Assembly (NCBI GenBank): GCA_965216465.1
Contig: CBDCFW010000006.1
Coordinates: forward strand, 1,184,001-1,248,000
Direction of reading: 5' to 3'
Length of the DNA: 64,000 bases
DNA from: Bacteroidia bacterium
Lineage (GTDB): Bacteria; Bacteroidota; Bacteroidia; NS11-12g; UBA9320
Shown: piece by piece, positions 1 through 64,000 of the stretch
Layout of the letters: every line of letters starts with the position of its first letter
Position numbering within the stretch: the stretch's first letter is position 1
Made by a program: the position numbers and the translations under genes
Notes under the pieces: generated by a model
Database searches by the model: none
Seen by the model: only the letters and a program-made list of their open reading frames with translations
Told to the model about the DNA's origin: nothing

Positions 1-1124
1 TCTGATTGTTCTTGGCTGAAACAAATACCACGTTATCATTCAACTTTGCCATCCACGTTTTTTTCAGCGTGGCAATATCATAAATCGCCTCATCTTCAAA
101 AATGTCTTCGTGAGTTGCCTCAGGATTGTATTGATCAATTTTGTTAAATACGGTAACGATTTTTTTGTCAGAAGCACCAATTTCCATTAAAGTTTGCGTC
201 ACCGTTTCCATTTGAGCTTCAAACTGGGGATGTGAAACATCCACCACATGCAATAAAATATCAGCCTCTATAACTTCATCTAAGGTAGACTTGAAACTTT
301 CTATCAATTGGTGAGGAAGCTTGCGGATAAATCCAACCGTATCCGAAAGCAAAAAAATCGTTGGAATTGGTTTTGTTTCGGTAGGAGGAAATACCACTTT
401 TCGAACAGTAGAATCTAAAGTCGCAAACAACTTGTCTTGTGCAAGCACGTCAGACTTTGCTAATAGATTCAAGATGGTCGATTTTCCAACATTAGTATAA
501 CCAACTAAGGCTACACGCTTTTGTGATTGCCTGCTTTTTCTTCTTGTAAACCCTTGATTGTCAATTTTTTTTTAGCTCATTCTTAAGCTTGGCGATTTTA
601 TCACGAATTACCCTTCGGTCAGTCTCAATCTCCTTCTCTCCTGGTCCCTTCATTCCAATACCCCCTTTTTGCTTTTGAAGGTGAGTCCACATCCGGGTCA
701 AGCGAGGAAGTAAGTACTCACTTTGTGCAAGTTCTACCTGGGTTTTGGCCTGTGCTGTTCGTGCGTTTTTAGCAAAAATGTCAAGAATTAAGCTGCTTCG
801 ATCTACAATTTTACAGTTAAACTCCTTCTCTAAGTTTCGAATTTGAGACGGACTAAGTTCATCATCGAATATAGCCAAGTCTATCTCGTAGGCTTTTATA
901 TATGCCCCTATTTCGTCAATCTTTCCTTTTCCTACATAGGTTTTCGGATTGGGATGATCTAAGCGTTGTGTAAAGCGTTTCAGCGTTTTGGCTCCAGCCG
1001 TGGTGGCTAGAAACTCCAACTCGTCTAAATATACTTTGCTGCTTTTTAACGGCACATTTTTTGGCTCTACACCAATTAAAATGGCCTGCTCTGTTTTCTT
1101 ACTATTTTGTACTTGAAATTCCAC
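1..1124 (-). CDS. hflX: GTPase HflX; runs off the left edge, with an apparent +1 frameshift in a 9-nt homopolymer at 565-573
   Basis: ORF 561-1124 has the HflX N-domain (ELSPSQIRNLE, AKTQVELAQ, GPGEKEIETDRR). Removing one base from the run continues into RVALVGYTNVGKS (G1), LFATLD (G2), DTVGF (G3), NKID (G4) and VFVSA (G5) up to position 1. Confidence 0.93.
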
Positions 1125-1171
1125 TAGAAGAAATTGTTCTTTAAATTCGTTCTTAGATTGTTAAAGTAATC

Positions 1172-2634
1172 GTGCAAAGGTACAACCTAAATATCCGAAT
1201 TCTACTTCTATTGGCATTTGTTGCCATAGCAAGTTTAGGGCAAAGCCAGGTTTTACAATGGAGTAACCCAACCAAGCTTAGAGGCACCGCCATCTTTACT
1301 AAAGTTGTGGGTGAAAATGAGCATGGGGTATTCATGATGCGGTACCGCAATCGATTTTATACCAAAAATGTAATCCTCGAAAAATACGATCATCACCTTT
1401 CATATCAACTAGGTAAATCTATTGAGCTTAAGAATGCACGTTTAATTAAAGTAAAGCTGATGAAAAATGGAGTTTTGATTATCAAATCTTCGTTTGGACG
1501 CAAAAACGAAACCAATCAACTTTATGCTCAGCTTTATAGTTTCGATTTCAAACCAATTAGTCGAGAGGTTTTGTTGGTTGAAACACCTGTTCGAACGTAT
1601 GGAGATAGAGGAAATTATCGCGTGCGAATTAGTGATAATCAAGAACATGTTGCAGTGGTATTTTCAAATCAAGACGAGCAAAAAAAACATCAACTTATTT
1701 CAAAACCTCTATACTGCCCGACCTTACTGTAGTGAGCAAAAGCGTCGCAAACATCCCTGTGCCTTTCGACAACTTTATCGTACAGGATTTTATGGTTACT
1801 AATGCAGGTCAAGTAAGCATATTAGGTAAGACAATTCAACGACAAAGAAGAAGAGTGTTGAACTCAACTGTAGGCTTATATCGTCTCTCTGATTCAACAT
1901 TTCAGCAGTATCTTCTTCCAGACTCTGTTGAAATTAAGCATTCAAAGCTGGTCTATGACCGAATGCAAGATCGAGTGAAAGTAGTTGGTTTTTATGGCGA
2001 TAAGGAGCATTATGGTATAGAAGGAACTGTGTTTTACTCGCTTGATAGTAACGATAAGCCCATAACGCTGTTCAATAAGTTTAGTGAGGATTTTATAAAG
2101 AAGGCAACTGTTAACGATCGTAACAATGGAGCCATGTCAGAAGGGTTTTCGTTAATTTCTATCGTACCCCGATCAGATGGGGGTGTTTTGTTGGTTGCCG
2201 AACAGAAAGAAATTGCTACCGAAGATGATATCATCATGGTTAATGGAATTCCTCAAAGTACCTCAAAAAACATCTACAACTTCAACGAAATTTTGGTGAT
2301 GAATTACGATCAAAATGGATTTATGGACTGGTTTGAGGTTATCACCAAAAATCAAACAACCATCAACGACGGTGGATATTTTAGTTCGGCAGTGGTTTAT
2401 GTAGGCGATAAATTTATCCAACTGTTCTATAACGACCAGCTCCGATCTTCTGGAGATGTTGTTCAGTACACAATCTATAACAACGGAAAAAGCGAAAGTG
2501 CCAATCTCTTAAAAGCCGACCTCGACTATGTAGCAATCATACCCGTAGAATCGAAGCAAGTTTCTTCGAATAAAGTTATTATTCCTACATCAAAAAACCG
2601 CAGATTTGCATTACTCAAAATAATCTACGATTGA
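1172..2634 (+). CDS. Exported hypothetical protein, probably one gene (beta-rich/propeller-like) split by frameshift(s) at about 1680-1720
   Basis: ORF 1172-1732 has a signal peptide. ORF 1732-2634 has none, and its frame is open from 1639. An 8-A run (1680-1687) and CCC (1717-1719) lie at the junction. Confidence 0.7.
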
Positions 2635-3533
2635 TCCAATATCTAACACGAAATATTGCCACAGCCATTGCCGTATCAGCCGTACTTTTTTTGAGCTACA
2701 TGGCGATATTGGGAGATTATTCAACTCAATCCTTAATTAAATTTGGCTTACTGCTTTCACAAGGATTAATACTGAACTATTTGTGCTTTCGTTTCGGAGT
2801 ACTCGGGCAGAACTCAAGCCTGCCGTTGGTCTTGTTTAGCATATTGTCCGTTCTAATTGCACCCCTTTTGTCGTTGGGTGATTTGGTGTATGGAGTTATA
2901 TGGCTGGCTGCATTTTTCTTTGCGTTTGAAAGCGGTGAAAACCCACATAAATCTAGAAATTACATTATTTATTTTGGTGTTCTTTTGGGCGTTGCTCAAA
3001 CCATTAATAACATAAGTGTATTGCTCCTTATTCCGGTGTTTATGCTTTTTATTCAAACAGGTGCGAGGAGTTTGCGTGATTTCGTTTTGAGCATCTCCTA
3101 TTTTGTAATGGTCGTGATGAGTTTTGTGGGCGTGCTCTATGTTATGGAGCTTCAAGATAAGCTCTTTCAGCTCATTCCACAGCTAACTTTCGACTACTCT
3201 ACATTTAATAATATTATGATTAAATTGTTGCTACCATTTGTGTTTGCAAGTTTAGTTGTACATTATTTGAAGCTGAATGGATACAAATTTCGCTATCCAA
3301 ATCAAACAAAGATTCTGAACTATACCATGCTTATTCAGCTGGCCATAGCTGTAGCCTTAATATTGTTAACTGCAGATGCAAATTTCTTAATCTACTTTGT
3401 TATGCCAGTAGTAGTAGTGTTAAGTTTCATGTTCTTGTATACCAGCAAGAGCATCTTCTCTAACGCGGCATTTTTAAGTTTGATTTGTATCGCTCTTGCT
3501 TCACTCTGGATGTATAAAATATTAATTTTGTGA
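2631..3533 (+). CDS. Polytopic membrane protein (DUF6427-like)
   Basis: About 9-10 hydrophobic segments; start overlaps the upstream stop. Confidence 0.7.
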   Translation: MIQYLTRNIATAIAVSAVLFLSYMAILGDYSTQSLIKFGLLLSQGLILNYLCFRFGVLGQNSSLPLVLFSILSVLIAPLLSLGDLVYGVIWLAAFFFAFESGENPHKSRNYIIYFGVLLGVAQTINNISVLLLIPVFMLFIQTGARSLRDFVLSISYFVMVVMSFVGVLYVMELQDKLFQLIPQLTFDYSTFNNIMIKLLLPFVFASLVVHYLKLNGYKFRYPNQTKILNYTMLIQLAIAVALILLTADANFLIYFVMPVVVVLSFMFLYTSKSIFSNAAFLSLICIALASLWMYKILIL

Positions 3534-3579
3534 GGCTTGCATTATTCGTTTTCTTTGCATAGCACAAATTGTAAGATTT

Positions 3580-4143
3580 ATGAACGAGGATATTAAATTG
3601 GTTTTAGAAGAACTTAAAGTTCAATTGGAGAAGAGTCTAGCACACGTGGTTTCTGAAGTTGGGAAGTTAAGAGCTGGTAAGGCTATGCCTGCAATGCTTG
3701 ATTCTGTACAAGTTGAATACTATGGGAGCAAGGTTCCGCTATCTCAAGTAGCCAATGTTAATACTCCTGATGCTAAAACCCTAATGGTAAAACCATGGGA
3801 AAAAACCATGCTTGAAGAAATCGAACGTGGAATTATGTATGCGAACCTCGGACTAAATCCTCAGAACGATGGCGAACAAGTAATTATCAATGTTCCACCG
3901 CTTACAGAAGAAAGAAGAATGCAACTTGTTAAGCAAGCTAAAGGTGAAGCAGAACATGGTAAAATTGGTTTGCGAAGTGCTCGTAAGGATGCCATCGATA
4001 CCATTAAAATGCTTCATAAAGATGGTTTAAGCGAAGACCTTGCAAAAGATGCGGAAGGCGACGTTCAAAAGTTGGTTGATGAATATGGGAAGAAAATTGA
4101 TCAAGCCATTGCTCAGAAAGAATCTGAGATTATGACCATTTAA
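3580..4143 (+). CDS. frr: Ribosome recycling factor
   Basis: LRAGKA, VEYYGS..PLSQVANV, PPLTEERR, KESEIM motifs. Confidence 0.97.
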   Translation: MNEDIKLVLEELKVQLEKSLAHVVSEVGKLRAGKAMPAMLDSVQVEYYGSKVPLSQVANVNTPDAKTLMVKPWEKTMLEEIERGIMYANLGLNPQNDGEQVIINVPPLTEERRMQLVKQAKGEAEHGKIGLRSARKDAIDTIKMLHKDGLSEDLAKDAEGDVQKLVDEYGKKIDQAIAQKESEIMTI

Positions 4144-4760
4144 ATCCACAAGTGGGATGTGTTGTTTCGTTCCACAATCTTAAAATTGTTTTCTTGATGC
4201 TCCAGCACGTACAAGCTTAAATTGCTGTGCTTGAACTCATCCATACGTTCTAATGGAGTGCCCGTTAGAAGGCACAAAAAACTCCTGAGTGCCCGCCCAT
4301 GCATGCAGATTAAAATTAGTTTCTCATCGGTTCGCTTCATAATCTTTTCTAAACCTAGTTTTTGCCGCTTTTGCATTTGATTTGGAGATTCTCCTCCTTC
4401 AACACTTCGGTCAAGTAATCCTGCTCTCCAATCATTTATAATTCCATTGTACACACGCTGACTGTCCGGAGTTCCCTTAAGTCCTTCAAAAAACCCCCAA
4501 TTGATTTCATTGAGTTCAGAAATAGCTTCTATTTCAAATCCCGATTCTTTAAAAGGAGATACGCTTTGTTTGGTTCTTTTAAGGTCGCTGGTGTAAATCT
4601 TATCAAACGACTTATGATGATAGGCTTTGTAGAATTGCTGGGCTTGATTTCTTCCTGTTGAGTTCAAATCGCTATCTACTCCGCTTCCCTGAATGATTCC
4701 ATTTTTGTTGTAATCAGTTTCTCCATGTCGGATGATGTATATAGTTTTATTGACTTGCAC
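4140..4760 (-). CDS. Histidine phosphatase (phosphoglycerate mutase-like) family
   Basis: IIRHGETDYN catalytic motif, GGES and MHGR. GTG at 4760 preferred as start. Confidence 0.9.
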   Translation of the reverse strand: MQVNKTIYIIRHGETDYNKNGIIQGSGVDSDLNSTGRNQAQQFYKAYHHKSFDKIYTSDLKRTKQSVSPFKESGFEIEAISELNEINWGFFEGLKGTPDSQRVYNGIINDWRAGLLDRSVEGGESPNQMQKRQKLGLEKIMKRTDEKLILICMHGRALRSFLCLLTGTPLERMDEFKHSNLSLYVLEHQENNFKIVERNNTSHLWI

Positions 4761-4862
4761 AGAAGGAGGATGCACAAATCAAATAAAAACTCGATTCAAT
4801 TCATAATTAAAAAAAGTAGTAAAACCCAAACTATTCAGCCTTACTTTGCAGCACCTATTTTT

Positions 4863-5279
4863 ATGATTCCTTATAAGTCCTTAAAAATTGAAGAACTAAA
4901 TGCCTTTCAAGCCAATAGCATGGCCGAGCACTTAGGAATGAAAGTGGTTGAGATTGGTGAAGATTTCTTAACCATGTCGATGCCGGTGAATAGTAAGGTG
5001 CATCAACCTATGGGATTGTTGCATGGTGGTGCAACAGCAGCGTTATCAGAAAACGTTGCAAGTCTAGCCGGAAGTATAGTTGCGGGCAAAGAGAAAGCCT
5101 GTGTTGGCTTAACACTGAACATTAATCACCTGAAGAGTGTTAAAGAAGGATTGATTTTTGCCACAGCAAAACCAATACACTTGGGTCGCAAGACACATGT
5201 TTGGGAAGTTGAAACTAAAACTGAAGAAGGAGTATTGATTGCCGTAACAAGAATGACGTTGGCTATAATAGAAAGGTAA
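4863..5279 (+). CDS. menI: PaaI/hotdog thioesterase, likely DHNA-CoA thioesterase
   Basis: HQPMGLLHGGATAALSE and PIHLGRKTHVW; adjacent to an isochorismate synthase. ATG at 4863 preferred. Confidence 0.82.
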   Translation: MIPYKSLKIEELNAFQANSMAEHLGMKVVEIGEDFLTMSMPVNSKVHQPMGLLHGGATAALSENVASLAGSIVAGKEKACVGLTLNINHLKSVKEGLIFATAKPIHLGRKTHVWEVETKTEEGVLIAVTRMTLAIIER

Positions 5280-5281
5280 TA

Positions 5282-6253
5282 ATGGATATTAATAATATTG
5301 GAGCACTAGTATATCTGCCCGAAGAGCAGAAAATAGAATCTTATTCAGTAGAGAATCTAGAATCTTTTACTGAAATTGATGCCTATTGGATGCAGCATGA
5401 GGGTTTACTATTTTATCCGTTTGACCGAACCAAGCCTGCATACTTCTTCAACAAGAAAGCTGTAGATACACCCGTGCTTGAATTTGAGTTTTCTCCAAAC
5501 ACGCAATTATCTAAGGAGGAGTATCTTACAAGTGTGTTTATGGCACAGCAAGCAATGGGTGAAGGTGAATTCTCAAAGGTTGTACTGGCTCGAAATGAAA
5601 TAATTACAGGGGATTTTAATGCCGAAGAAACCTTTCAAAATGCAGTAACTCGATACCCTAAGTCATACGGTTATTACATTAATCTTGGTGAGCAAAAATG
5701 GGTCGGGGCCTCCCCAGAATTATTGCTTCATTTTGAAGAAGGAACGGTGTATACCATCGCCCTAGCTGGAACCAAAGAAGAAGGAGAGGAGTTTACTGCT
5801 AAAGAGCAGGAAGAACAAGCCATGGTTGAACAATTTATTGAAGAGAAGTTCATTAAGGTTGGGCTAAGCAATTTTGCTAAATCTGAAAAACAAGAAGCTA
5901 AGTTTAACAACATAAAACATCTTAAAACGGCGTATACTTCGACGTCTACTCCTGAACAAGCTTTAGAATTGCTAAAGCACATGCAACCTACGAGTGCTGT
6001 TTGTGGACTTCCGCGAGATACTAGCTTTGGATTTATTCAAGAGTTTGAAACCATGAATCGAAGCTTTTATAGCGGTTTAACCGGTGTGCTCCGAAAAGAA
6101 AGTGCAACCTTCTTTGTAAATCTAAGGTGCATGCGTTTTTATGGAAATGAAGTTGAGCTTTTTGCCGGGGCAGGAATTACAGCAGAATCAAATGCTGAAG
6201 CGGAGTGGGAAGAGACGAATAAAAAAATTCAAACCATCAAGCACTTACTCTAA
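5282..6253 (+). CDS. menF: Isochorismate synthase (chorismate-binding enzyme)
   Basis: KVVLAR, WVGASPELL, ALAGT, PTSAVCGLP, FVNLRCM, AGAGIT, EWEET motifs. Confidence 0.85.
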   Translation: MDINNIGALVYLPEEQKIESYSVENLESFTEIDAYWMQHEGLLFYPFDRTKPAYFFNKKAVDTPVLEFEFSPNTQLSKEEYLTSVFMAQQAMGEGEFSKVVLARNEIITGDFNAEETFQNAVTRYPKSYGYYINLGEQKWVGASPELLLHFEEGTVYTIALAGTKEEGEEFTAKEQEEQAMVEQFIEEKFIKVGLSNFAKSEKQEAKFNNIKHLKTAYTSTSTPEQALELLKHMQPTSAVCGLPRDTSFGFIQEFETMNRSFYSGLTGVLRKESATFFVNLRCMRFYGNEVELFAGAGITAESNAEAEWEETNKKIQTIKHLL

Positions 6254-6802
6254 AGCTACTTCAAGCAGCGTATCATATTCGTCTTTCTCGATCTCAATCG
6301 CACCAAATTGTTTAAGGTGATCATTTATGTATTGAGTATCCAGAAGTTTGAAGTCGTTCTCTATTAAGAATTCTACCAAGAACATCAAGGCAATTTTGCT
6401 TGCATCAGTTTCAGTATGAAACATACTTTCTCCAAAAAATGCTTTACCCAAAGTAACTCCGTATAGGCCACCTACCAACTTGTTGTCACGCCATGCTTCA
6501 AAACTAAGTGCATAGCCGAGTTCATTAAGTTTGGTGTAAGATTTTATGATGTCTTCACTGATCCAAGTATCCTCACGATCAGCACAGCCTCTCATGGTTC
6601 CTTCAAAGTCAGAATTTATACGCAATTCAAAATGCTTTTTGTTGTACAATCGCTTTAGGTTTTTCGACACGTGAAAATTATCCAAAGGAATGATGCCCCG
6701 CTTCTCTGGCTTAAACCAGAAAATCTCGTTATCCTCCTCGGGAACAGCCATTGGGAAGTATCCTTTAGAATAAGCGTATAGTAGTTCGGTGGGGTCTAGC
6801 AT
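6245..6802 (-). CDS. aat: Leucyl/phenylalanyl-tRNA--protein transferase
   Basis: LLYAYSKGYFPMA, TWI, LVGGLYGV, FFGESMF, DASKIAL, LLDTQ, HLKQFGA. Start ATG at 6802. Confidence 0.95.
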   Translation of the reverse strand: MLDPTELLYAYSKGYFPMAVPEEDNEIFWFKPEKRGIIPLDNFHVSKNLKRLYNKKHFELRINSDFEGTMRGCADREDTWISEDIIKSYTKLNELGYALSFEAWRDNKLVGGLYGVTLGKAFFGESMFHTETDASKIALMFLVEFLIENDFKLLDTQYINDHLKQFGAIEIEKDEYDTLLEVALE

Positions 6803-6807
6803 ATGAT

Positions 6808-6819
6808 TACTTTTGCAAA
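6808..6819. promoter_or_regulatory. Overlapping divergent -7 boxes between aat and the FAH gene
   Basis: TACTTTTG on + at 6808-6815 and TTCCTTTG on -, sharing the TTTGCAAA palindrome; the start codons are only 21 nt apart. Confidence 0.55.
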
Positions 6820-6823
6820 GGAA

Positions 6824-7432
6824 ATGAAAATCATTTGTATAGGAAGAAATTATGTGGAACATATAAAAGAATTGGGCAATGAAACTCCTGATGAACCCGT
6901 AATTTTTATGAAACCAGACTCTGCTGTATTTAGGCAACGCGATGCATTTTATATCCCAGATTGGAGCAATGAAATCCATTTTGAAGCCGAGATAGTGGTC
7001 AAACTCAATCGATTAGGTAAAAATATAGAAGCAAAGTTTGCACACAAATACTTTAAAGAGTTTACACTGGGAATTGATTTTACCGCTCGTGATGTTCAGT
7101 CGAGGTTAAAAGAAAAAGGATTGCCATGGGAAAAGGCCAAAGCATTTGATCAAAGTGCCGTAATGGGAGAATATTTGCCAGTAGATGACTATGACTTAGA
7201 CAATTTGAACTTTTCATTGAGACGAAACGGTGAAATCGTTCAGCAGGGCAATACCAATCTGATGATGCGATCTGTTCCCGAAATAATAGAGCATTGTTCG
7301 CAGTATTTCACCTTGAAAATTGGAGATTTGATATTTAGTGGAACACCTGCTGGAGTAGGAAAAGTAAATCCAGGAGATATATTAGAGGGTTTTATTGAAG
7401 ATCGAAAAGTGTTAAACGTTAAAATTAGATAA
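6824..7432 (+). CDS. Fumarylacetoacetate hydrolase family protein
   Basis: MKIICIGRNYVEH, IFMKP, HFEAE, DFTARD, WEKAKAFD, GDLIFSGTPAGVG. Confidence 0.93.
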   Translation: MKIICIGRNYVEHIKELGNETPDEPVIFMKPDSAVFRQRDAFYIPDWSNEIHFEAEIVVKLNRLGKNIEAKFAHKYFKEFTLGIDFTARDVQSRLKEKGLPWEKAKAFDQSAVMGEYLPVDDYDLDNLNFSLRRNGEIVQQGNTNLMMRSVPEIIEHCSQYFTLKIGDLIFSGTPAGVGKVNPGDILEGFIEDRKVLNVKIR

Positions 7433-7434
7433 CC

Positions 7435-8037
7435 ATGAAAAAAATTGTGACCAGTTTAGTTGTGCTCATGATGTTGGCTTGCGGAAGTCAAGACAATGAA
7501 CCAACAACTGAAGAAATGAAATATCCTGTAGCCTATGTAGACACAAGGCTGGGAGAAATGTTTTTTTGGCTCTATGACGAAACGCCGAATCACAAACAAA
7601 AGTTTATTGAATTGGCAAATGCAAAACACTACGATCAGTTTACATTCAATCGTGTGATTGAGAATTTTGTAATTCAAGGGGGATGTCCAGACTCTGTAAA
7701 ATATTTTGAGAACTCACCTTATCTGCTTGATCCGGAGTTTGTAGATAGCATAGATCATCATTATGGTGCCTTGGGCATGGGTAGAGATGGAAACCCAGAA
7801 AAAAAATCGAACGCTTGTCAGTTTTATGTGGTGAACAAAGAGGCAGGCTTGCCATTTTTAGATGGGGAGTATATGATTTTTGGTACCATGATTAAGGGGT
7901 ATGATGTTTTGGAAGATATAGAGCACGAACCCACAAATGCGAACGACCAACCCTTAACGGATATTCCTCTACATGTTTCAATCAAGTACTATACAAGACA
8001 GCAAATCTCAGATACATTTGATTTGCTCATACCCTAA
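7435..8037 (+). CDS. Cyclophilin-type peptidyl-prolyl isomerase, lipoprotein
   Basis: Lipobox LAC; LYDETPNH, FNRVIENFVIQGG, GALGMGR, QFYVV, LDGEYMIFG. Confidence 0.88.
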   Translation: MKKIVTSLVVLMMLACGSQDNEPTTEEMKYPVAYVDTRLGEMFFWLYDETPNHKQKFIELANAKHYDQFTFNRVIENFVIQGGCPDSVKYFENSPYLLDPEFVDSIDHHYGALGMGRDGNPEKKSNACQFYVVNKEAGLPFLDGEYMIFGTMIKGYDVLEDIEHEPTNANDQPLTDIPLHVSIKYYTRQQISDTFDLLIP

Positions 8038-8405
8038 GCGCTGAGCATAAGATCTTCTTGATTGTGACTGTTTAGTGGTTTGTGAACAAAGATTGCATTC
8101 TTATTCGCAGCAAAAGCTTCTTGCATAGCTTCTTCTCTTAGTTCTCTGGATGCATATTGAATGCTTGTGGCGATTAACTCATCCCAACAGGTTCGTATTT
8201 CAAAGCCATAATTCCCAGAAATGTTTTTTGTCCTACAAAAGTTGGCATGAAAACACATGTGAACTTTTAAGGTGGCTAAAAATTTCTCACACGATTTGTA
8301 ATTCGGAAACTTTTTAGATTTCAACACTAAAAATTGGTCAGAATTCAACAAGGCGAGTTCAAATCCGAAGTTGTTTTGATTGATGGTGAAGCTTGGTCTT
8401 TTCAT
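8034..8405 (-). CDS. YegP/DUF1508 (UPF0339)-like tandem-domain protein
   Basis: Two repeats resembling YegP: FGFELALLNSDQFLVLKSKKFPNYKSCE and YGFEIRTCWDELIATSIQYASRELRE. Confidence 0.6.
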   Translation of the reverse strand: MKRPSFTINQNNFGFELALLNSDQFLVLKSKKFPNYKSCEKFLATLKVHMCFHANFCRTKNISGNYGFEIRTCWDELIATSIQYASRELREEAMQEAFAANKNAIFVHKPLNSHNQEDLMLSA

Positions 8406-8615
8406 ACAAATTGTATCAATTAATTGTTAAACAAAAGCAGATAGTCAAATTATCAAAATAATGGTAAAATAATTATCAATTGCCATATAGTTAAATATAG
8501 TGAACATTCTTTAATCTCCAAATTCATTAGGATTTCAATGATTTACTACAACCTAAAATTCTGTGTTTAAATCTTAATAACTCGCGACAGCAATGGGCGT
8601 AATTTTGCTTTTTAT

Positions 8616-10463
8616 TTGATTCAATTGAAAAGAAAAAACTTTTACTATTTCCTGATTTTGGCTGGAGTCTTGTCGCTGTTTGCCACATGTAAAAACAACC
8701 CTGTTGATGAGGGCGATACTTCTGAAGATTTTGACGATACAGCAGAGGTCGTGTTGAACGAACTGGAAAATGATGCAGAAGACATACCAAAGAAGATTGA
8801 GGTAATTCAGGCTCCATTTAGTTTTGCTCGAAACAAGAATCCATATAAACAGAATTACTTTAGAAATCCATTTGACAGTGCAATTAAAGTATCAGGAACT
8901 TTTTGTGAGTTGCGAGGTAATCATTTTCATGGAGGACTGGATATTCGAACAGGTGGACATGAAGGGTGGCCAGTACTCGCAGCTGCTGACGGCTATGTAG
9001 AAAGAGTAAAAGTAAGTGTTTATGGCTACGGTAGAGTGGTTTATATAAGGCATCCCAATGGCTTTACCAGCGTTTATGGACACCTTCAACAGTTTAAAGG
9101 GGCATTGGCCAATTATGTAAAAGAAGCCCAATACAAGCAAAGGAAATTTGAAATTGAACTTTTTCCAAAAGCGGGCGAGATTAAGGTTTATAAAGGGAAA
9201 CCATTTGCTATTAGTGGAAACACTGGTGGGAGCGGTGGACCTCATTTGCATTTTGAGATTAGAGACAGAAATGGAAAGGCGACCAACCCGCTAATGCACG
9301 GGCTTGATGTGCGCGATGTTATTAAACCACAAATTAAGAATGTAGGAGTTTATTTGAAAGACCGTGAAGCTCTGTATGCCAAGGGTAACTATCCCTATCT
9401 TGTATTGCCTCGTAAATCTGCATATCTAAAAGGGTATCAAACATTACAATTGAAGCCAGGTACTTATAGTTTTGGGTTAAGAACAGACGACTATTTCACG
9501 GATTATAACAACAGGTTAGGGTTGAATTATTGTTGGGTAACCGCAAATGGTGAATTGTTATATCAATACCAAATCGAAAAATTTGACTTTACCAAAGGCC
9601 GGTATATCAACACACACACAGACCCTTATCTGAAATTCAAAACTGGATTAACTTACATCAGGCTCTTTAAGGAGAAGTATAATCCTTTGCCCTATTATAA
9701 GCAGAATAAGAATGCTGAAATATGGCTGCAACAAGGAGACACAGTAGCCGTAAATCTATATGTTCAAGACTTTATTGGATTGATAGATTCTGTGCAAATG
9801 ATTCTGGTTGGAGATTCTACAGGAAAGAAGCTTGCTCTTGCAGATGTAGGCACTTACGACAGCAAGGTCCGAATTAAGAAAAGTAAGGGAGGCAGTGTTA
9901 AAAACGGAAACTGGAATATTTCAATTCCATCGGCTGCCATTTATCACGATTTAGATTTCAAAACGGGTATTAAGGCTAAGAAGGCAAATATGTTAAGTGA
10001 AACCCTTCAACTGCACTTTCCTTACACGCCGTTGCATACTTATATTCACGTAAGTTATTCGGTAAGTGAAGAGATGAAGAAGTATGGGAGTAAGTTATGT
10101 GCGGTCAGCTTTAGTGGAAGCCGAATCTATTACGAAGGAGGTGAGCTCAGTGGAAATACCCTAAAGTTTAAAACCCGATCACTTGGGCAATATGCTATCA
10201 CCCACGACTCTAAGCCGCCGAGCATTCGTGTGGTTCGATTTGGTAAAAATTATAAGTTTAAGGTATCAGACAACTTAAGCGGTGTAGCTCAAATTATCTG
10301 TTCTCTTGATGATAAGTGGATTCTTGCAGAGTATGAACCAAAGACCAACACTGTTTGGGGACAAATTCCAAATTGGATAAAACCGGGTAGCTACGACTTC
10401 AAATTAGTGGTTATAGATTCTAAGAATAATCGAGCTGAATATACCAACACCATCAAACTTTAA
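8616..10463 (+). CDS. M23 family metallopeptidase, probable lipoprotein
   Basis: HFHGGLD, YGHL, SGNTGGSGGPHLHFEIR zinc motifs; hydrophobic N-terminus ending in FATC. Confidence 0.9.
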   Translation: MIQLKRKNFYYFLILAGVLSLFATCKNNPVDEGDTSEDFDDTAEVVLNELENDAEDIPKKIEVIQAPFSFARNKNPYKQNYFRNPFDSAIKVSGTFCELRGNHFHGGLDIRTGGHEGWPVLAAADGYVERVKVSVYGYGRVVYIRHPNGFTSVYGHLQQFKGALANYVKEAQYKQRKFEIELFPKAGEIKVYKGKPFAISGNTGGSGGPHLHFEIRDRNGKATNPLMHGLDVRDVIKPQIKNVGVYLKDREALYAKGNYPYLVLPRKSAYLKGYQTLQLKPGTYSFGLRTDDYFTDYNNRLGLNYCWVTANGELLYQYQIEKFDFTKGRYINTHTDPYLKFKTGLTYIRLFKEKYNPLPYYKQNKNAEIWLQQGDTVAVNLYVQDFIGLIDSVQMILVGDSTGKKLALADVGTYDSKVRIKKSKGGSVKNGNWNISIPSAAIYHDLDFKTGIKAKKANMLSETLQLHFPYTPLHTYIHVSYSVSEEMKKYGSKLCAVSFSGSRIYYEGGELSGNTLKFKTRSLGQYAITHDSKPPSIRVVRFGKNYKFKVSDNLSGVAQIICSLDDKWILAEYEPKTNTVWGQIPNWIKPGSYDFKLVVIDSKNNRAEYTNTIKL

Positions 10464-10505
10464 AAAAAGAGATTGAAATTCCTTCTTTTTTATTTGTTTT
10501 GAACC

Positions 10506-10958
10506 ATGGCAGTACCGCAAGTAGGAGATATGGCTCCGAGCATTGATGGAGTAAATCAAAATGGAGAAAAAGTTAGTTTGTCTAACTACGCAGGAAAGAA
10601 ATTGGTGTTGTACTTTTATCCTAAGGACGACACCCCCGGATGTACAGCAGAAGCTTGTAATTTAAGAGACAATTATGACCAATTGTTAAAAGAAGGTTAT
10701 GCCATTTTAGGTGTAAGTCCAGATACCGAAGCTAAGCACCAAAAATTTATTGCAAAGTATGATCTTCCTTTTGACCTTTTAGCCGATACTGAGAAGGCGG
10801 TATGCAACAATTATGGCGTTTGGGCAGAAAAAAGCATGTATGGCAGAAAGTACATGGGGGTTGTGCGTACCACTTTTGTAATCGATGAAAACGGTAAAAT
10901 TCAGGAGGTGATTGCTAAGGTGAAGACCAAAGATCACACCGCTCAAATTTTGGGATAA
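10506..10958 (+). CDS. bcp: Peroxiredoxin Bcp
   Basis: LYFYPKDDTPGCTAEAC; RTTFVID. Confidence 0.95.
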   Translation: MAVPQVGDMAPSIDGVNQNGEKVSLSNYAGKKLVLYFYPKDDTPGCTAEACNLRDNYDQLLKEGYAILGVSPDTEAKHQKFIAKYDLPFDLLADTEKAVCNNYGVWAEKSMYGRKYMGVVRTTFVIDENGKIQEVIAKVKTKDHTAQILG

Positions 10959-10971
10959 ACGATAATCCCTT

Positions 10972-11325
10972 CTAAAAAGGAATATTTTCACTTTTAGGGC
11001 TGAGCAGCAAAAACTCACTGGCCACTATTTCTGTTATAATACGCTTAATGCCTTCATTGTCTTCGTAGGTTCTAGAAGTTATTTTTCCGGAGACGAGCAC
11101 TAGCTTGCCTTTATCAAGCAGTTCGGTCATAAGCTCGGCTGTTTTGCCCCAAGCAATAATGTTATGCCATTGAGTTTCAGTTACTTTTTCTCCTTTCAGA
11201 TTGGTATAAGATTCGTTTGTGGCCATGTTAAACTTAACACGTTTTGAGCCGCTGTCTAAGGTTTTTAGCTCCGGTGAGTTTCCAAGGTTTCCAATCAGTT
11301 GTACATTGTTTCTAAGTGCATTCAT
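10972..11325 (-). CDS. ssb: Single-stranded DNA-binding protein (short form)
   Basis: NNVQLIGNLG, ATNE, TQWHNI, GKITSRTYED; C-terminal ENIPF. Confidence 0.92.
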   Translation of the reverse strand: MNALRNNVQLIGNLGNSPELKTLDSGSKRVKFNMATNESYTNLKGEKVTETQWHNIIAWGKTAELMTELLDKGKLVLVSGKITSRTYEDNEGIKRIITEIVASEFLLLSPKSENIPF

Positions 11326-11505
11326 TTGTTAATTTTATTATGAAATTGTGGTACAAATAGAATGGCCGGCTTGCTGACCACGTCGCTTTAAACACTTACA
11401 AGCGTTTATAAGTATTTACACGGGTTCAACTATGTAAAATCGTTGAAAATGAACATGTTAGCATTTTGTGTGATGATATGAAAATTGTTTATTTTTGAGC
11501 GATAT

Positions 11506-11799
11506 ATGGCGAAAATCACAGAAGCCAAGTTTTGGATTGATTTACTGAAAAAGGTGATAAAGTCAATTGCCAAACAACAAGGTATTCAAACCACCCCACG
11601 TACTTGGCACCAACATGTAGTGCCCTATGAAGGGAAATGGGCCGTGAAAAGAGAAGGAAATAAACGCTATACATCCAAGCATAGAAAGCAAGAAACAGCT
11701 ATTCGAAAGGCTAAAACCATCGCCAAAAGACATCACGCCGATGTCATAATCCATAGTCGCGATGGCTCAATTCGAGACCGTTTAAGCTACCGTGATTAG
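11506..11799 (+). CDS. DUF2188 domain protein
   Basis: HVVP..GKWAVKREG...QETAI..AK.IAK....DVIIHSRDGSI pattern; ATG 8 nt after TATTTTTG. Confidence 0.85.
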   Translation: MAKITEAKFWIDLLKKVIKSIAKQQGIQTTPRTWHQHVVPYEGKWAVKREGNKRYTSKHRKQETAIRKAKTIAKRHHADVIIHSRDGSIRDRLSYRD

Positions 11800-11924
11800 G
11801 CAGTTTTAAACGGTTCTAAGATATTGTTGTCTAATATTTTGTAAAGGTCCTGAACCTCAGACATTTTTGTGTATTACCTCTAAAATCTTTATATTTGCTT
11901 TGCAATCAATGGGGTTTGATTGTT

Positions 11925-12758
11925 ATGCTGATACTACTACGTAAATACTTTTTTGTATATGTCTTTCTATGCGTGTGCCTAAATTTAAGTGCACATGGGC
12001 CTATTCATGAGAAAATTCAAGACGTTACTAAACGGATTGAAAAAAAGCCGTATGATCCTAATTTATATGTTGAACGAGCAGGCTATTACAAGATAGATCG
12101 TGACTTTGATAGAAGCTTTGCAGACTATCAAACCGCACGAAATATCAACCCAAACCTAAAAACAATTGACTTTCTGGTTGCCGAACTTTTCTATGAGTTT
12201 GATCACTATTATGCCGCATTGGCTTCAGTCAGTTCTTTCCAAAAACAGAATCTAAACGTAGCCGAGTGTTACTTGCTCAAAGCAAAAATATTTGATAAAC
12301 TCTTTGAGTCTGATAGTGCACTTCACTATGCCGAAGCAGCATATCCTCATCATACTAAGCCCAATACACATTACTTCATTACTGTAAAAAATTATGTGCT
12401 TTATGCTGATAAAACCAATTATGAACGAGCAAAATATTGGTTGGAAATAGCTAAAAAAAGACTTCCATACGACTTGGTTATCCAAGAGGCATATGTTGAC
12501 TTAGCTATGCAGTTTAAAGACTATGACAAAGCTCAAGTTCTGTGTGAAGAGAAAATCCCAACACTAAAACGCAAAGAGTACTGGGAATACCTTCTTGGAA
12601 CGGTTTACCTGCAAAAAGGTGAATCGGATATGGCGATGAACTACTTCAATAAGGCTAAAAGTTCAATTGACAGACTCCCTCGCAATCATAAGAATACGAC
12701 ATACATAAAAACCCTCACTAATAACATTAACAAATCAATTCAAAAAATTAACGGATAG
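11925..12758 (+). CDS. Exported TPR-repeat protein with N-terminal HGxxH motif
   Basis: Signal peptide ending LSA followed by HGPIHEKI; TPR-like helices (LYVERAGYY, YLLKAKIF, YLLGTVYLQKGE); TATATTTG at 11890-11897. Confidence 0.8.
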   Translation: MLILLRKYFFVYVFLCVCLNLSAHGPIHEKIQDVTKRIEKKPYDPNLYVERAGYYKIDRDFDRSFADYQTARNINPNLKTIDFLVAELFYEFDHYYAALASVSSFQKQNLNVAECYLLKAKIFDKLFESDSALHYAEAAYPHHTKPNTHYFITVKNYVLYADKTNYERAKYWLEIAKKRLPYDLVIQEAYVDLAMQFKDYDKAQVLCEEKIPTLKRKEYWEYLLGTVYLQKGESDMAMNYFNKAKSSIDRLPRNHKNTTYIKTLTNNINKSIQKING

Positions 12759-12762
12759 TTCA

Positions 12763-15700
12763 ATGACGAAAAATTACCTATTATTATTCGGCGTTTGCAT
12801 GGGTTTAATTTCTGCAAACTACACTCAGGCACAAACCACGGTTATTGCCAAAGAAGCTGATTGGAAATATCTAGACGATGGTTCTAATCAAGGTACTTCA
12901 TGGAAAGACACTACCTTTAACGATGGAACTTGGAGTACAGGCCAAGCTCCATTAGGTTATGGTTCAATCACCGGAGGAACACTCAATACCAATTCTATCA
13001 ATAACAATGCAACCACGTATTTTAGAGATAGCTTCAATATTGCAAATACCAACTACCAAGATATATCCATCAGTATGATGATCGATGATGGTCTTGTTAT
13101 ATACCTTAACGGAAATGAGGTATACGACTATGAGATGCCAGGAACTTGGGATTATACAACTTATGCTACATCTGCGGCAGGTGGCTCTGATGAAGGAGAC
13201 TATCACACAGTAACAATTCCTACTACCTACCTTGTTGCAGGAAAAAACTATGTTGCAGTCGAAGTGCACAATGCAAGCGCAACAAGCTCTGACCTTGCGT
13301 TTGACCTTGAGATGGTTTTAAATCCTCCTTCAAACTACGTTGTTAATTCTGGCGATAACTGGGATTACTGGGATGCTGGCTCTTTACCAACCGGTACCTG
13401 GAACGACGACACCAGTTACAGTGTGGCATCTTGGAGCAATGGTCCTTCTTTATTGGGCTACGGTACAATCGATGGCCGTACTAAAGCTACCACGATTTCT
13501 ACAGTATACCCAACCGCATACTTTAGAACAACATTCAACATTCCTGATACAAGTGTAGTTACCTATTTAGATATCGATTACGTTCGTGACGATGGTATTA
13601 TCATCTACGTAAACGGCGAGGAAGTAGTTAGAGATGGACTTGCAGCCGGAACTATTGGTTTTAGCGATTATGCGAATCAAACGATAGGAGGAGCCGACGA
13701 AGGAGCTTGGAATAGGGCAGTAGTAGCACCTTCTACCCTTCACCAAGGACAAAATGTTATTGCAGCAGAGGTACATCAAGTAAATGGAACAAGTAGTGAT
13801 ATTGGTTTTGATTTACGATTTGAAACTTTAGATCAAGTTACTCCTTCTATTACTAGAGGTCCTTATATCCAAAATACGACAGATAGTACTGTAATTGTGC
13901 GTTGGAGAACAGATGTACCCTCAACCAGTTCTGTAAAGTACGGAACAACACACGGTACTTACAGTTCTTCTGTGGATAGCTCTGGGGCTACTTCAGAACA
14001 TAGCATAACCATTTCTGGTCTTACACCAGACACAAAATATTTCTACCACCTAAGTACAGGTTCAGATACGGTTGGAAGACACGACAGTACATACTTCTTT
14101 AAAACTGCTCCGACCCCAGGAGATGTTTCGGGTACCGTTGGTTTCTGGATTTTAGGTGATCAAGGTCAAGTAGGTGCAGGCCAAACAGGTGTACACAGTA
14201 CATTTATTAATAGTGGATTTAGAGATAGCATGGATTTGATTCTTATGCTAGGAGATAATGCCTACAACAATGGAACAGATAATGAATTCCAAAATCAGTT
14301 GTTTGAAACACAACTCGATTCTGTTTTAAGAAATACTCCTATGTATTCTTGTGTTGGTAATCACGAGGTGCGTTATGTATCTGCACACTCGATTTCAACA
14401 CCAGAAACAACACCATACTACCAGATTTATGACTTCCCTACCAATGGAGAAGGAGGGGGATTAGCCTCAGGAACAGAATCATACTTCTCTTTTGATTATG
14501 GTAATGTTCACTTCATCTCAATAAATGCGGAGGAAGAAGACCTTGACTCAGCAACAAGCTCAATGTGGTCTTGGTGCGAAAGTGACTTACAACAAAATAC
14601 GATGGATTGGACAGTTGTAATTGTTCACCAAGGTCCATATACTAAAGGGTCACACAATTCAGATACAGAAACAGAGCACGTTAAGTTTAGAGAAAACTTC
14701 TTACCGCTATTGGAGCGTTATGGTGCAGATTTAACAATGTCTGGACATAGCCACTCTTATGAGCGTTCAAAGTTGGTAAAAGGACATTTTGGTACTTCGG
14801 GTACGTACAGCAGTGCAACGCACGATATTGATGGAGGTTACGGAAGAATGCCAGGATCTGGTACCCTAACCAACGATTGTGCATATGAAAAAGTAACAAC
14901 TGGTGCTGACGCTGGTGATGGTGCAATTTATTGTACTGCCGGTAGTAGTAGTAAGCGAGGAAGCTATGCTATTAACCACCCAGTTATGAAGGTAAACTGG
15001 AATACTTACGGTTCGGTATATGTTGAAGTAAACGACAACAAATTAAGCTACTGGTACCTAGAAGATGATGGAGATACTACTGACTATTTCCAAATCTTAA
15101 AAGACACTGATTATGATTCTATTCATGTTCTGACTGATAGTACAGTAACATTAACGGCAAGTTGGCCAGAAGGTCCATACGTATGGAGCACAGGAGCAAC
15201 TACAAGAAGCATCACCATGACATTAGGTGATGATACTACCGTTTACGTTCAAAACCTAAGTGGAAGTAGTCCGTGTATGATTGACTCGTTCCACGTAGAT
15301 TTCCCAAGTATTGTTCGTTATCCGTTCTCTGAAATGGATACTACGGGTATGTCGAGCAAAGATTCTGATGGTAACGATGTAATTACTGCGGATACTAGAA
15401 CAAGTGCAGATGCCAACGGCTGGTATTACTACTACAACTCTGCTGACCCGAATGCATTGATGTTTGCAGTTAGAAATAGTTTAACAAGTGGAAACACCCT
15501 GCCAATTGATAACGTAATCGATTACGTTGAGATTAGAAAGGCTAGTGTTTATGATCGTATAGCTCAGGGTACAGATTCATTCAATGCCGTAATGCCTTAC
15601 GATTGGAATGTGGTAACGCTTGCTCAACCAAACGGTGATATGGACATTAAATTTTATTTCGAGCCGGATGATTTAGCAGACTTTATCACTGTAATGGATT

Positions 15701-16533
15701 CGCTTGATGCGTTGAATTCAGATTTTCAAACTACACGTACTTGGTTTAAAGCGAACCAAGGAGGTGGAATTAGTTTCTTAGAAAACGATATTATAGTTGA
15801 CTCTGTTCGAAACAGTGATGATTTAACAACCTTGCTTGTAGCTGCACCAAATTACGCTACAGGTGTTGGTTCAACTGATGGTACTCCATGGGTTGATCAA
15901 GGAAACGGAAAGAACTATGTTCAGTTTAACGGTTTGTCGAGTTTCTCAGGTGGTACCTTAGGTCAAACACTGTTTGATCCAACTCCGGTTCCAGTATCGT
16001 GGTTAGCATTTAATGGTTCATGGGTTGGAAACAATGCAGAGCTAATTTGGCAAACTGCTCAAGAAAAAGACAATGCATACTTCGAAGTAGAGCGAAGCAT
16101 TAACAATGTAGACTTTGTTGCATTGGATAAAGTAGAAGCAAATGGAAACACAACTTCAATTTCTACCTACTTCTATACTGATGAAGAAGCTTCAAGAATT
16201 GATGCACAAAAGATTTACTACAGAATTAAGCAAGTTGACTTCAATGGAGAAGTATCGTATTCAGATATTATCAGCTTAGCACGTGAAAAAGTAGACGCGG
16301 TGAAGGTATATCCAAACCCAACTGCTGATGTTGTAAACGTGAGTTTAAGCGATATTCTAATCGAAGATGCTACCATAGCGGTATACTCGCTTGAGGGTAA
16401 GAAAGTAGGTGAACTACAAGATGTTAAATCTGGAGTTAATACCATCGACGTTTCGAGCCTTGAAACAGGGCAGTATGTGGTTGTGGTTAACACCAAACAT
16501 ACATTGTACACTTACAAATTGATCAAAGAATAA
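12763..16533 (+). CDS. T9SS-secreted metallophosphoesterase (purple acid phosphatase-like) with two N-terminal beta-sandwich repeats and an FN3-like domain
   Basis: ILGDQG, LGDNAY, GNHE, SGHSHSYERS; repeated DDG..IY.NG.EV / AVEVH modules; PVPVSW and KVYPNP type A CTD. Confidence 0.9.
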   Translation: MTKNYLLLFGVCMGLISANYTQAQTTVIAKEADWKYLDDGSNQGTSWKDTTFNDGTWSTGQAPLGYGSITGGTLNTNSINNNATTYFRDSFNIANTNYQDISISMMIDDGLVIYLNGNEVYDYEMPGTWDYTTYATSAAGGSDEGDYHTVTIPTTYLVAGKNYVAVEVHNASATSSDLAFDLEMVLNPPSNYVVNSGDNWDYWDAGSLPTGTWNDDTSYSVASWSNGPSLLGYGTIDGRTKATTISTVYPTAYFRTTFNIPDTSVVTYLDIDYVRDDGIIIYVNGEEVVRDGLAAGTIGFSDYANQTIGGADEGAWNRAVVAPSTLHQGQNVIAAEVHQVNGTSSDIGFDLRFETLDQVTPSITRGPYIQNTTDSTVIVRWRTDVPSTSSVKYGTTHGTYSSSVDSSGATSEHSITISGLTPDTKYFYHLSTGSDTVGRHDSTYFFKTAPTPGDVSGTVGFWILGDQGQVGAGQTGVHSTFINSGFRDSMDLILMLGDNAYNNGTDNEFQNQLFETQLDSVLRNTPMYSCVGNHEVRYVSAHSISTPETTPYYQIYDFPTNGEGGGLASGTESYFSFDYGNVHFISINAEEEDLDSATSSMWSWCESDLQQNTMDWTVVIVHQGPYTKGSHNSDTETEHVKFRENFLPLLERYGADLTMSGHSHSYERSKLVKGHFGTSGTYSSATHDIDGGYGRMPGSGTLTNDCAYEKVTTGADAGDGAIYCTAGSSSKRGSYAINHPVMKVNWNTYGSVYVEVNDNKLSYWYLEDDGDTTDYFQILKDTDYDSIHVLTDSTVTLTASWPEGPYVWSTGATTRSITMTLGDDTTVYVQNLSGSSPCMIDSFHVDFPSIVRYPFSEMDTTGMSSKDSDGNDVITADTRTSADANGWYYYYNSADPNALMFAVRNSLTSGNTLPIDNVIDYVEIRKASVYDRIAQGTDSFNAVMPYDWNVVTLAQPNGDMDIKFYFEPDDLADFITVMDSLDALNSDFQTTRTWFKANQGGGISFLENDIIVDSVRNSDDLTTLLVAAPNYATGVGSTDGTPWVDQGNGKNYVQFNGLSSFSGGTLGQTLFDPTPVPVSWLAFNGSWVGNNAELIWQTAQEKDNAYFEVERSINNVDFVALDKVEANGNTTSISTYFYTDEEASRIDAQKIYYRIKQVDFNGEVSYSDIISLAREKVDAVKVYPNPTADVVNVSLSDILIEDATIAVYSLEGKKVGELQDVKSGVNTIDVSSLETGQYVVVVNTKHTLYTYKLIKE

Positions 16534-16553
16534 ACACTGGTTAATAGATAAAT

Positions 16554-16588
16554 AAACCCTTCTCATTTTTATGAGGAGGGTTTTTTTT
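16554..16588 (+). terminator. Intrinsic terminator
   Basis: AAACCCTTCTCAT-tttt-ATGAGGAGGGTTT followed by a T8 tract. Confidence 0.85.
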
Positions 16589-16619
16589 GCTTTGAAATGG
16601 GATATCTTTACGGTTGATT

Positions 16620-17270
16620 ATGAAATTCAAGGGTGTTCTTATACTTTTAATTGGACTTGTGACTTCAACTTGTAAGGCGCAAGTAGATCCAATCTATGCT
16701 GAGTTTGAGAAAATTTTAGAAGATTCGTTTTATTGTGATACCCTTATTGAGCAGATTTATGCTGAGCAGCTCAAACTAAAATTTGACGGTAGATATGTTG
16801 AAAAAGACATACGTACAGCTTTGTTGGTAGATCAAATTTTGTCAAACTACGACACGACTATAGATTTCCTCACAAATGTTACAAAATGGTTAGATACCAG
16901 TGCTATTAAGCTCTACAATCTCAATCCATATTATTGCAGCCTGTATGGGGGCTACCTTGAATTCCATCTGATGTTGTATGATACAAATAGGGTGAAGCAA
17001 CAAGGGTGCATCATAGAGAAAATCGTTATTTTCCCTGATAGCATTAATTCAAGAAGAAAAAGTACATTTTGTCAGGCTTCGGTTTTGCCCATCGGCTCTA
17101 GAAAGAGTTCACGTTTGAAGTTTCAGTTTGAATGCCAAATGGAGTCAGGTTTTGAAACATGTTATTCTCCATATTACTATCTTCTCTATTTGAGATTTAT
17201 ACTGAACAATCCAAACTATAATCAAATAATAATGTTTGACGGGGAATTGTTGTTACGCACACATTATTAA
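16620..17270 (+). CDS. Hypothetical exported protein
   Basis: Signal-like N-terminus (STCKAQ); about 216 aa; no recognised motif. Confidence 0.6.
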   Translation: MKFKGVLILLIGLVTSTCKAQVDPIYAEFEKILEDSFYCDTLIEQIYAEQLKLKFDGRYVEKDIRTALLVDQILSNYDTTIDFLTNVTKWLDTSAIKLYNLNPYYCSLYGGYLEFHLMLYDTNRVKQQGCIIEKIVIFPDSINSRRKSTFCQASVLPIGSRKSSRLKFQFECQMESGFETCYSPYYYLLYLRFILNNPNYNQIIMFDGELLLRTHY

Positions 17271-17349
17271 TTGAATAATTAATTCTTTTATGGATTATTC
17301 TAACGATTACCATACCTTGCGTTTTAACACTTGGATATAAAAATTATCA

Positions 17350-18642
17350 ATGGATAACCCGTTAATCTTTGTCACATTAGCACTCTTGGTTGGAATCGCA
17401 GTTACTTGGGCTGTGTTTAATTTTATTGTACTTAAAAGCAATAGAGAACGTATTGCAGAGCTTAAAAATGATGCGAGCACACAAGACCACGCACTTACTC
17501 AACAACGCATTGAGTATCAAGCGGTGAAAGATCAATTGGTGCGAACCGAGGCGGAGCTTAATCATGCCAATATCAAGTTAAAAGAACAAAAAGAAGAACT
17601 CGAGAATGTAAATAACAAGCTGACTAAAGAGTTTGAAAATATCGCTAACAAAATAGTATCCCACCAAAGCAAAGAGATTCAAGACAAGCACGAAGAGAAG
17701 CTTAAAGCCATGCTAAATCCTTTTAAGGAGAAGATTGAAAGCTTCGAAAAGAAGGTAGATGATACCCACAAAGAGAACATCAAAGAGAATCAAAGTCTTA
17801 AAGAACAAATTAATAGTTTAAAAGATTTAAATAAGTCGATTAGTGATGAGGCTAAAAATCTAACTTCAGCATTAAAAGGAGATAAAAAGCTTCAAGGAAA
17901 CTGGGGAGAAAATAGCCTCGAACGTATTCTACAAGCGGCTGGGTTAGAGAAAGAGAAGCACTACCGCAAAGAGGTGTTTTTAGAGGGCGAGGACGCTAAT
18001 TTTAGGGCAGATTATATCATTCTACTCCCAGACGATAAAAACTTGATTATAGACAGCAAGGTGAGTCTTGTAGCATATGCCAACTACTTCGCAGCCGAAG
18101 AAAAAGAGGAGGCAGATGATGCCATCAAGCAACACGTTCAAAGTGTACGACGCCACGTGACATCTTTAAGCAGTAAAAACTACGCAGAATTACACGGGGT
18201 AACCTCTCCTGACTACGTAATAATGTACATGCCAATTGATAGTGCGTTGGGGATGGCCATGACAGAAGATCCAGAATTGTTTGATTTTGCGTTAAGAAAG
18301 AACATTGTACTGGTCTCAAGCAACTCATTGCTTGCTACACTTAAAACCGTTGCTTTTATATGGAGACAAGATGCTCAGAATAAAAATGCTCTTGAAATCG
18401 CTCGACAAGGTGGGGCATTGTATGACAAATTTGTAGGATTCGTCGATACACTAATTGGAGTAGGAAAGAAGATGGAAGATGCTCAACAAGGCTACCGAAA
18501 GGCCATGAACCAATTAACAGATGGCAGAGGCAACCTGGTTAAGAAAACAGAAGACTTAAAGAAACTAGGCATTAAGGCTACAAAGTCACTGCCTGAGAAA
18601 CTAATTGATCGCAGCAGCGAAGAAGGAAAACTTGAGGCTTAG
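17350..18642 (+). CDS. rmuC: DNA recombination protein RmuC
   Basis: N-terminal TM helix, coiled coil, QGNWGE..LERIL, IIDSKVSL, SPDYVIMYMP, LYDKFVGF. Confidence 0.93.
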   Translation: MDNPLIFVTLALLVGIAVTWAVFNFIVLKSNRERIAELKNDASTQDHALTQQRIEYQAVKDQLVRTEAELNHANIKLKEQKEELENVNNKLTKEFENIANKIVSHQSKEIQDKHEEKLKAMLNPFKEKIESFEKKVDDTHKENIKENQSLKEQINSLKDLNKSISDEAKNLTSALKGDKKLQGNWGENSLERILQAAGLEKEKHYRKEVFLEGEDANFRADYIILLPDDKNLIIDSKVSLVAYANYFAAEEKEEADDAIKQHVQSVRRHVTSLSSKNYAELHGVTSPDYVIMYMPIDSALGMAMTEDPELFDFALRKNIVLVSSNSLLATLKTVAFIWRQDAQNKNALEIARQGGALYDKFVGFVDTLIGVGKKMEDAQQGYRKAMNQLTDGRGNLVKKTEDLKKLGIKATKSLPEKLIDRSSEEGKLEA

Positions 18643-18718
18643 GGGTTTATAGGGGGTCAATGGTTGGTTAAAGGGTTAATGCTAGGAGGTTAATGTTAGT
18701 GATCAATGTTTGTGGCAT

Positions 18719-18751
18719 AAAAAAAGCCGACTCTTTCGAGTCGGCTTTTTT
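18719..18751. terminator. Bidirectional intrinsic terminator between convergent rmuC and tonB
   Basis: A7-GCCGACTC-tttc-GAGTCGGC-T6. Confidence 0.9.
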
Positions 18752-18767
18752 GTTGGTGTTATATCGA

Positions 18768-19454
18768 TTAGAATATCTGGAATTTAACCGGCATTCTAAA
18801 TCGCATGTCAACACTTCTATCTCTTTGCTTAGCTGGTTTCCACATACCCGAGGTTTTTCTGATAACTCGAATTGCTTCTTCCTCTAATCCAAATCCTTTT
18901 TTAGCTCCTAAGATTCCGATATCGCGAATAGTACCTTTCTTCGTTACAACGAATACTACATTAATGGTACCGGCCATATCGTTCTCAAGGGCCATAGCTG
19001 GATATTCAATGTTTTCTGCGATAAACTTTCTCAGTTCTTGATCCGTTTCGTCGCCTTTGAACGTAGCTTTTTCCGATACATCGAAGATTTCAAAAACCTC
19101 ATTGGTTTCTTCAGGCTCTTCTTCTTCCTCATTTTCGTAATCGTCGACAGCGTCGTCTTGATCCATTTCAGAATCGTCAATCTCTGGATTGTCTTCGTCT
19201 ATCTCAACATCATCTTCTACAACCTCAATCTCTGGTGGAGGAGGTGGTGGAGGTGGTTTTTTCTCTTGTACCGTGTTCTCCATAACTACGATGTCTTCTT
19301 CTACAACAATGTTTTCAAGTCCTGAATCACTTTTATCGTAAACTTTATACGAAAAAGCACCTAGAACTAGAAGCAAAGACAACGACATTCCAATAAGAAA
19401 GAAGTCAAAACGTTTGTTTTTAACTTCTGCTTGTGAACTCTTTTTTACTTCCAT
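18768..19454 (-). CDS. tonB: Energy transducer TonB
   Basis: TM anchor, poly-Pro and acidic linker, YPAMALEN..G..V.FVV, WKPAKQR...MPVKF. Confidence 0.92.
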   Translation of the reverse strand: MEVKKSSQAEVKNKRFDFFLIGMSLSLLLVLGAFSYKVYDKSDSGLENIVVEEDIVVMENTVQEKKPPPPPPPPEIEVVEDDVEIDEDNPEIDDSEMDQDDAVDDYENEEEEEPEETNEVFEIFDVSEKATFKGDETDQELRKFIAENIEYPAMALENDMAGTINVVFVVTKKGTIRDIGILGAKKGFGLEEEAIRVIRKTSGMWKPAKQRDRSVDMRFRMPVKFQIF

Positions 19455-19489
19455 AATTATGCAATTTCAAATTTAACTTAAATATTTAT

Positions 19490-19906
19490 TCATTTATACA
19501 GTTTATGCATAAAAGGTAAATACTTTTTTAGGAACGTTACAAAATTTAACGCCACCTTAACACTTATAACGCCTACAATGGCTCCTAGCGTATTTGCAAT
19601 TAGGTCGCCAAACTCGAAGCTACGTTCCAAAGAACCAATGCTTTGCAGCGATTCGAGAGTGAAGCCATAGACAATTCCGATTATTAAAACAGCGATTTGG
19701 TGCTTCTTTTCTACAATTTTCTTTTGAGCAATGGCAAGAAGCCAGAAATTGGAGAATAGAAAAAACATGACAAAATGAATCAATTTATCCAGTTCAAATA
19801 AGCTGGTAAATGTAAATTTTCGAAAAGCAGAAGCTGGCAACAATAAGCTGGTTGCCAAAAAGAGGGAATAAAAAAGTGCAATGAAATGAGCTCTAGTGAA
19901 GCTCAT
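19490..19906 (-). CDS. VanZ family membrane protein
   Basis: DKLIHFVMF, E..Q....RSFEFGDLIANTLG. Confidence 0.85.
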   Translation of the reverse strand: MSFTRAHFIALFYSLFLATSLLLPASAFRKFTFTSLFELDKLIHFVMFFLFSNFWLLAIAQKKIVEKKHQIAVLIIGIVYGFTLESLQSIGSLERSFEFGDLIANTLGAIVGVISVKVALNFVTFLKKYLPFMHKLYK

Positions 19907-19910
19907 CGTC

Positions 19911-20291
19911 TTACTGGCCAATCATCTCACGATAAGCAGCTGCATCCATTAAATCGTCAGCTTCAGAAGCGTCAGACATTTGGATTTTTACCATCCAGCC
20001 GTTTTCGTAAGGAGATTCGTTAACAGACTCAGGAGCATCTTCTAGGTCTGCATTTACCTCAACTATCTCACCGCTTAAAGGCATGTAAAGGTCAGAAACA
20101 GTTTTAACTGCTTCAATTGTTCCAAACACCTCATCTTTACCAAGTGTTTCGCCTTCGGTTTCAATTTCAACAAATACAATATCACCTAGCTCGCTTTGTG
20201 CAAATTCGGTTACTCCAATAGTTGCAACATCGCCTTCGATGGCAACCCATTCGTGCTCTTTAGTATATTTTAAGTTCTCTGGGAAATTCAT
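19911..20291 (-). CDS. gcvH: Glycine cleavage system H protein
   Basis: KYTKEHEW, AQSELGDIVFVE, EAVKTVSD (lipoyl-Lys), VNESPYENGW. Confidence 0.97.
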   Translation of the reverse strand: MNFPENLKYTKEHEWVAIEGDVATIGVTEFAQSELGDIVFVEIETEGETLGKDEVFGTIEAVKTVSDLYMPLSGEIVEVNADLEDAPESVNESPYENGWMVKIQMSDASEADDLMDAAAYREMIGQ

Positions 20292-20300
20292 TTCTATTTA

Positions 20301-21179
20301 TTATTTAGTTGATTCGGTTTTGTGTGGACGTTTGTGTACTCCAAATATAGACAAGACTTCAAATAATTTTTGCTTCATATCCTTACGTTCCACAATAAAG
20401 TCAACAAATCCTTTCTCCTGTAAAAATTCTGACCTTTGGAAGCCTTCTGGAAGGTCTTTTCCGATGGTCTCTTTAATTACACGAGGACCAGCAAAACCAA
20501 TTAATGCTTTAGGCTCTGCAATGTTTATATCGCCTAACATAGCGTAAGATGCGGTAACCCCTCCGGTAGTAGGATCTGTTAAAATTGAGATGTAAGGAAG
20601 TTTAGCTTCATTTAGTAGTGCAAGCTTAGCTGAAGTTTTGGCCATCTGCATTAACGAAAATGCTGCTTCCATCATTCTAGCTCCACCACTTTTTGATATG
20701 ATAATCATCGGAATCTTCAATTCCAATGCCTTGTCTATTGCTCGAGCAATTTTTTCTCCTACAACCGATCCCATCGATCCACCGATAAAGCTAAAATCCA
20801 TAACAGCCATCGAAACTTTAAGACCATTGATTCGTCCGGTAGCCGTACGAACTGCGTCTTTTAAGCCACTTTTTCGAATCGAATTCTCAAGTCGTGATGG
20901 GTATGTTTTTGTATCTTCAAATTCTAAAGGATCTCCAGAAATCATATCGGCATCCATTTCCTTGAACTTCCCATCATCAAATAGGATAGAGAAGTATTCT
21001 TTAGACCCGATACGACCGTGATTGTTGCAGTGAGGACAAACCCAAAGGTTGTGTTCAAATTCCTTTGTGCTTGTTGGTTCCTTACACTCACCACACTTAT
21101 ACCATAAACCGTCTGGCGTAGGTTTTTTATCCTGTGTTTTGGTAAGGATTCCGTCTTTTACGCGCTTAAACCAACTCAT
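20301..21179 (-). CDS. accD: Acetyl-CoA carboxylase carboxyltransferase beta subunit
   Basis: WYKC..C / CPHC zinc finger, [38 protein letters not shown]. Confidence 0.97.
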
Positions 21180-21203
21180 TGTTTAAAAGCAAATGTATTA
21201 AAA

Positions 21204-22256
21204 TTATGCAATGGTAATGCTATTGTCAAGATATACATCCTGAATAGCATTAAGAATTTCAATTCCTTCGTTTAAAGGTTTTTGGAAGGCTTTTCTTCCT
21301 GAAATAAGTCCACAGCCACCAGCTCTTTTATTGATCACTGCAGTTTTAACAGCTTGAGCAAGGTCGTTCTCGCCAGAAGCTCCACCAGAGTTAATCAAAC
21401 CAATTTTACCCATGTAGCAGTTTGCCACTTGGTATCTGGTCAAATCAATAGGATTGTCTGAAGAAAGCTCTGAATAAACTTTAGGATGCGTTTTACCGTG
21501 CTTAGTTGCGTTATATCCACCGTTTAGTTCAGGAAGTTTTTGCTTGATGATATCTGCTTGAATAGTAACACCAATATGATTTGCTTGACCTGTAAGGTCA
21601 GCAGCAGTATGATAGTCAACTCCGTCTACTTTGAAACTACTGTTTCTTGTGTAGCACCAAAGAATGGTTGCCATACCCAACTCGTGAGCTCTTTCAAAAG
21701 CTTCAGCAACTTCAACTATTTGTCTTTCAGAATCTTCGCTACCAAAGTAAATAGTAGCACCAACTGCCACAGCTCCTAGATTCCAAGCTTCTTCAACTGT
21801 TCCAAACATGATTTGTTTGAAGGTATTTGGATAGCTGATGAACTCATTGTGGTTAATCTTAACTACAAAAGGAATTTTGTGAGCATACTTTCTAGAATTA
21901 GCAGCTAACACTCCATAAGTTGAAGCCACTGCATTACATCCTCCTTCAATTGCAAGGTTGATGATGTTTTCTGGATCAAAGTAATCTGGATTTGGAGCAA
22001 AACTTGCACCGCCACTGTGCTCAATACCTTGGTCTACGGGAAGTATTGATAAGTAACCAGTATCTGCAAGTCTTCCTGTGCCATAAAGTTGTTGCAAACT
22101 TCTTAGTACTTGAGGATTTCGATTGGTGTTGCCAAACATGTCAAAAACAGTGTTTGAAGATGGTAAGGCTAATCTACTTTTGTCTATTGTTTTACACTGG
22201 TGCGAAAGCAATGCTTCTCCCTCTGCACCTAAAAGATTTACAACGTTGTTACTCAT
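21204..22256 (-). CDS. fbaB: Class I fructose-bisphosphate aldolase (DhnA type)
   Basis: [37 protein letters not shown]. Confidence 0.95.
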
Positions 22257-22317
22257 ATTAGTTTTATTCGATAAGGCCGCAAAATTACATTTTTTTTATT
22301 ACCTACCTTTGTCTTTG

Positions 22318-22749
22318 ATGAGCAAAAATTTAAAAGTAATAATTGCTAACTCAAACGAGCAACTTGAGGCTATTTTTAAGATAAGAAGGGAGGTGTTTGT
22401 TGAAGAACAAAAAGTGGATGAAGCAGAAGAATACGATGAGTTTGAAACATCAAGTACGCACTTGCTTGCCTTATACAATGATTACCCTGTTGGCACCTGT
22501 CGTTTTAGGAATACCGACAAAGGAATTAAACTAGAACGCTTTGCTGTGCTGAAATCTCATCGTGATAAAAGTGTAGGAAAAGCATTGGTAATGGCCACAC
22601 TTGATCAAGTAGATCTTAATCAATACATCTACCTGCATGCACAAATTCAAGTTGTTGATTTTTACAAAAAATATGGCTTTGTTGCTGTGGGAGATATGTT
22701 TGAAGAGGCAAACATAAAACACTATAAAATGGAGCTTACCTCAAAATAG
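22318..22749 (+). CDS. GNAT N-acetyltransferase (ElaA/YjcF-like)
   Basis: IRREVFVEEQ, LERFAVL, LHAQ....FYKKYGF, FEEANIKHYKM. ATG at 22318. Confidence 0.9.
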   Translation: MSKNLKVIIANSNEQLEAIFKIRREVFVEEQKVDEAEEYDEFETSSTHLLALYNDYPVGTCRFRNTDKGIKLERFAVLKSHRDKSVGKALVMATLDQVDLNQYIYLHAQIQVVDFYKKYGFVAVGDMFEEANIKHYKMELTSK

Positions 22750-24073
22750 CTTTAATCCACAAGGCAAGTCCTGTATCAGATAAATTCTCAAGTTCAGCCA
22801 GTGCTTCATCTTTCGAATCTAGTTTTCCGACACAAACGTAAAAACGCTCGGAGCTCTTAAGTATGAACGACTCAATTCCCTTAGCTTCTAGCTGTTGCAC
22901 ATAGGTGCTTGCTGAGCTTTCAAATACAAACGAACCCGCAATGATATAGTAGTCTTTGGGCAACTCAGGTTCTATGATCTTAATTGGGGTATCCACTTGT
23001 ACAGTGTCAGCTTCTACCACGTCAATAATCTCTTTGTCACTAACTGAATCTACTATCGTATCTTTGATAATCGTTTCGGCTATAACCTCTTCTTCAACCT
23101 CAATAGTATCCGCAGCTGTCACATCAGGTTTAGCAGGAATTACTATACTGTCACTTTGAACATCTTTTGTTTTCCTACGTGGTTGCCATCTTAACAACAC
23201 TTCATGCGTATTTCCGAGTTGACTTTTTTGATAGTGCGTGGTGATATCGTAGGCGTAACCTATCGTCATACTTTGGGCAATGTTGATGCCTAACATGCTC
23301 GAAAACGACATCCCATCTCTATAAGCTATTCCCGCGTACCACTTTTCTTTCCAGTTTAAGGTTAAATTCAAGTCTGTTTGCCCTGGAGCACCAAAAGTTT
23401 TACGATATAGGAGGTAGGGGTCGAGTCTAACTTCATTTCCTAAGTCAAAGGAGTAATTCATGTTGAACATCCAGTGCTGGGCAAGGTTATGTAAACTTGG
23501 AAGACTTGAGTTGACATAAGAAGCATTCTCATTCAAGATCTGGAGACTGGATAGTCCCATTTGAAAGTTTCCAAAGTCCATTTGAACTCCAGCATTCCCG
23601 TCGATATAGGTGCCGTTCTGATTTATTAAGGCTGTAAAACTCGGATCCGTTGGATCTATTAAATGAAAATCTTCCTGATTAAATCGCTGATTTATGGCTG
23701 CAATCCCAATTCCGAAGCTAAGCGTTTTGTAGTTACCTAAAGGAATATGGTAGGCATAACTAGCCTGAATACTATTGTTGGTTGTCCAGTTTTGTTGATC
23801 TTGATGTGCGTACAGGCCAAATGCACTTCGGGCTGCTTGTGACCTTGCTTGAAATGCAAATGCTTTGGTTTCGATGGGTCGAGCTAGGCTAGAAAATTGG
23901 CGCCTTCCAATTAAGCTGGCACTAATTTCAGTTCCAATGCTGGTCTGAGCAGGGTTGTAAATAAATTGATTGAAGTAGTACTGGCTGTACAAGGGGATTT
24001 GTTGGGCCACAGTTGCAATGGATGTAACAACTACAATCAAACACAAGAGATATCTTAGTTGAGCTCTTACCAT
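22736..24073 (-). CDS. PorP/SprF family T9SS membrane protein with C-terminal SPOR domain
   Basis: QQIPLYSQYYFNQFIYNPA, IGYAYD, THEV barrel motifs; acidic linker; YYIIAGSF...G..FYVCVG SPOR-like tail. Confidence 0.88.
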   Translation of the reverse strand: MVRAQLRYLLCLIVVVTSIATVAQQIPLYSQYYFNQFIYNPAQTSIGTEISASLIGRRQFSSLARPIETKAFAFQARSQAARSAFGLYAHQDQQNWTTNNSIQASYAYHIPLGNYKTLSFGIGIAAINQRFNQEDFHLIDPTDPSFTALINQNGTYIDGNAGVQMDFGNFQMGLSSLQILNENASYVNSSLPSLHNLAQHWMFNMNYSFDLGNEVRLDPYLLYRKTFGAPGQTDLNLTLNWKEKWYAGIAYRDGMSFSSMLGINIAQSMTIGYAYDITTHYQKSQLGNTHEVLLRWQPRRKTKDVQSDSIVIPAKPDVTAADTIEVEEEVIAETIIKDTIVDSVSDKEIIDVVEADTVQVDTPIKIIEPELPKDYYIIAGSFVFESSASTYVQQLEAKGIESFILKSSERFYVCVGKLDSKDEALAELENLSDTGLALWIKAILR

Positions 24074-25353
24074 GTTTGTTTTCTGGCTATTTCTAGGCTG
24101 CCTTTTAGCACTCCAAGATCCGGATTGTAAAACTTGATGATGTATACATACGTGCCATCAGGAAGAATGCTTCCCTTGAAGTTTCCGTCCCATTGATGGT
24201 CGTATTGCTCAGAATGAAATACTTCCCAGCCCCAACGGTTAAAGACAAATACTTCAGCACTATCAATATTTGGGACATCTCTCAGGTCCCAAACATCATT
24301 CTTGCCGTCGTTGTTTGGCGAGATGAAGTTATGAACGGGAATAATATCCTGGATTACCTTGACTACAACTGAGTCTTGATCTGAACAGCCAAACTCATTC
24401 CAAACGGTCAGTCTGTACATTGTAGTTTCAGTAGGATTGGCAATTGGATCGGCTTTGCTAGTATCTGAAAGCGATAAACTTGGATTCCAACTATAACTTT
24501 GACCTCCTGATCCATCAAGTTTGATGGATTCTCCAACATTAATTACTTTCTTTTCTCCTGCTTCAGCAATAGGGTTTGGCTTCTCTCTAACTTCAATGCT
24601 ATCTTCGGTAAAGCATGCATTGCTATTGGTGCCAACCACTGAATAAGTTCCTTCCTGTATTATTATTCTTGAGGTTTGGCTAGTGCCATTATCCCACAAA
24701 TAGTCTGAAGCTCCTGCAACCTCCAATTCAACAGATTTTCCTTCACATAAAAATGCTGGGTGAGCAGGGGTAAACGTTATTACAGGTTTGTAGGTATATT
24801 CTATCGTGTCTTTATAATTTGCCGAGCAAGATTTATCAGACTCTAAGTCTAGATTGATTGCATAGGTTCCAACCAAAGCAGGTGCGTGGGAATATGCTGC
24901 ATTTGCATTTGTTGTACCATCTATACTCCATTCACGGTAAACAATGGTGCCTTCAGCTAGGGTGCTGTTATCGATCAGTTGAATAGCAAATGGGAAGCAG
25001 GGAACTGTGATGTCAACTTCAATTTGCGGTTTTGCATGAACAATGATGTTTCTGCTAATCGAGTCCGAAAATCCAAGGTTATTGGTTACAACAAGTTTTA
25101 CCCAATAGCTGCCGTGTTGATCGAAAGTGTAGCTTGGATTTTTGAGGGATGAAGTATCTGAATTGCTATTGTCGCCAAAATCCCAAGAATACTCAACAAT
25201 GGGGTTTGATCCTTGAAAAGATTCGTCGACAAAACTCACAGGAGCCATCTCACAGGCATTTGAGAAGCTGAACTTTGCAGTTGGAGCTTGTGCTAATGCT
25301 AGCAGTGAGGGTAAAATGAAAGTCAGTGTCCAAAGACTCCTTAAGTTTTTCAT
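24067..25353 (-). CDS. PKD-domain protein with T9SS type B (gliding motility-associated) C-terminal domain
   Basis: YSWDFGD PKD; NFISPNNDGKNDVW, VFNRWG, WDG, LPDGTYVY. Confidence 0.9.
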   Translation of the reverse strand: MKNLRSLWTLTFILPSLLALAQAPTAKFSFSNACEMAPVSFVDESFQGSNPIVEYSWDFGDNSNSDTSSLKNPSYTFDQHGSYWVKLVVTNNLGFSDSISRNIIVHAKPQIEVDITVPCFPFAIQLIDNSTLAEGTIVYREWSIDGTTNANAAYSHAPALVGTYAINLDLESDKSCSANYKDTIEYTYKPVITFTPAHPAFLCEGKSVELEVAGASDYLWDNGTSQTSRIIIQEGTYSVVGTNSNACFTEDSIEVREKPNPIAEAGEKKVINVGESIKLDGSGGQSYSWNPSLSLSDTSKADPIANPTETTMYRLTVWNEFGCSDQDSVVVKVIQDIIPVHNFISPNNDGKNDVWDLRDVPNIDSAEVFVFNRWGWEVFHSEQYDHQWDGNFKGSILPDGTYVYIIKFYNPDLGVLKGSLEIARKQTW

Positions 25354-25423
25354 CGGTATTAATTCACAAATTAACTATACACACCTTAAACTTTATAAGC
25401 CTCAGTGTCGATGTGTCGACAAT

Positions 25424-27256
25424 TTACTTCATAACCGCCTGAGCAGGATTCATATGTTTTCCTAAGAATCGTTCCATAGCTTCATAGAACTCAAATCGAT
25501 TTTCTTCATTATGAAAACCATGACCTTCGTTGTCTTTCACCAAATATTCTACATCTACACCTCTTTCTTTCATTGCCTCAACCATTTGATCACTTTCTGA
25601 TTTTTTTACTCGAGGATCATTAGCCCCTTGAGCAATAAAAAGAGGGGCTGTAATTCGTTCAGCCTGCAAGGATGGGGAATAAGCGGCAAGCATTTCCGCA
25701 TCGGTTTCGGGATGTCCTACCATTTCATACAGCATCTCTAAGAACTGGGTCCAATAAGGCGGAATGGTTTCCATAAAGGTAAAAAGGTTTGAGACTCCAA
25801 CATAGTCAATACCGCATGCATAGAGATCAGGAGTAAATGTTAGTCCAGCTAAAGTGGCATAACCACCGTAACTTCCACCATAGATAGCTATTCTATTTGC
25901 ATCTGCAATTCCTTGTTCAATCAGCCAGTTTGCACCATCGGTAACATCATCTTGCATGGTCTGACCCCATTGTTTGAAGCTTGCTTCCCAGAATTCTCTA
26001 CCGTAACTGATGCTGCCTCTAAAGTTCATTTGTAAAACAGCATAACCTCTATTTGCTAGGAATTGTATCTCTGGGTTAAAACCCCAATAGTCTCGTGCCC
26101 AAGGGCCACCGTGTGGGTTAATGACAACAGGTAAATTTTTCGCTTCAATACCTTTTGGCAATGTCAGATATCCATGAATAGTTAAGCCGTCTCTAGATTT
26201 GTAGGTGATTGGATTCATATCGGCCATATCTTCCTCGTTCATCCAAGGACTAAGTTCTGCAATTTTTGTAAGGGCCTTTGAATCCTTGTTATAAAAATAG
26301 TAGGCTCCTCTGCTTTTGTCGGAATAAGTTCTAACGATGTACTTGTTTTCTTCCTTATTGACAGAAGTGACAGCAACTTCGTAACCAGGAAGTTTAGCTT
26401 GTAAATCTTGGTAAGTAGCTTCTGATTCTGAGTCGAAATAATGTCTTTCAGCTTTTTCGCCATACCAACGGGCACTTGTTATTACTTTCTTCTTTCTGCT
26501 GTATCCAAGTCCATCTACATCGTTGTAATCATCTGAAAAAAGTTCCTCGATTTCTTCACCTTTCTCCATGTCAAACTTTACAATAGCACTTTTATCTCTT
26601 CCTAAATTAGAACTGCCATAAACCACACTTCCATTATCAAAATCAAAGAATTGTGGATTAAAGCTTTCTTTGAAGTTAGTAGTTAGAACTGGTTTAAAAT
26701 TTTCTTCTTCTGTTCCTCGATACATTAATGTGGTATTAACACCATCTGTAGTTGAGGCGATTCTTAGCTTCCCATTGTGATCGGTCATCCATGTGCTAAT
26801 GTTTCCAGGGTTTTCAGCTATCAAAGTTTGTTCACCGGTATTTACATTTAATCGATACGCATCAAATATTTCAGGTATGCGTTTGTTAGACCCAATGATT
26901 ACAAATTCTGGAATATCTTCAAGGTCATCGATTATTTGAATTTTAACGCCAGGGTCGGTTAGCATAATGAGATTTTCACCGTTTCGATCAACGCCATAAA
27001 GTGCAAAATTTTCGTCTCCGCCATCATCTTTCAAATACAGCAAACGGTCATCTGTCACCCAAAAATATCCGGCGATGTCTCTGTCGGTTTCTTGCGTAAG
27101 CATTTGGATGTCTTGTTCTCCAATTTTTTGAACATGAATGTTCATTCGGTTCTCATAAGGAGCCATGTATGCCAAATATTCACCATTCGGAGAAATTTTA
27201 AATGCCGTCTTTTCTGAGTTTCTAAAAAAATCTTGAAGTTCTATTTTGGGTGCCAT
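25424..27256 (-). CDS. S9 family peptidase (prolyl oligopeptidase/acylaminoacyl peptidase)
   Basis: PHGGPW, GGSYGGY nucleophile, QGANDPRV, EGHGF. Confidence 0.93.
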   Translation of the reverse strand: MAPKIELQDFFRNSEKTAFKISPNGEYLAYMAPYENRMNIHVQKIGEQDIQMLTQETDRDIAGYFWVTDDRLLYLKDDGGDENFALYGVDRNGENLIMLTDPGVKIQIIDDLEDIPEFVIIGSNKRIPEIFDAYRLNVNTGEQTLIAENPGNISTWMTDHNGKLRIASTTDGVNTTLMYRGTEEENFKPVLTTNFKESFNPQFFDFDNGSVVYGSSNLGRDKSAIVKFDMEKGEEIEELFSDDYNDVDGLGYSRKKKVITSARWYGEKAERHYFDSESEATYQDLQAKLPGYEVAVTSVNKEENKYIVRTYSDKSRGAYYFYNKDSKALTKIAELSPWMNEEDMADMNPITYKSRDGLTIHGYLTLPKGIEAKNLPVVINPHGGPWARDYWGFNPEIQFLANRGYAVLQMNFRGSISYGREFWEASFKQWGQTMQDDVTDGANWLIEQGIADANRIAIYGGSYGGYATLAGLTFTPDLYACGIDYVGVSNLFTFMETIPPYWTQFLEMLYEMVGHPETDAEMLAAYSPSLQAERITAPLFIAQGANDPRVKKSESDQMVEAMKERGVDVEYLVKDNEGHGFHNEENRFEFYEAMERFLGKHMNPAQAVMK

Positions 27257-27453
27257 TATGTATGTTGTAGTTTATATCTTTTATCCTGAACGAGCAACAA
27301 AGCTAAGCGTTCTGGTTCACGAAAATAATGCTTATATCCGCTATTGAATAAATCTAACAAACAACTGAGGTATAAGTTTAAGGAATATTCGACCAAAGAA
27401 AAGGCTTACCGCACAAGACTTTGTTATTTTTGCTTCGTTGTAAGAAAAGCAAA

Positions 27454-28464
27454 ATGTCGAAAAAGATACTTGTTACAGGCGGACTAGGGTACATTGGAAG
27501 TCATACCGTTGTAGAACTTATAAATGAAGGCTTTGATGTAGTGGTTATTGATAATTTGAGCAATTCAAAAATTGAGGTTAAATCAAGAATTGAATCAATT
27601 GTTAATCGTGAAATTGAGGTTGTTGTAGATGATGTAAATAACAAGGAGTCGTTATTTACATTATTTGAAAAGCATGCGTTTGCCGGAGTAGTTCATTTTG
27701 CAGCGAGTAAGGCTGTAGGGGAGTCGGTTGAGATTCCTGTACACTATTATCACAATAATATATCTGGACTAATTACGCTGTTGGCAGCAATTGAAAAGTA
27801 CCAAGTGCGAAGCCTTATATTTTCTTCTTCGTGTACAGTCTATGGCACGACAAAAGATTTGCCAGTTACTGAAGAAAGTCCAGTGATGAAGGCTGATAGT
27901 CCTTATGGTACAACAAAAATTATATGTGAAGAGATAATAAATGATTTTGCACAACATAAATCGATTAAAGCGGTACACCTACGCTATTTTAATCCTGTGG
28001 GAGCTCATCCTACAGCAAAAATTGGTGAATTACCAATAGGAGTACCAAACAACTTAATACCTTTTGTTACCCAAACGGCGGCAGGATTGCGTAAAGAATT
28101 AACTGTGTTTGGAGATGACTACAACACTAGCGACGGAACGTGCATTCGCGATTATATTCATGTGGTTGACTTGGCTAAGGCTCATGTTAAAGCTATTAAT
28201 TATGCGTCTACAATGGAAGAGAATGTTGATGTTTTCAATGTTGGAACGGGAAATGGAAATACTGTTCTTGAAGTAGTCAATGCATTTAAAGAAGCCAACG
28301 GTGTTGATTTGAACTACAAGATTGGTGAGCGCAGAGCTGGTGATGTTGAACAAATATGGTCGGATACCACAAAGGTGAATAAGGTTTTAGGATGGTCACA
28401 TCAATACAATCTAAGTGATATGATGAAGCATGCTTGGCAGTGGCAGCAAAGCTTAGAGGCTTAA
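27454..28464 (+). CDS. galE: UDP-glucose 4-epimerase
   Basis: VTGGLGYIGSHT, KAVGES, FSSSCTVYG, SPYGTTK, LRYFNP, RDYIHVVDLA. Confidence 0.96.
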   Translation: MSKKILVTGGLGYIGSHTVVELINEGFDVVVIDNLSNSKIEVKSRIESIVNREIEVVVDDVNNKESLFTLFEKHAFAGVVHFAASKAVGESVEIPVHYYHNNISGLITLLAAIEKYQVRSLIFSSSCTVYGTTKDLPVTEESPVMKADSPYGTTKIICEEIINDFAQHKSIKAVHLRYFNPVGAHPTAKIGELPIGVPNNLIPFVTQTAAGLRKELTVFGDDYNTSDGTCIRDYIHVVDLAKAHVKAINYASTMEENVDVFNVGTGNGNTVLEVVNAFKEANGVDLNYKIGERRAGDVEQIWSDTTKVNKVLGWSHQYNLSDMMKHAWQWQQSLEA

Positions 28465-28468
28465 CTCG

Positions 28469-28894
28469 TTACCAAACAAATGGAATCAATCTCTTCTTAG
28501 TTTTTTTCATAAACTCTGCATATTCTGGGTGCTTGCTTTTTAAGGCAGATTCTTCATAAACAATCTTTACAATCAGAGTGAGGGTCAAAATAGCTAAAGT
28601 GATGTAAGAAAACAAAGTTGATGATCGCAAGGCTATTGGAATAAAAAACAATAGCAAAGCACTGTACATAGGGTGACGAATGATGGCATAAGGTCCAGAA
28701 CTTTCAATTGTGCTATCTGGGTTAGGGGAGTAGTAAACGCTCCAATTATTCATTTTGATAGCTTTGATTGACCAGAATCCCAAGTATAATCCGAGCACCT
28801 GAAAAAGCAATACGACATCGAGTTGGAAAAGACCTCCGTTAAGTATTAATGCGGTAATGCTACCAAATTGTAAAAAGACTAGAATCTGCTTCAT
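28469..28894 (-). CDS. Isoprenylcysteine carboxyl methyltransferase/PEMT-family membrane protein
   Basis: GPYAIIRHPMYS, YEESAL...Y, RLIPFVW. Confidence 0.85.
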   Translation of the reverse strand: MKQILVFLQFGSITALILNGGLFQLDVVLLFQVLGLYLGFWSIKAIKMNNWSVYYSPNPDSTIESSGPYAIIRHPMYSALLLFFIPIALRSSTLFSYITLAILTLTLIVKIVYEESALKSKHPEYAEFMKKTKKRLIPFVW

Positions 28895-28940
28895 AAGCTA
28901 TAAAGATTGCAAGTTAAAAACTTTAATTTTACCTACACCC

Positions 28941-28966
28941 AACCATTTACACGATTACTCCGTATA
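28941..28966 (+). promoter_or_regulatory. Putative ECF-sigma promoter upstream of the PKD gene
   Basis: CAACC (-35) and CCGTAT (-10) match the generic ECF AAC/CGT pattern; an ECF gene lies just downstream of the PKD gene. Confidence 0.45.
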
Positions 28967-28990
28967 TGGTATCAAACGATATTAAATTTT

Positions 28991-30907
28991 ATGAAAAAAC
29001 TGATTAAAACGCTCATGCTCTTTTCTTTGGTCCTATTAGGCCAAGGTTTATATGCACAATGTACGGCATCTTTTATGTACATTCAGTCTGGAGATACAAT
29101 CGTATTTGTAGATAGCTCGATGTCACAGAACGGCCATACAACAACATGGATTTTTGGAGATGGATCAACAGGAACTGGTTCTACAGTAACTCATGTATAC
29201 AGTACAACAACGACTAATTACTTCACGGCTTGTGTGGTAATTTACGACTCTGCTGCAAGCTGCATGGATTCAATTTGTCAGCAAATCGTGATACCAAATA
29301 CACGATCTACATGCGTTGCGAATTTTACAACAAGTGTTAACGGTGATACTGTTCAGTTTACGAATACTTCAACAGGAGGGGCTTCGTATTCTTGGTCATT
29401 TGGAAATGGTGCAACATCCACCGCAACCAATCCGACCTATGCTTATGGTACACCTACTGGTGGAACAATGAGCTACGGAGTATGCTTGCGTGTTTTAGAT
29501 TCATCAGGAAATGTTTGCGATTCGATTTGTAAATATGTGACAATATCTGGAAGTTCAAGTTGTAGCCCAAGTTTTCAATTTGCCCAAGATTCAGGCAACA
29601 GTTACAAGTACTATTTTTATGGAAGCACTCCTCCAGCTGGAGGATCTGCTCAATGGATAATTAACGATGGCAGTTACCATTATTACAATGGTCAAAATGC
29701 AACTCATACATTTAATACAACTGCAAGCTCTGCATGGGTAGCCTATTATCTCTATGATTCTTCAAGAGCGTTTTGTGATTCTACTTCAATGTTTATTAGT
29801 TTGGTTAACACGCCTAATTGTTCGGCATACTGGACTTACCGTAACATTGGAGGAGACAGTATAATAAGTACAACCAATGGGTCAAGCTTGCCATCAGGGG
29901 GAAGTTATTTATGGGACTTTGGAGATGGAAATACTTCTACAGCGACCAGTCCAACTCATTCTTATGTATACTCAGCGAATACAGTTACATATGTTGCTTG
30001 CCTTAAGGTTTTAGACAGTTCTGGAGCGGTATGTGATTCGTTCTGTAGATATATCACAGTAAGAGGATTTAATTCTACTTCGTGCACAGCATCATTAGAC
30101 TATACAATTAGTGGAGATACCATCGTATTTACAGATTCATCAGCTTCTGTAAATGGACATACTGCATACTGGTATATTAATGGAGCGTCTTACACCGGAT
30201 CTACTGTAACTTATGTTTACAACTCGACCGGAGCTGGATATGTTTCTGCCTGCTTAGTAATCAATGATTCAGTGGCAAACTGTTGGGACTCTACTTGCAT
30301 CAATATCTTTATGCAATCACCGAGAAATTGCCAAGCTTCATTCTATGTAGGATTAGATACTACGAATACATACACTATTTATATTATCAATAACAGCACA
30401 GGGACAACAGCCTATACCAGCTATTTGTGGACTTTTGGCGATGGAGACTCTTCGACTTTGCAAAACCCTACGCATGACTACGATAGTTTTGGGCTGTTTA
30501 ACTTGTGTTTAACGATTTCTGATTCGAATTGTACAAGTACGTACTGCGATTCAATTGGCTTAGACTCAAATGGCAACTTGCTAAAACTAGATGGATTTAA
30601 AATCATAGTAGTAAATGAAGATGATTTAACGAGCGTTAATGATCCTGAAAAAGTGAGCAAATTGAATGTATATCCAAACCCATCGAGTGGCGTGGTAAAC
30701 CTTGAATTTGAAGCTACAAGTTCAGAAAATGCAAGAATTCAGGTTATTGATGCAATGGGACGAGAAGTGATTAGTCAAGAGAAGTTTGTGACCGGTGGAA
30801 ACAACGAAATTGAATTAAACTTGAATGAGGTAAGCGAAGGTTTATACTTTATTAAGATTAACGTAGGCAACTATAATGCCTGTAAAAGAGTCTTATTAAG
30901 TAGGTAA
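28991..30907 (+). CDS. Cys-rich PKD-repeat protein with T9SS type A CTD
   Basis: Six C.A.F...W.FG.G...C...C.S.C repeats; NVYPNPSSG CTD; signal peptide MKKLIK...YAQ. Confidence 0.9.
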   Translation: MKKLIKTLMLFSLVLLGQGLYAQCTASFMYIQSGDTIVFVDSSMSQNGHTTTWIFGDGSTGTGSTVTHVYSTTTTNYFTACVVIYDSAASCMDSICQQIVIPNTRSTCVANFTTSVNGDTVQFTNTSTGGASYSWSFGNGATSTATNPTYAYGTPTGGTMSYGVCLRVLDSSGNVCDSICKYVTISGSSSCSPSFQFAQDSGNSYKYYFYGSTPPAGGSAQWIINDGSYHYYNGQNATHTFNTTASSAWVAYYLYDSSRAFCDSTSMFISLVNTPNCSAYWTYRNIGGDSIISTTNGSSLPSGGSYLWDFGDGNTSTATSPTHSYVYSANTVTYVACLKVLDSSGAVCDSFCRYITVRGFNSTSCTASLDYTISGDTIVFTDSSASVNGHTAYWYINGASYTGSTVTYVYNSTGAGYVSACLVINDSVANCWDSTCINIFMQSPRNCQASFYVGLDTTNTYTIYIINNSTGTTAYTSYLWTFGDGDSSTLQNPTHDYDSFGLFNLCLTISDSNCTSTYCDSIGLDSNGNLLKLDGFKIIVVNEDDLTSVNDPEKVSKLNVYPNPSSGVVNLEFEATSSENARIQVIDAMGREVISQEKFVTGGNNEIELNLNEVSEGLYFIKINVGNYNACKRVLLSR

Positions 30908-30923
30908 CTAAAAGCAAATATAT

Positions 30924-30956
30924 AAAAGAGGGCTACGCGGTTGTAGTCCTCTTTTT
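30924..30956 (+). terminator. Intrinsic terminator
   Basis: AAAAGAGGGCTAC-gcggtt-GTAGTCCTCTTTTT. Confidence 0.8.
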
Positions 30957-31532
30957 GTGATGACAGAAAAGGAAATTATCAAAGGGTGCATACGCAACGA
31001 TCGGCGCAGTCAGAATGCGTTGTATAAATCGTATTTTCCTTTGTTAACTAGTATTGCCTTGAGGTATACGTCAAATAAAGATGACGCACTCTCAGCGGTA
31101 AACTATGGTTTCCTAAAGGTGCTGCAAAATATTAAGTCCTATAACAGCAAGCATACCTTAGCTACGTGGATAAGAAATATTTTGGTGAACCACCTGATCG
31201 ACGAGTTCAGAAAGAACCAAAAATACATCACTAGCATTCACCTCGTAGGAGATGAAGAAGTAAATGAGGCGGTTGATACAAACCTAGTAGAGAAAAAATG
31301 GCATGAAGACGAGTTGCGAGCTATGCTCGAAAAGTTACCAAACGTTACTAAAAATGTATTTAACCTTTATGCAATAGATGGGTATAAACACCAGGAGATT
31401 GCAGATATGCTTGGCTTTTCTGTCGGAACCAGTAAATGGCACGTTAGTGAGGCAAGAAAACGGTTAAAAGTGTTTCTTGAAGCTGAGTTAATTAAAGAAA
31501 AAAAAAGAGTTGAAACAGCGGATTTAAAATGA
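30957..31532 (+). CDS. ECF RNA polymerase sigma factor
   Basis: SQNALY, WIRNILVN..ID, VFNLYAIDGYKHQEIA.MLG.SVGTSKW. Confidence 0.93.
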   Translation: MMTEKEIIKGCIRNDRRSQNALYKSYFPLLTSIALRYTSNKDDALSAVNYGFLKVLQNIKSYNSKHTLATWIRNILVNHLIDEFRKNQKYITSIHLVGDEEVNEAVDTNLVEKKWHEDELRAMLEKLPNVTKNVFNLYAIDGYKHQEIADMLGFSVGTSKWHVSEARKRLKVFLEAELIKEKKRVETADLK

Positions 31533-32827
31533 AAAAGATAGATGACATATTCAAAAGCGGCCTAGATCAGAAAGGATTGGCGTATGAAGAGGCTCATTGG
31601 GATCAAATGAGTGCTTTGTTGGGAAGTGAGAAGTTGGGATTCTTTCAGCGCTATAAATTTTGGATGTTGGCATTATTGTTAGCCAGCTCTGCGAGCATTA
31701 TGGGTTATATGTTATTGCAATCTCCAGAACAGGAAGTTGTTGCAAAAGTGCCCGATATTTTGCAACCTAAATCTGAAAAAACAGTTGAAGCAACCGATAG
31801 TGTTCCTATGCAATTCGTAGTAGACCTTTCATCTTTCAATTTAGACTGGGATCCGTACTCAAGTTATTATCCGAGCAATTACGATTTTTATGGGCATTAT
31901 AATCCAAGTCCATATCCACCATACCAACCTGATTTGAGCATGTTCCCACAATTCAATTCTGGTCAGATCCGACCGGGTAAGCTGCAAGATGTTAATCTTA
32001 AATCAATTTTTGATGTTGATCTGTTAAAAGATGAACAATTTAGAAAAGCTAAGAAAACTTCGCAATTGAAGTCAGGACCTACTAAGCTTGGTATAAGCGT
32101 AGCTCCATACACTTCATATTCTTTTTACGACAGAGACTATGACAAGACTGAAAACCTCGCTTGGAAAGATGAAGAAACTCCGCTCAATAGTCTAGGTTAT
32201 GGAATTGATCTACTCGTAAAAAGAAAGAACTTAACTTTAAGAACCGGGTTGGGCGTACAGAAAATTGTTGAATCAACAAAGTATTCTGTTGAAGTAGAAC
32301 AATGGGAGTTTGAAAAGAATTTCAGAATAATTAATCATAACTACGATTCAACTCCAAGAGGAACGCGAGTTGTTTTGGTGCAAGAAGTAATTGATTCAGT
32401 CTATTTAGGTCTGATTCGTAGACCTATTGGCCCTGAAGAAGAGATTCAGTTGAATTATGTCGTGATTCCGTTAGCACTTCGTTACGAAAAGTCACTTAAT
32501 CGAATGGTATACTTCGGTGAGGCAGGAGCACAATTGTCAATCTTGCAAAGTGCATCTGGCAAATACAGCTTTGGATCGCTTGAAACTATTGATTCACTGG
32601 GTGTGATAAAAGCAAATTTGATAGACCTGGAACAAAACGGATCTGTTCTTAACAAAAATATTCTGTATCTAAATGCAAGTCTTGGAATGGAGTTCAGAAT
32701 GTCACGACGTGCCAGCTTATGGACAAGTTATGGAGTTTCGAGAACGTCGAATTCTATGTTTTCAAACTACCGTCAGGTACCAAAGCTAGGAACAGTTCGA
32801 TTTGGATTGCGTTATCGACTTTATTGA
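31529..32827 (+). CDS. Putative anti-sigma factor with TM helix and C-terminal outer-membrane beta-barrel
   Basis: Coupled to the ECF gene by a 4-nt overlap; IDDIFK..L...W N-terminal domain, TM helix, low-complexity linker, amphipathic strands ending RFGLRYRLY. Confidence 0.75.
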   Translation: MKKIDDIFKSGLDQKGLAYEEAHWDQMSALLGSEKLGFFQRYKFWMLALLLASSASIMGYMLLQSPEQEVVAKVPDILQPKSEKTVEATDSVPMQFVVDLSSFNLDWDPYSSYYPSNYDFYGHYNPSPYPPYQPDLSMFPQFNSGQIRPGKLQDVNLKSIFDVDLLKDEQFRKAKKTSQLKSGPTKLGISVAPYTSYSFYDRDYDKTENLAWKDEETPLNSLGYGIDLLVKRKNLTLRTGLGVQKIVESTKYSVEVEQWEFEKNFRIINHNYDSTPRGTRVVLVQEVIDSVYLGLIRRPIGPEEEIQLNYVVIPLALRYEKSLNRMVYFGEAGAQLSILQSASGKYSFGSLETIDSLGVIKANLIDLEQNGSVLNKNILYLNASLGMEFRMSRRASLWTSYGVSRTSNSMFSNYRQVPKLGTVRFGLRYRLY

Positions 32828-33474
32828 TTTGTAGGGTAACTTTTTGATTTTGGGAACTTAACGTTTACCCCAATTCCAAAGTTAAAAGGAATCCACTCGA
32901 CATCTGAAGTGTAATAAACAGGCACAGCAAAGCCTATTTGCGTTTGGAACTTTACAATTGGACCACCAAATCTAAATGTGCTAGTAGGTTCTATAAATAC
33001 ATCTTGAGCTGTAACACCCATTTCGTCATAGGTTACAAGTGTAAACTTTGGTGTAAATCCAATTTCGGAGTGTTTTCGAACCCAGCCCATGGTGGGTTGT
33101 ACAATAAACTTCGAATAGTCAATCTCGGATCGCCCTAATCCAAACCCTGCAAGACCTTCAAACATGAATACGTCATTGAAGTAATGATAATAGCCAGCAC
33201 CAACGGTAAACGAATTGGTTATGGCATTACCAGAACTTGAACTGTTGCTGCTTGTTTCATTGAACGTGGTCGAAAAGTCGCCGTGAACGAAAAAATGGCT
33301 GTCAATTGAATGTGCTGCTTGGAAATCTGCCTTGTATAACAGCGAGGCGTTAATGTTCGTTTGACCTCCTTCTTTAAACATCGGAGTGTGAACGGCCGAT
33401 GGCACATATCCAATTTTGCAACTGGATACAAGACTTCCTACAATAAGTAATGGTAGTATTTTTTTCAAAAGCAT
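32821..33474 (-). CDS. Hypothetical lipoprotein with beta-barrel-like strands
   Basis: Lipobox VSSC; alternating aromatic/Gly strands; ATG 6 nt after TATATTTG. Confidence 0.7.
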   Translation of the reverse strand: MLLKKILPLLIVGSLVSSCKIGYVPSAVHTPMFKEGGQTNINASLLYKADFQAAHSIDSHFFVHGDFSTTFNETSSNSSSSGNAITNSFTVGAGYYHYFNDVFMFEGLAGFGLGRSEIDYSKFIVQPTMGWVRKHSEIGFTPKFTLVTYDEMGVTAQDVFIEPTSTFRFGGPIVKFQTQIGFAVPVYYTSDVEWIPFNFGIGVNVKFPKSKSYPTNQ

Positions 33475-33528
33475 GGTGTACAAATATAATTGATGGCTAG
33501 GATGAATTTTCCCCAATCTTATTGAGTC

Positions 33529-33565
33529 AAAAAAAAATGCCGAAAGTAAAACCTTCCGACATTTT
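33529..33565 (-). terminator. Intrinsic terminator of the candidate sRNA
   Basis: Minus strand AAAATGTCGGAAG-gtttta-CTTTCGGCATTTTTTTTT. Confidence 0.75.
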
Positions 33566-33624
33566 GTAATTAACTAACCCCCAAGTTAATTGTCTTAAAT
33601 TTCTTTGCTTCTCTTTCGAAGCAT
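33529..33624 (-). ncRNA. Candidate standalone small RNA (about 95 nt)
   Basis: Perfect TATATTTG box at 33636-33629, two hairpins, then a terminator hairpin with a T9 tail; no credible ORF. Confidence 0.55.
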
Positions 33625-33753
33625 GCTCCAAATATAAAGCAACAATCTTTAATATTAAAACACATTTTGCTCTAAGGCGGAAAATATGTTACACCATGCG
33701 TAAATTTAGTAGGGCGGTTTTGCGTCTGTATTTGACAAGTTGATAACAGAAAA

Positions 33754-34938
33754 CTACCAAGGAGAATCCTTTTTTATAAGGTCTAGTCCGCCTTCTTCCT
33801 TCTCTTTTTCTGTAATGTTGAAATAGCTTAAAAAGCCATCTTTTGTGTAGGTGTCAACGTTCCAAGACTTCACAATTTGTCCATCTTTGTACACCAATAT
33901 ACGCGGATAAGTCTCTCCTTCAAGCAATCTTTTAAAGGTAACATAATCTTCAATCAGGTTATGTGGGTGCTCGCATTCGCCAGCCTGACTAAAGAAATAG
34001 CTCTGTTCATATTGTGACCCAAAATTGACCAAGTAAAGTTGAGGTAGGTTAGGTGATTCTGTCACTTTACAAATGTCAGCATACACTTCTTGGCAGTGTG
34101 AGCAGGTCATACTGAATAGACATACTACCTTTTGTCCTTTACTCAGATCTACAGATTTTAATGCTGGAACGTATTGATAAAGTAATTGAGTTGTTTTTGG
34201 TAAACTCGTAGTGGATGGTTCAGCTGCCACAACTGTTTCCACTTCTTGAGCTTCAGGTTCGGTTTCTGGAATGTTCAGTTCATCTTCTCGTGGAGCCTCA
34301 CTGCCAAGGATTAGTTCTTCCTCTAAATCAGGTGATAGCGTATCGATTGGTGCTTGAGCAGTATCTACCGGGGTTTCAAGAACCACTTCTTCATTTATTT
34401 CAGGTGCTTCAAAGCTTTTTATTCCAAACGAAAGGGTAAAAAGGCTAATTGCTCCAACTAAGAATGGTGACACCCATGAATTGAACACTGCTCGTTCGTT
34501 GTATTTAATCCACACAAATATTCCTATGAAAATCGCAGCCACATTTTTCAAAATCGACTCAAGGTTGTTCATGGGTAAAACATCCCCGAAACAACCGCAG
34601 TTACCTTCAATAAACCCGTTTGGCTTACTAAGACTGTCGATGAATAAATGGACTGTAAAAAGAATAAGTATTAACATGATTGATGGCATAACCAGCCGCT
34701 TGAACCACTTGTTTTGCAATACCGCAATACCTAAGACCAATTCGCCTGTAATAAGAACTCTGGTAAATACCTGTGACCAAAACATCTCTTTTGGATGATC
34801 AAAATAATCTGGTCCAATTAAAAATTCAGCAACCATCCCATCGAAGAAGGGAAGCGAAATGAATTTGCTAATTGCAGAGAAAATAAAAAGGGCACTTAAT
34901 AGAATTCGACCAAAATTAAGAAGTAAGTTTCTATTCAT
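33754..34938 (-). CDS. DoxX/MauE-family membrane protein with a thioredoxin-like periplasmic domain (BT_3928-like)
   Basis: RILLSALFIFSAISK, NCGCFGD, KN motif, C-terminal TCSHC and YPRI. Confidence 0.8.
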   Translation of the reverse strand: MNRNLLLNFGRILLSALFIFSAISKFISLPFFDGMVAEFLIGPDYFDHPKEMFWSQVFTRVLITGELVLGIAVLQNKWFKRLVMPSIMLILILFTVHLFIDSLSKPNGFIEGNCGCFGDVLPMNNLESILKNVAAIFIGIFVWIKYNERAVFNSWVSPFLVGAISLFTLSFGIKSFEAPEINEEVVLETPVDTAQAPIDTLSPDLEEELILGSEAPREDELNIPETEPEAQEVETVVAAEPSTTSLPKTTQLLYQYVPALKSVDLSKGQKVVCLFSMTCSHCQEVYADICKVTESPNLPQLYLVNFGSQYEQSYFFSQAGECEHPHNLIEDYVTFKRLLEGETYPRILVYKDGQIVKSWNVDTYTKDGFLSYFNITEKEKEEGGLDLIKKDSPW

Positions 34939-35012
34939 GTTTCTAATAAACGCTACGAATTTAAAAATGATTGCCTACAATCAGCAAGAAATAAATCGGC
35001 TTTAACTTGTAC

Positions 35013-36425
35013 CTATTTAACGGTTGTGGGGCAGACGTAGTCCGTTCGCGTGATCGAAGTAGTTTTAATGGCGTCGTATCCTCCCGCTACATCAATCATG
35101 TTGTGATAGCCTCTCGATTTTAAAATGGAAGATGCAATTACTGAACGGTAGCCTCCAGCACAATGAACGAAGAAATCTTCCTCTTTTGGAAACGAAGCTA
35201 AGTGGTCGTTTAAGTTGTCTAAAGGCGTAGAAATAGCGTCTTCAACGTGTTCTGCTGTGAATTCTCCGGGCTTTCTAACATCAAATACCTTTAGCTTATC
35301 CTTTGCTAATTGAGACTCAAATTCTTCAACACGAATTGAACGTAAAGAATCAAGCTGTCTTCCTGAGGATTTCCATGCTTCAATGCCTCCTTTTAAATAA
35401 CCCAAGGTGTTATCGAATCCTACCCGGCTTAATCGGGTAATCGTTTCTTCAAGCTTGTCTTCGTCTGCTACTAAAAGAATAGGCTGTTTTACGTCTTTAA
35501 TTAACGCACCTACCCATGGTGCAAAACTGCCGTCGATACCTATGAATATGCTACGCGGAATAAAACCTTTAACAAAAATATTTTCGTGTCGAACATCAAG
35601 AACAATGGCATCTGTTTCATTTGCCGCTGCTTCAAATTCTTCTGGGCTAAGTGCACGTTTACCTTGTTCTAAAACACGATCAATAGACTCATAACCCTCT
35701 TTGTTTAGCTGAACGTTTAAGGGGAAATAAGCTGGTGGTGCAGCGAGACCATCGGTAACTTCCGCAACAAATTCTTCTTTGGTCATATCAGAACGCAAGG
35801 CATAATTCATACGTTTTTGATTCCCTAAGGTATCAACTGTTTCCTTCATCATGTTCTTGCCACAAGCACTGCCTGCACCATGCCCCGGATAAACAATAAC
35901 ATCGTCTGCCAAAGGCATAATTTTATTGCGTAAACTGTCGAATAGCGTTCCAGCCAACTCTTCTTGGGTCATATCGGCGGCCTTTTGAGCTAAATCAGGT
36001 CTTCCAACATCGCCCAGAAAAAGCGTGTCTCCAGAAAAAATACAATGATTGTTTCCGTTTTCGTCTTTTAATAAATAAGTGCTGCTTTCCATCGTGTGCC
36101 CAGGGGTGTGTAACACCTGAATGGTCAAATTACCCAATTTGAACTCTTGATTGTCGGTAGCAATTAATGCATCAAATTTAGGATTGGCGTTGGGGCCATA
36201 AATAATACTTGCTCCCGTTTTGTCTGCCAAGGTTACGTGACCGCTTACAAAATCAGCATGAAAGTGGGTTTCGAAGATGTACTTAATCTTAGCACCGTCT
36301 TTATCCGCTCTATCAATATAGTCTTGAACTTCTCTAAGCGGGTCAATTATTGCCGCTTCTCCCTCAGACTCAATGTAATAAGCTCCTTGGGCCAAACAGC
36401 CCGTATAAATTTGTTCTATTCTCAC
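35013..36425 (-). CDS. MBL-fold persulfide dioxygenase-rhodanese fusion (CstB-like), copy 2
   Basis: ETHFHADF, HTPGHT, GDTLF.GDVGRPDL, PGHGAGSACG, HCAGGYRS. Confidence 0.92.
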   Translation of the reverse strand: MRIEQIYTGCLAQGAYYIESEGEAAIIDPLREVQDYIDRADKDGAKIKYIFETHFHADFVSGHVTLADKTGASIIYGPNANPKFDALIATDNQEFKLGNLTIQVLHTPGHTMESSTYLLKDENGNNHCIFSGDTLFLGDVGRPDLAQKAADMTQEELAGTLFDSLRNKIMPLADDVIVYPGHGAGSACGKNMMKETVDTLGNQKRMNYALRSDMTKEEFVAEVTDGLAAPPAYFPLNVQLNKEGYESIDRVLEQGKRALSPEEFEAAANETDAIVLDVRHENIFVKGFIPRSIFIGIDGSFAPWVGALIKDVKQPILLVADEDKLEETITRLSRVGFDNTLGYLKGGIEAWKSSGRQLDSLRSIRVEEFESQLAKDKLKVFDVRKPGEFTAEHVEDAISTPLDNLNDHLASFPKEEDFFVHCAGGYRSVIASSILKSRGYHNMIDVAGGYDAIKTTSITRTDYVCPTTVK

Positions 36426-36446
36426 GATTCTTTTATAACAACAAAA

Positions 36447-37868
36447 TTACAGCATTGTTGTTGGACAAACATATTCTGTAAATTCAAAGCTTGAAATTAC
36501 TTCCAAACCTTTAAATCCTTTCTCAATATTGATAAGCTGGTTAAAACCTTTCGATTTTAGCAAAGATGCAAAGATTACCGAGCGATATCCACCCAAACAA
36601 TGAATGTAATAAGTTTCATTAACGTCAAGTTTTTCTAGTTGATTTTCGAAATAATCAAGTGGCGTGTTTTGAGCATTTTTTAAGTGCTGACTGTTGTACT
36701 CACTTGCTTTACGTACATCAAGCACTTTGATGTTCGACGAGTTGTGGATGACTTCAAATTTTTCTGGAGAGATAGACTCTATTTGATCAATAGGTCTTTT
36801 GGAATCTGACCACGTTTCAAATCCACCTTCAAGGTAACCCAGGTTGTTATCGAATCCAATTCGAGCCATTCTGACTGCCACTTCAATTTCTCGATCCTTG
36901 TCTGCTATGAACACAATAGGTTGTTTAACATCTTTCAAAACGGTTCCTAACCATGTTGCAAAATTTCCATCGACGCCAATAAATATAGAGTTTGGAACGA
37001 AGCCCTTTACAAATTGAGCTTCATTTCGGGTATCAATAATTATTGCATTTTTTTGAGCTACTACCTCGTCAAATTCTTCTAATGTTAGTGGTTGGGTTCC
37101 TTGAGCGACAACATTGTCAATGCTGTTGTAACCTTGAATATTCATCAATACATTGTGAGGAAAATAGGCTGGGGGAGGTGTAAGTCCGGTAAGTACTTCA
37201 TTTACAAATTCGTCTTCAGTCATATCTGGACGAAGTGCATAGTTGGTTTTTTTCTGATTGCCCAATAAGTCTGTTGTTTCTGAACTCATGTTTTTACCAC
37301 AAGCACTTCCCGCACCATGCCCGGGATAAACCATAACATAGTCTTCAAGGGGCATTATTTTATTTCGAAGCGAGTGGAATAGCATTCTCGCCAGTTTATC
37401 TTGTGTTAATTCTGCAATTACTTTTTGGGCAAGATCAGGTCGGCCAACATCACCGATGAACAAAGTGTCACCTGAAAAGAGGGAGTGCTGCTTTCCGTGC
37501 TCATCAAGAAGTAAATATGAGCTAGATTCAGTAGTGTGTCCAGGGGTATGAAGTAATTTTATAGTGATGTTACCTAGCGGGAATTCTTGCTCGTCTTTGG
37601 CAACTAAAATGTCGTAACCTGTTTGCATTGTTGTAGGACCAAATACAATGGGTGCTCCAGTTTTTTTCGAAAGATCTACATGGCCGCTCACAAAGTCTGC
37701 GTGAAAATGCGTTTCAAAGATGTACTTAATCTTCGCTCCGCGTTCTTCCGCCATATCGATGTATTGTTGTACTTCTCTAAGAGGGTCTATTATTGCGGCT
37801 TCTCCATTTGATTCTATGTAATAAGCTCCGTGTGCTAAGCATCCTGTATATAATTGTTCTACCTGCAT
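36447..37868 (-). CDS. MBL-fold persulfide dioxygenase-rhodanese fusion (CstB-like), copy 1
   Basis: Same motifs as copy 2; rhodanese loop HCLGGYRS. ATG at 37868. Confidence 0.92.
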   Translation of the reverse strand: MQVEQLYTGCLAHGAYYIESNGEAAIIDPLREVQQYIDMAEERGAKIKYIFETHFHADFVSGHVDLSKKTGAPIVFGPTTMQTGYDILVAKDEQEFPLGNITIKLLHTPGHTTESSSYLLLDEHGKQHSLFSGDTLFIGDVGRPDLAQKVIAELTQDKLARMLFHSLRNKIMPLEDYVMVYPGHGAGSACGKNMSSETTDLLGNQKKTNYALRPDMTEDEFVNEVLTGLTPPPAYFPHNVLMNIQGYNSIDNVVAQGTQPLTLEEFDEVVAQKNAIIIDTRNEAQFVKGFVPNSIFIGVDGNFATWLGTVLKDVKQPIVFIADKDREIEVAVRMARIGFDNNLGYLEGGFETWSDSKRPIDQIESISPEKFEVIHNSSNIKVLDVRKASEYNSQHLKNAQNTPLDYFENQLEKLDVNETYYIHCLGGYRSVIFASLLKSKGFNQLINIEKGFKGLEVISSFEFTEYVCPTTML

Positions 37869-37915
37869 AATTTTAAAAGTTTGGTGCAAAATTATTGGCA
37901 GAACTTCCGTCGCTT

Positions 37916-37931
37916 TGTGACGCAGGTTACT
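37916..37931. promoter_or_regulatory. Putative Crp/Fnr-family binding site
   Basis: TGTGAC-GCAG-GTTACT, an imperfect palindrome upstream of the TAATTTTG box of copy 1 and next to the Crp/Fnr gene. Confidence 0.55.
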
Positions 37932-37959
37932 TTATGATGTGATATTAGTTATATGAATC

Positions 37960-38619
37960 TTACAGATTCAAGAGGGTAATTTTGTTTCTGCTGTGCGATA
38001 TTTTTCCATCGCTTTCCAACTTTGCTAAGATTCTTGAGATTACCACTCTTGAAGAATGCAGGTCATTAGCGATTTGTGCATGGGTAGAAACTATTTCTTT
38101 GTCACCGGTAACATACACCTTGTCTTTAAGGTATTTTAAGATACGATCTTCCATGTTGTTAAATGCTAGGTTGTCAATAGCTTCTAGCATTTCATTCATT
38201 CTATAATTGTAGGTTTCCAACACAAATGAACGCCATGAATGAAAACGGGCCATCCAATCTTCAACCTTGCCAATTGGTATAAACAGTAATTCTGCAGGGC
38301 TTTCGGTAAGTGCTCTAATCTTACTTTTTGCAGCTCGTGCACAGCAATTTAAGGTCACTGCACATGTTTCACCCAATTCGAGATAGTAAATCAAGAGCTC
38401 GCGTCCTTCACTATCTTCGGTCATTATCTTAAGCGAACCGGAAACGATTAGCGGCAAGTATTGCAGTTCATCTCCAATATCTACAACAAGTTCGTCGGCC
38501 TCGTAGGTTTTCAGAATTCCGTTGTGACAAATTTCGTTGATGAGTTGCTCTTCGAAAATGTTTTGAAATTTATCATGAAGGTTATTGTAGCACGTAATGT
38601 CGAAAGGTTGAACAGACAT
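37960..38619 (-). CDS. Crp/Fnr family transcriptional regulator
   Basis: cNMP-like domain (SGSLKI, GRELLIYYL..GETC) and HTH THAQIANDLHSSRVVISRIL. Confidence 0.92.
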   Translation of the reverse strand: MSVQPFDITCYNNLHDKFQNIFEEQLINEICHNGILKTYEADELVVDIGDELQYLPLIVSGSLKIMTEDSEGRELLIYYLELGETCAVTLNCCARAAKSKIRALTESPAELLFIPIGKVEDWMARFHSWRSFVLETYNYRMNEMLEAIDNLAFNNMEDRILKYLKDKVYVTGDKEIVSTHAQIANDLHSSRVVISRILAKLESDGKISHSRNKITLLNL

Positions 38620-38662
38620 AGGGCGAAATTACGGAATTATTTAAAGCAATTAACCGATAAGA

Positions 38663-39199
38663 TTAATAAGCTGAATGAATAATTTTTACTTGCTGGTTTA
38701 CGCCGCTTGTTATTGACTTTGCTGATATGGTGGCTCCACTAATGCCATCGATGTTTTTACCAATTTCAAAAGTGTCTTTACCTTCAAACTGACGAAGCCA
38801 ACCTTTACTGGCCACTTGATAGCCGTGGTCGGAGGTGTATTCTAAAACTCTAACTTTTTTGACCTGCTTTTGAGCATCGAATGCAGTCATGTAAAAGAAT
38901 TGTTCAAACCCAATACTGTCGTTCGAAGGTTTATCACATCCACCCAAACGACACCCTAAGGCTCTACTAATTATGGAGTAACCAACAATTGAATCTTCAT
39001 TTGATATTTCAAACAGTTGATGATTGATATTCAAAGAGTCAGGTAACATGGCTTCACGATGAATAAGTTCATCGCCAAAAACCTTTTTCAAATGACGATC
39101 CATTTTTTTAGTTAAATAGTCAGGCAAATAGCTATATGCACCAATAGCACTCACACTAATTGCTGAAACTAAAAAGATATAGATCGCTTTCTTAATCAT
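38663..39199 (-). CDS. FMN-binding domain protein
   Basis: DGISGATIS flavinylation motif; VRVLEY...HG; WLRQF.G. Confidence 0.85.
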   Translation of the reverse strand: MIKKAIYIFLVSAISVSAIGAYSYLPDYLTKKMDRHLKKVFGDELIHREAMLPDSLNINHQLFEISNEDSIVGYSIISRALGCRLGGCDKPSNDSIGFEQFFYMTAFDAQKQVKKVRVLEYTSDHGYQVASKGWLRQFEGKDTFEIGKNIDGISGATISAKSITSGVNQQVKIIHSAY

Positions 39200-39202
39200 T
39201 AA

Positions 39203-40396
39203 TTATCTGAACCAGTACCCTACACCAGCGTTAAAAGTATTTACCTTATTGTCGTTTCCGTCTACTGTTTGTTGAAAGTCTGCTTTAAGAACCATAGAAG
39301 GTGCCACGAAGTAAGAAACCCCGGTGGTTAGAATATCTTTTTTGTATGCAAGATTTACGGTTTGTCCTTCATTTACTTGTTGATGTGTATTCAATTGTGA
39401 ATAGCGAATAAATGGAACAAGTTTGTTTTTGTGCTTGATCAGGCTTGCAATGTTGTATCCAACCTCTGCATAGTAACCAAATGCTTGAGTACCTAAATTA
39501 GCTCCTGTAAAACCGTTGTACTGATCAGTGTTGTTTAAGTTCATCGCAATAAGCTGACCTCTTGATTCAAAGTTTTTGCGTTGAAATCTAAAATCAAAGC
39601 CAACCATTTGGACACCAATTGATGAACTATCTGCAATCATAACTTGAGCCGTACTGTCTTGATGTAAGTTGTTAAATAAGTTAGATTCTGTTTGCCCTAA
39701 ATAAGCTGAAAGACCCACATCTAACCCACGAACACCGTAATAGGTTAATCGACCCGATAAGTCAGGATGTGACATGGTCACCTGAGAACCTTTTTGACGT
39801 GCTCCGCGAATAGGTTTTGAACCACTTAATTTTCCTTCATTGTTATATCCTAATGGCCCATTGACCAAATACAGCTGATAACGAAGTCCTTGACTAGGCA
39901 AGTTGCCCGAAAATCCAGCTCCTATCTCTCTCCAGGTAGTAGGAACCATGACATTATCAATTATTGGACGCTCAACTCCATTAAATGTTGTTGGCTCGTG
40001 ATATTCATTAACAATTCCCATAGGGATTAGCATCAAACCTGCTTGAAAGTTTAGCCATGGTTTAACTTCCTGGTTTAAGAATGCCTGCTCAAGAAAGACT
40101 TCCTTAATGTGTTCAATCTCGATTTCTGTAATGAAAGAGGTTTTAGGACTAAATTTATATCCAAACAACAACACCTGGCGGTGAACATCAAGCTGCCCAT
40201 TATTTTGCATATTTGAAGCAATCGGTTGGTTAAAATGTACTTCTCCGTATGCAGCCATGAGCAAGTTTCCATCTTTGCTATCAATTAAGGTATACGCTGA
40301 ATTCTTGCGAGGACTATTTGTACTGTCAGTAGTTTGAGCACTTCCTTGAAATGCGAATAATACAATGACAAATGCAATGAATAAATTTAATCTCAT
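39203..40396 (-). CDS. Outer-membrane porin-like beta-barrel
   Basis: Signal peptide; YGEVHFN, EIEIEH, LEQAF, HEPTTFNGVERP, PTTWREIG; C-terminal GVGYWF. Confidence 0.82.
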   Translation of the reverse strand: MRLNLFIAFVIVLFAFQGSAQTTDSTNSPRKNSAYTLIDSKDGNLLMAAYGEVHFNQPIASNMQNNGQLDVHRQVLLFGYKFSPKTSFITEIEIEHIKEVFLEQAFLNQEVKPWLNFQAGLMLIPMGIVNEYHEPTTFNGVERPIIDNVMVPTTWREIGAGFSGNLPSQGLRYQLYLVNGPLGYNNEGKLSGSKPIRGARQKGSQVTMSHPDLSGRLTYYGVRGLDVGLSAYLGQTESNLFNNLHQDSTAQVMIADSSSIGVQMVGFDFRFQRKNFESRGQLIAMNLNNTDQYNGFTGANLGTQAFGYYAEVGYNIASLIKHKNKLVPFIRYSQLNTHQQVNEGQTVNLAYKKDILTTGVSYFVAPSMVLKADFQQTVDGNDNKVNTFNAGVGYWFR

Positions 40397-40421
40397 GCCT
40401 TAGTTTGGCGCAAAGTTATTT

Positions 40422-40444
40422 TTATTTAGAACAATTTAAAATAA
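40422..40444. promoter_or_regulatory. AT-rich inverted repeat, possible Fur-type operator
   Basis: TTATTTAGA-N5-TTAAAATAA (7/9 symmetric), just upstream of the TAACTTTG box (40418-40411) of the porin gene. Confidence 0.5.
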
Positions 40445-40471
40445 CGAGAATACAAAATTATGAGTTTTTAG

Positions 40472-41074
40472 TTAACTTGCTTGTAATCTGGCAAATACAA
40501 AGTTCTGAATGGTGTTGAAGGGAGTCTGGTGAGGATGGTCTAATGTTTCAATTACCTCAAATTCAGGAGCAAAACACTCCTCAAATTTGGCTGGGCTGTA
40601 TTGCGTTATTTCGAGTCCGCTGCATTTAAATGGGCCATCTACTGAGAATGTACCTAGAACTATTTTTGAAGTGTAATTTTCAACTAATTTCTTATACTTT
40701 TCAATTTCATCGCTCGAAGTAAGGAAGTGAAATACGGCCCGGTCGTGCCATAGGTCATATTCTTGTGAGGGTTTAAAGTCCACAATGTCGGAAACAATCC
40801 AATTAATTTCACTTGCCCGATTACCTAGTCTAGATTTTGCTCGATCAATCGCCGCTTGAGAAATATCAAGTACAGTGATGTTGGTAAACTCTAAATCGAG
40901 TAGGTGATCTACCAAATTGCTATCACCACCTCCAATATCAATAATTTCAGCAGATTTTGGGAGGTTGAATTTAGCAATAAGGTCTAGCGACACTTTCGGA
41001 ATTGTCTGAGTCCAGCTTACTTGTTCCGGAGTTTTTGTAGAATAGATGTTTTCCCAGTGTTCTTTTCTGTTCAT
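40472..41074 (-). CDS. Class I SAM-dependent methyltransferase
   Basis: IIDIGGG, LDIS, WHDRAVFHFL, GPFKCSGL. Confidence 0.9.
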   Translation of the reverse strand: MNRKEHWENIYSTKTPEQVSWTQTIPKVSLDLIAKFNLPKSAEIIDIGGGDSNLVDHLLDLEFTNITVLDISQAAIDRAKSRLGNRASEINWIVSDIVDFKPSQEYDLWHDRAVFHFLTSSDEIEKYKKLVENYTSKIVLGTFSVDGPFKCSGLEITQYSPAKFEECFAPEFEVIETLDHPHQTPFNTIQNFVFARLQAS

Positions 41075-41577
41075 TTATTTGCTTGTTTAAATGCCTCGTT
41101 AAGCTCTTTAAAATCCAGTTGGCCATTTACCGATTTGAGGTAATTCAATATCACTAAGGCCTTTTTAATTCTTATTTCTGAAGACTTTGGTTTTCCAACG
41201 AGATGAATAAGATTTCTTTGTTTTCCAGGCGTAAGTTCATGAAAAATGGCTTTGCCTTCAGGGTCAAGGTCCCATGCTGCCTTGAGTTCGTCAGGTAATT
41301 CCATTCCATATTTGCTTGTGTCTTTTTCAAGTTCAACGGATATGTCCGATCCGATGTCTATGTTGTGTTGCTTTCTAACTTCTTTGTTAACATTGATAAA
41401 GAATCCTTGCTTTGAAGCCATGATTGCTGCATGAAAGGCCTTCCCTCCGTTAATGGAACATAAAACCCTTTTCGAACCGTCGGTCATGAGTTTATTGGCA
41501 ACAGTATCGGGCACCAAAAAGCACCGATCCCATACGTTTGAATCAAGACGAATTATGGCTGAGTTGAAACGGTCCAT
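41071..41577 (-). CDS. DUF1905 plus YdeI/OmpD-associated domain protein
   Basis: RVLCSING, LEKDTSKYG, LTPGKQR, K..EIRIK. Confidence 0.82.
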   Translation of the reverse strand: MDRFNSAIIRLDSNVWDRCFLVPDTVANKLMTDGSKRVLCSINGGKAFHAAIMASKQGFFINVNKEVRKQHNIDIGSDISVELEKDTSKYGMELPDELKAAWDLDPEGKAIFHELTPGKQRNLIHLVGKPKSSEIRIKKALVILNYLKSVNGQLDFKELNEAFKQANK

Positions 41578-41627
41578 AGAAACTTCGTGCAAATATAGAT
41601 GCTTGATTAAAAGCTACAGGTTGACAA

Positions 41628-41861
41628 TTAGGTATAGCGTTTTTTAAGTTCAAAGATGATGTCATCAAGCCCGTTTAACTTAATTTCATAAACCGTAGCC
41701 AGCTGTGTACCTAACTTCCCTTTAGGAAAACCGCCTTTGTTTTGAAACCATTCGAGGTAAGAAATTGGAAGGTCACATAGCAGCCGCCCCTTGTATTTTC
41801 CAAAGGGCATTTGATACCTAACAATGTCTTTTAAGATTTCAGATTTAGGAGGTTCTAGCAT
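41628..41861 (-). CDS. DUF3820 family protein
   Basis: MPFGKYKGR...DLP..YLEWF...GFP.GKLG, EIKLNGL. Confidence 0.88.
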   Translation of the reverse strand: MLEPPKSEILKDIVRYQMPFGKYKGRLLCDLPISYLEWFQNKGGFPKGKLGTQLATVYEIKLNGLDDIIFELKKRYT

Positions 41862-41947
41862 TCGGAGCAAATGTACATTTTTATGGAAGGTATGGTGGGT
41901 TGTTGGAGTGGTGAAATTTCATTTTAGTTAATATTGTAGGATATACA

Positions 41948-43120
41948 ATGGGGTTGAAAATAGCACTAGTTGAAGACAATGAAATGTATGCTTCTATGTT
42001 GGAGCATGCACTTAAAGAAGAAGGGTATCAGGTAGATGTTTATAGTGAGGGTAAATCCTTCTTAGAAAGCATGAATAATAACTATTCGATTCTGGTATTG
42101 GATCATAGTTTACCTGATATGTCAGGAATGGATGTGCTTAAATATGTAGATAAAAGTGTAGCGAACTTGCCGGTTGTATTGATTTCAGCACAAGAAGATG
42201 TTAGTGTCGTTGTTGATGCTTATGATAATGGAGCATCCCGATATATTATAAAAGATGATCATGCAGTTTTAAAGCTTAAACAAGCCCTGAAAAACATTGC
42301 TAAGGTTATTGAACTTGAGGATGAAGTGGCATTGTTACGAGAAGAAGTTGTTGATAGAGCCCGGTACAGCTCAATTATTGGCGAGAGTTCTGCCATTCTA
42401 AAAGTGCTCAAGCTCATTCAGCGTGTAGAAAAAACCGACACGTTGGTCATGATTACAGGTGCAAGCGGAACAGGTAAAGAGGTTGTTGCTCATGCAATTC
42501 ATGTCAACAGCAAGCGAAGAAGAAAACCTTTTGTTGCGGTTAATGTTGCTGCTATTCCTGATCATTTATTGGAAGATGAGCTTTTTGGACATGAACGCGG
42601 AGCATTTACCGGAGCATCCGGAAGACGGAAAGGAAGATTTGAAGAAGCACAAGGAGGTACAATCTTTCTTGACGAAATTGGAGAGATGGACCTCAAGTTG
42701 CAAACCAAACTTTTAAGGGTTTTGCAAGAGAAAAAGATCTCACGATTAGGTAGCAATAAAGAAATTAAACTCGATGTTCGAATCATAGCTGCTACCAACA
42801 AGAATTTAGGTCAACAAGTTAAGCAAGGTAATTTTAGAGAAGATTTGTATTACCGAATACAAGGTTTCTTAATTCATTTGCCTATGCTCAAAGACCGTGG
42901 CGACGATATTGTAATTCTGGCTCGACACTTTGTTAAAATGTACGCAGATAAGTACGAAGCAGGTGAAGTTACCCTCGATGGCTCAGCAGAACGTAAGTTG
43001 ATGGGGCATTTGTGGTCTGGTAACGTTAGGGAGCTAATGGCTGTAATCGACCGATGCATCTTAATGCGTGAAAGTCAGGTGATTACTGGCAACGACCTTA
43101 TCTTTTCAGACGCTATTTAG
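41948..43120 (+). CDS. Sigma54-dependent response regulator (REC + AAA+) without a C-terminal HTH
   Basis: LVEDN and LDHSLPD receiver motifs; GASGTGKE, GAFTGA, FLDEIGE, FREDLYYR, WSGNVREL; ends right after the AAA+ domain. Confidence 0.92.
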   Translation: MGLKIALVEDNEMYASMLEHALKEEGYQVDVYSEGKSFLESMNNNYSILVLDHSLPDMSGMDVLKYVDKSVANLPVVLISAQEDVSVVVDAYDNGASRYIIKDDHAVLKLKQALKNIAKVIELEDEVALLREEVVDRARYSSIIGESSAILKVLKLIQRVEKTDTLVMITGASGTGKEVVAHAIHVNSKRRRKPFVAVNVAAIPDHLLEDELFGHERGAFTGASGRRKGRFEEAQGGTIFLDEIGEMDLKLQTKLLRVLQEKKISRLGSNKEIKLDVRIIAATNKNLGQQVKQGNFREDLYYRIQGFLIHLPMLKDRGDDIVILARHFVKMYADKYEAGEVTLDGSAERKLMGHLWSGNVRELMAVIDRCILMRESQVITGNDLIFSDAI

Positions 43121-43147
43121 CACAACTAATTTCAAATTTGTTTTGTC

Positions 43148-43170
43148 ATTTTTCCAATAATTGGAAAAAT
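43148..43170. promoter_or_regulatory. Perfect inverted repeat upstream of a -7 box
   Basis: ATTTTTCCAAT-A-ATTGGAAAAAT, followed by TATATTTG at 43176-43183. Confidence 0.6.
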
Positions 43171-43238
43171 ACGTCTATATTTGAAACTTTCTTAGGGAGA
43201 AAAACCCTAATTAAGCTAACATAACAACTACTACTATT

Positions 43239-44297
43239 ATGAACTTAAAACTTGAACCAAAGTTATCTGTCCGCCTTGATTTAGTTAAAATTTCCGTAGT
43301 CGGCGTTGCCGCTTTAGGTATTGTGGCTGCCTGGGTATTTTTCTTTGGAGGACTATCGACTGCAGTTGATTCAAAAGCTGCTGGCGTTACCATTAATTCG
43401 GCAACTGCCGTGAGTGCGTCTTCGAATCCTTTTTCTGCACTTTCATCTGGTGATACCATTAATGTTTATGGTCAGTTTGAGATCAACCAAGACTATACCA
43501 TTCATCAGTCTAATTCAATTCATATTATAGTTGACGGAACCAATGCAGAGTTGAAAGTATTTAAAAATAGAAGCTTAAGGCTGGGTGCGGGTAGTTCTAT
43601 TACCTTGCTTAATGGCGGGACTTTGCGTTCAACCGGAGGTTGTCAATCATCAGCAAAAATCTATTTTGGAAGTGCTGAAGTTGCTAATTGTCCAGGAACT
43701 GGTGGCGCGAGTAGTTTTGTGGCGATTACAAGTGCCGGTGGAATTGGTACCAGTGGAGCTATGCTTCCTGTTTCATGGATGTCTACTTCTACCGATATAC
43801 GTGGTGAAGATATACTGATCAATTGGTCTACGGCCATGGAAGAGAATAATAGTGGATTTGAAGTTGAATTTAGCGAAAATGGCACAACATGGGAGCGTGT
43901 TTCAAGCTTGAAATCGAAAGCTGAAGGAGGCACAACAAACGATATTCAATATTATACAGCAGTACATACGCCACCAGCTTTTGCGGTGTATTGTATGTAC
44001 CGTATTAAACAAATAGACTTTGACGGCAAGTATGAGTATTCAAAAGTTATGCTTGTTGAAAGAGAATTGGAACAAGACGTGGTTATTGGAACTTTAGGTA
44101 ATTCTAGAATCAGTGTCAAAGTGAAATCCGATTTTGGTAATAATTCGAAGGTTCTTATTTCTGATTTATCAGGAAAGATTGTTGTCTCAGAAGAGGTAAC
44201 AGACAAAAGAAACTTCACCCTCCCCAGACCAGGGGTTTACATTATTGAGGTGTCCAACGGTTCAAAAGTGGACAGAATAAAGCACTTAGTGCGCTAA
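43239..44297 (+). CDS. T9SS type A secreted protein
   Basis: Long signal/TM N-terminus, Gly/Ser-rich beta domain, LPVSW, YRIKQIDFDG..EYS, CTD with GVYII. Confidence 0.82.
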   Translation: MNLKLEPKLSVRLDLVKISVVGVAALGIVAAWVFFFGGLSTAVDSKAAGVTINSATAVSASSNPFSALSSGDTINVYGQFEINQDYTIHQSNSIHIIVDGTNAELKVFKNRSLRLGAGSSITLLNGGTLRSTGGCQSSAKIYFGSAEVANCPGTGGASSFVAITSAGGIGTSGAMLPVSWMSTSTDIRGEDILINWSTAMEENNSGFEVEFSENGTTWERVSSLKSKAEGGTTNDIQYYTAVHTPPAFAVYCMYRIKQIDFDGKYEYSKVMLVERELEQDVVIGTLGNSRISVKVKSDFGNNSKVLISDLSGKIVVSEEVTDKRNFTLPRPGVYIIEVSNGSKVDRIKHLVR

Positions 44298-44325
44298 CTT
44301 GGAAAATCCTTAAATCAAATTTGCG

Positions 44326-44358
44326 AAGGGGAACGATTTAATCGTTCCCCTTTTTTTT
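44326..44358 (+). terminator. Intrinsic terminator
   Basis: AAGGGGAACGAT-tta-ATCGTTCCCC followed by T8. Confidence 0.9.
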
Positions 44359-44395
44359 AGTCTCTTGATGGGATGAAATACTAATTGGTATTCGG

Positions 44396-44423
44396 TCGTC
44401 ACATTTTCTAGTATTTCGTCACA
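44396..44423 (+). promoter_or_regulatory. Direct repeat, putative LytTR binding site
   Basis: TCGTCACA at 44396 and 44416 (period 20), upstream of the lipoprotein adjacent to the LytTR gene. Confidence 0.55.
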
Positions 44424-44477
44424 ATCGCCTTATTTCAGTGCATCTTATCACTGTAGTAGAACCCTCTACTCGGTGTT

Positions 44478-45011
44478 ATGATAAAATTACGATACACAAT
44501 ATTTATGGCAATAGTTGCCGGATTATTAATGGCTTCGTGCTCGCAAGAATCAACCCCTGTAACAACCCAAACAGACCAAGAAGATAAGATTGAAGGAATT
44601 CTTACCGATGGGCTATGGGTAACCAACAATGATGCAATGCCTACCCAATCAATGAAGGATGCATACAACAAAATCACAATTGAAGTAGACAAAGACTATA
44701 ATTTTACTTGGACCTGGGATCAGAAGAACGGTCAGGTTTATGAAATGACCGGATTTGCCTACGAAGAAAAGTCAAGTTATGAGCATGATAACGGAAGTGG
44801 AATTTGGAAAATTAATTTCACTGTAACGCATATTAATGGTCAAGCTTTACCTGGAGGATTTTATGGAATTTATGCCTTCGAGAATGAAAACAGCATGCTT
44901 TTGAATGTGGAACCTGACGTGTCTAATTGGGGAAAACACCCAACGGCAGAAGAAGGAATTGGAAGCGGTGAAAAAGGCAATGAAAGTGTTTACCGAATGA
45001 TAAAACAGTAG
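44478..45011 (+). CDS. Lipoprotein (lipocalin-like beta fold possible)
   Basis: Lipobox MASC; LTDGLW motif. Confidence 0.7.
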   Translation: MIKLRYTIFMAIVAGLLMASCSQESTPVTTQTDQEDKIEGILTDGLWVTNNDAMPTQSMKDAYNKITIEVDKDYNFTWTWDQKNGQVYEMTGFAYEEKSSYEHDNGSGIWKINFTVTHINGQALPGGFYGIYAFENENSMLLNVEPDVSNWGKHPTAEEGIGSGEKGNESVYRMIKQ

Positions 45012-45740
45012 TTAAGCAATATTCTTAACGTTTTGATAAAAACCCCTAGAGTAAGGAACTTGAAGATCTTTAATCAACATAAGCTTGCCCCCGTTCGAAT
45101 TTCCTTTGATTTCGCGAATCAAAGAAGAATTCACCAAGAAGCTTTTATGCACTTGCACCAAACCGGGACGCTCTTGCTGAAAATGATTCAAAGGAATTCG
45201 CTGAACCTTACGAACGATAACCCCTTTTGAGAATTGATAGACATGAATGTAGTTTCCGTCAGATTTAACGTATACCACATCCGATTTCTTTCGGTTGAAA
45301 GCCTTAGGGCTCAAACGCAGAAAGACATCGATTGCAGCTGGAATCAGACCTACAAAACAAGTAGAAACAAAAACGGAAACTGCAGAAATGTCTTGAGCGA
45401 TCGAAGAGTTTTTAAACAAGAAGAGATTGTACGAACCAATCACCAAAAAATGACCAAGTATCCAAATAGCTTCCTTACCGAAGGTCCAGGAGTCTATAGT
45501 TTTTTTATAAAAGGTCGATACAATAATGAAGCTTGAAGGGAGTATCATGGCACAGAATAAGCTGATTTTTATAACAATTGAAATCAACTCGTTGGCCGAC
45601 AGAAATTGCAAGAAAAATGGTTGGTAAAAGCCTAAAAACACAATCAGGTATAGAAAGAACAAGGCAACATACTTTAAGTAAGACCTTGGATCTTTTCGAA
45701 ACCGTAGCGGGCTATTTATCCATGCATTAATTCTTGACAT
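45012..45740 (-). CDS. Membrane-anchored LytTR regulator
   Basis: Four TM helices (FYQPF); YVKSDGNY, QVHKSFLVN, VPYSR. Confidence 0.88.
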   Translation of the reverse strand: MSRINAWINSPLRFRKDPRSYLKYVALFFLYLIVFLGFYQPFFLQFLSANELISIVIKISLFCAMILPSSFIIVSTFYKKTIDSWTFGKEAIWILGHFLVIGSYNLFLFKNSSIAQDISAVSVFVSTCFVGLIPAAIDVFLRLSPKAFNRKKSDVVYVKSDGNYIHVYQFSKGVIVRKVQRIPLNHFQQERPGLVQVHKSFLVNSSLIREIKGNSNGGKLMLIKDLQVPYSRGFYQNVKNIA

Positions 45741-45823
45741 TGATGTATAAAAGACAGAATGGAACTTAAAAAAGTTGCTTCAGTCTAAAAAAACGAAAAA
45801 CAAATAATTTAAAACAGTATAAA

Positions 45824-46240
45824 ATGAAACAGTTAACAATCACATTTTTTATCGCTGCAATGTTCTGCTTGGCAGCGTGTCAACAAGAAACAACAACCCC
45901 TGATCCAGTGGTTGACGATCCAGATCCAACACCACGTCCTCTGTCAAAGATTGAGATGTTGGTAAAGTTTTGGGATATCGATACCGCCTACCATGATGGC
46001 ATAAAAGATGGTTCTTCAACCGGAAAGACCATTGAGTTTTTCAATGGAGGAACCTATGATTTTAATAAGGGAGATTTAAGTGGTTCATGGGAGTTTACAT
46101 CTGACTCAAGCCAGTTAATCATAGACAAAGGAAAGTCATATCAACAAGATTGGACTATTGTCGATTTACAAGAAGAACGATTTGAAGTAGATTTCAACAG
46201 CCCATTTACTGGGAAACCATCTACTTGGATTATGCATTAA
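45824..46240 (+). CDS. Lipocalin-like lipoprotein
   Basis: Lipobox LAAC, Pro-Asp linker, LVKFW, GSWEF. Confidence 0.72.
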   Translation: MKQLTITFFIAAMFCLAACQQETTTPDPVVDDPDPTPRPLSKIEMLVKFWDIDTAYHDGIKDGSSTGKTIEFFNGGTYDFNKGDLSGSWEFTSDSSQLIIDKGKSYQQDWTIVDLQEERFEVDFNSPFTGKPSTWIMH

Positions 46241-46243
46241 ATA

Positions 46244-46275
46244 TAAACCCTTCTAGACCCCTCTAAACCCCTCTA
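46244..46275 (+). repeat. Degenerate 10-bp tandem repeat
   Basis: TAAACCCTTC TAGACCCCTC TAAACCCCTC TA. Confidence 0.6.
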
Positions 46276-46306
46276 TCAAGGCAGGCTAAATGCCTGTCTT
46301 GGTTTT

Positions 46307-46726
46307 TTAACCAAACTGCAATACGGCAAGTACAATAATTGCTAAGCCAGTTAGTAAAGCTAGTTTGCCAAAAGGAGCTAGTGACTGCAACTTTGCATCG
46401 TCGTTTTCTTTAACTGCTTTTTTGGCACGTGAGCTAATCATTCCGATCAGGCCTCCCAAAACAACAACAAGAATCAACTTGGTTAACAATAAAGGACTGT
46501 CGCCAATGGTTCCCCATAGATTTCGAATAAGGTAAAGCCCTGACAGAACAAGCAGGGTTAGGCCGATGTGTCCCATCTTGCTAATCGCAAGGGCGTTCTT
46601 GTAGAATTTGCTGCCTTCTTCTGGGGGCATTTTAGAAGCGGCAATTCCGATAAACATAAAGGCAAAACTTGTACCGACTCCCATAGCTAAGCCTATGAAG
46701 TGGGTAATTTTCATTGCTTCGTACAT
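46307..46726 (-). CDS. Four-TM membrane protein (DUF2214/CopD-like)
   Basis: HFIGLAMGVG, GLTLLVLSGL, TKLILV. Confidence 0.65.
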   Translation of the reverse strand: MYEAMKITHFIGLAMGVGTSFAFMFIGIAASKMPPEEGSKFYKNALAISKMGHIGLTLLVLSGLYLIRNLWGTIGDSPLLLTKLILVVVLGGLIGMISSRAKKAVKENDDAKLQSLAPFGKLALLTGLAIIVLAVLQFG

Positions 46727-46863
46727 ATTAAAATTTTAGTTGGTTTGACTATAAATGTACAAGATTTCGATGATAATCTTTGAATTTGGCCTCAGTTTTA
46801 CAGCCATCATGAAATAATTTGTTGCTTCAATGTGAATAATAATACATAAGTATTCTCAATATT

Positions 46864-46879
46864 TGTACTAATTAGTACA
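46864..46879. promoter_or_regulatory. Putative TetR operator
   Basis: Perfect palindrome TGTACTAATTAGTACA ending 2 nt before the TetR ATG. Confidence 0.7.
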
Positions 46880-46881
46880 GT

Positions 46882-47463
46882 ATGAAAAAGCACAACAAGC
46901 AGCACGTAATAGAGGTTGGCGAGAGCCTATTTAGGGCAAAGGGATTTGAAGCAACGGGAACAGACGAGTTGCTACGAGAATCGGAGTACCCCCGCAGTTC
47001 GTTCTACTATCTTTTTGAAAGCAAGGAGCAATTTGCCAGTGAAGTTTTAGTTGCTTATGGTGATAGATTAGAATCCATTTATATCGAAGTTCTCAGTGAT
47101 AAGAGCATAGGAACACCTTATGAACGACTAGTTTATTTATTTGAAAATCAGATTAATGTAGCTATTTCTGAAGAGTTTAAAGACGATTGTTTGATTTATC
47201 GACTTGGCTTGGAGGCTGCTTCCATAAGCGAACAATTTCGACGTAGCGTTTACACTGAACTAGCAAAATTGCTGCGGCCTATTGAATTGTGCATTAAAGA
47301 AGGAATTAAAGATCAAAGCATCGCCAGGCGGGGGAGTGCTAAACTAATGGCCAATAGATTGCAATCTCAGTATTACAGTTCGTATTTTATCGGTAAGCTT
47401 AGTGGCCGTCCTCAAGATTCTTTAGATATGTTGCATTATTTATTGGATGATTACAGGGGATAA
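46882..47463 (+). CDS. TetR/AcrR family regulator (NemR-like)
   Basis: LFRAKGFEATG..ELL....PRSSFYYLFESKE; DCLIYRLGLE. Confidence 0.9.
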   Translation: MKKHNKQHVIEVGESLFRAKGFEATGTDELLRESEYPRSSFYYLFESKEQFASEVLVAYGDRLESIYIEVLSDKSIGTPYERLVYLFENQINVAISEEFKDDCLIYRLGLEAASISEQFRRSVYTELAKLLRPIELCIKEGIKDQSIARRGSAKLMANRLQSQYYSSYFIGKLSGRPQDSLDMLHYLLDDYRG

Positions 47464-47480
47464 GTGTATTGATTAGTACA

Positions 47481-48149
47481 CTATTCTGAAGTTTTAATGA
47501 TGTCTATTGGGTCTAAAATGAGTTTGTCACAACCGTTCATTGTTACATTTATCATTGATCTTCCTATTTGCGTTGTGTTCACTATCGAATTTGGTGCGAT
47601 GAGTTTGATGAGCTTGATTAACCACATAAAATAATCGTAAAAGAACTGGTACAAACGGGTTCTGGATTTAATGCCTCTTAACGGTATTATACCCCCCGGG
47701 CGATACATAAATGCTTGAGCAAAGCCCATTTTGAGTAAGTCGTTTTCTGTTTTTCCCTTCACTCGGGCCCACATGCTTCTTCCTTTTTCTGAACTGTCGG
47801 TTCCTTGTCCAGAAACGTAGGTAATGGTCATTTCAGGTGATTTGGCAAATAGCGTAGTTGCTAAAGCAAGCGTATAATCATACGTCATGACTGTGTAGCG
47901 ATCTTCTTTCATATTTGCTGAACTTACGCCCATGCACATATAGCAGGCATGGTAGCCAGATAATTGATCTTTAACACTTTCAAATTCGCTAAAATCTTTG
48001 TGCAGCAATTCAGATAACTTGGGATGTGACATGTTTAAAGATGAGCGTCCAACGGCTAGCACTTTTCCAATATTCTCATCGTCTAAACATTCAAGGAGCA
48101 CTCCTTTTCCTACCATTCCGGTTGCTCCGGTAATAATTACATTCTTCAT
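47481..48149 (-). CDS. NAD(P)-binding epimerase/dehydratase-like protein
   Basis: ITGATGMVG, YVSGQG, WARVKGKTEN, YRPG. Confidence 0.87.
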   Translation of the reverse strand: MKNVIITGATGMVGKGVLLECLDDENIGKVLAVGRSSLNMSHPKLSELLHKDFSEFESVKDQLSGYHACYMCMGVSSANMKEDRYTVMTYDYTLALATTLFAKSPEMTITYVSGQGTDSSEKGRSMWARVKGKTENDLLKMGFAQAFMYRPGGIIPLRGIKSRTRLYQFFYDYFMWLIKLIKLIAPNSIVNTTQIGRSMINVTMNGCDKLILDPIDIIKTSE

Positions 48150-48221
48150 CTAATCAGGTTTTATCGAGTGCAAGTTAGAAGTTTTTTTAAAGACGACCTT
48201 TATTTTGCGTTATTTGAATAA

Positions 48222-48800
48222 GTGAAGGCATTAAGAGCATACCTCAATCAGCATTTAACCATTTCAGAAACAGATTGGGAAAAGATATCCTCTAAATTGG
48301 TGCATTTCAGTGCAACCAAAAGAGATAAGATAACCACTGAAGGGAGTATTGAAACGAATTTGTATTTCGTCGAGTCTGGAATTGTCAGGTTGTTTTTTGA
48401 AGATGAGACGAAGGAAATTACCCTCAACTTAGGATTTCCGAATCAATTTATTTGTTCTTATACCTCTTTTTTATCTCAGCAACCATCAGCGTTTGATTTA
48501 GAGAGCCTTACTGATTGTGAACTCTATAAGCTGTCGAAAACAGACTTAGAACTGATATACCATGAGACGGAATGCGGTCAGCGGCTAGGAAGAATTCTTA
48601 CAGAGCAATTGTTCTTGTATCTATCTAAGCGAGAAACGGATTTCATGCTCAAGTCTCCTACTGAGCGCTACCTGGCTCTGTTTGATGAACAACCCCATTT
48701 AATTCAAGAGATTCCCCAGAAATATTTAGCCTCATACATTGGTATTACTCCACAAGCACTGAGCAGAATTCGAGCAAAACTCGTTTCAGGCAATTCTTAA
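48222..48800 (+). CDS. Crp/Fnr family regulator
   Basis: LYFVESGIVR, SYTSFLSQQPS, IPQKYLASYIGITPQALSRIR. Confidence 0.92.
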   Translation: MKALRAYLNQHLTISETDWEKISSKLVHFSATKRDKITTEGSIETNLYFVESGIVRLFFEDETKEITLNLGFPNQFICSYTSFLSQQPSAFDLESLTDCELYKLSKTDLELIYHETECGQRLGRILTEQLFLYLSKRETDFMLKSPTERYLALFDEQPHLIQEIPQKYLASYIGITPQALSRIRAKLVSGNS

Positions 48801-48804
48801 TTAG

Positions 48805-48820
48805 TTAACCCAAGTTCATT
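48805..48820 (+). promoter_or_regulatory. Putative binding site of the adjacent Crp/Fnr regulator
   Basis: TTAACCCAAGTTCATT, an imperfect TTAAC-N4-GTTAA palindrome between the regulator stop and yiaA. Confidence 0.5.
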
Positions 48821-48873
48821 GATTCAGTTTTGGTGCAGGGCTTTTTTTGCTGCGTACAAAAAATTGAAACATT

Positions 48874-49326
48874 ATGAACGAAACAGAAAAAATGATTGAA
48901 AATCAAAGTAAGATTGAATCTCACAGCAAGGCTTACCAACCAACCGATGCCTTTGTGGGAGCTTCGTGGATGGCGTTAATTATCGGAATGACTTCATATT
49001 GTATTGGTCTCCTGAACGCCTATATGGCCCTAAGCGAAAAAGGATATTATTTTACCATATTACTCTTTGGTTTGTTCTCTGTAATATCTGTTCAAAAGGC
49101 AGTAAGAGACCGTCTGGAGGGCGTTCCCGTAACCAATATTTACTATGGCATAAGCTGGTTTACCACCATCGTCTCGTTGCTGTTATTGATAATTGGACTT
49201 TGGAATGCAGATTTAGAATTAAGCGAAAAAGGATTTTATGCAATGGCATTTATCCTTAGTCTATTTGCCGCAGTAACGGTTCAGAAAAATGTAAGAGACC
49301 TAGCTTTGTTTAAAGCTAAGCGGTAA
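48874..49326 (+). CDS. yiaA: Inner membrane protein YiaA
   Basis: Two repeats of EKGYY/EKGFY...VQK.VRD. Confidence 0.92.
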   Translation: MNETEKMIENQSKIESHSKAYQPTDAFVGASWMALIIGMTSYCIGLLNAYMALSEKGYYFTILLFGLFSVISVQKAVRDRLEGVPVTNIYYGISWFTTIVSLLLLIIGLWNADLELSEKGFYAMAFILSLFAAVTVQKNVRDLALFKAKR

Positions 49327-49362
49327 AAAAAAGTCCCTCCCCAATTGTTGGGGAGGGACTTT
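49325..49362. terminator. Terminator between convergent yiaA and EF-G2 genes
   Basis: A8-GTCCCTCCCCAA-ttg-TTGGGGAGGGAC-TTT. Confidence 0.88.
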
Positions 49363-49365
49363 AAA

Positions 49366-51438
49366 TTAGTTCGATACTTGCTTATTTGGAGCAGGCCTTA
49401 GGTCTAGGAATCGTGTTTTGTATCCTGCTTGACCATGGGCTAAACTTCTTAGTTGTGTTGATAAACCTACGGTTTCAACCTTAGGGATATGGGTGACCAA
49501 CCGGTGATTCTTTCCGTACGTCTCCATACCAATTACAGTGCCTCTTCTAGTTTGAACTTCCGTCATTACATCTCCCAAAGCAGCTTCAGGAACTGTAAGT
49601 ATTACTTCCATTACGGGTTCTAATAATGTTGGTTTTGCATCGCCGATGGCCTCTTTAAATGCGTTATATCCCGCCATTTTGAAAGCCATATCGTTAGAAT
49701 CTACGGAATGCATTTTACCGTCGAATATGATAATTCTTATATCACGAAGAGGTGCACCTGGAACGGCTCCTTGTTCCATGGCTTCGATTACACCTTTTTT
49801 AATACTTGGTATAAACCGCGTGTCGATAACACCTCCAACAATAGCGTTAATTACTTCAAGTTTACCTCCCCATGGAAGTTCAGATAGCTCTTGGCCTCTA
49901 ATGCTATAACCTTGTGGTGGGGCAATGCCTTCAAACCAGGGTTCAATTTTCATTTTGACCTCAGCAAATTGGCCGGATCCTCCTGATTGCTTTTTATGAC
50001 GGTAACTGCCTATCGTTGATCGAGATATAGTTCCTCTATAAGCAATTTTTGGTGCACTGAATTCTACATTAAGTTTAAATTCATTTTGCAGTATCCAACT
50101 GTTCACATCGAGTTGAAGTTCACCTTGACAACCAATTAACATTTGGTGTTGTTCTCCGTCGAAGCTATAGCGGAAGCTTGGATCTTGTTCTTGTAAGCGT
50201 TTTAAAGCCGCAGCGACTTTTTCTTGATCAGCTTGGTCAACCGCTTTTACCGCTTTTGAAATTCTGTCTTCAGGGTAAGGTGTAGGCTCCAATGGTTCTC
50301 CTACTCCGCCTACAGACAAAGTGTGGCTGTGTTCTGCTTCCTTTAGTTTGAGTACAGCACCAATATCTCCGGCTCTCAGCTCGTTAACCGCTTCGCGACT
50401 TTTTCCATCCATTGAATAGAGTTGACCAAGAGATTCTTCTGGTCTTCCATCAACACTCAGATTGGTAACACGATCACCTGTTCTGAGGGTTCCGCTGATA
50501 ACCTTAAAGTGGCTTACCTTACCTAAATTGGGTTCATAAGCAGTTTTATAGATAAACATACTTGCAGGTCCATCTGATGAATGGTGAGGGGGCATATCAA
50601 TTGGACTAGGGGCCACAAAATCGATAAAGCCCATTAGTCGACCACTGCCCATATCACGTTTAGCAGATAGGCAGAATACCGGGAAAATTTCATGGTTGAT
50701 CATGCCGATTTTTAAACCTTCTCTTAGCTCATCTTCGGTAAGTGTGCCTTGTTCTAAATAATGGTCTAGCAATTCTTCTTTGTTTGAAGCTGCCGCTTCA
50801 ACAATTTCTTTATGCATTTCTTCGGCTTTTACCAAGAATTGATCAGGAATTGGGAGCTTTTCAGGTTTACCGCCTTTATCATTAAACCGGTAAAGCTTCA
50901 TCGTTAAAGCATCAACTATTTCATGGAAATTTGATCCTTCCTGAACAGGGAATTGCAACGGAAGTACTCGACTACCAAAAAAGTCGTTGATGGACGCCAA
51001 GGTATCTGCCCAATTGGATTGCGGATGGTCAAGTTGATTTACCGCAAGCACAACGGGTTTTTTCATGGTGTCAATTGAATGCCAAAGAACTTCAGTACTG
51101 ACTTCAACTCCTTTTTGTGCATTTACGAGCATTACCGCAGTATCTGCAATGCGAATCGCGTTAAGTGCTTCGCCGATAAAGTCGTCAACACCGGGAGCGT
51201 CGAGCATATTAATCTTATAATGCTTCCAATCAACATGAAGAGGGGTTGTGTAAACAGATATGCCTTTTTCTTTTTCAACATCATGGTAATCTGACACTGT
51301 GGAACCGGCTTCAATAGTTCCAAGTCTTGAAATTTGACCAGCCTCCAGATGCATCGCCTCTGCGAGTGTGGTCATACCGGCTTTGGAAGCTCCAACCAAA
51401 GCAATGTTTTTGATGTGTTTATCGTCGTATGATCTCAT
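49366..51438 (-). CDS. fusA2: Elongation factor G paralog (EF-G2)
   Basis: IKNIALVG, TVSDY, DAPG, GELQL, HKKQSGGSGQF, DGKMHSVDS, LLEP. ATG at 51438. Confidence 0.9.
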   Translation of the reverse strand: MRSYDDKHIKNIALVGASKAGMTTLAEAMHLEAGQISRLGTIEAGSTVSDYHDVEKEKGISVYTTPLHVDWKHYKINMLDAPGVDDFIGEALNAIRIADTAVMLVNAQKGVEVSTEVLWHSIDTMKKPVVLAVNQLDHPQSNWADTLASINDFFGSRVLPLQFPVQEGSNFHEIVDALTMKLYRFNDKGGKPEKLPIPDQFLVKAEEMHKEIVEAAASNKEELLDHYLEQGTLTEDELREGLKIGMINHEIFPVFCLSAKRDMGSGRLMGFIDFVAPSPIDMPPHHSSDGPASMFIYKTAYEPNLGKVSHFKVISGTLRTGDRVTNLSVDGRPEESLGQLYSMDGKSREAVNELRAGDIGAVLKLKEAEHSHTLSVGGVGEPLEPTPYPEDRISKAVKAVDQADQEKVAAALKRLQEQDPSFRYSFDGEQHQMLIGCQGELQLDVNSWILQNEFKLNVEFSAPKIAYRGTISRSTIGSYRHKKQSGGSGQFAEVKMKIEPWFEGIAPPQGYSIRGQELSELPWGGKLEVINAIVGGVIDTRFIPSIKKGVIEAMEQGAVPGAPLRDIRIIIFDGKMHSVDSNDMAFKMAGYNAFKEAIGDAKPTLLEPVMEVILTVPEAALGDVMTEVQTRRGTVIGMETYGKNHRLVTHIPKVETVGLSTQLRSLAHGQAGYKTRFLDLRPAPNKQVSN

Positions 51439-51696
51439 GGTTGCTACATGTTTTAAAGTTTGCGTGCAAGGTAGAGCAAACAAGTGTGTGGAGACTTGAA
51501 GATGCTCAACTTCTTGTATGATTTTGATTCGGGCCATACAATTTAGTAATTTTTGACCAATTTGCAGCGTATGTGATGTAAAATATCAATGGGAGTAATC
51601 ATAGCAGAGAGCAAGTTATATCAGTGATTATAATGACGCATATCACTTATGCGGTTCGAACTTGAGTGAACCTTTGTAGTATAATTTTGAATTAAA

Positions 51697-52980
51697 ATGG
51701 TCAACTATCACCGAGCAACAGCAGACGAAGCATTGCGCCTGCTTCAATCCGATCAAAATGTCTTCATTCACTCTGCAGTTGCTGCCCCTCAGTTACTTAT
51801 AAATGCAATGGTTGCTGCAGCACCTCGACTAAAAAATGTAAAAATATATCATTTACATACCAATTCAGAGGCTCCTTATGTGCAACCTGAGTATGAAGGA
51901 ATATTCGAAGTGAATTCCCTTTTTATTGGCGGAAATGTGAGAAAGGCAACGTGGGAAGGACGAGCTAATTTTATTCCCGTTTTTTTAAGTGATATTCCTT
52001 ATTTGTTTAGAAGCGGAAAGATTAAGCTCGATGTTGCATTGATTCAAGTGTCTCCTCCTGACAAGCACGGTTACTGCTCAATGGGTACTAGTGTTGATGC
52101 ATCTAGGGCTGCTATGCAGACTGCTAAAATAGTAATTGCTCAGGTGAATAAACATATGCCTAGAACACATGGAGATGGGCTTATTCATTATAGTGAAATT
52201 GATGCTATGGTTGATGGAGATTCTCCACTACCAGAAGTTATTCTTCCCGAACCTAACCCGATTGAAGACCGAATCGGCGAGCATGTTGCCGCATTAATTG
52301 AAGATGGTTCAACACTTCAAATGGGTATAGGTACCATACCGAATTCAGTCTTAACTAAGCTTAATGGCCATAAAGATCTAGGAATTCACACAGAGATGTT
52401 TAGTGATGGGGTAATTCCCCTCGTTGAATCAGGTGTAATAAACAATCGCCTAAAGGCCGTTCACCCTGGGAAAATTGTTTCTGGATTTGTAATGGGCTCT
52501 CAGAAATTGTATGATTTTATTGATGACAATCCTTTAGTAAACATGCTTGATATTGCTTATGTAAACGACGTTAGAACCATAAGGAAAAACCCAAAAGCGG
52601 TTTCAATAAACAGTGCAATTGAAGTGGATTTAACCGGGCAAGTGTGTGCTGACTCTATAGGTTCTCGATTTTACAGTGGGGTAGGTGGTCAGATGGACTT
52701 TATACGTGGGGCATCCTTATCTCCTGGAGGTAAACCCATTATAGCACTACCTTCCAGAACACTAAAAGGTGGGCGTAAAATTGTTTCCATTCTTAAACCT
52801 GGGGCAGGAGTAGTAACAACTAGAGCTCACGTACATTATGTAGCAACGGAATATGGCGTAGCAGACCTTTACGGCAAGCCAATCAAGCAAAGAATAAAAG
52901 AGATGATTGAAATAGCTCATCCTGACGATCAAGAGCAACTCGATGAAGAAGCTTTCTCAATTTATCGACTTCACCATTAA
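51697..52980 (+). CDS. Acetyl-CoA hydrolase/4-hydroxybutyrate CoA-transferase family
   Basis: VSPPDKHGYCS, LQMGIG.IP, LGIHTEMFSDG, SGVGGQMDF, TEYGVA. Confidence 0.92.
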   Translation: MVNYHRATADEALRLLQSDQNVFIHSAVAAPQLLINAMVAAAPRLKNVKIYHLHTNSEAPYVQPEYEGIFEVNSLFIGGNVRKATWEGRANFIPVFLSDIPYLFRSGKIKLDVALIQVSPPDKHGYCSMGTSVDASRAAMQTAKIVIAQVNKHMPRTHGDGLIHYSEIDAMVDGDSPLPEVILPEPNPIEDRIGEHVAALIEDGSTLQMGIGTIPNSVLTKLNGHKDLGIHTEMFSDGVIPLVESGVINNRLKAVHPGKIVSGFVMGSQKLYDFIDDNPLVNMLDIAYVNDVRTIRKNPKAVSINSAIEVDLTGQVCADSIGSRFYSGVGGQMDFIRGASLSPGGKPIIALPSRTLKGGRKIVSILKPGAGVVTTRAHVHYVATEYGVADLYGKPIKQRIKEMIEIAHPDDQEQLDEEAFSIYRLHH

Positions 52981-52991
52981 CTCAGGATCAC

Positions 52992-53765
52992 CTAAATTAT
53001 CCCAGCTCCCATTAGGATTGCCAAAATGATAATCATGATACTAACGGTGACATGAACAAAGTTAATGGTTACTTTTTTGAGGAGTCTTTTGCCAAAAAAT
53101 GCTCCCGCAAAAGCAGATAACACAGCCGCTGTCAGCAGTCCGATGTTTTCTTCAATACCTATGTTTGAGAATCGAGTGAAGTAAACAGAAATTCTTGAAA
53201 TGTCGACTACAGATGCAATCATTACCCCAGTTGCAATGAAGGCCTCTTTTGATAATCCATACTTGATCAAAAAAGCACTTCTCAAGGCTCCTTGATGACC
53301 TGAAATTCCACCAAAAAAGCCACTAATAGCTCCACCTAAGAATAACTTATTTTCTGAAAATTGAAGGTTTTTGTAAAAGGGTACAAATTCCACAATCGCA
53401 AAAAAGGCCATGAGTATGGCTACGGCAAGTTTTACAGGAGTAATAACACAAAGTCTCGAGCCAATATAGTAGCGGGTGATTTCGCTGCCTTCTGTAAAAT
53501 ACATTAAAAGCCAGGCTCCCAAGAGGGCTCCTACAATTGCGGGGGCTCCAAATTTAAATACCACTCTCCACGCAGCCTGTTTTCCAACAATTGCCATTTT
53601 AAATAGGTTATTGAGTAGATGTACTATTCCCGTCAGTGCAATAGCGACTTCAACAGGGAAAAACAGAGCTAAGACCGGCATGAGAATAGTGCCCAGGCCA
53701 AATCCAGAAAAGAAAGTTAAAAAAGATGCAAAGAGTGCAGCTATACAAACGAGAACTATTTCCAT
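52992..53765 (-). CDS. TauE/SafE (TSUP) family exporter
   Basis: FFSGFGLG, SGFFGGISGHQG; about 8 TM helices. Confidence 0.87.
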   Translation of the reverse strand: MEIVLVCIAALFASFLTFFSGFGLGTILMPVLALFFPVEVAIALTGIVHLLNNLFKMAIVGKQAAWRVVFKFGAPAIVGALLGAWLLMYFTEGSEITRYYIGSRLCVITPVKLAVAILMAFFAIVEFVPFYKNLQFSENKLFLGGAISGFFGGISGHQGALRSAFLIKYGLSKEAFIATGVMIASVVDISRISVYFTRFSNIGIEENIGLLTAAVLSAFAGAFFGKRLLKKVTINFVHVTVSIMIIILAILMGAGII

Positions 53766-53796
53766 TGATAAAGCTACAAATTAAGCCAAATTTTGT

Positions 53797-54621
53797 TTAC
53801 GGTTTTCGCTCTAAAATTCGTTGAGCGGATCGCTCAAGTGCATCAATATTGGTATGAATCGAGCCATATTGTGTTATGGTGTCTACATCTTGGGCTTCAG
53901 CCATTATCAAAACAAATGCTGTGTCTTCTTGTGCTTGAAGCAAGAGACTACCCGTATTTTCTTCTAGGATAGAAAGATGGTACAAGGGGACATCTTCACT
54001 ATGTAACGACAATTTGCCTCTTCTCGGAAAGACAAATCCACGATTTTGCCCATTCGGTGTTGCAAGTTCAAAGTTTTCGCCTGCTTTGAGTTGAACGTCT
54101 AAGTAGGTGACATTTATAGGGATGTTAAGTGGAGATGTAACTCCGTTGTATTCACCTGCGATAACTTTTACATTACCAACTTGGGGAAGATCATCTGGCT
54201 GAGCATTGTTATACTCAGGTTGGCCTTCTTCGAGATGAGGTGGAAGCTGAAACCACAACTGGTGTATAGTAAACTCCCATTCTTCAGGAGCTCCTTCAGG
54301 TCTTGAATAACCTTCTGAATGCCAAATTCCTCCGCCAGAATTAACCCATTGGGCTCCACCATCTTTAATTATTCCTCCTTCACTGGCACTGTCTTGGTGA
54401 AGAATGTCAGTACCTTCTACATAGGTGATAATTCCTATGCCAGAATGCGGGTGCATTCCGATGCTGAATCCCTCGTCTGTTCGTTTGGAAGATCCAGCAT
54501 CGAAAAAAACAATTGGATTCAACTCTTTGCGAACTTCTGGTCCTAAGATGTATTGAAATCCATTTTTAGGACTTTGTAATCGCTTTATTTTTCGTTTTTC
54601 CTCCATTGTGTGACCCATCAT
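53797..54621 (-). CDS. Pirin family protein
   Basis: GMHPHSG, GGIWHSE, QLWFQLP. Confidence 0.9.
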   Translation of the reverse strand: MMGHTMEEKRKIKRLQSPKNGFQYILGPEVRKELNPIVFFDAGSSKRTDEGFSIGMHPHSGIGIITYVEGTDILHQDSASEGGIIKDGGAQWVNSGGGIWHSEGYSRPEGAPEEWEFTIHQLWFQLPPHLEEGQPEYNNAQPDDLPQVGNVKVIAGEYNGVTSPLNIPINVTYLDVQLKAGENFELATPNGQNRGFVFPRRGKLSLHSEDVPLYHLSILEENTGSLLLQAQEDTAFVLIMAEAQDVDTITQYGSIHTNIDALERSAQRILERKP

Positions 54622-54632
54622 TTTATAATTAA

Positions 54633-55289
54633 TTAGGAACGTGCAACGCTTACGTCGATCGTAAAACCAATGTCGTTAGCAATAAGATAGTCAACTGGAA
54701 CACCAGAAGTACCTTCTGTATTGTAAGAGATTCCCCAAACAGTTCTATCTACTGAAAAGTCTTCAGATTGAATGCTAACTGCATCGTTGGTGATGTCAAC
54801 ATTTGCTAAAAATGTGATGCTCTTTGTAACGTCTTTGATGGTTAAGTTTCCGGTAACTTTGGAGTTATATTCACCGTCGTTTCCTTCAATTTTGGTCATT
54901 TCAAATTTGGTATTTGGGTAGTGCTCAATATCAAAAAAGTCTCCAATTTTAAGGTGTCCTTCAAGCTTGGCTTTTGATTCAGCATCTTCGAAGTTCTCAA
55001 CTGTTAATGACCCCATGTTCATAAGAACAGTTGCATTGGTTAAGGCGTCGTTTTCAACCTTTACTGAGGCATCTGCTAATGAGACTCTTCCCCAACGTTT
55101 TTGCATTCCTCCAAGATGAGAAGCTCTCCAAAAAACGAAGCTCGAATCTTTAACTTGAGCGTATTCGGTTCCGTTTTGATTTTCTGTAGTTGGAACTACT
55201 TCTGCTTGGCCGGCCTCAACTCTGTTTTGGTTGCTGCACGATTGTAAGAATAATCCACCGATTGCGATGGCGATAAATAATTTGTTCAT
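54633..55289 (-). CDS. YceI family lipoprotein
   Basis: Lipobox LQSC; GHLK..DFFD...YP, GNLTIKDVTK, DRT.WG. Confidence 0.9.
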   Translation of the reverse strand: MNKLFIAIAIGGLFLQSCSNQNRVEAGQAEVVPTTENQNGTEYAQVKDSSFVFWRASHLGGMQKRWGRVSLADASVKVENDALTNATVLMNMGSLTVENFEDAESKAKLEGHLKIGDFFDIEHYPNTKFEMTKIEGNDGEYNSKVTGNLTIKDVTKSITFLANVDITNDAVSIQSEDFSVDRTVWGISYNTEGTSGVPVDYLIANDIGFTIDVSVARS

Positions 55290-55307
55290 GATTTTTATAA
55301 GTAATTT

Positions 55308-56162
55308 TTATTTAAGTTGGCTCCAGTCTTGTTTTGAAGCCCATTGTTCAAATGATGATAAATTGTATTTTGAAAGTTCTTGTAAATCAGCCGAGTAGCC
55401 TGTGTCGATAAACCATTCGTACATCAATGCTAAATCTTCGCTAAAACTTCTAATGTTGTCTGGACTGAATCCATTGTATGCAATTGGTTTGCCGATAACT
55501 TTCGATAAGGTTGCCGCAACATCTTGACCTGAAATTTCGTCTCCGGCAATATCTAACCGCTGACCAAACATATTGTCACGCTCATTAACGGCGATAGCAA
55601 CCATGTTTCCGATATCTTCAACAGCAACTTGCTGTAACACTCGGTCTTCTGGCATGGCCATGGCTAGAACTCCATTCTTAAGCCCTTCCATCGAGTCAGG
55701 AAAGAAGATGTTCTCCATGAAATAAACAGGGGCAATAATGGTATGGTTTAAGCCAATTGATTTGATATGCTCCTCAACTTTAAATTTACTATCGAAGTGA
55801 GGTATGTTAGTATTATTGTTAGCATCTCCAACTGAATTGAAAATGAAATGGCCAACCTGAGCTTCTTTGGCTGCATTCGCCAAGGCAATTCCTTGTTCAG
55901 TTTCGTGTTCTGTTCCTTTTTCGAAAGGTGTGGTTAAGGCGAAAACCGTATCTACATTGCTCATTGCTTCAACAAGCTTTTGGGTGTCTGTAAAATCAAC
56001 AGAGATCATTTCTACCCCTCTGGCTTGTAGTGCTTTTGATTTATCAGAGTCTGTGTTTCTGGTTATTCCTATAACGTGATGCCCATCTCTTAAAAGGGCG
56101 TTAACAACTGAACCACCTTGTTGTCCTGTTGCTCCTGATACTAATACTTTTCGTTGAGTCAT
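55308..56162 (-). CDS. NmrA/HSCARG family NAD(P)-binding protein
   Basis: VSGATGQQGGSV, IPHFDSK..VE, PVYFMEN. Confidence 0.9.
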   Translation of the reverse strand: MTQRKVLVSGATGQQGGSVVNALLRDGHHVIGITRNTDSDKSKALQARGVEMISVDFTDTQKLVEAMSNVDTVFALTTPFEKGTEHETEQGIALANAAKEAQVGHFIFNSVGDANNNTNIPHFDSKFKVEEHIKSIGLNHTIIAPVYFMENIFFPDSMEGLKNGVLAMAMPEDRVLQQVAVEDIGNMVAIAVNERDNMFGQRLDIAGDEISGQDVAATLSKVIGKPIAYNGFSPDNIRSFSEDLALMYEWFIDTGYSADLQELSKYNLSSFEQWASKQDWSQLK

Positions 56163-56212
56163 TGCTTAATTATTGTAGGTACAAAGGTCATGCGTGGTGT
56201 ACCACCTGAAAA

Positions 56213-56244
56213 GGTAGTTTTGAGACCAATTAGGGTAAGTTTAG
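56213..56244 (-). promoter_or_regulatory. Tandem putative AraC site 1 (nmrA promoter)
   Basis: + strand GGTAGTTTTGAG at 56213 and GGTAAGTTTAG at 56234 (period 21). Confidence 0.6.
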
Positions 56245-57638
56245 TCCTGCTTCTTTTTCCAAATTCCTAGAATCAACTTGTAATCTTGAATATAGTCTTG
56301 AAGTATGTTTTTGTTTTCTAAACTTGAATGAGATTCTGTGATATGTTTTTTCATCAATCGTGAGGCATAAATGCCTGCAAGAATGTTCGAAGCAGCTAGG
56401 CCAATAAAGATTCCTATGGTTCCAAACTGCATTCCAATTAGGGTGAGTGGTACGGTAAATACAAGTGATTTTACCAGTGAAATTTTAAACGACTTACCCG
56501 TTAATTCCATTCCATTGAAGATGGCCATCGTAACCAGGCTAAGTGCATAAAGAACATAGCTCAATCCAACACAGTAAAAGTAGTATGCGGTTTGTTGCAC
56601 TACTACAGCATTGTCACTAAATATTCCAGCAATCGGTTTTATAAATATGAAAAGCACCATGGCCACGGCTATACCCAAATAAGTTGATGCCTTTCCGCCA
56701 AATTGAATGGCTTCATCTATTCGCTTATCGGCATTGGCTCCTGAGTTTTGAGCAATGAAAGGGGTAAGAGCGGTGCTTACAGATAAGATTCCAATCATCA
56801 AAAGCATTTCAATTCTACCAGCTACACCAAAGGCTGCAACGGCCATTGATGATTGCTTGGCCAAAAGAAAAGTTACGTAGGTTATCGTGATTGGTCCAAT
56901 AATCTGAGTCGCTATGGTCGGCCCTGAGAGTGAAAAAACCTTTTTAATTATTGTTGAAGTGTTCGCTAGTTTGAGGTGAAGTAACTTGTCTTGAAGCAAG
57001 AGCACAACCATCCCTATAAACAGAAAAATCCATGATATAACCGTAGCTAAGGCAGCTCCTTTAATGCCCAGTTCAAGGAAACCCCATTTTCCAAAAATCA
57101 AGGTGTAGTCAAAAAAGACGTTTAATACGCCTGCAATTCCCATAATTACTTCAGGTTTAGTGATGTTGCCTGATGCTCGAAGAATTCCGCCTGCAACAAT
57201 ACCTGTGTTCAGTAAGGGTATGCCCCAAAATAAGGGCTCAATGTATTGATGAATTAACGGTAAAACAACGTGATCAGCGCCAAGAAATCTAAAGATGGGT
57301 TGAATATTAAAAACAACCAATACCGAAAGAGCGGTAGAGATTATAGCTGTTAGCAATAAGCCATGAATTGCAGTGTCTTTCAATTTATCTTTTTCACCTG
57401 CACCAAACGCTTTACCTACCATAACCGATACTCCAACCGAAAGTCCAATGAACAAACTGACAACGGTAAAGTAGAGTGTAGATGCAAAACTTAAAGCTGC
57501 GAGTGCCTCATGGCCTAGCTTTCCAACAAAGTAGGTGTCGATAATTTGGAATAGAAAGGTTGAGAGCATTCCAAGACCAATAGGGAGGCTCATTAGTCTA
57601 AGAACCTTATTTGTTTTGTCGTGTAATATATCTGCCAT
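56241..57638 (-). CDS. MATE family efflux transporter
   Basis: IDTYFVGKLG..ALAA, LRASGN, GIKGAALAT; about 12 TM helices. Confidence 0.93.
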   Translation of the reverse strand: MADILHDKTNKVLRLMSLPIGLGMLSTFLFQIIDTYFVGKLGHEALAALSFASTLYFTVVSLFIGLSVGVSVMVGKAFGAGEKDKLKDTAIHGLLLTAIISTALSVLVVFNIQPIFRFLGADHVVLPLIHQYIEPLFWGIPLLNTGIVAGGILRASGNITKPEVIMGIAGVLNVFFDYTLIFGKWGFLELGIKGAALATVISWIFLFIGMVVLLLQDKLLHLKLANTSTIIKKVFSLSGPTIATQIIGPITITYVTFLLAKQSSMAVAAFGVAGRIEMLLMIGILSVSTALTPFIAQNSGANADKRIDEAIQFGGKASTYLGIAVAMVLFIFIKPIAGIFSDNAVVVQQTAYYFYCVGLSYVLYALSLVTMAIFNGMELTGKSFKISLVKSLVFTVPLTLIGMQFGTIGIFIGLAASNILAGIYASRLMKKHITESHSSLENKNILQDYIQDYKLILGIWKKKQD

Positions 57639-57680
57639 GATTATGGGTGCAAAGGAGGTCTTGCTGGTTTAATTAAGAAA

Positions 57681-57713
57681 GGTAGAAAATGGTCTAGTAA
57701 AGGTAATTTTGAG
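57681..57713 (-). promoter_or_regulatory. Tandem putative AraC site 2 (MATE promoter)
   Basis: GGTAGAAAATGG at 57681 and GGTAATTTTGAG at 57702 (period 21). Confidence 0.6.
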
Positions 57714-57717
57714 ATGA

Positions 57718-58437
57718 CTACTTGTTCAATTTGATATTGATACCGTACATCAGCATTGAATTCAATTTTTCAGTATCTGGAAATTCTCTGGCATTAAAAA
57801 AGGTGCGGTGACTAAGGTTAACGAAAACCTGTTTAGATATCGGTAACAAAACTTGAATGTTGCTACTTCCACCCCAAATGTTTGAAGGGTTGATTCCATG
57901 AAATGTGCCAACGTTCCAATTTAGTATAGCTTTTTTAAGCTTGTAGTTGACAACAATATCAGTACCAACTGCAGGGGTCTGTATTGGCGACGATTCGATT
58001 GGTTTGAAATGAAAGTATGCAGCATATAGGTTGCTTTTGAAACTTAGTTTGCCATCTAGATTTGGCCTATATCCAACACCTATTCCAGCAAACAGTGATT
58101 GGTCTATGCGATAAGATAGTGCTGTGCCTGCAATGACCTGTGCTGTTCGATAAAACGTTTTGCCTCGATGAAGGTCTACAATTTGGTTAATCCACAAGTC
58201 ATTAATGATTGTGAAATCCTCAACATGTACATAAGTGTAGCTAATGTTAAGGCTGGTATTAAACATTGTATCTGTTGTTACTCTATTAAGCTGTGAGGAT
58301 ACACTTATTTGATTCAAATTTCCTGTTTGATAATTGCCCATTACCGAAGCCTTAAGGTGACTGTGTTTATTTGAATCTTGAGCAAAGCCTTGTAAGAAGG
58401 CCATTAATACTACGATGATGGATGCACTTCGCTTCAT
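57718..58437 (-). CDS. Putative outer-membrane beta-barrel protein (DUF481-like)
   Basis: Signal peptide ending FAQ; GNYQTGN; amphipathic strands ending YGINIKL. Confidence 0.65.
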   Translation of the reverse strand: MKRSASIIVVLMAFLQGFAQDSNKHSHLKASVMGNYQTGNLNQISVSSQLNRVTTDTMFNTSLNISYTYVHVEDFTIINDLWINQIVDLHRGKTFYRTAQVIAGTALSYRIDQSLFAGIGVGYRPNLDGKLSFKSNLYAAYFHFKPIESSPIQTPAVGTDIVVNYKLKKAILNWNVGTFHGINPSNIWGGSSNIQVLLPISKQVFVNLSHRTFFNAREFPDTEKLNSMLMYGINIKLNK

Positions 58438-58477
58438 AATTGGGTGCAAAGCACCGGCTAAAGTGCAAGCCACAAAA

Positions 58478-58510
58478 GGTCAATTTCAGAAAAAAGCGGG
58501 TAATTTTAGG
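58478..58510 (-). promoter_or_regulatory. Tandem putative AraC site 3 (outer-membrane protein promoter)
   Basis: GGTCAATTTCAG at 58478 and GGTAATTTTAGG at 58499 (period 21). Confidence 0.6.
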
Positions 58511-59386
58511 TTAGGATGATGGTGTGTTTTTGAACTCTTTTGGCGACATCCCAGTATGTTTTCTAAAGTATTTGAACATGTTGGTTGGCTCACCAAAATT
58601 AAGTTCGTAGGCAATCATTTTGCTTGATTTATCAGTTCCAAGAAGCTGTCTTTTAATCTCCAAAATTCTTCGCTCGTCAATTACCGATTTCGGTGAGGTT
58701 TTGAAGTAGGTCTTTGAAAGCTCTACCAATTTTTTGGTAGTGACTTGAAGTTTTTCAGCGTAGAACGAAACACTAGTCTCAGATTTAAAGTTATCTTCTA
58801 TCAACTGGCTAAAGGAGAAAACCAGTCTTCCTACATCTCCATCAGCAAATGATGATGCTCCATGCTGCAAATTCCCCATCTTTTCGCAGTGCATAAGAAA
58901 CAAGCAAAGCCAATGGTAAAATTCTTTTGATTTGTTTGCATCAGCAGACTGGTAAGCCTTGTTCATGCCATCACTCAAGCTTTTTAGCAACAACTGGTCT
59001 TTTTCAAAAACGTTTAACTGCTGACGTTCAGGATTGTGAGCACTCGAGAAGAAATTGTACAGGTGTGCTATGTCTTGCTCGTTCTTGTAGACAAATTCAG
59101 GCTTAAAAGTGATGGATTGCATTTCTACCGGTTGTTCAAACTTGTTGAAGTAATGCAATTGGTCTTTCGATAAGAGGATGAGGGTATTGGGTTCAAAAGA
59201 ATATTCTTTGAAATCAACATAATAACTGCCTCTGCCGCTGAGCACCCAAAAAATTACATGGAAATCGCGAATCGAAGGAATGAAGATGTCTTCAGTGGTT
59301 TGTAAGTGGTCGGGTGGGGTTAGAGCAAAGTCTCGGCCTGCACCAATATCACTCGACTTAAAATACTTTACTTCTGATGAATCCAC
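58511..59386 (-). CDS. AraC family transcriptional regulator
   Basis: Cupin (G.GSYYVDF); VSFYAEKL; IAYELNF.EPTNMFKYFRKHTGMSPKEF. Confidence 0.93.
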   Translation of the reverse strand: MDSSEVKYFKSSDIGAGRDFALTPPDHLQTTEDIFIPSIRDFHVIFWVLSGRGSYYVDFKEYSFEPNTLILLSKDQLHYFNKFEQPVEMQSITFKPEFVYKNEQDIAHLYNFFSSAHNPERQQLNVFEKDQLLLKSLSDGMNKAYQSADANKSKEFYHWLCLFLMHCEKMGNLQHGASSFADGDVGRLVFSFSQLIEDNFKSETSVSFYAEKLQVTTKKLVELSKTYFKTSPKSVIDERRILEIKRQLLGTDKSSKMIAYELNFGEPTNMFKYFRKHTGMSPKEFKNTPSS

Positions 59387-59495
59387 AAACAAAGATAATC
59401 ATGCCTGAAATATTTAAGATAGGCTTGAGCCAATTCAAATACTTGCGTTGGGCACGAACAATAACTAAATTCGTAGAAACCTAACCTAATTAATT

Positions 59496-59963
59496 ATGCA
59501 ATCCAAAAAAATCCCTTTTTACTTATTTGCCTTTGTTACCCTGGTGACAAGCATGCTATTAATTATATCTAGTTGCGGACCAGTTGAAGAAGAAGTTGTA
59601 CCAGAAACTACAGTTACAGGGTATGCTACTGATGAAATTAGTGCTGTTCACAAAGTTGGCGAAAGCCCTTGTCCTCAACGAGTTGGGTCGGTCGAAGTTT
59701 TTTGCTTCGAAGGAGAAGAATATTATGGTTGTGATGCCGATTCAGTAGCGGTAAAAAATAGCCATCTCGCCTTAAACATGAGTTTTCCAAACGGTCAGTC
59801 TTCAACCTCATTATCAAACGGTCAAGGATCGATATCGCTTACGGTGGATTTTAACTGCGGTCAAACCACATCATTTACGCACGACATAGAATTGTGCTTC
59901 TTTAAAGACGGTCAACAAGTTGCTACTGAAACAGCGCGAGTGACTATGACAATTGAAGAGTAA
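59496..59963 (+). CDS. Cys-rich hypothetical lipoprotein
   Basis: Lipobox ISSC; five further Cys; beta-rich. Confidence 0.7.
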   Translation: MQSKKIPFYLFAFVTLVTSMLLIISSCGPVEEEVVPETTVTGYATDEISAVHKVGESPCPQRVGSVEVFCFEGEEYYGCDADSVAVKNSHLALNMSFPNGQSSTSLSNGQGSISLTVDFNCGQTTSFTHDIELCFFKDGQQVATETARVTMTIEE

Positions 59964-60426
59964 GAGCTTTGGTCATGTGGTAGTTAATCAAAACTTGACC
60001 CTTAACATGGTTGAGGTTTTTGTGTATTGATTTAAATCCTTTGGCTTTAAAAAAGTCTTGAGCAGTTATACTCACATCTGAAGATAATTCTAATGTATTA
60101 TGCGTTCGAGCGAAGTCTTCTAACTCATTCAAAATTTTTGATGCAATACCCATGCCTTGGTGCATATGGCTTGAATAGAGGAAGTCGATGTAGTTAAAGT
60201 CTTTAATAGAACCAAATCCGACGAGTTTACTTTCAAGTATAGCTACGATTACAATCTGTTCTTCTATTAATTTTTCCCAACGGTCCTTCTTCTCCGAACT
60301 AGAGGCCCAAACATCAATTTGTTCTGGAGTGTAGTCCTCGCTACATGTATTTCTTATGGTTTCAACGAACAGTCTTTTTAGAGCGTTTAGGTCATTGAAT
60401 TCTGCCGTGCGAAGTTTAAGTTCCAT
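59944..60426 (-). CDS. GNAT acetyltransferase (YafP-like)
   Basis: DYTPEQIDVW, HQGMGIA, SITAQDFFKAKGF. Confidence 0.9.
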   Translation of the reverse strand: MELKLRTAEFNDLNALKRLFVETIRNTCSEDYTPEQIDVWASSSEKKDRWEKLIEEQIVIVAILESKLVGFGSIKDFNYIDFLYSSHMHQGMGIASKILNELEDFARTHNTLELSSDVSITAQDFFKAKGFKSIHKNLNHVKGQVLINYHMTKALTLQLS

Positions 60427-60546
60427 ATGAAATTTGTTGAGCTTAATTATTTTTAATTCTTTTCGACAAAACTACCTAATAGTTAAGTGAATTATGATAA
60501 AATTATGGGAATTGCATGAGGTCGTTATTCTATATTTGCACCCAAA

Positions 60547-60858
60547 ATGAAACGGTGGATGGCCATAGGTGCAATTTTGTTATTCTCCTTTGCGGGAATA
60601 CAGACGCTGTTTCATGGTGTAGAGTTTCATGAAGACGATTGTGAATCAACAGCAGAACATTATTGTGCTCCTGAATTTCACCATCACTGTGAACTCTGCG
60701 ACCTCTTTACGGGATTTGCCATAGTAAATGCCAAAGCGCAGTGGATTCCTTCAGATTTTATAGGAATTGTATTTGAGGATCTGCAACACCAAGAACCAAT
60801 TGCTTTATGGACTTATCCCCCTCAAGGAAGAGCTCCTCCGTTAAAACTGCATTCATAA
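60547..60858 (+). CDS. His/CxxC-rich small protein with RAPP motif (DUF2946/CruR-like uORF)
   Basis: N-terminal hydrophobic segment, HGVEFHEDDC..H.C...HHHCELC, C-terminal GRAPP; ATG 8 nt after TATATTTG. Confidence 0.8.
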   Translation: MKRWMAIGAILLFSFAGIQTLFHGVEFHEDDCESTAEHYCAPEFHHHCELCDLFTGFAIVNAKAQWIPSDFIGIVFEDLQHQEPIALWTYPPQGRAPPLKLHS

Positions 60859-60894
60859 TATCCCTAAGTTTTAACAAAAAATCAAATCAATTTA

Positions 60895-63156
60895 ATGAGA
60901 AAAATGATGACTATGCTCATGATTATGGGCGTAGCATGGAGTGCATCGTCACAAGTAAATGTTAGTGGCGTTGTGCTTGAAAAAGAGTTAGGAATTCCGA
61001 TAGCTTATGCTGTTGTGAAACTAGGAGATCGTACGGCACTTACCAACGATAATGGCCGCTTTATGTTCAAAAATTGCGAAGTAGGTGATCTGTACTTTAA
61101 GCTCTCCTATTTAAGTTCAATAGCCTCTTTTAAACACCATGTTTTTAGTGATACCAGCTTGATGTTCTATTTTCATGTAGACCACAATGAAATCACCCAA
61201 ATTGTGGTGCGAGGCCATGAGCACGATAGCAATGAGTTTGCAGGCATTAAGTACGAGATAAGCCGAGATAAGATAGAAATGCGCGCAGCTACCTTGCTTA
61301 GTGATGCCTTGTATGATGTTAATGGAATACGCTTCCTAAAAACAGGAAACTCAATTGCCAAACCTATTATAAATGGTATGCACAGCAATCGCGTAGCTAT
61401 AGTAAATTCAGACAGCAGACAAGAAGGTCAACAATGGGGGAGTGAACACGCCCCTGAAGTTGATCCATTCAGTGCGGGCTCTGTTGAAGTGATAAAAGGA
61501 GCATCAACGTTATTGTACGGCAGCGATGCAACCGGCGGTATTATAAAACTAACACCATTGCCTTTTGCTGATTCAACCTATCGTCAGTTTCAATTGCATA
61601 CTCGATTTGCATCTAACCCTTTAGGAGGTTTGTTTGGTGGACAATGGGAGAAATTTAACAGGCAAAAGCATTTGGGGCAACGTTTGTCAATCAATGTTCA
61701 GAAGAATAGTGATGCCTCCGCTCCAAATTATGTTTTAAGCAATACCGGTTTTGACCAGCTAAGTGGAAGTTATTACATAACCAAACATATGGCTTCACAT
61801 CAATTCTCATTAAATCTTACTTCGTTTCAACAACAGCTGGGTATTTTGGCCGGAGCCCATATTGGAAATCTCACTGATTTGAAAAGGGCTTTAGCAAGTG
61901 ACACACCTACCATAGTAAATCCACGAACTTTTGAAATAGGCTTGCCATTTCAAAAGATTAATCACCACGCGGCAAAGCTGATGTGGGAATCGGTAGAAAC
62001 AGCTATGGGAGATGTAACGATGAGTTTAACTCATCAAGTCAATCATCGTGAAGAGTTTGATCGACATGGAACGGAAGATAAAGCCGCTCTTGACCTATTG
62101 CTGAATACAACTCAAGTTAATGCTTTAGTTGATAAGCATTTTGAAGAATGGAGAATTGAATACGGAGCAATGGGAGAACGCCAAACCAATATTTACAAAG
62201 GGCGTTACTTTATTCCGAATTACCTACGTCATAAATACGGGGTGTTTTCTGTGGCAACATTGAAGAAGCATCGTTATTTGTTGGAAGCGGGATTGCGGTT
62301 CGACGATCATTGGAACAGTACGTATAGAAACAACCGAAATGAGGTAGTGAATGATAAATTTCGTTTTTATGGCATTTCATCAGGATTAAGTGCATGGTAT
62401 AGGGTTAACACTACATCTCGTATTCAAATGTCAATCTCTTCTAAGTTTCGAGCTCCTGACATTAATGAGTTGTTTAGTGATGGACTTCATCACGGTACGG
62501 CCAATATCGAAATAGGAGACCTGAGTCTTACAACAGAGCGTAGTAATTCGTTGATCGCTGCGTATGAATTTAAGCACGAACGAATAGCAATCAATGTTGA
62601 ACCTTACGTTCATTACTTCAAGAATTATATCAATCTAGAACCAACTGGAGAAACGCAGTTAACCATTCGTGGAGCATTTCCTGTGTTTCGATACATTCAA
62701 ACCGATGTTATGTACAGTGGTGCAGATGCACAAATTCAGTTTGTGGCCAACGATCATTGGAGCATACGCACTGGAGGTAATTTGGTGTACGTACGAGACT
62801 TAGATGAGGATCGATTCATTTATGGAATTCCTGCACCGCAATTGAACGGAGGTGTAACCTACCGATTTTTTGATTTTGCATCTTTTGAGCACGGGAGCTT
62901 TAAGCTCAGACCCGAATACGTTTTTCAACAGAACTGGGTAGACGCAACCAATGATTTTGCCCCTATACCACAAGCTTATTTCTTGCTAAATGCGGAGATG
63001 ACCTTGCAATTTAAGTCGAGCCCATTGCGTGTGCTTTTGGGTGTAGACAATCTATTAAACAATTCCTACAGAGACTATTTAAACCGATACCGATACTTCG
63101 CCGATGAGCGAGGAATTCAGTTTAACATTACAATTAATTACAAAATAAGAAAATGA
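60895..63156 (+). CDS. TonB-dependent receptor, likely for a transition metal
   Basis: CarboxypepD-like N-domain, plug (KPIING, QQWGSEHAPE, EVIKG..LLYG), ELFSDGLHHG, YLNRYRYF. Confidence 0.92.
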   Translation: MRKMMTMLMIMGVAWSASSQVNVSGVVLEKELGIPIAYAVVKLGDRTALTNDNGRFMFKNCEVGDLYFKLSYLSSIASFKHHVFSDTSLMFYFHVDHNEITQIVVRGHEHDSNEFAGIKYEISRDKIEMRAATLLSDALYDVNGIRFLKTGNSIAKPIINGMHSNRVAIVNSDSRQEGQQWGSEHAPEVDPFSAGSVEVIKGASTLLYGSDATGGIIKLTPLPFADSTYRQFQLHTRFASNPLGGLFGGQWEKFNRQKHLGQRLSINVQKNSDASAPNYVLSNTGFDQLSGSYYITKHMASHQFSLNLTSFQQQLGILAGAHIGNLTDLKRALASDTPTIVNPRTFEIGLPFQKINHHAAKLMWESVETAMGDVTMSLTHQVNHREEFDRHGTEDKAALDLLLNTTQVNALVDKHFEEWRIEYGAMGERQTNIYKGRYFIPNYLRHKYGVFSVATLKKHRYLLEAGLRFDDHWNSTYRNNRNEVVNDKFRFYGISSGLSAWYRVNTTSRIQMSISSKFRAPDINELFSDGLHHGTANIEIGDLSLTTERSNSLIAAYEFKHERIAINVEPYVHYFKNYINLEPTGETQLTIRGAFPVFRYIQTDVMYSGADAQIQFVANDHWSIRTGGNLVYVRDLDEDRFIYGIPAPQLNGGVTYRFFDFASFEHGSFKLRPEYVFQQNWVDATNDFAPIPQAYFLLNAEMTLQFKSSPLRVLLGVDNLLNNSYRDYLNRYRYFADERGIQFNITINYKIRK

Positions 63157-63704
63157 ACAAATCACAATTTATAAAGGCTTTAGGCCTAGTAGCAGTTTTA
63201 AGTTTAACCTTTACCGCTTGTAAAGAAGAAGTTGAAGATCCGCATGATCACAATGAAGAAGAATTAATAACTTCGGTTGAGCTGAGCTTTACAGAAGACA
63301 GCACAACTAACACCGTTGAATTTAAGTTTGCTGACCCAGATGGAGATGGAGGAAATGCTCCTACTCAACACGATACGATTCAATTGAAGGCGAACACAAC
63401 GTATAACCTTTCACTGAAGTTTTTAAATGAATCTGACCATGTTCATGACATTACAGGAGAAGTTGAAGAGGAAGCAGATGAGCATTTAGTGTGTTTTGAT
63501 GTTACTGGATCTACAACTGTTACCATAAATGACATGGATGGAAACAACCTTCCTTTAGGACTTGAGTCAACCGTTACAACTGGAGACTCGGAATCAGGAA
63601 GTTTTACTGTATCGCTTAAGCACCAGCCTGATGTTAAAAACGGAAGCTGTGACGTTGGTGAAACAGACGTTGAAGTTGCCTTCGTATTGCAGGTGGTTGA
63701 CTAA
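63153..63704 (+). CDS. His-rich lipoprotein partner of the TonB-dependent receptor
   Basis: Lipobox FTAC; HDHNEEELIT, DPDGDGG, EEEADEH, LKHQP, GETDV. Confidence 0.82.
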   Translation: MNKSQFIKALGLVAVLSLTFTACKEEVEDPHDHNEEELITSVELSFTEDSTTNTVEFKFADPDGDGGNAPTQHDTIQLKANTTYNLSLKFLNESDHVHDITGEVEEEADEHLVCFDVTGSTTVTINDMDGNNLPLGLESTVTTGDSESGSFTVSLKHQPDVKNGSCDVGETDVEVAFVLQVVD

Positions 63705-63786
63705 CAAAACATTAACTTTTTAGAATTGCTGTTATTGAGGTTCGATTTTAGGTAATTGTGGTATATTAGCAGTCAACCTAATTACC

Positions 63787-64000
63787 ATGTCGAACCCCAA
63801 TAACGCCGATTCGCTTAGGAAAGAATTAGAGGAACTTGCTCGATTTCCTGAAATGAATCCGGGGCCGGTTCTTCGCCTCGATAGACAAGCCAATGTTATT
63901 TTGGCTAATTCTGCTGCCCGCAAAATTTTTAATCACGAATCACTCATTGGAAAAAGTTGGTTAGACCTTTGTCCAGGACTAAACCAAGAAGAGTGGAATG
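63787..64000 (+). CDS. PAS-domain signalling protein (partial, runs off the right edge)
   Basis: Not in the ORF track. Reads MSNPNNADSLRKELEELARFPEMNPGPVLRLDRQANVILANSAARKIF...; NP.PV.R.D....AN.AA is PAS-like. Confidence 0.75.
   Translation, partial: MSNPNNADSLRKELEELARFPEMNPGPVLRLDRQANVILANSAARKIFNHESLIGKSWLDLCPGLNQEEWN

Follow-up and report, generated by a model that had tools for sequence, protein, structure and literature searches.

A Predicted Metal-Sensing Arrest Leader of the CruR/CutF Type Ahead of a ZnuD/Haem-Receptor-like TonB-Dependent Receptor in Bacteroidota

Introduction

That bacteria can gauge extracytoplasmic metal through the nascent chain, by way of metal-sensing arrest peptides, has been recognised only recently. 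To our knowledge, the only such peptides studied at the bench are CruR of Bordetella and CutF of Rhodobacter, both from Proteobacteria. CruR (Bp2923, DUF2946/PF11162) is described ahead of the receptor BfrG/CrtA in Bordetella pertussis (PMC9426467; PMC12914433), and the spacing between its CxxC and RAPP motifs is reported to be functionally critical (PMC9426467). The published survey of CutF-like proteins includes Bacteroidota members (19% of 5,334) and names TonB-like receptors as the second most frequent neighbours of the CutF-like leaders (Ozturk et al. 2023, PMC9973294). Leaders ending in RAPP or RGPP are likewise reported ahead of TonB receptors throughout Gram-negative bacteria; these two motifs are described as more prone to arrest translation than the rest of the RAPP-like sequences, and as depleted in bacterial proteomes, the phyla analysed including Bacteroidota (n = 1000) (PMC12992588). 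The preliminary description of the locus studied here, which took it for a Bacteroidota version of such a leader, therefore overstated its novelty, since Bacteroidota CutF-like proteins (PMC9973294) and RAPP/RGPP leaders before TonB receptors (PMC12992588) already appear in these reports.

Results

The window is a stretch of 64,000 nucleotides from a Bacteroidia genome (contig CBDCFW010000006.1), and all features below lie on its + strand. A promoter box, TATATTTG (60531–60538), corresponds by sequence to the Bacteroidota −7 box and is followed by 8 nt (cacccaaa) and then by the ATG, at 60547, of the leader ORF (60547–60858; 103 codons plus TAA), a divergent DUF2946/CruR/CutF-like predicted arrest peptide. 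In F. johnsoniae the G of the −7 box is reported at −5 from where transcription starts (PMC6847099); here the predicted transcription start falls at ~60543–60544, leaving 3–4 nt untranslated before the leader ORF. In a genome-wide count, ATG codons opening a long ORF peak 4–8 nt past TAnnTTTG, and all 20 of 20 leader homologues have a TAnnTT[TC]G box that ends 3–8 nt ahead of their start codon. Judged by these sequences, the leader transcripts look almost leaderless. In 17 of the 20 homologues the start codon is TTG, CTG or GTG, and poor initiation is expected from such non-ATG starts when the mRNA is almost leaderless.

The leader begins with a K/R n-region and a hydrophobic segment (codons 1–22, 60547–60612), reading K2R3 and then a hydrophobic stretch, which is a putative export signal or N-in/C-out membrane anchor; the K/R-rich start and ~15–17 hydrophobic residues are kept, by eye, across an alignment of 28 leader subfamily sequences (A1). 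Next comes the putative His/Cys sensor cluster that A1 delimits (codons 23–52, 60613–60702; H23..H28..C32..H38.C40..H45H46H47C48ELC51), followed by a spacer of fixed length and free sequence (codons 53–94, 60703–60828). The predicted arrest site consists of the RAPP codons AGA GCT CCT CCG (60829–60840), and the C-terminal end reads G94-R95-A96-P97-P98, five further codons and TAA. By analogy with CruR, for which a toeprint is reported in PMC12992588, the predicted stall would hold P97 in the P site and P98 in the A site. The sequence thus confirms the preliminary description of a 103-aa ORF placed 8 nt past the box, with a hydrophobic N-terminus, a His/Cys cluster and GRAPP near its end.

Among 24,491 stop-to-stop frames of 40–260 aa in the whole genome, only two, the leader included, carry R[AG]PP within their last 14 residues, while the leader ORF with its motifs occurs in 22 of 27 same-genus genomes (E ≤ 1e-3). 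Frames with this ending being so rare and the ORF recurring in relatives, the leader is beyond chance. Overall identity in A1 is ~30%, and the residues invariant in 28 of 28 sequences are all His, Cys or R..PP: H23, H38, C40, H45, C48, C51, R95, P97 and P98, with D52 nearly invariant. C48-x-x-C51 is present in all 28. The retention of RAPP in homologues, on which the preliminary description depended, held throughout, with R[AG]PP in 28/28: position 96 is A in 25 (RAPP) and G in 3 (RGPP), and only 2–5 residues follow the motif. Between C51 and R95 there are 43 residues in all 28 sequences without a single conserved column, and nine more distant Bacteroidota ORFs show a CxxC–RAPP spacing of 43–47. 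A stretch whose length is kept and whose sequence is free between CxxC and R[AG]PP would fit a nascent-chain ruler.

Leaders of this kind are easily overlooked. A word-indexed protein search with the single leader query returned only the window's own protein, in a 99-aa form starting at M5; a profile search reached only eight clusters, none bearing a Pfam label. An exhaustive search of representatives with the leader gave 12 matches at E ≤ 1e-3. Two of these, long proteins of 561 and 1,172 aa, were set aside, as only 24–30 query residues aligned. Such leaders are missed because most of them open with a TTG, CTG or GTG codon right at the mRNA 5′ end and score below the Pfam threshold.

The proposed relationship to DUF2946 stood at the level of profiles and fell short at the level of the single Pfam score. 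Against PF11162 (DUF2946) the leader reached 16.8 bits (E 0.012), under the gathering threshold of 23.7, in a match spanning residues 42–98 from CxxC through RAPP. Five of the 28 subfamily members match PF11162 at E ≤ 1, the best at 0.012, and in the genome of the window itself a six-frame PF11162 search missed the leader locus at E ≤ 10. We then compared A1 with a second alignment, A2, of nine Bacteroidota ORFs found with PF11162 (four over the cut-off, the rest near it): hhalign gave a probability of 97.7% and E 1.6e-12 over 101 columns, a score partly due to shared composition and motifs. Profile comparison, motif, spacing and operon features agree with the DUF2946 family, and on this comparative evidence we read the leader as a divergent, mostly unannotated member of the known CruR/CutF (DUF2946) metal-sensing leader family. 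The invariant CxxC and R[AG]PP, the fixed spacing of 43, the weak DUF2946 match, the hhalign result and the conserved operon all lend comparative support to the arrest-leader interpretation first put forward for this ORF.

The leader stop is followed by an A-rich intergenic spacer of 36 nt without an internal −7 box (60859–60894) and by the ATG, at 60895, of a 753-aa ZnuD/haem-receptor-like TonB-dependent receptor with Plug and TonB beta-barrel domains (60895–63156). Its position and its motifs EHAPE and LHHG are as first described. A lipoprotein-like ORF of 183 aa from an uncharacterised Bacteroidota family (63153–63704) overlaps the receptor gene at ATGA. The order leader–receptor–lipoprotein is found in 11 of 12 loci, a conserved operon. 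The flanking AraC, GNAT, 155-aa, histidine kinase and response-regulator genes were dropped from the system, being neighbours in 0 of 12 loci. The leader–receptor spacer measures 32–61 nt and is A/T-rich in 15 of 19 loci, and extends to 105–362 nt in four homologues. In none of the 19 loci does a −7 box occur in the 100 nt next to the receptor start codon; four of them have one 100–339 nt upstream of the receptor, inside the leader ORF. The first codons of the receptor form a small hairpin, GCGAAnnnnnTTCGC, in most homologues.

The lipoprotein carries an acidic stretch after the lipid Cys. The HDHNEEE sequence singled out earlier is present in the window copy, but all 11 of 11 orthologues have a PPN-type sequence in place of its HDH. 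The protein matches neither a Pfam nor an NCBIfam family, and in the Atlas only unnamed Bacteroidota clusters correspond to it; its AlphaFold model (pLDDT 73) is an Ig-like beta-sandwich, with which a Foldseek search of the PDB reached no structure at E ≤ 1e-3 and recovered just generic Ig-like sandwiches.

Among solved structures, the nearest to the receptor is ZnuD (E 2e-16), whose high-affinity Zn site consists of Asp-99 and His-100 together with Glu-340 and His-499 (PMC4557270). In the two aligned segments, E184-H185 of the receptor align with D99-H100 and H532 with H499 (chain numbering, offset 14, counted by hand), and E340 falls outside these segments. All 11 of 11 receptor orthologues keep H185, H532 and H533, and no Cys or Met is conserved among them. 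The receptor scores 115.2 bits against the NCBIfam ZnuD model NF038289 (cut-off 950) and as well, 122.5 bits, against the haem model TIGR01785 (cut-off 316.85), both far under the cut-off. It also carries a FRAP box (KFRAPD), and GDLSL stands at the position of the NPNL box, a motif of haem/haemoglobin TonB receptors. The two aligned His may thus also fit a haem-type receptor. The CrtA/BfrG copper transporters are reported to have a PepSY_TM gene next in > 75% of loci (PMC12914433); in this comparison by published family features, no PepSY_TM gene follows the receptor, the third gene being the lipoprotein without a Pfam family. ZnuD being the nearest solved relative gives some backing to the earlier choice of Zn over Cu, and with three of the four ZnuD zinc ligands aligned and conserved, zinc is our leading guess for the metal, with copper next.

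A hairpin lies at the predicted stall site (60840–60875; z −7.4), where GTTAAAACT (60840–60848) pairs with AGTTTTAAC (60867–60875) in a 9-bp stem whose 18-nt loop contains the leader stop codon; in the window it is A/U-rich and weak (−7.3 kcal/mol). To assess it, each sequence was folded singly and compared with dinucleotide shuffles and with control positions, and pairs were counted in a frame-anchored manner. In the short-spacer homologues the 5′ arm starts at the last RAPP nucleotide. Folding at the RAPP position gave a mean z of −3.52, with z < −2 in 11 of 15 loci, compared with 1–2 of 15 at four upstream control positions. The hairpins of the 15 loci comprise at least eight different stem sequences, and in the frame-anchored counts positions +3, +4 and +8 form pairs in all 15 loci, with 4, 4 and 2 pair types, respectively. 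MAFFT with RNAalifold predicted 0 pairs in the 15 post-RAPP segments, because the hairpin arms are too divergent for alignment by sequence. The hairpin is absent from the four homologues with long spacers (105–362 nt) and, among 15 Bacteroidota relatives at greater distance, occurs in only 4.

We also considered whether this hairpin masks the receptor start region, which the opening-energy calculation did not support. The end of its 3′ arm lies 10–50 nt ahead of the receptor ATG (19 nt in the window), and forcing the stalled state changed the opening energy of −18..+12 by at least 2 kcal/mol in only 4 of 19 loci, the change in the window being −0.88 kcal/mol.

Discussion

We consider it probable that the leader is a cis-acting CruR/CutF (DUF2946-like) regulator. 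The operon mRNA would begin 3–4 nt ahead of the leader start codon, and the nascent peptide would go to the Sec translocon via its N-terminal signal or anchor, thereby placing the His3Cys3 cluster (H23, H38, C40, H45, C48, C51) on the periplasmic side. The ribosome would stall on R95-A96-P97-P98, with the cluster fixed 43 residues upstream, just beyond the ribosome–translocon conduit. Covering the 5′ arm, the stalled ribosome would melt the hairpin and keep the spacer before the receptor gene open, so that the receptor and its lipoprotein partner would be made. Metal (zinc favoured, copper next) would bind and compact the cluster, and the pull on the chain would end the arrest; the freed ribosome would terminate 2–5 codons on, the hairpin would re-form and downstream expression would drop. 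Several observations count against this reading: the PF11162 score under its threshold, the weak hairpin in the window that leaves the receptor start region unmasked, its absence from long-spacer homologues and most distant relatives, the receptor's equal fit to a haem-type model, and the non-ATG starts expected to initiate poorly.

The same sensor and stall could instead feed Rho-dependent termination, the output reported for Bordetella CruR (PMC9426467), which we regard as a possible but rather unlikely arrangement here. The stalled ribosome would then shield the RNA from Rho, and its release would expose the spacer and early receptor RNA, with the hairpin an auxiliary pause or loading element and not the switch. 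The genome does encode Rho (624 bits, over the cut-off), and the unmasked receptor start region, the four long-spacer homologues without the hairpin and the C-rich, G-poor runs often found in hairpin loops would suit such an output; however, an A/T-rich spacer of 32–61 nt, as in 15 of the 19 loci, is short for Rho loading, and the strict placement of the hairpin at the stall site is the classic design of a stall-melted switch.

An inverse logic, in which metal induces or prolongs the stall, follows Rhodobacter CutF, where Cu binding is reported to induce stalling (PMC9973294; bioRxiv 10.1101/2025.02.05.636593). Most translation of the receptor would in that case come from ribosomes that complete the leader and re-initiate 32–61 nt on, and a metal-dependent stall would cut this flow and turn uptake off. 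Short leader–receptor spacers speak for such a scheme, the GCGAAnnnnnTTCGC hairpin could weaken independent initiation at the receptor, and a near-leaderless mRNA may favour 70S-type initiation and scanning. We nevertheless find it doubtful to the point of being improbable: it leaves no role for a hairpin that a stalled ribosome could melt, re-initiation across 32–61 nt is undocumented in Bacteroidota, and CruR, the closest analogue with a TonB receptor, has the opposite logic. It is very improbable that the ORF makes a small, stable protein that is exported and binds metal, as a chaperone or as the precursor of a metallophore, with RAPP merely a structural C-terminal motif: an exported His/Cys-rich peptide beside a receptor could carry a ligand, and ribosomal peptide metallophores exist (a title cited in PMC12914433), but 43 residues of kept length without a conserved residue are unexpected for a folded domain, a modifying enzyme is absent from the operon, R..PP is invariant 2–5 residues from the stop, and proteomes are reported generally to avoid RAPP/RGPP (PMC12992588).

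Within the preferred reading of a cis-acting leader released by metal, we tentatively put forward a more specific version that is still speculative. The His3Cys3 cluster, exactly 43 residues from RAPP, might fold around Zn(II) outside the translocon as a zinc-finger-like force sensor that frees the arrest, and might so control a ZnuD-type zinc piracy receptor and a surface lipoprotein; the stall-melted hairpin would act on an upstream standby region, not on a ribosome-binding site, in an almost leaderless, mostly TTG-start mRNA of a phylum without Shine-Dalgarno initiation. If true, a standby-region hairpin would be a coupling mode undescribed for CruR (Rho) or CutF (masking of the ribosome-binding site).

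The hairpin positioned at the stall site is new in this analysis; the near-leaderless non-ATG leaders and the three of four apparent ZnuD ligands in the receptor would be further new elements. With a leader of ~100 codons, a fixed ruler of 43 residues, a single hairpin in a 36-nt spacer and three genes, the operon offers a compact Bacteroidota example for comparative work, and it suits the question of how a stall is converted into expression where no Shine-Dalgarno sequence exists to mask. It further suggests that environmental Bacteroidota may possess a module for zinc uptake made up of a ZnuD-like receptor and a surface lipoprotein.

ZnuD is Zur-regulated and is not known to have a leader peptide. 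Acting as a TonB-dependent transporter for zinc in Neisseria meningitidis (PDB 4RDR, PMC4557270), it is the nearest solved relative of the receptor, which, unlike ZnuD, has a Bacteroidota-type N-terminal CarboxypepD_reg-like domain.

Like the leader described here, CruR heads an operon that includes a TonB-dependent receptor, its expected logic is uptake turned off when metal is plentiful, and its reported CxxC–RAPP spacing is 45, compared with 43 (PMC9426467; PMC12914433). CruR differs in having 145 residues and not 103, a CxxC plus one semi-conserved Cys in place of the His3Cys3 cluster, and a match to DUF2946, whereas the present leader stays below the Pfam threshold. A 162-nt spacer with Rho termination is replaced here by 36 nt with a stall-site hairpin, a CrtA-like receptor by a ZnuD/haem-like one, and a PepSY_TM protein as third gene by a lipoprotein; the host, unlike that of CruR, lacks Shine-Dalgarno initiation, and the mRNA is apparently near-leaderless.

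CutF (cutFOG, Rhodobacter capsulatus) is described as sensing metal through an exported nascent chain and as carrying a proline stall motif at its C terminus, as predicted here, and as acting in cis, as proposed here, with a stem-loop just past the leader that a stalled ribosome would unfold (PMC9973294; bioRxiv 10.1101/2025.02.05.636593). According to these sources, CutF carries CxxxC and controls a multicopper oxidase, a detoxification output switched on by Cu, in contrast to CxxC and a receptor in the present locus. Its stem-loop is reported to shield the ribosome-binding site, whereas the present locus lacks a Shine-Dalgarno sequence and has 19 nt between the end of its hairpin and the ATG.

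SecM, ApdA and ApdP, arrest peptides with RAGP or RAPP, resemble the leader in their reported arrest motif near the C terminus and, given its putative export signal, in their N-terminal localisation signal; release of the arrest by pulling force and regulation of the next gene are described for them, as proposed here (PMC12992588; bioRxiv 10.1101/2025.02.05.636593; PMC10987492). They are reported to monitor Sec or YidC activity and to precede sec or yidC genes; in the present operon, a His/Cys cluster that is conserved and a receptor of metal type point instead to metal as the probable releasing cue.

Organization of the leader and its operon

The leader ORF opens with an ATG at 60547, 8 nt after the promoter box TATATTTG (60531–60538), and runs on the forward strand to 60858. 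Its 103 residues begin with K2R3 and a hydrophobic segment, judged by eye to be of the export type, followed by a His/Cys cluster read from the sequence (H23, H28, C32, H38, C40, H45–H47 and C48-E-L-C51) and by the arrest-type motif G94-R95-A96-P97-P98, after which five codons and TAA remain. The gene for a 753-aa TonB-dependent receptor with Plug and TonB beta-barrel domains starts 36 nt past the leader (60895–63156), and its stop is overlapped by a lipoprotein-like ORF of 183 aa (63153–63704). On re-reading the sequence, we found the box, ORF, cluster, GRAPP motif, spacing, receptor and lipoprotein to be correctly given in the preliminary description. Of the 24,491 stop-to-stop frames of 40–260 aa in the 3.23-Mb genome, only two have R[AG]PP among the last 14 residues, and the leader ORF is one of the two.

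Leader, receptor and lipoprotein follow one another in this order in 11 of the 12 loci fetched with ~6 kb of context, and the window's flanking genes do not reappear in any of these 12 loci. A -7 box is absent within 100 nt of the receptor start codon in all 19 homologous loci; in four of them such a box lies 100–339 nt upstream, within the leader ORF. The lack of a box near the receptor and the preserved gene order together point to a cassette of three genes under the control of the leader's promoter.

Several features of individual loci were also recorded. In two order-keeping relatives the receptor gene is broken into two overlapping frames (L039, 1044–3309; L045, 3558–5815), reflecting either a frameshift/pseudogene or an assembly error. 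In a locus from another genus of the family (L044, genome G033, 540–4054), the leader homologue and a less closely related TonB receptor (27% identity) are separated by an extra 300-aa ORF, and no homologue of the lipoprotein was found there. The window's operon is followed downstream (63787–64000, continuing in L034, 787–4129; G000:C6 1247787–1251129) by a PAS histidine kinase and by an unusual 554-aa fusion protein that combines a response-regulator receiver with glutaredoxin and a pyridine-nucleotide-disulphide oxidoreductase, neither conserved as an operon neighbour in the 12 loci.

Conservation of the leader and its spacing

When 60 related genomes were searched in all six frames, the leader ORF was matched in 22 of the 27 belonging to the same genus at E ≤ 1e-3 (24 at E ≤ 1), and also in two other genera of the family. 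The subfamily profile matched 7 of 401 genomes of the phylum at E ≤ 1e-3, the window's own included; its members are concentrated in a single genus and scarce outside it.

We aligned 28 leaders (that of the window, those of 19 loci and eight representatives from databases), whose identity to the window's peptide is only 24–32%. Nine positions are invariant: H23, H38, C40, H45, C48, C51, R95, P97 and P98. Conservation of RAPP among homologues, on which the proposed arrest depended, was thus confirmed, with R[AG]PP throughout: residue 96 is Ala in 25 leaders and Gly in the other three. The stretch from C51 to R95 measures 43 residues in 28/28 leaders and contains no conserved residue, while the tail past PP has 2–5 residues. 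In this alignment, constant length combined with free sequence is the pattern expected of a nascent-chain ruler, not of a folded domain.

Family membership

The Pfam DUF2946 profile aligned to residues 42–98 of the window's leader (profile positions 58–117) with an E-value of 0.012 and 16.8 bits, below the gathering score of 23.7, and any DUF2946 match was obtained for just 5 of 28 subfamily members. When 301 Bacteroidota genomes were searched with PF11162, 22 had matches at E ≤ 0.01, four of them over the cut-off. Nine of 12 fetched PF11162 loci contained His-rich CxxC...R[AG]PP ORFs with spacers of 43–47 residues, and a profile–profile comparison of the subfamily with these nine ORFs gave 97.7% probability (E 1.6e-12). 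The likeness to DUF2946 proposed earlier is therefore sub-threshold by direct HMM search and is recovered at the profile–profile level. Motif, spacing and operon agree with the CruR/CutF-like family, the Pfam score does not, and because of the profile–profile result we treat the leader as a divergent member.

The subfamily is nearly unannotated in databases, where the window's own protein is stored as a 99-aa form starting at M5 (60559 instead of 60547). This is probably explained by the prevalence of TTG, CTG and GTG starts together with the sub-threshold Pfam score.

Promoter and start codon

A TAnnTT[TC]G box is present in 20/20 homologues and ends 3–8 nt before the start codon. Since the G of this box is placed at -5 in F. 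johnsoniae (PMC6847099, available portion), by analogy the mRNA leaders would be only ~0–4 nt long across homologues and 3–4 nt in the window. Genome-wide, ATGs opening frames of at least 150 codons show a sharp peak 4–8 nt after TAnnTTTG (51, 38, 26, 38 and 31 at 4, 5, 6, 7 and 8 nt; 184 of the 572 within 30 nt), with at most five at 0–3 nt. The box-to-ATG arrangement of the leader is thus common in this genome, and GTG likewise peaks there at 4–5 nt. Leaderless or near-leaderless mRNAs seem to be used in this genome at a much higher rate than reported for two Flavobacterium species: 5.5% in F. psychrophilum (PMC9723704), and 13% with leaders no longer than 10 nt in F. johnsoniae (PMC6847099, available portion).

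The aligned start codon is TTG in 14, CTG in two, GTG in one and ATG in three of the 20 homologues, and the 17 non-ATG starts stand right at the predicted mRNA 5' end. In one lineage (L008, L009, L011 and L015), a GTTC-N6-GAAC inverted repeat, not seen in the window, abuts the promoter ~4–18 nt upstream of the -7 box and is a possible operator for a further, perhaps metal-responsive, transcriptional regulator.

A hairpin at the predicted stall site

RNA folding of the region revealed a 9-bp hairpin (60840–60848 with 60867–60875) whose 5' arm starts on the last nucleotide of the P98 codon. By analogy with CruR, whose toeprint has RAPP codons three and four occupying the P and A sites (PMC12992588, available portion), a ribosome stalled at RAPP would cover this entire arm.

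Short-spacer homologues (32–61 nt) have a comparable design. For 55-nt windows from the last Pro codon, compared with dinucleotide shuffles at 15 short-spacer loci, the mean z was -3.52, with z < -2 in 11/15; four upstream control offsets gave z < -2 in 1, 2, 1 and 1 of 15, and four downstream offsets in 4, 5, 1 and 2. Stems vary in sequence (at least eight distinct arms), one group (L011, L009, L015) forming a G-C, G-U, A-U series. Positions +3, +4 and +8 past PP are paired in 15/15 loci with 4, 4 and 2 pair types, a correspondence that is frame-anchored only, and the leader stop codon falls within the stem in 12/15. MAFFT with RNAalifold on post-RAPP segments yielded no consensus pairs. The hairpin is absent in four long-spacer homologues (105–362 nt), and just 4 of 15 more distant Bacteroidota relatives had z < -2. 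The hairpin is real and predicted to be stall-sensitive, and could lower expression via an occluded standby region, help to Rho or another route.

A CutF-type mask of the initiation site was not supported, given the 10–50 nt between hairpin end and receptor ATG and the small change in opening energy: imposing the stalled state shifted the opening energy of -18..+12 by at least 2 kcal/mol in just 4/19 loci and by -0.88 in the window.

C-rich runs poor in G (CCCT, CCCC, CTCC) are frequent in the hairpin loops, as in the window (60849–60866) and in L002, L003, L004, L006, L012, L018 and L019; no partner sequence for such a run was found, and it could be a contact for Rho or a protein. Separately, a small hairpin, GCGAAnnnnnTTCGC, directly follows the receptor ATG in most homologues (L002–L018, first 16 nt of the ORF) and is not present in the window (60895–60911). 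It may merely reflect the conserved MRK.FA peptide, or may weaken independent initiation.

Receptor, lipoprotein and the candidate metal

The nearest solved relative of the receptor is the zinc transporter ZnuD (E 2e-16), the E-value for the haem receptor ShuA being 1.6e-6; the receptor scores far below the cut-offs of both the ZnuD and haem-receptor HMMs. The alignment pairs E184-H185 with the ZnuD D-H at chain positions 113–114 and H532 with H513, which, given a constant numbering offset of 14, are Asp-99, His-100 and His-499, three of ZnuD's four high-affinity zinc ligands (PMC4557270, available portion). The fourth, E340, lies outside the alignment. H185, H532 and H533 are invariant in 11/11 orthologues, E184 is kept in 10 and replaced by Asp in the eleventh, and no conserved Cys or Met occurs among the 11. 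Zinc is our tentative choice, at slightly under even odds; copper is possible at lower probability, and Ni, Co or haem account for the rest.

The lipoprotein's HDH is not conserved in orthologues. Acidic residues make up most of the lipoprotein's invariant positions, which also include H111, H157, C114 and C166, and a fold search was uninformative. An acidic stretch immediately after the lipid Cys resembles the Bacteroidota surface-export signal.

Proposed mechanism and alternatives

In our best reading, the apo nascent chain would stall at RAPP with its His3Cys3 cluster just outside the translocon, and the stalled ribosome would keep the hairpin open, allowing expression of receptor and lipoprotein. 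Metal binding would compact the cluster and the resulting pull would release the arrest, whereupon the ribosome would terminate, the hairpin re-form and expression fall. An output step through Rho, as in CruR, is a minority possibility, compatible with the Rho encoded in the window's genome. Metal-induced stalling with re-initiation coupling, the inverse of CutF, is distinctly improbable. A stable chaperone role of the leader peptide is unlikely because the ruler between cluster and RAPP is sequence-free.

Comparison with known systems

Two prototypes, CruR and CutF, have been studied experimentally. A listing of 5,334 CutF-like proteins assigns 19% to Bacteroidota and ranks TonB-like proteins as their second most frequent neighbour (Ozturk et al. 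2023, PMC9973294, available portion), and RAPP/RGPP leaders before TonB-dependent receptors are reported as universal in Gram-negative bacteria (PMC12992588, available portion). In literature on arrest peptides, uORFs and TonB-dependent receptors, we found no bench study of such leaders in Bacteroidota. Sequence comparison identifies the ORF as a genuine and conserved regulatory leader that belongs to a known kind. The CruR/CutF-type interpretation of the preliminary description was essentially right, and its novelty is below that claimed, Bacteroidota CutF-like proteins being already listed in the available portion of PMC9973294.

Four features go beyond what we found in print: the exact 43-residue ruler, close to the equivalent spacing of 45 residues in Bordetella CruR (PMC9426467, available portion); the near-leaderless, mostly non-AUG start; the putative ZnuD-type ligands in the receptor; and the position-specific hairpin, which, unlike the CutF stem-loop, does not mask the initiation site.
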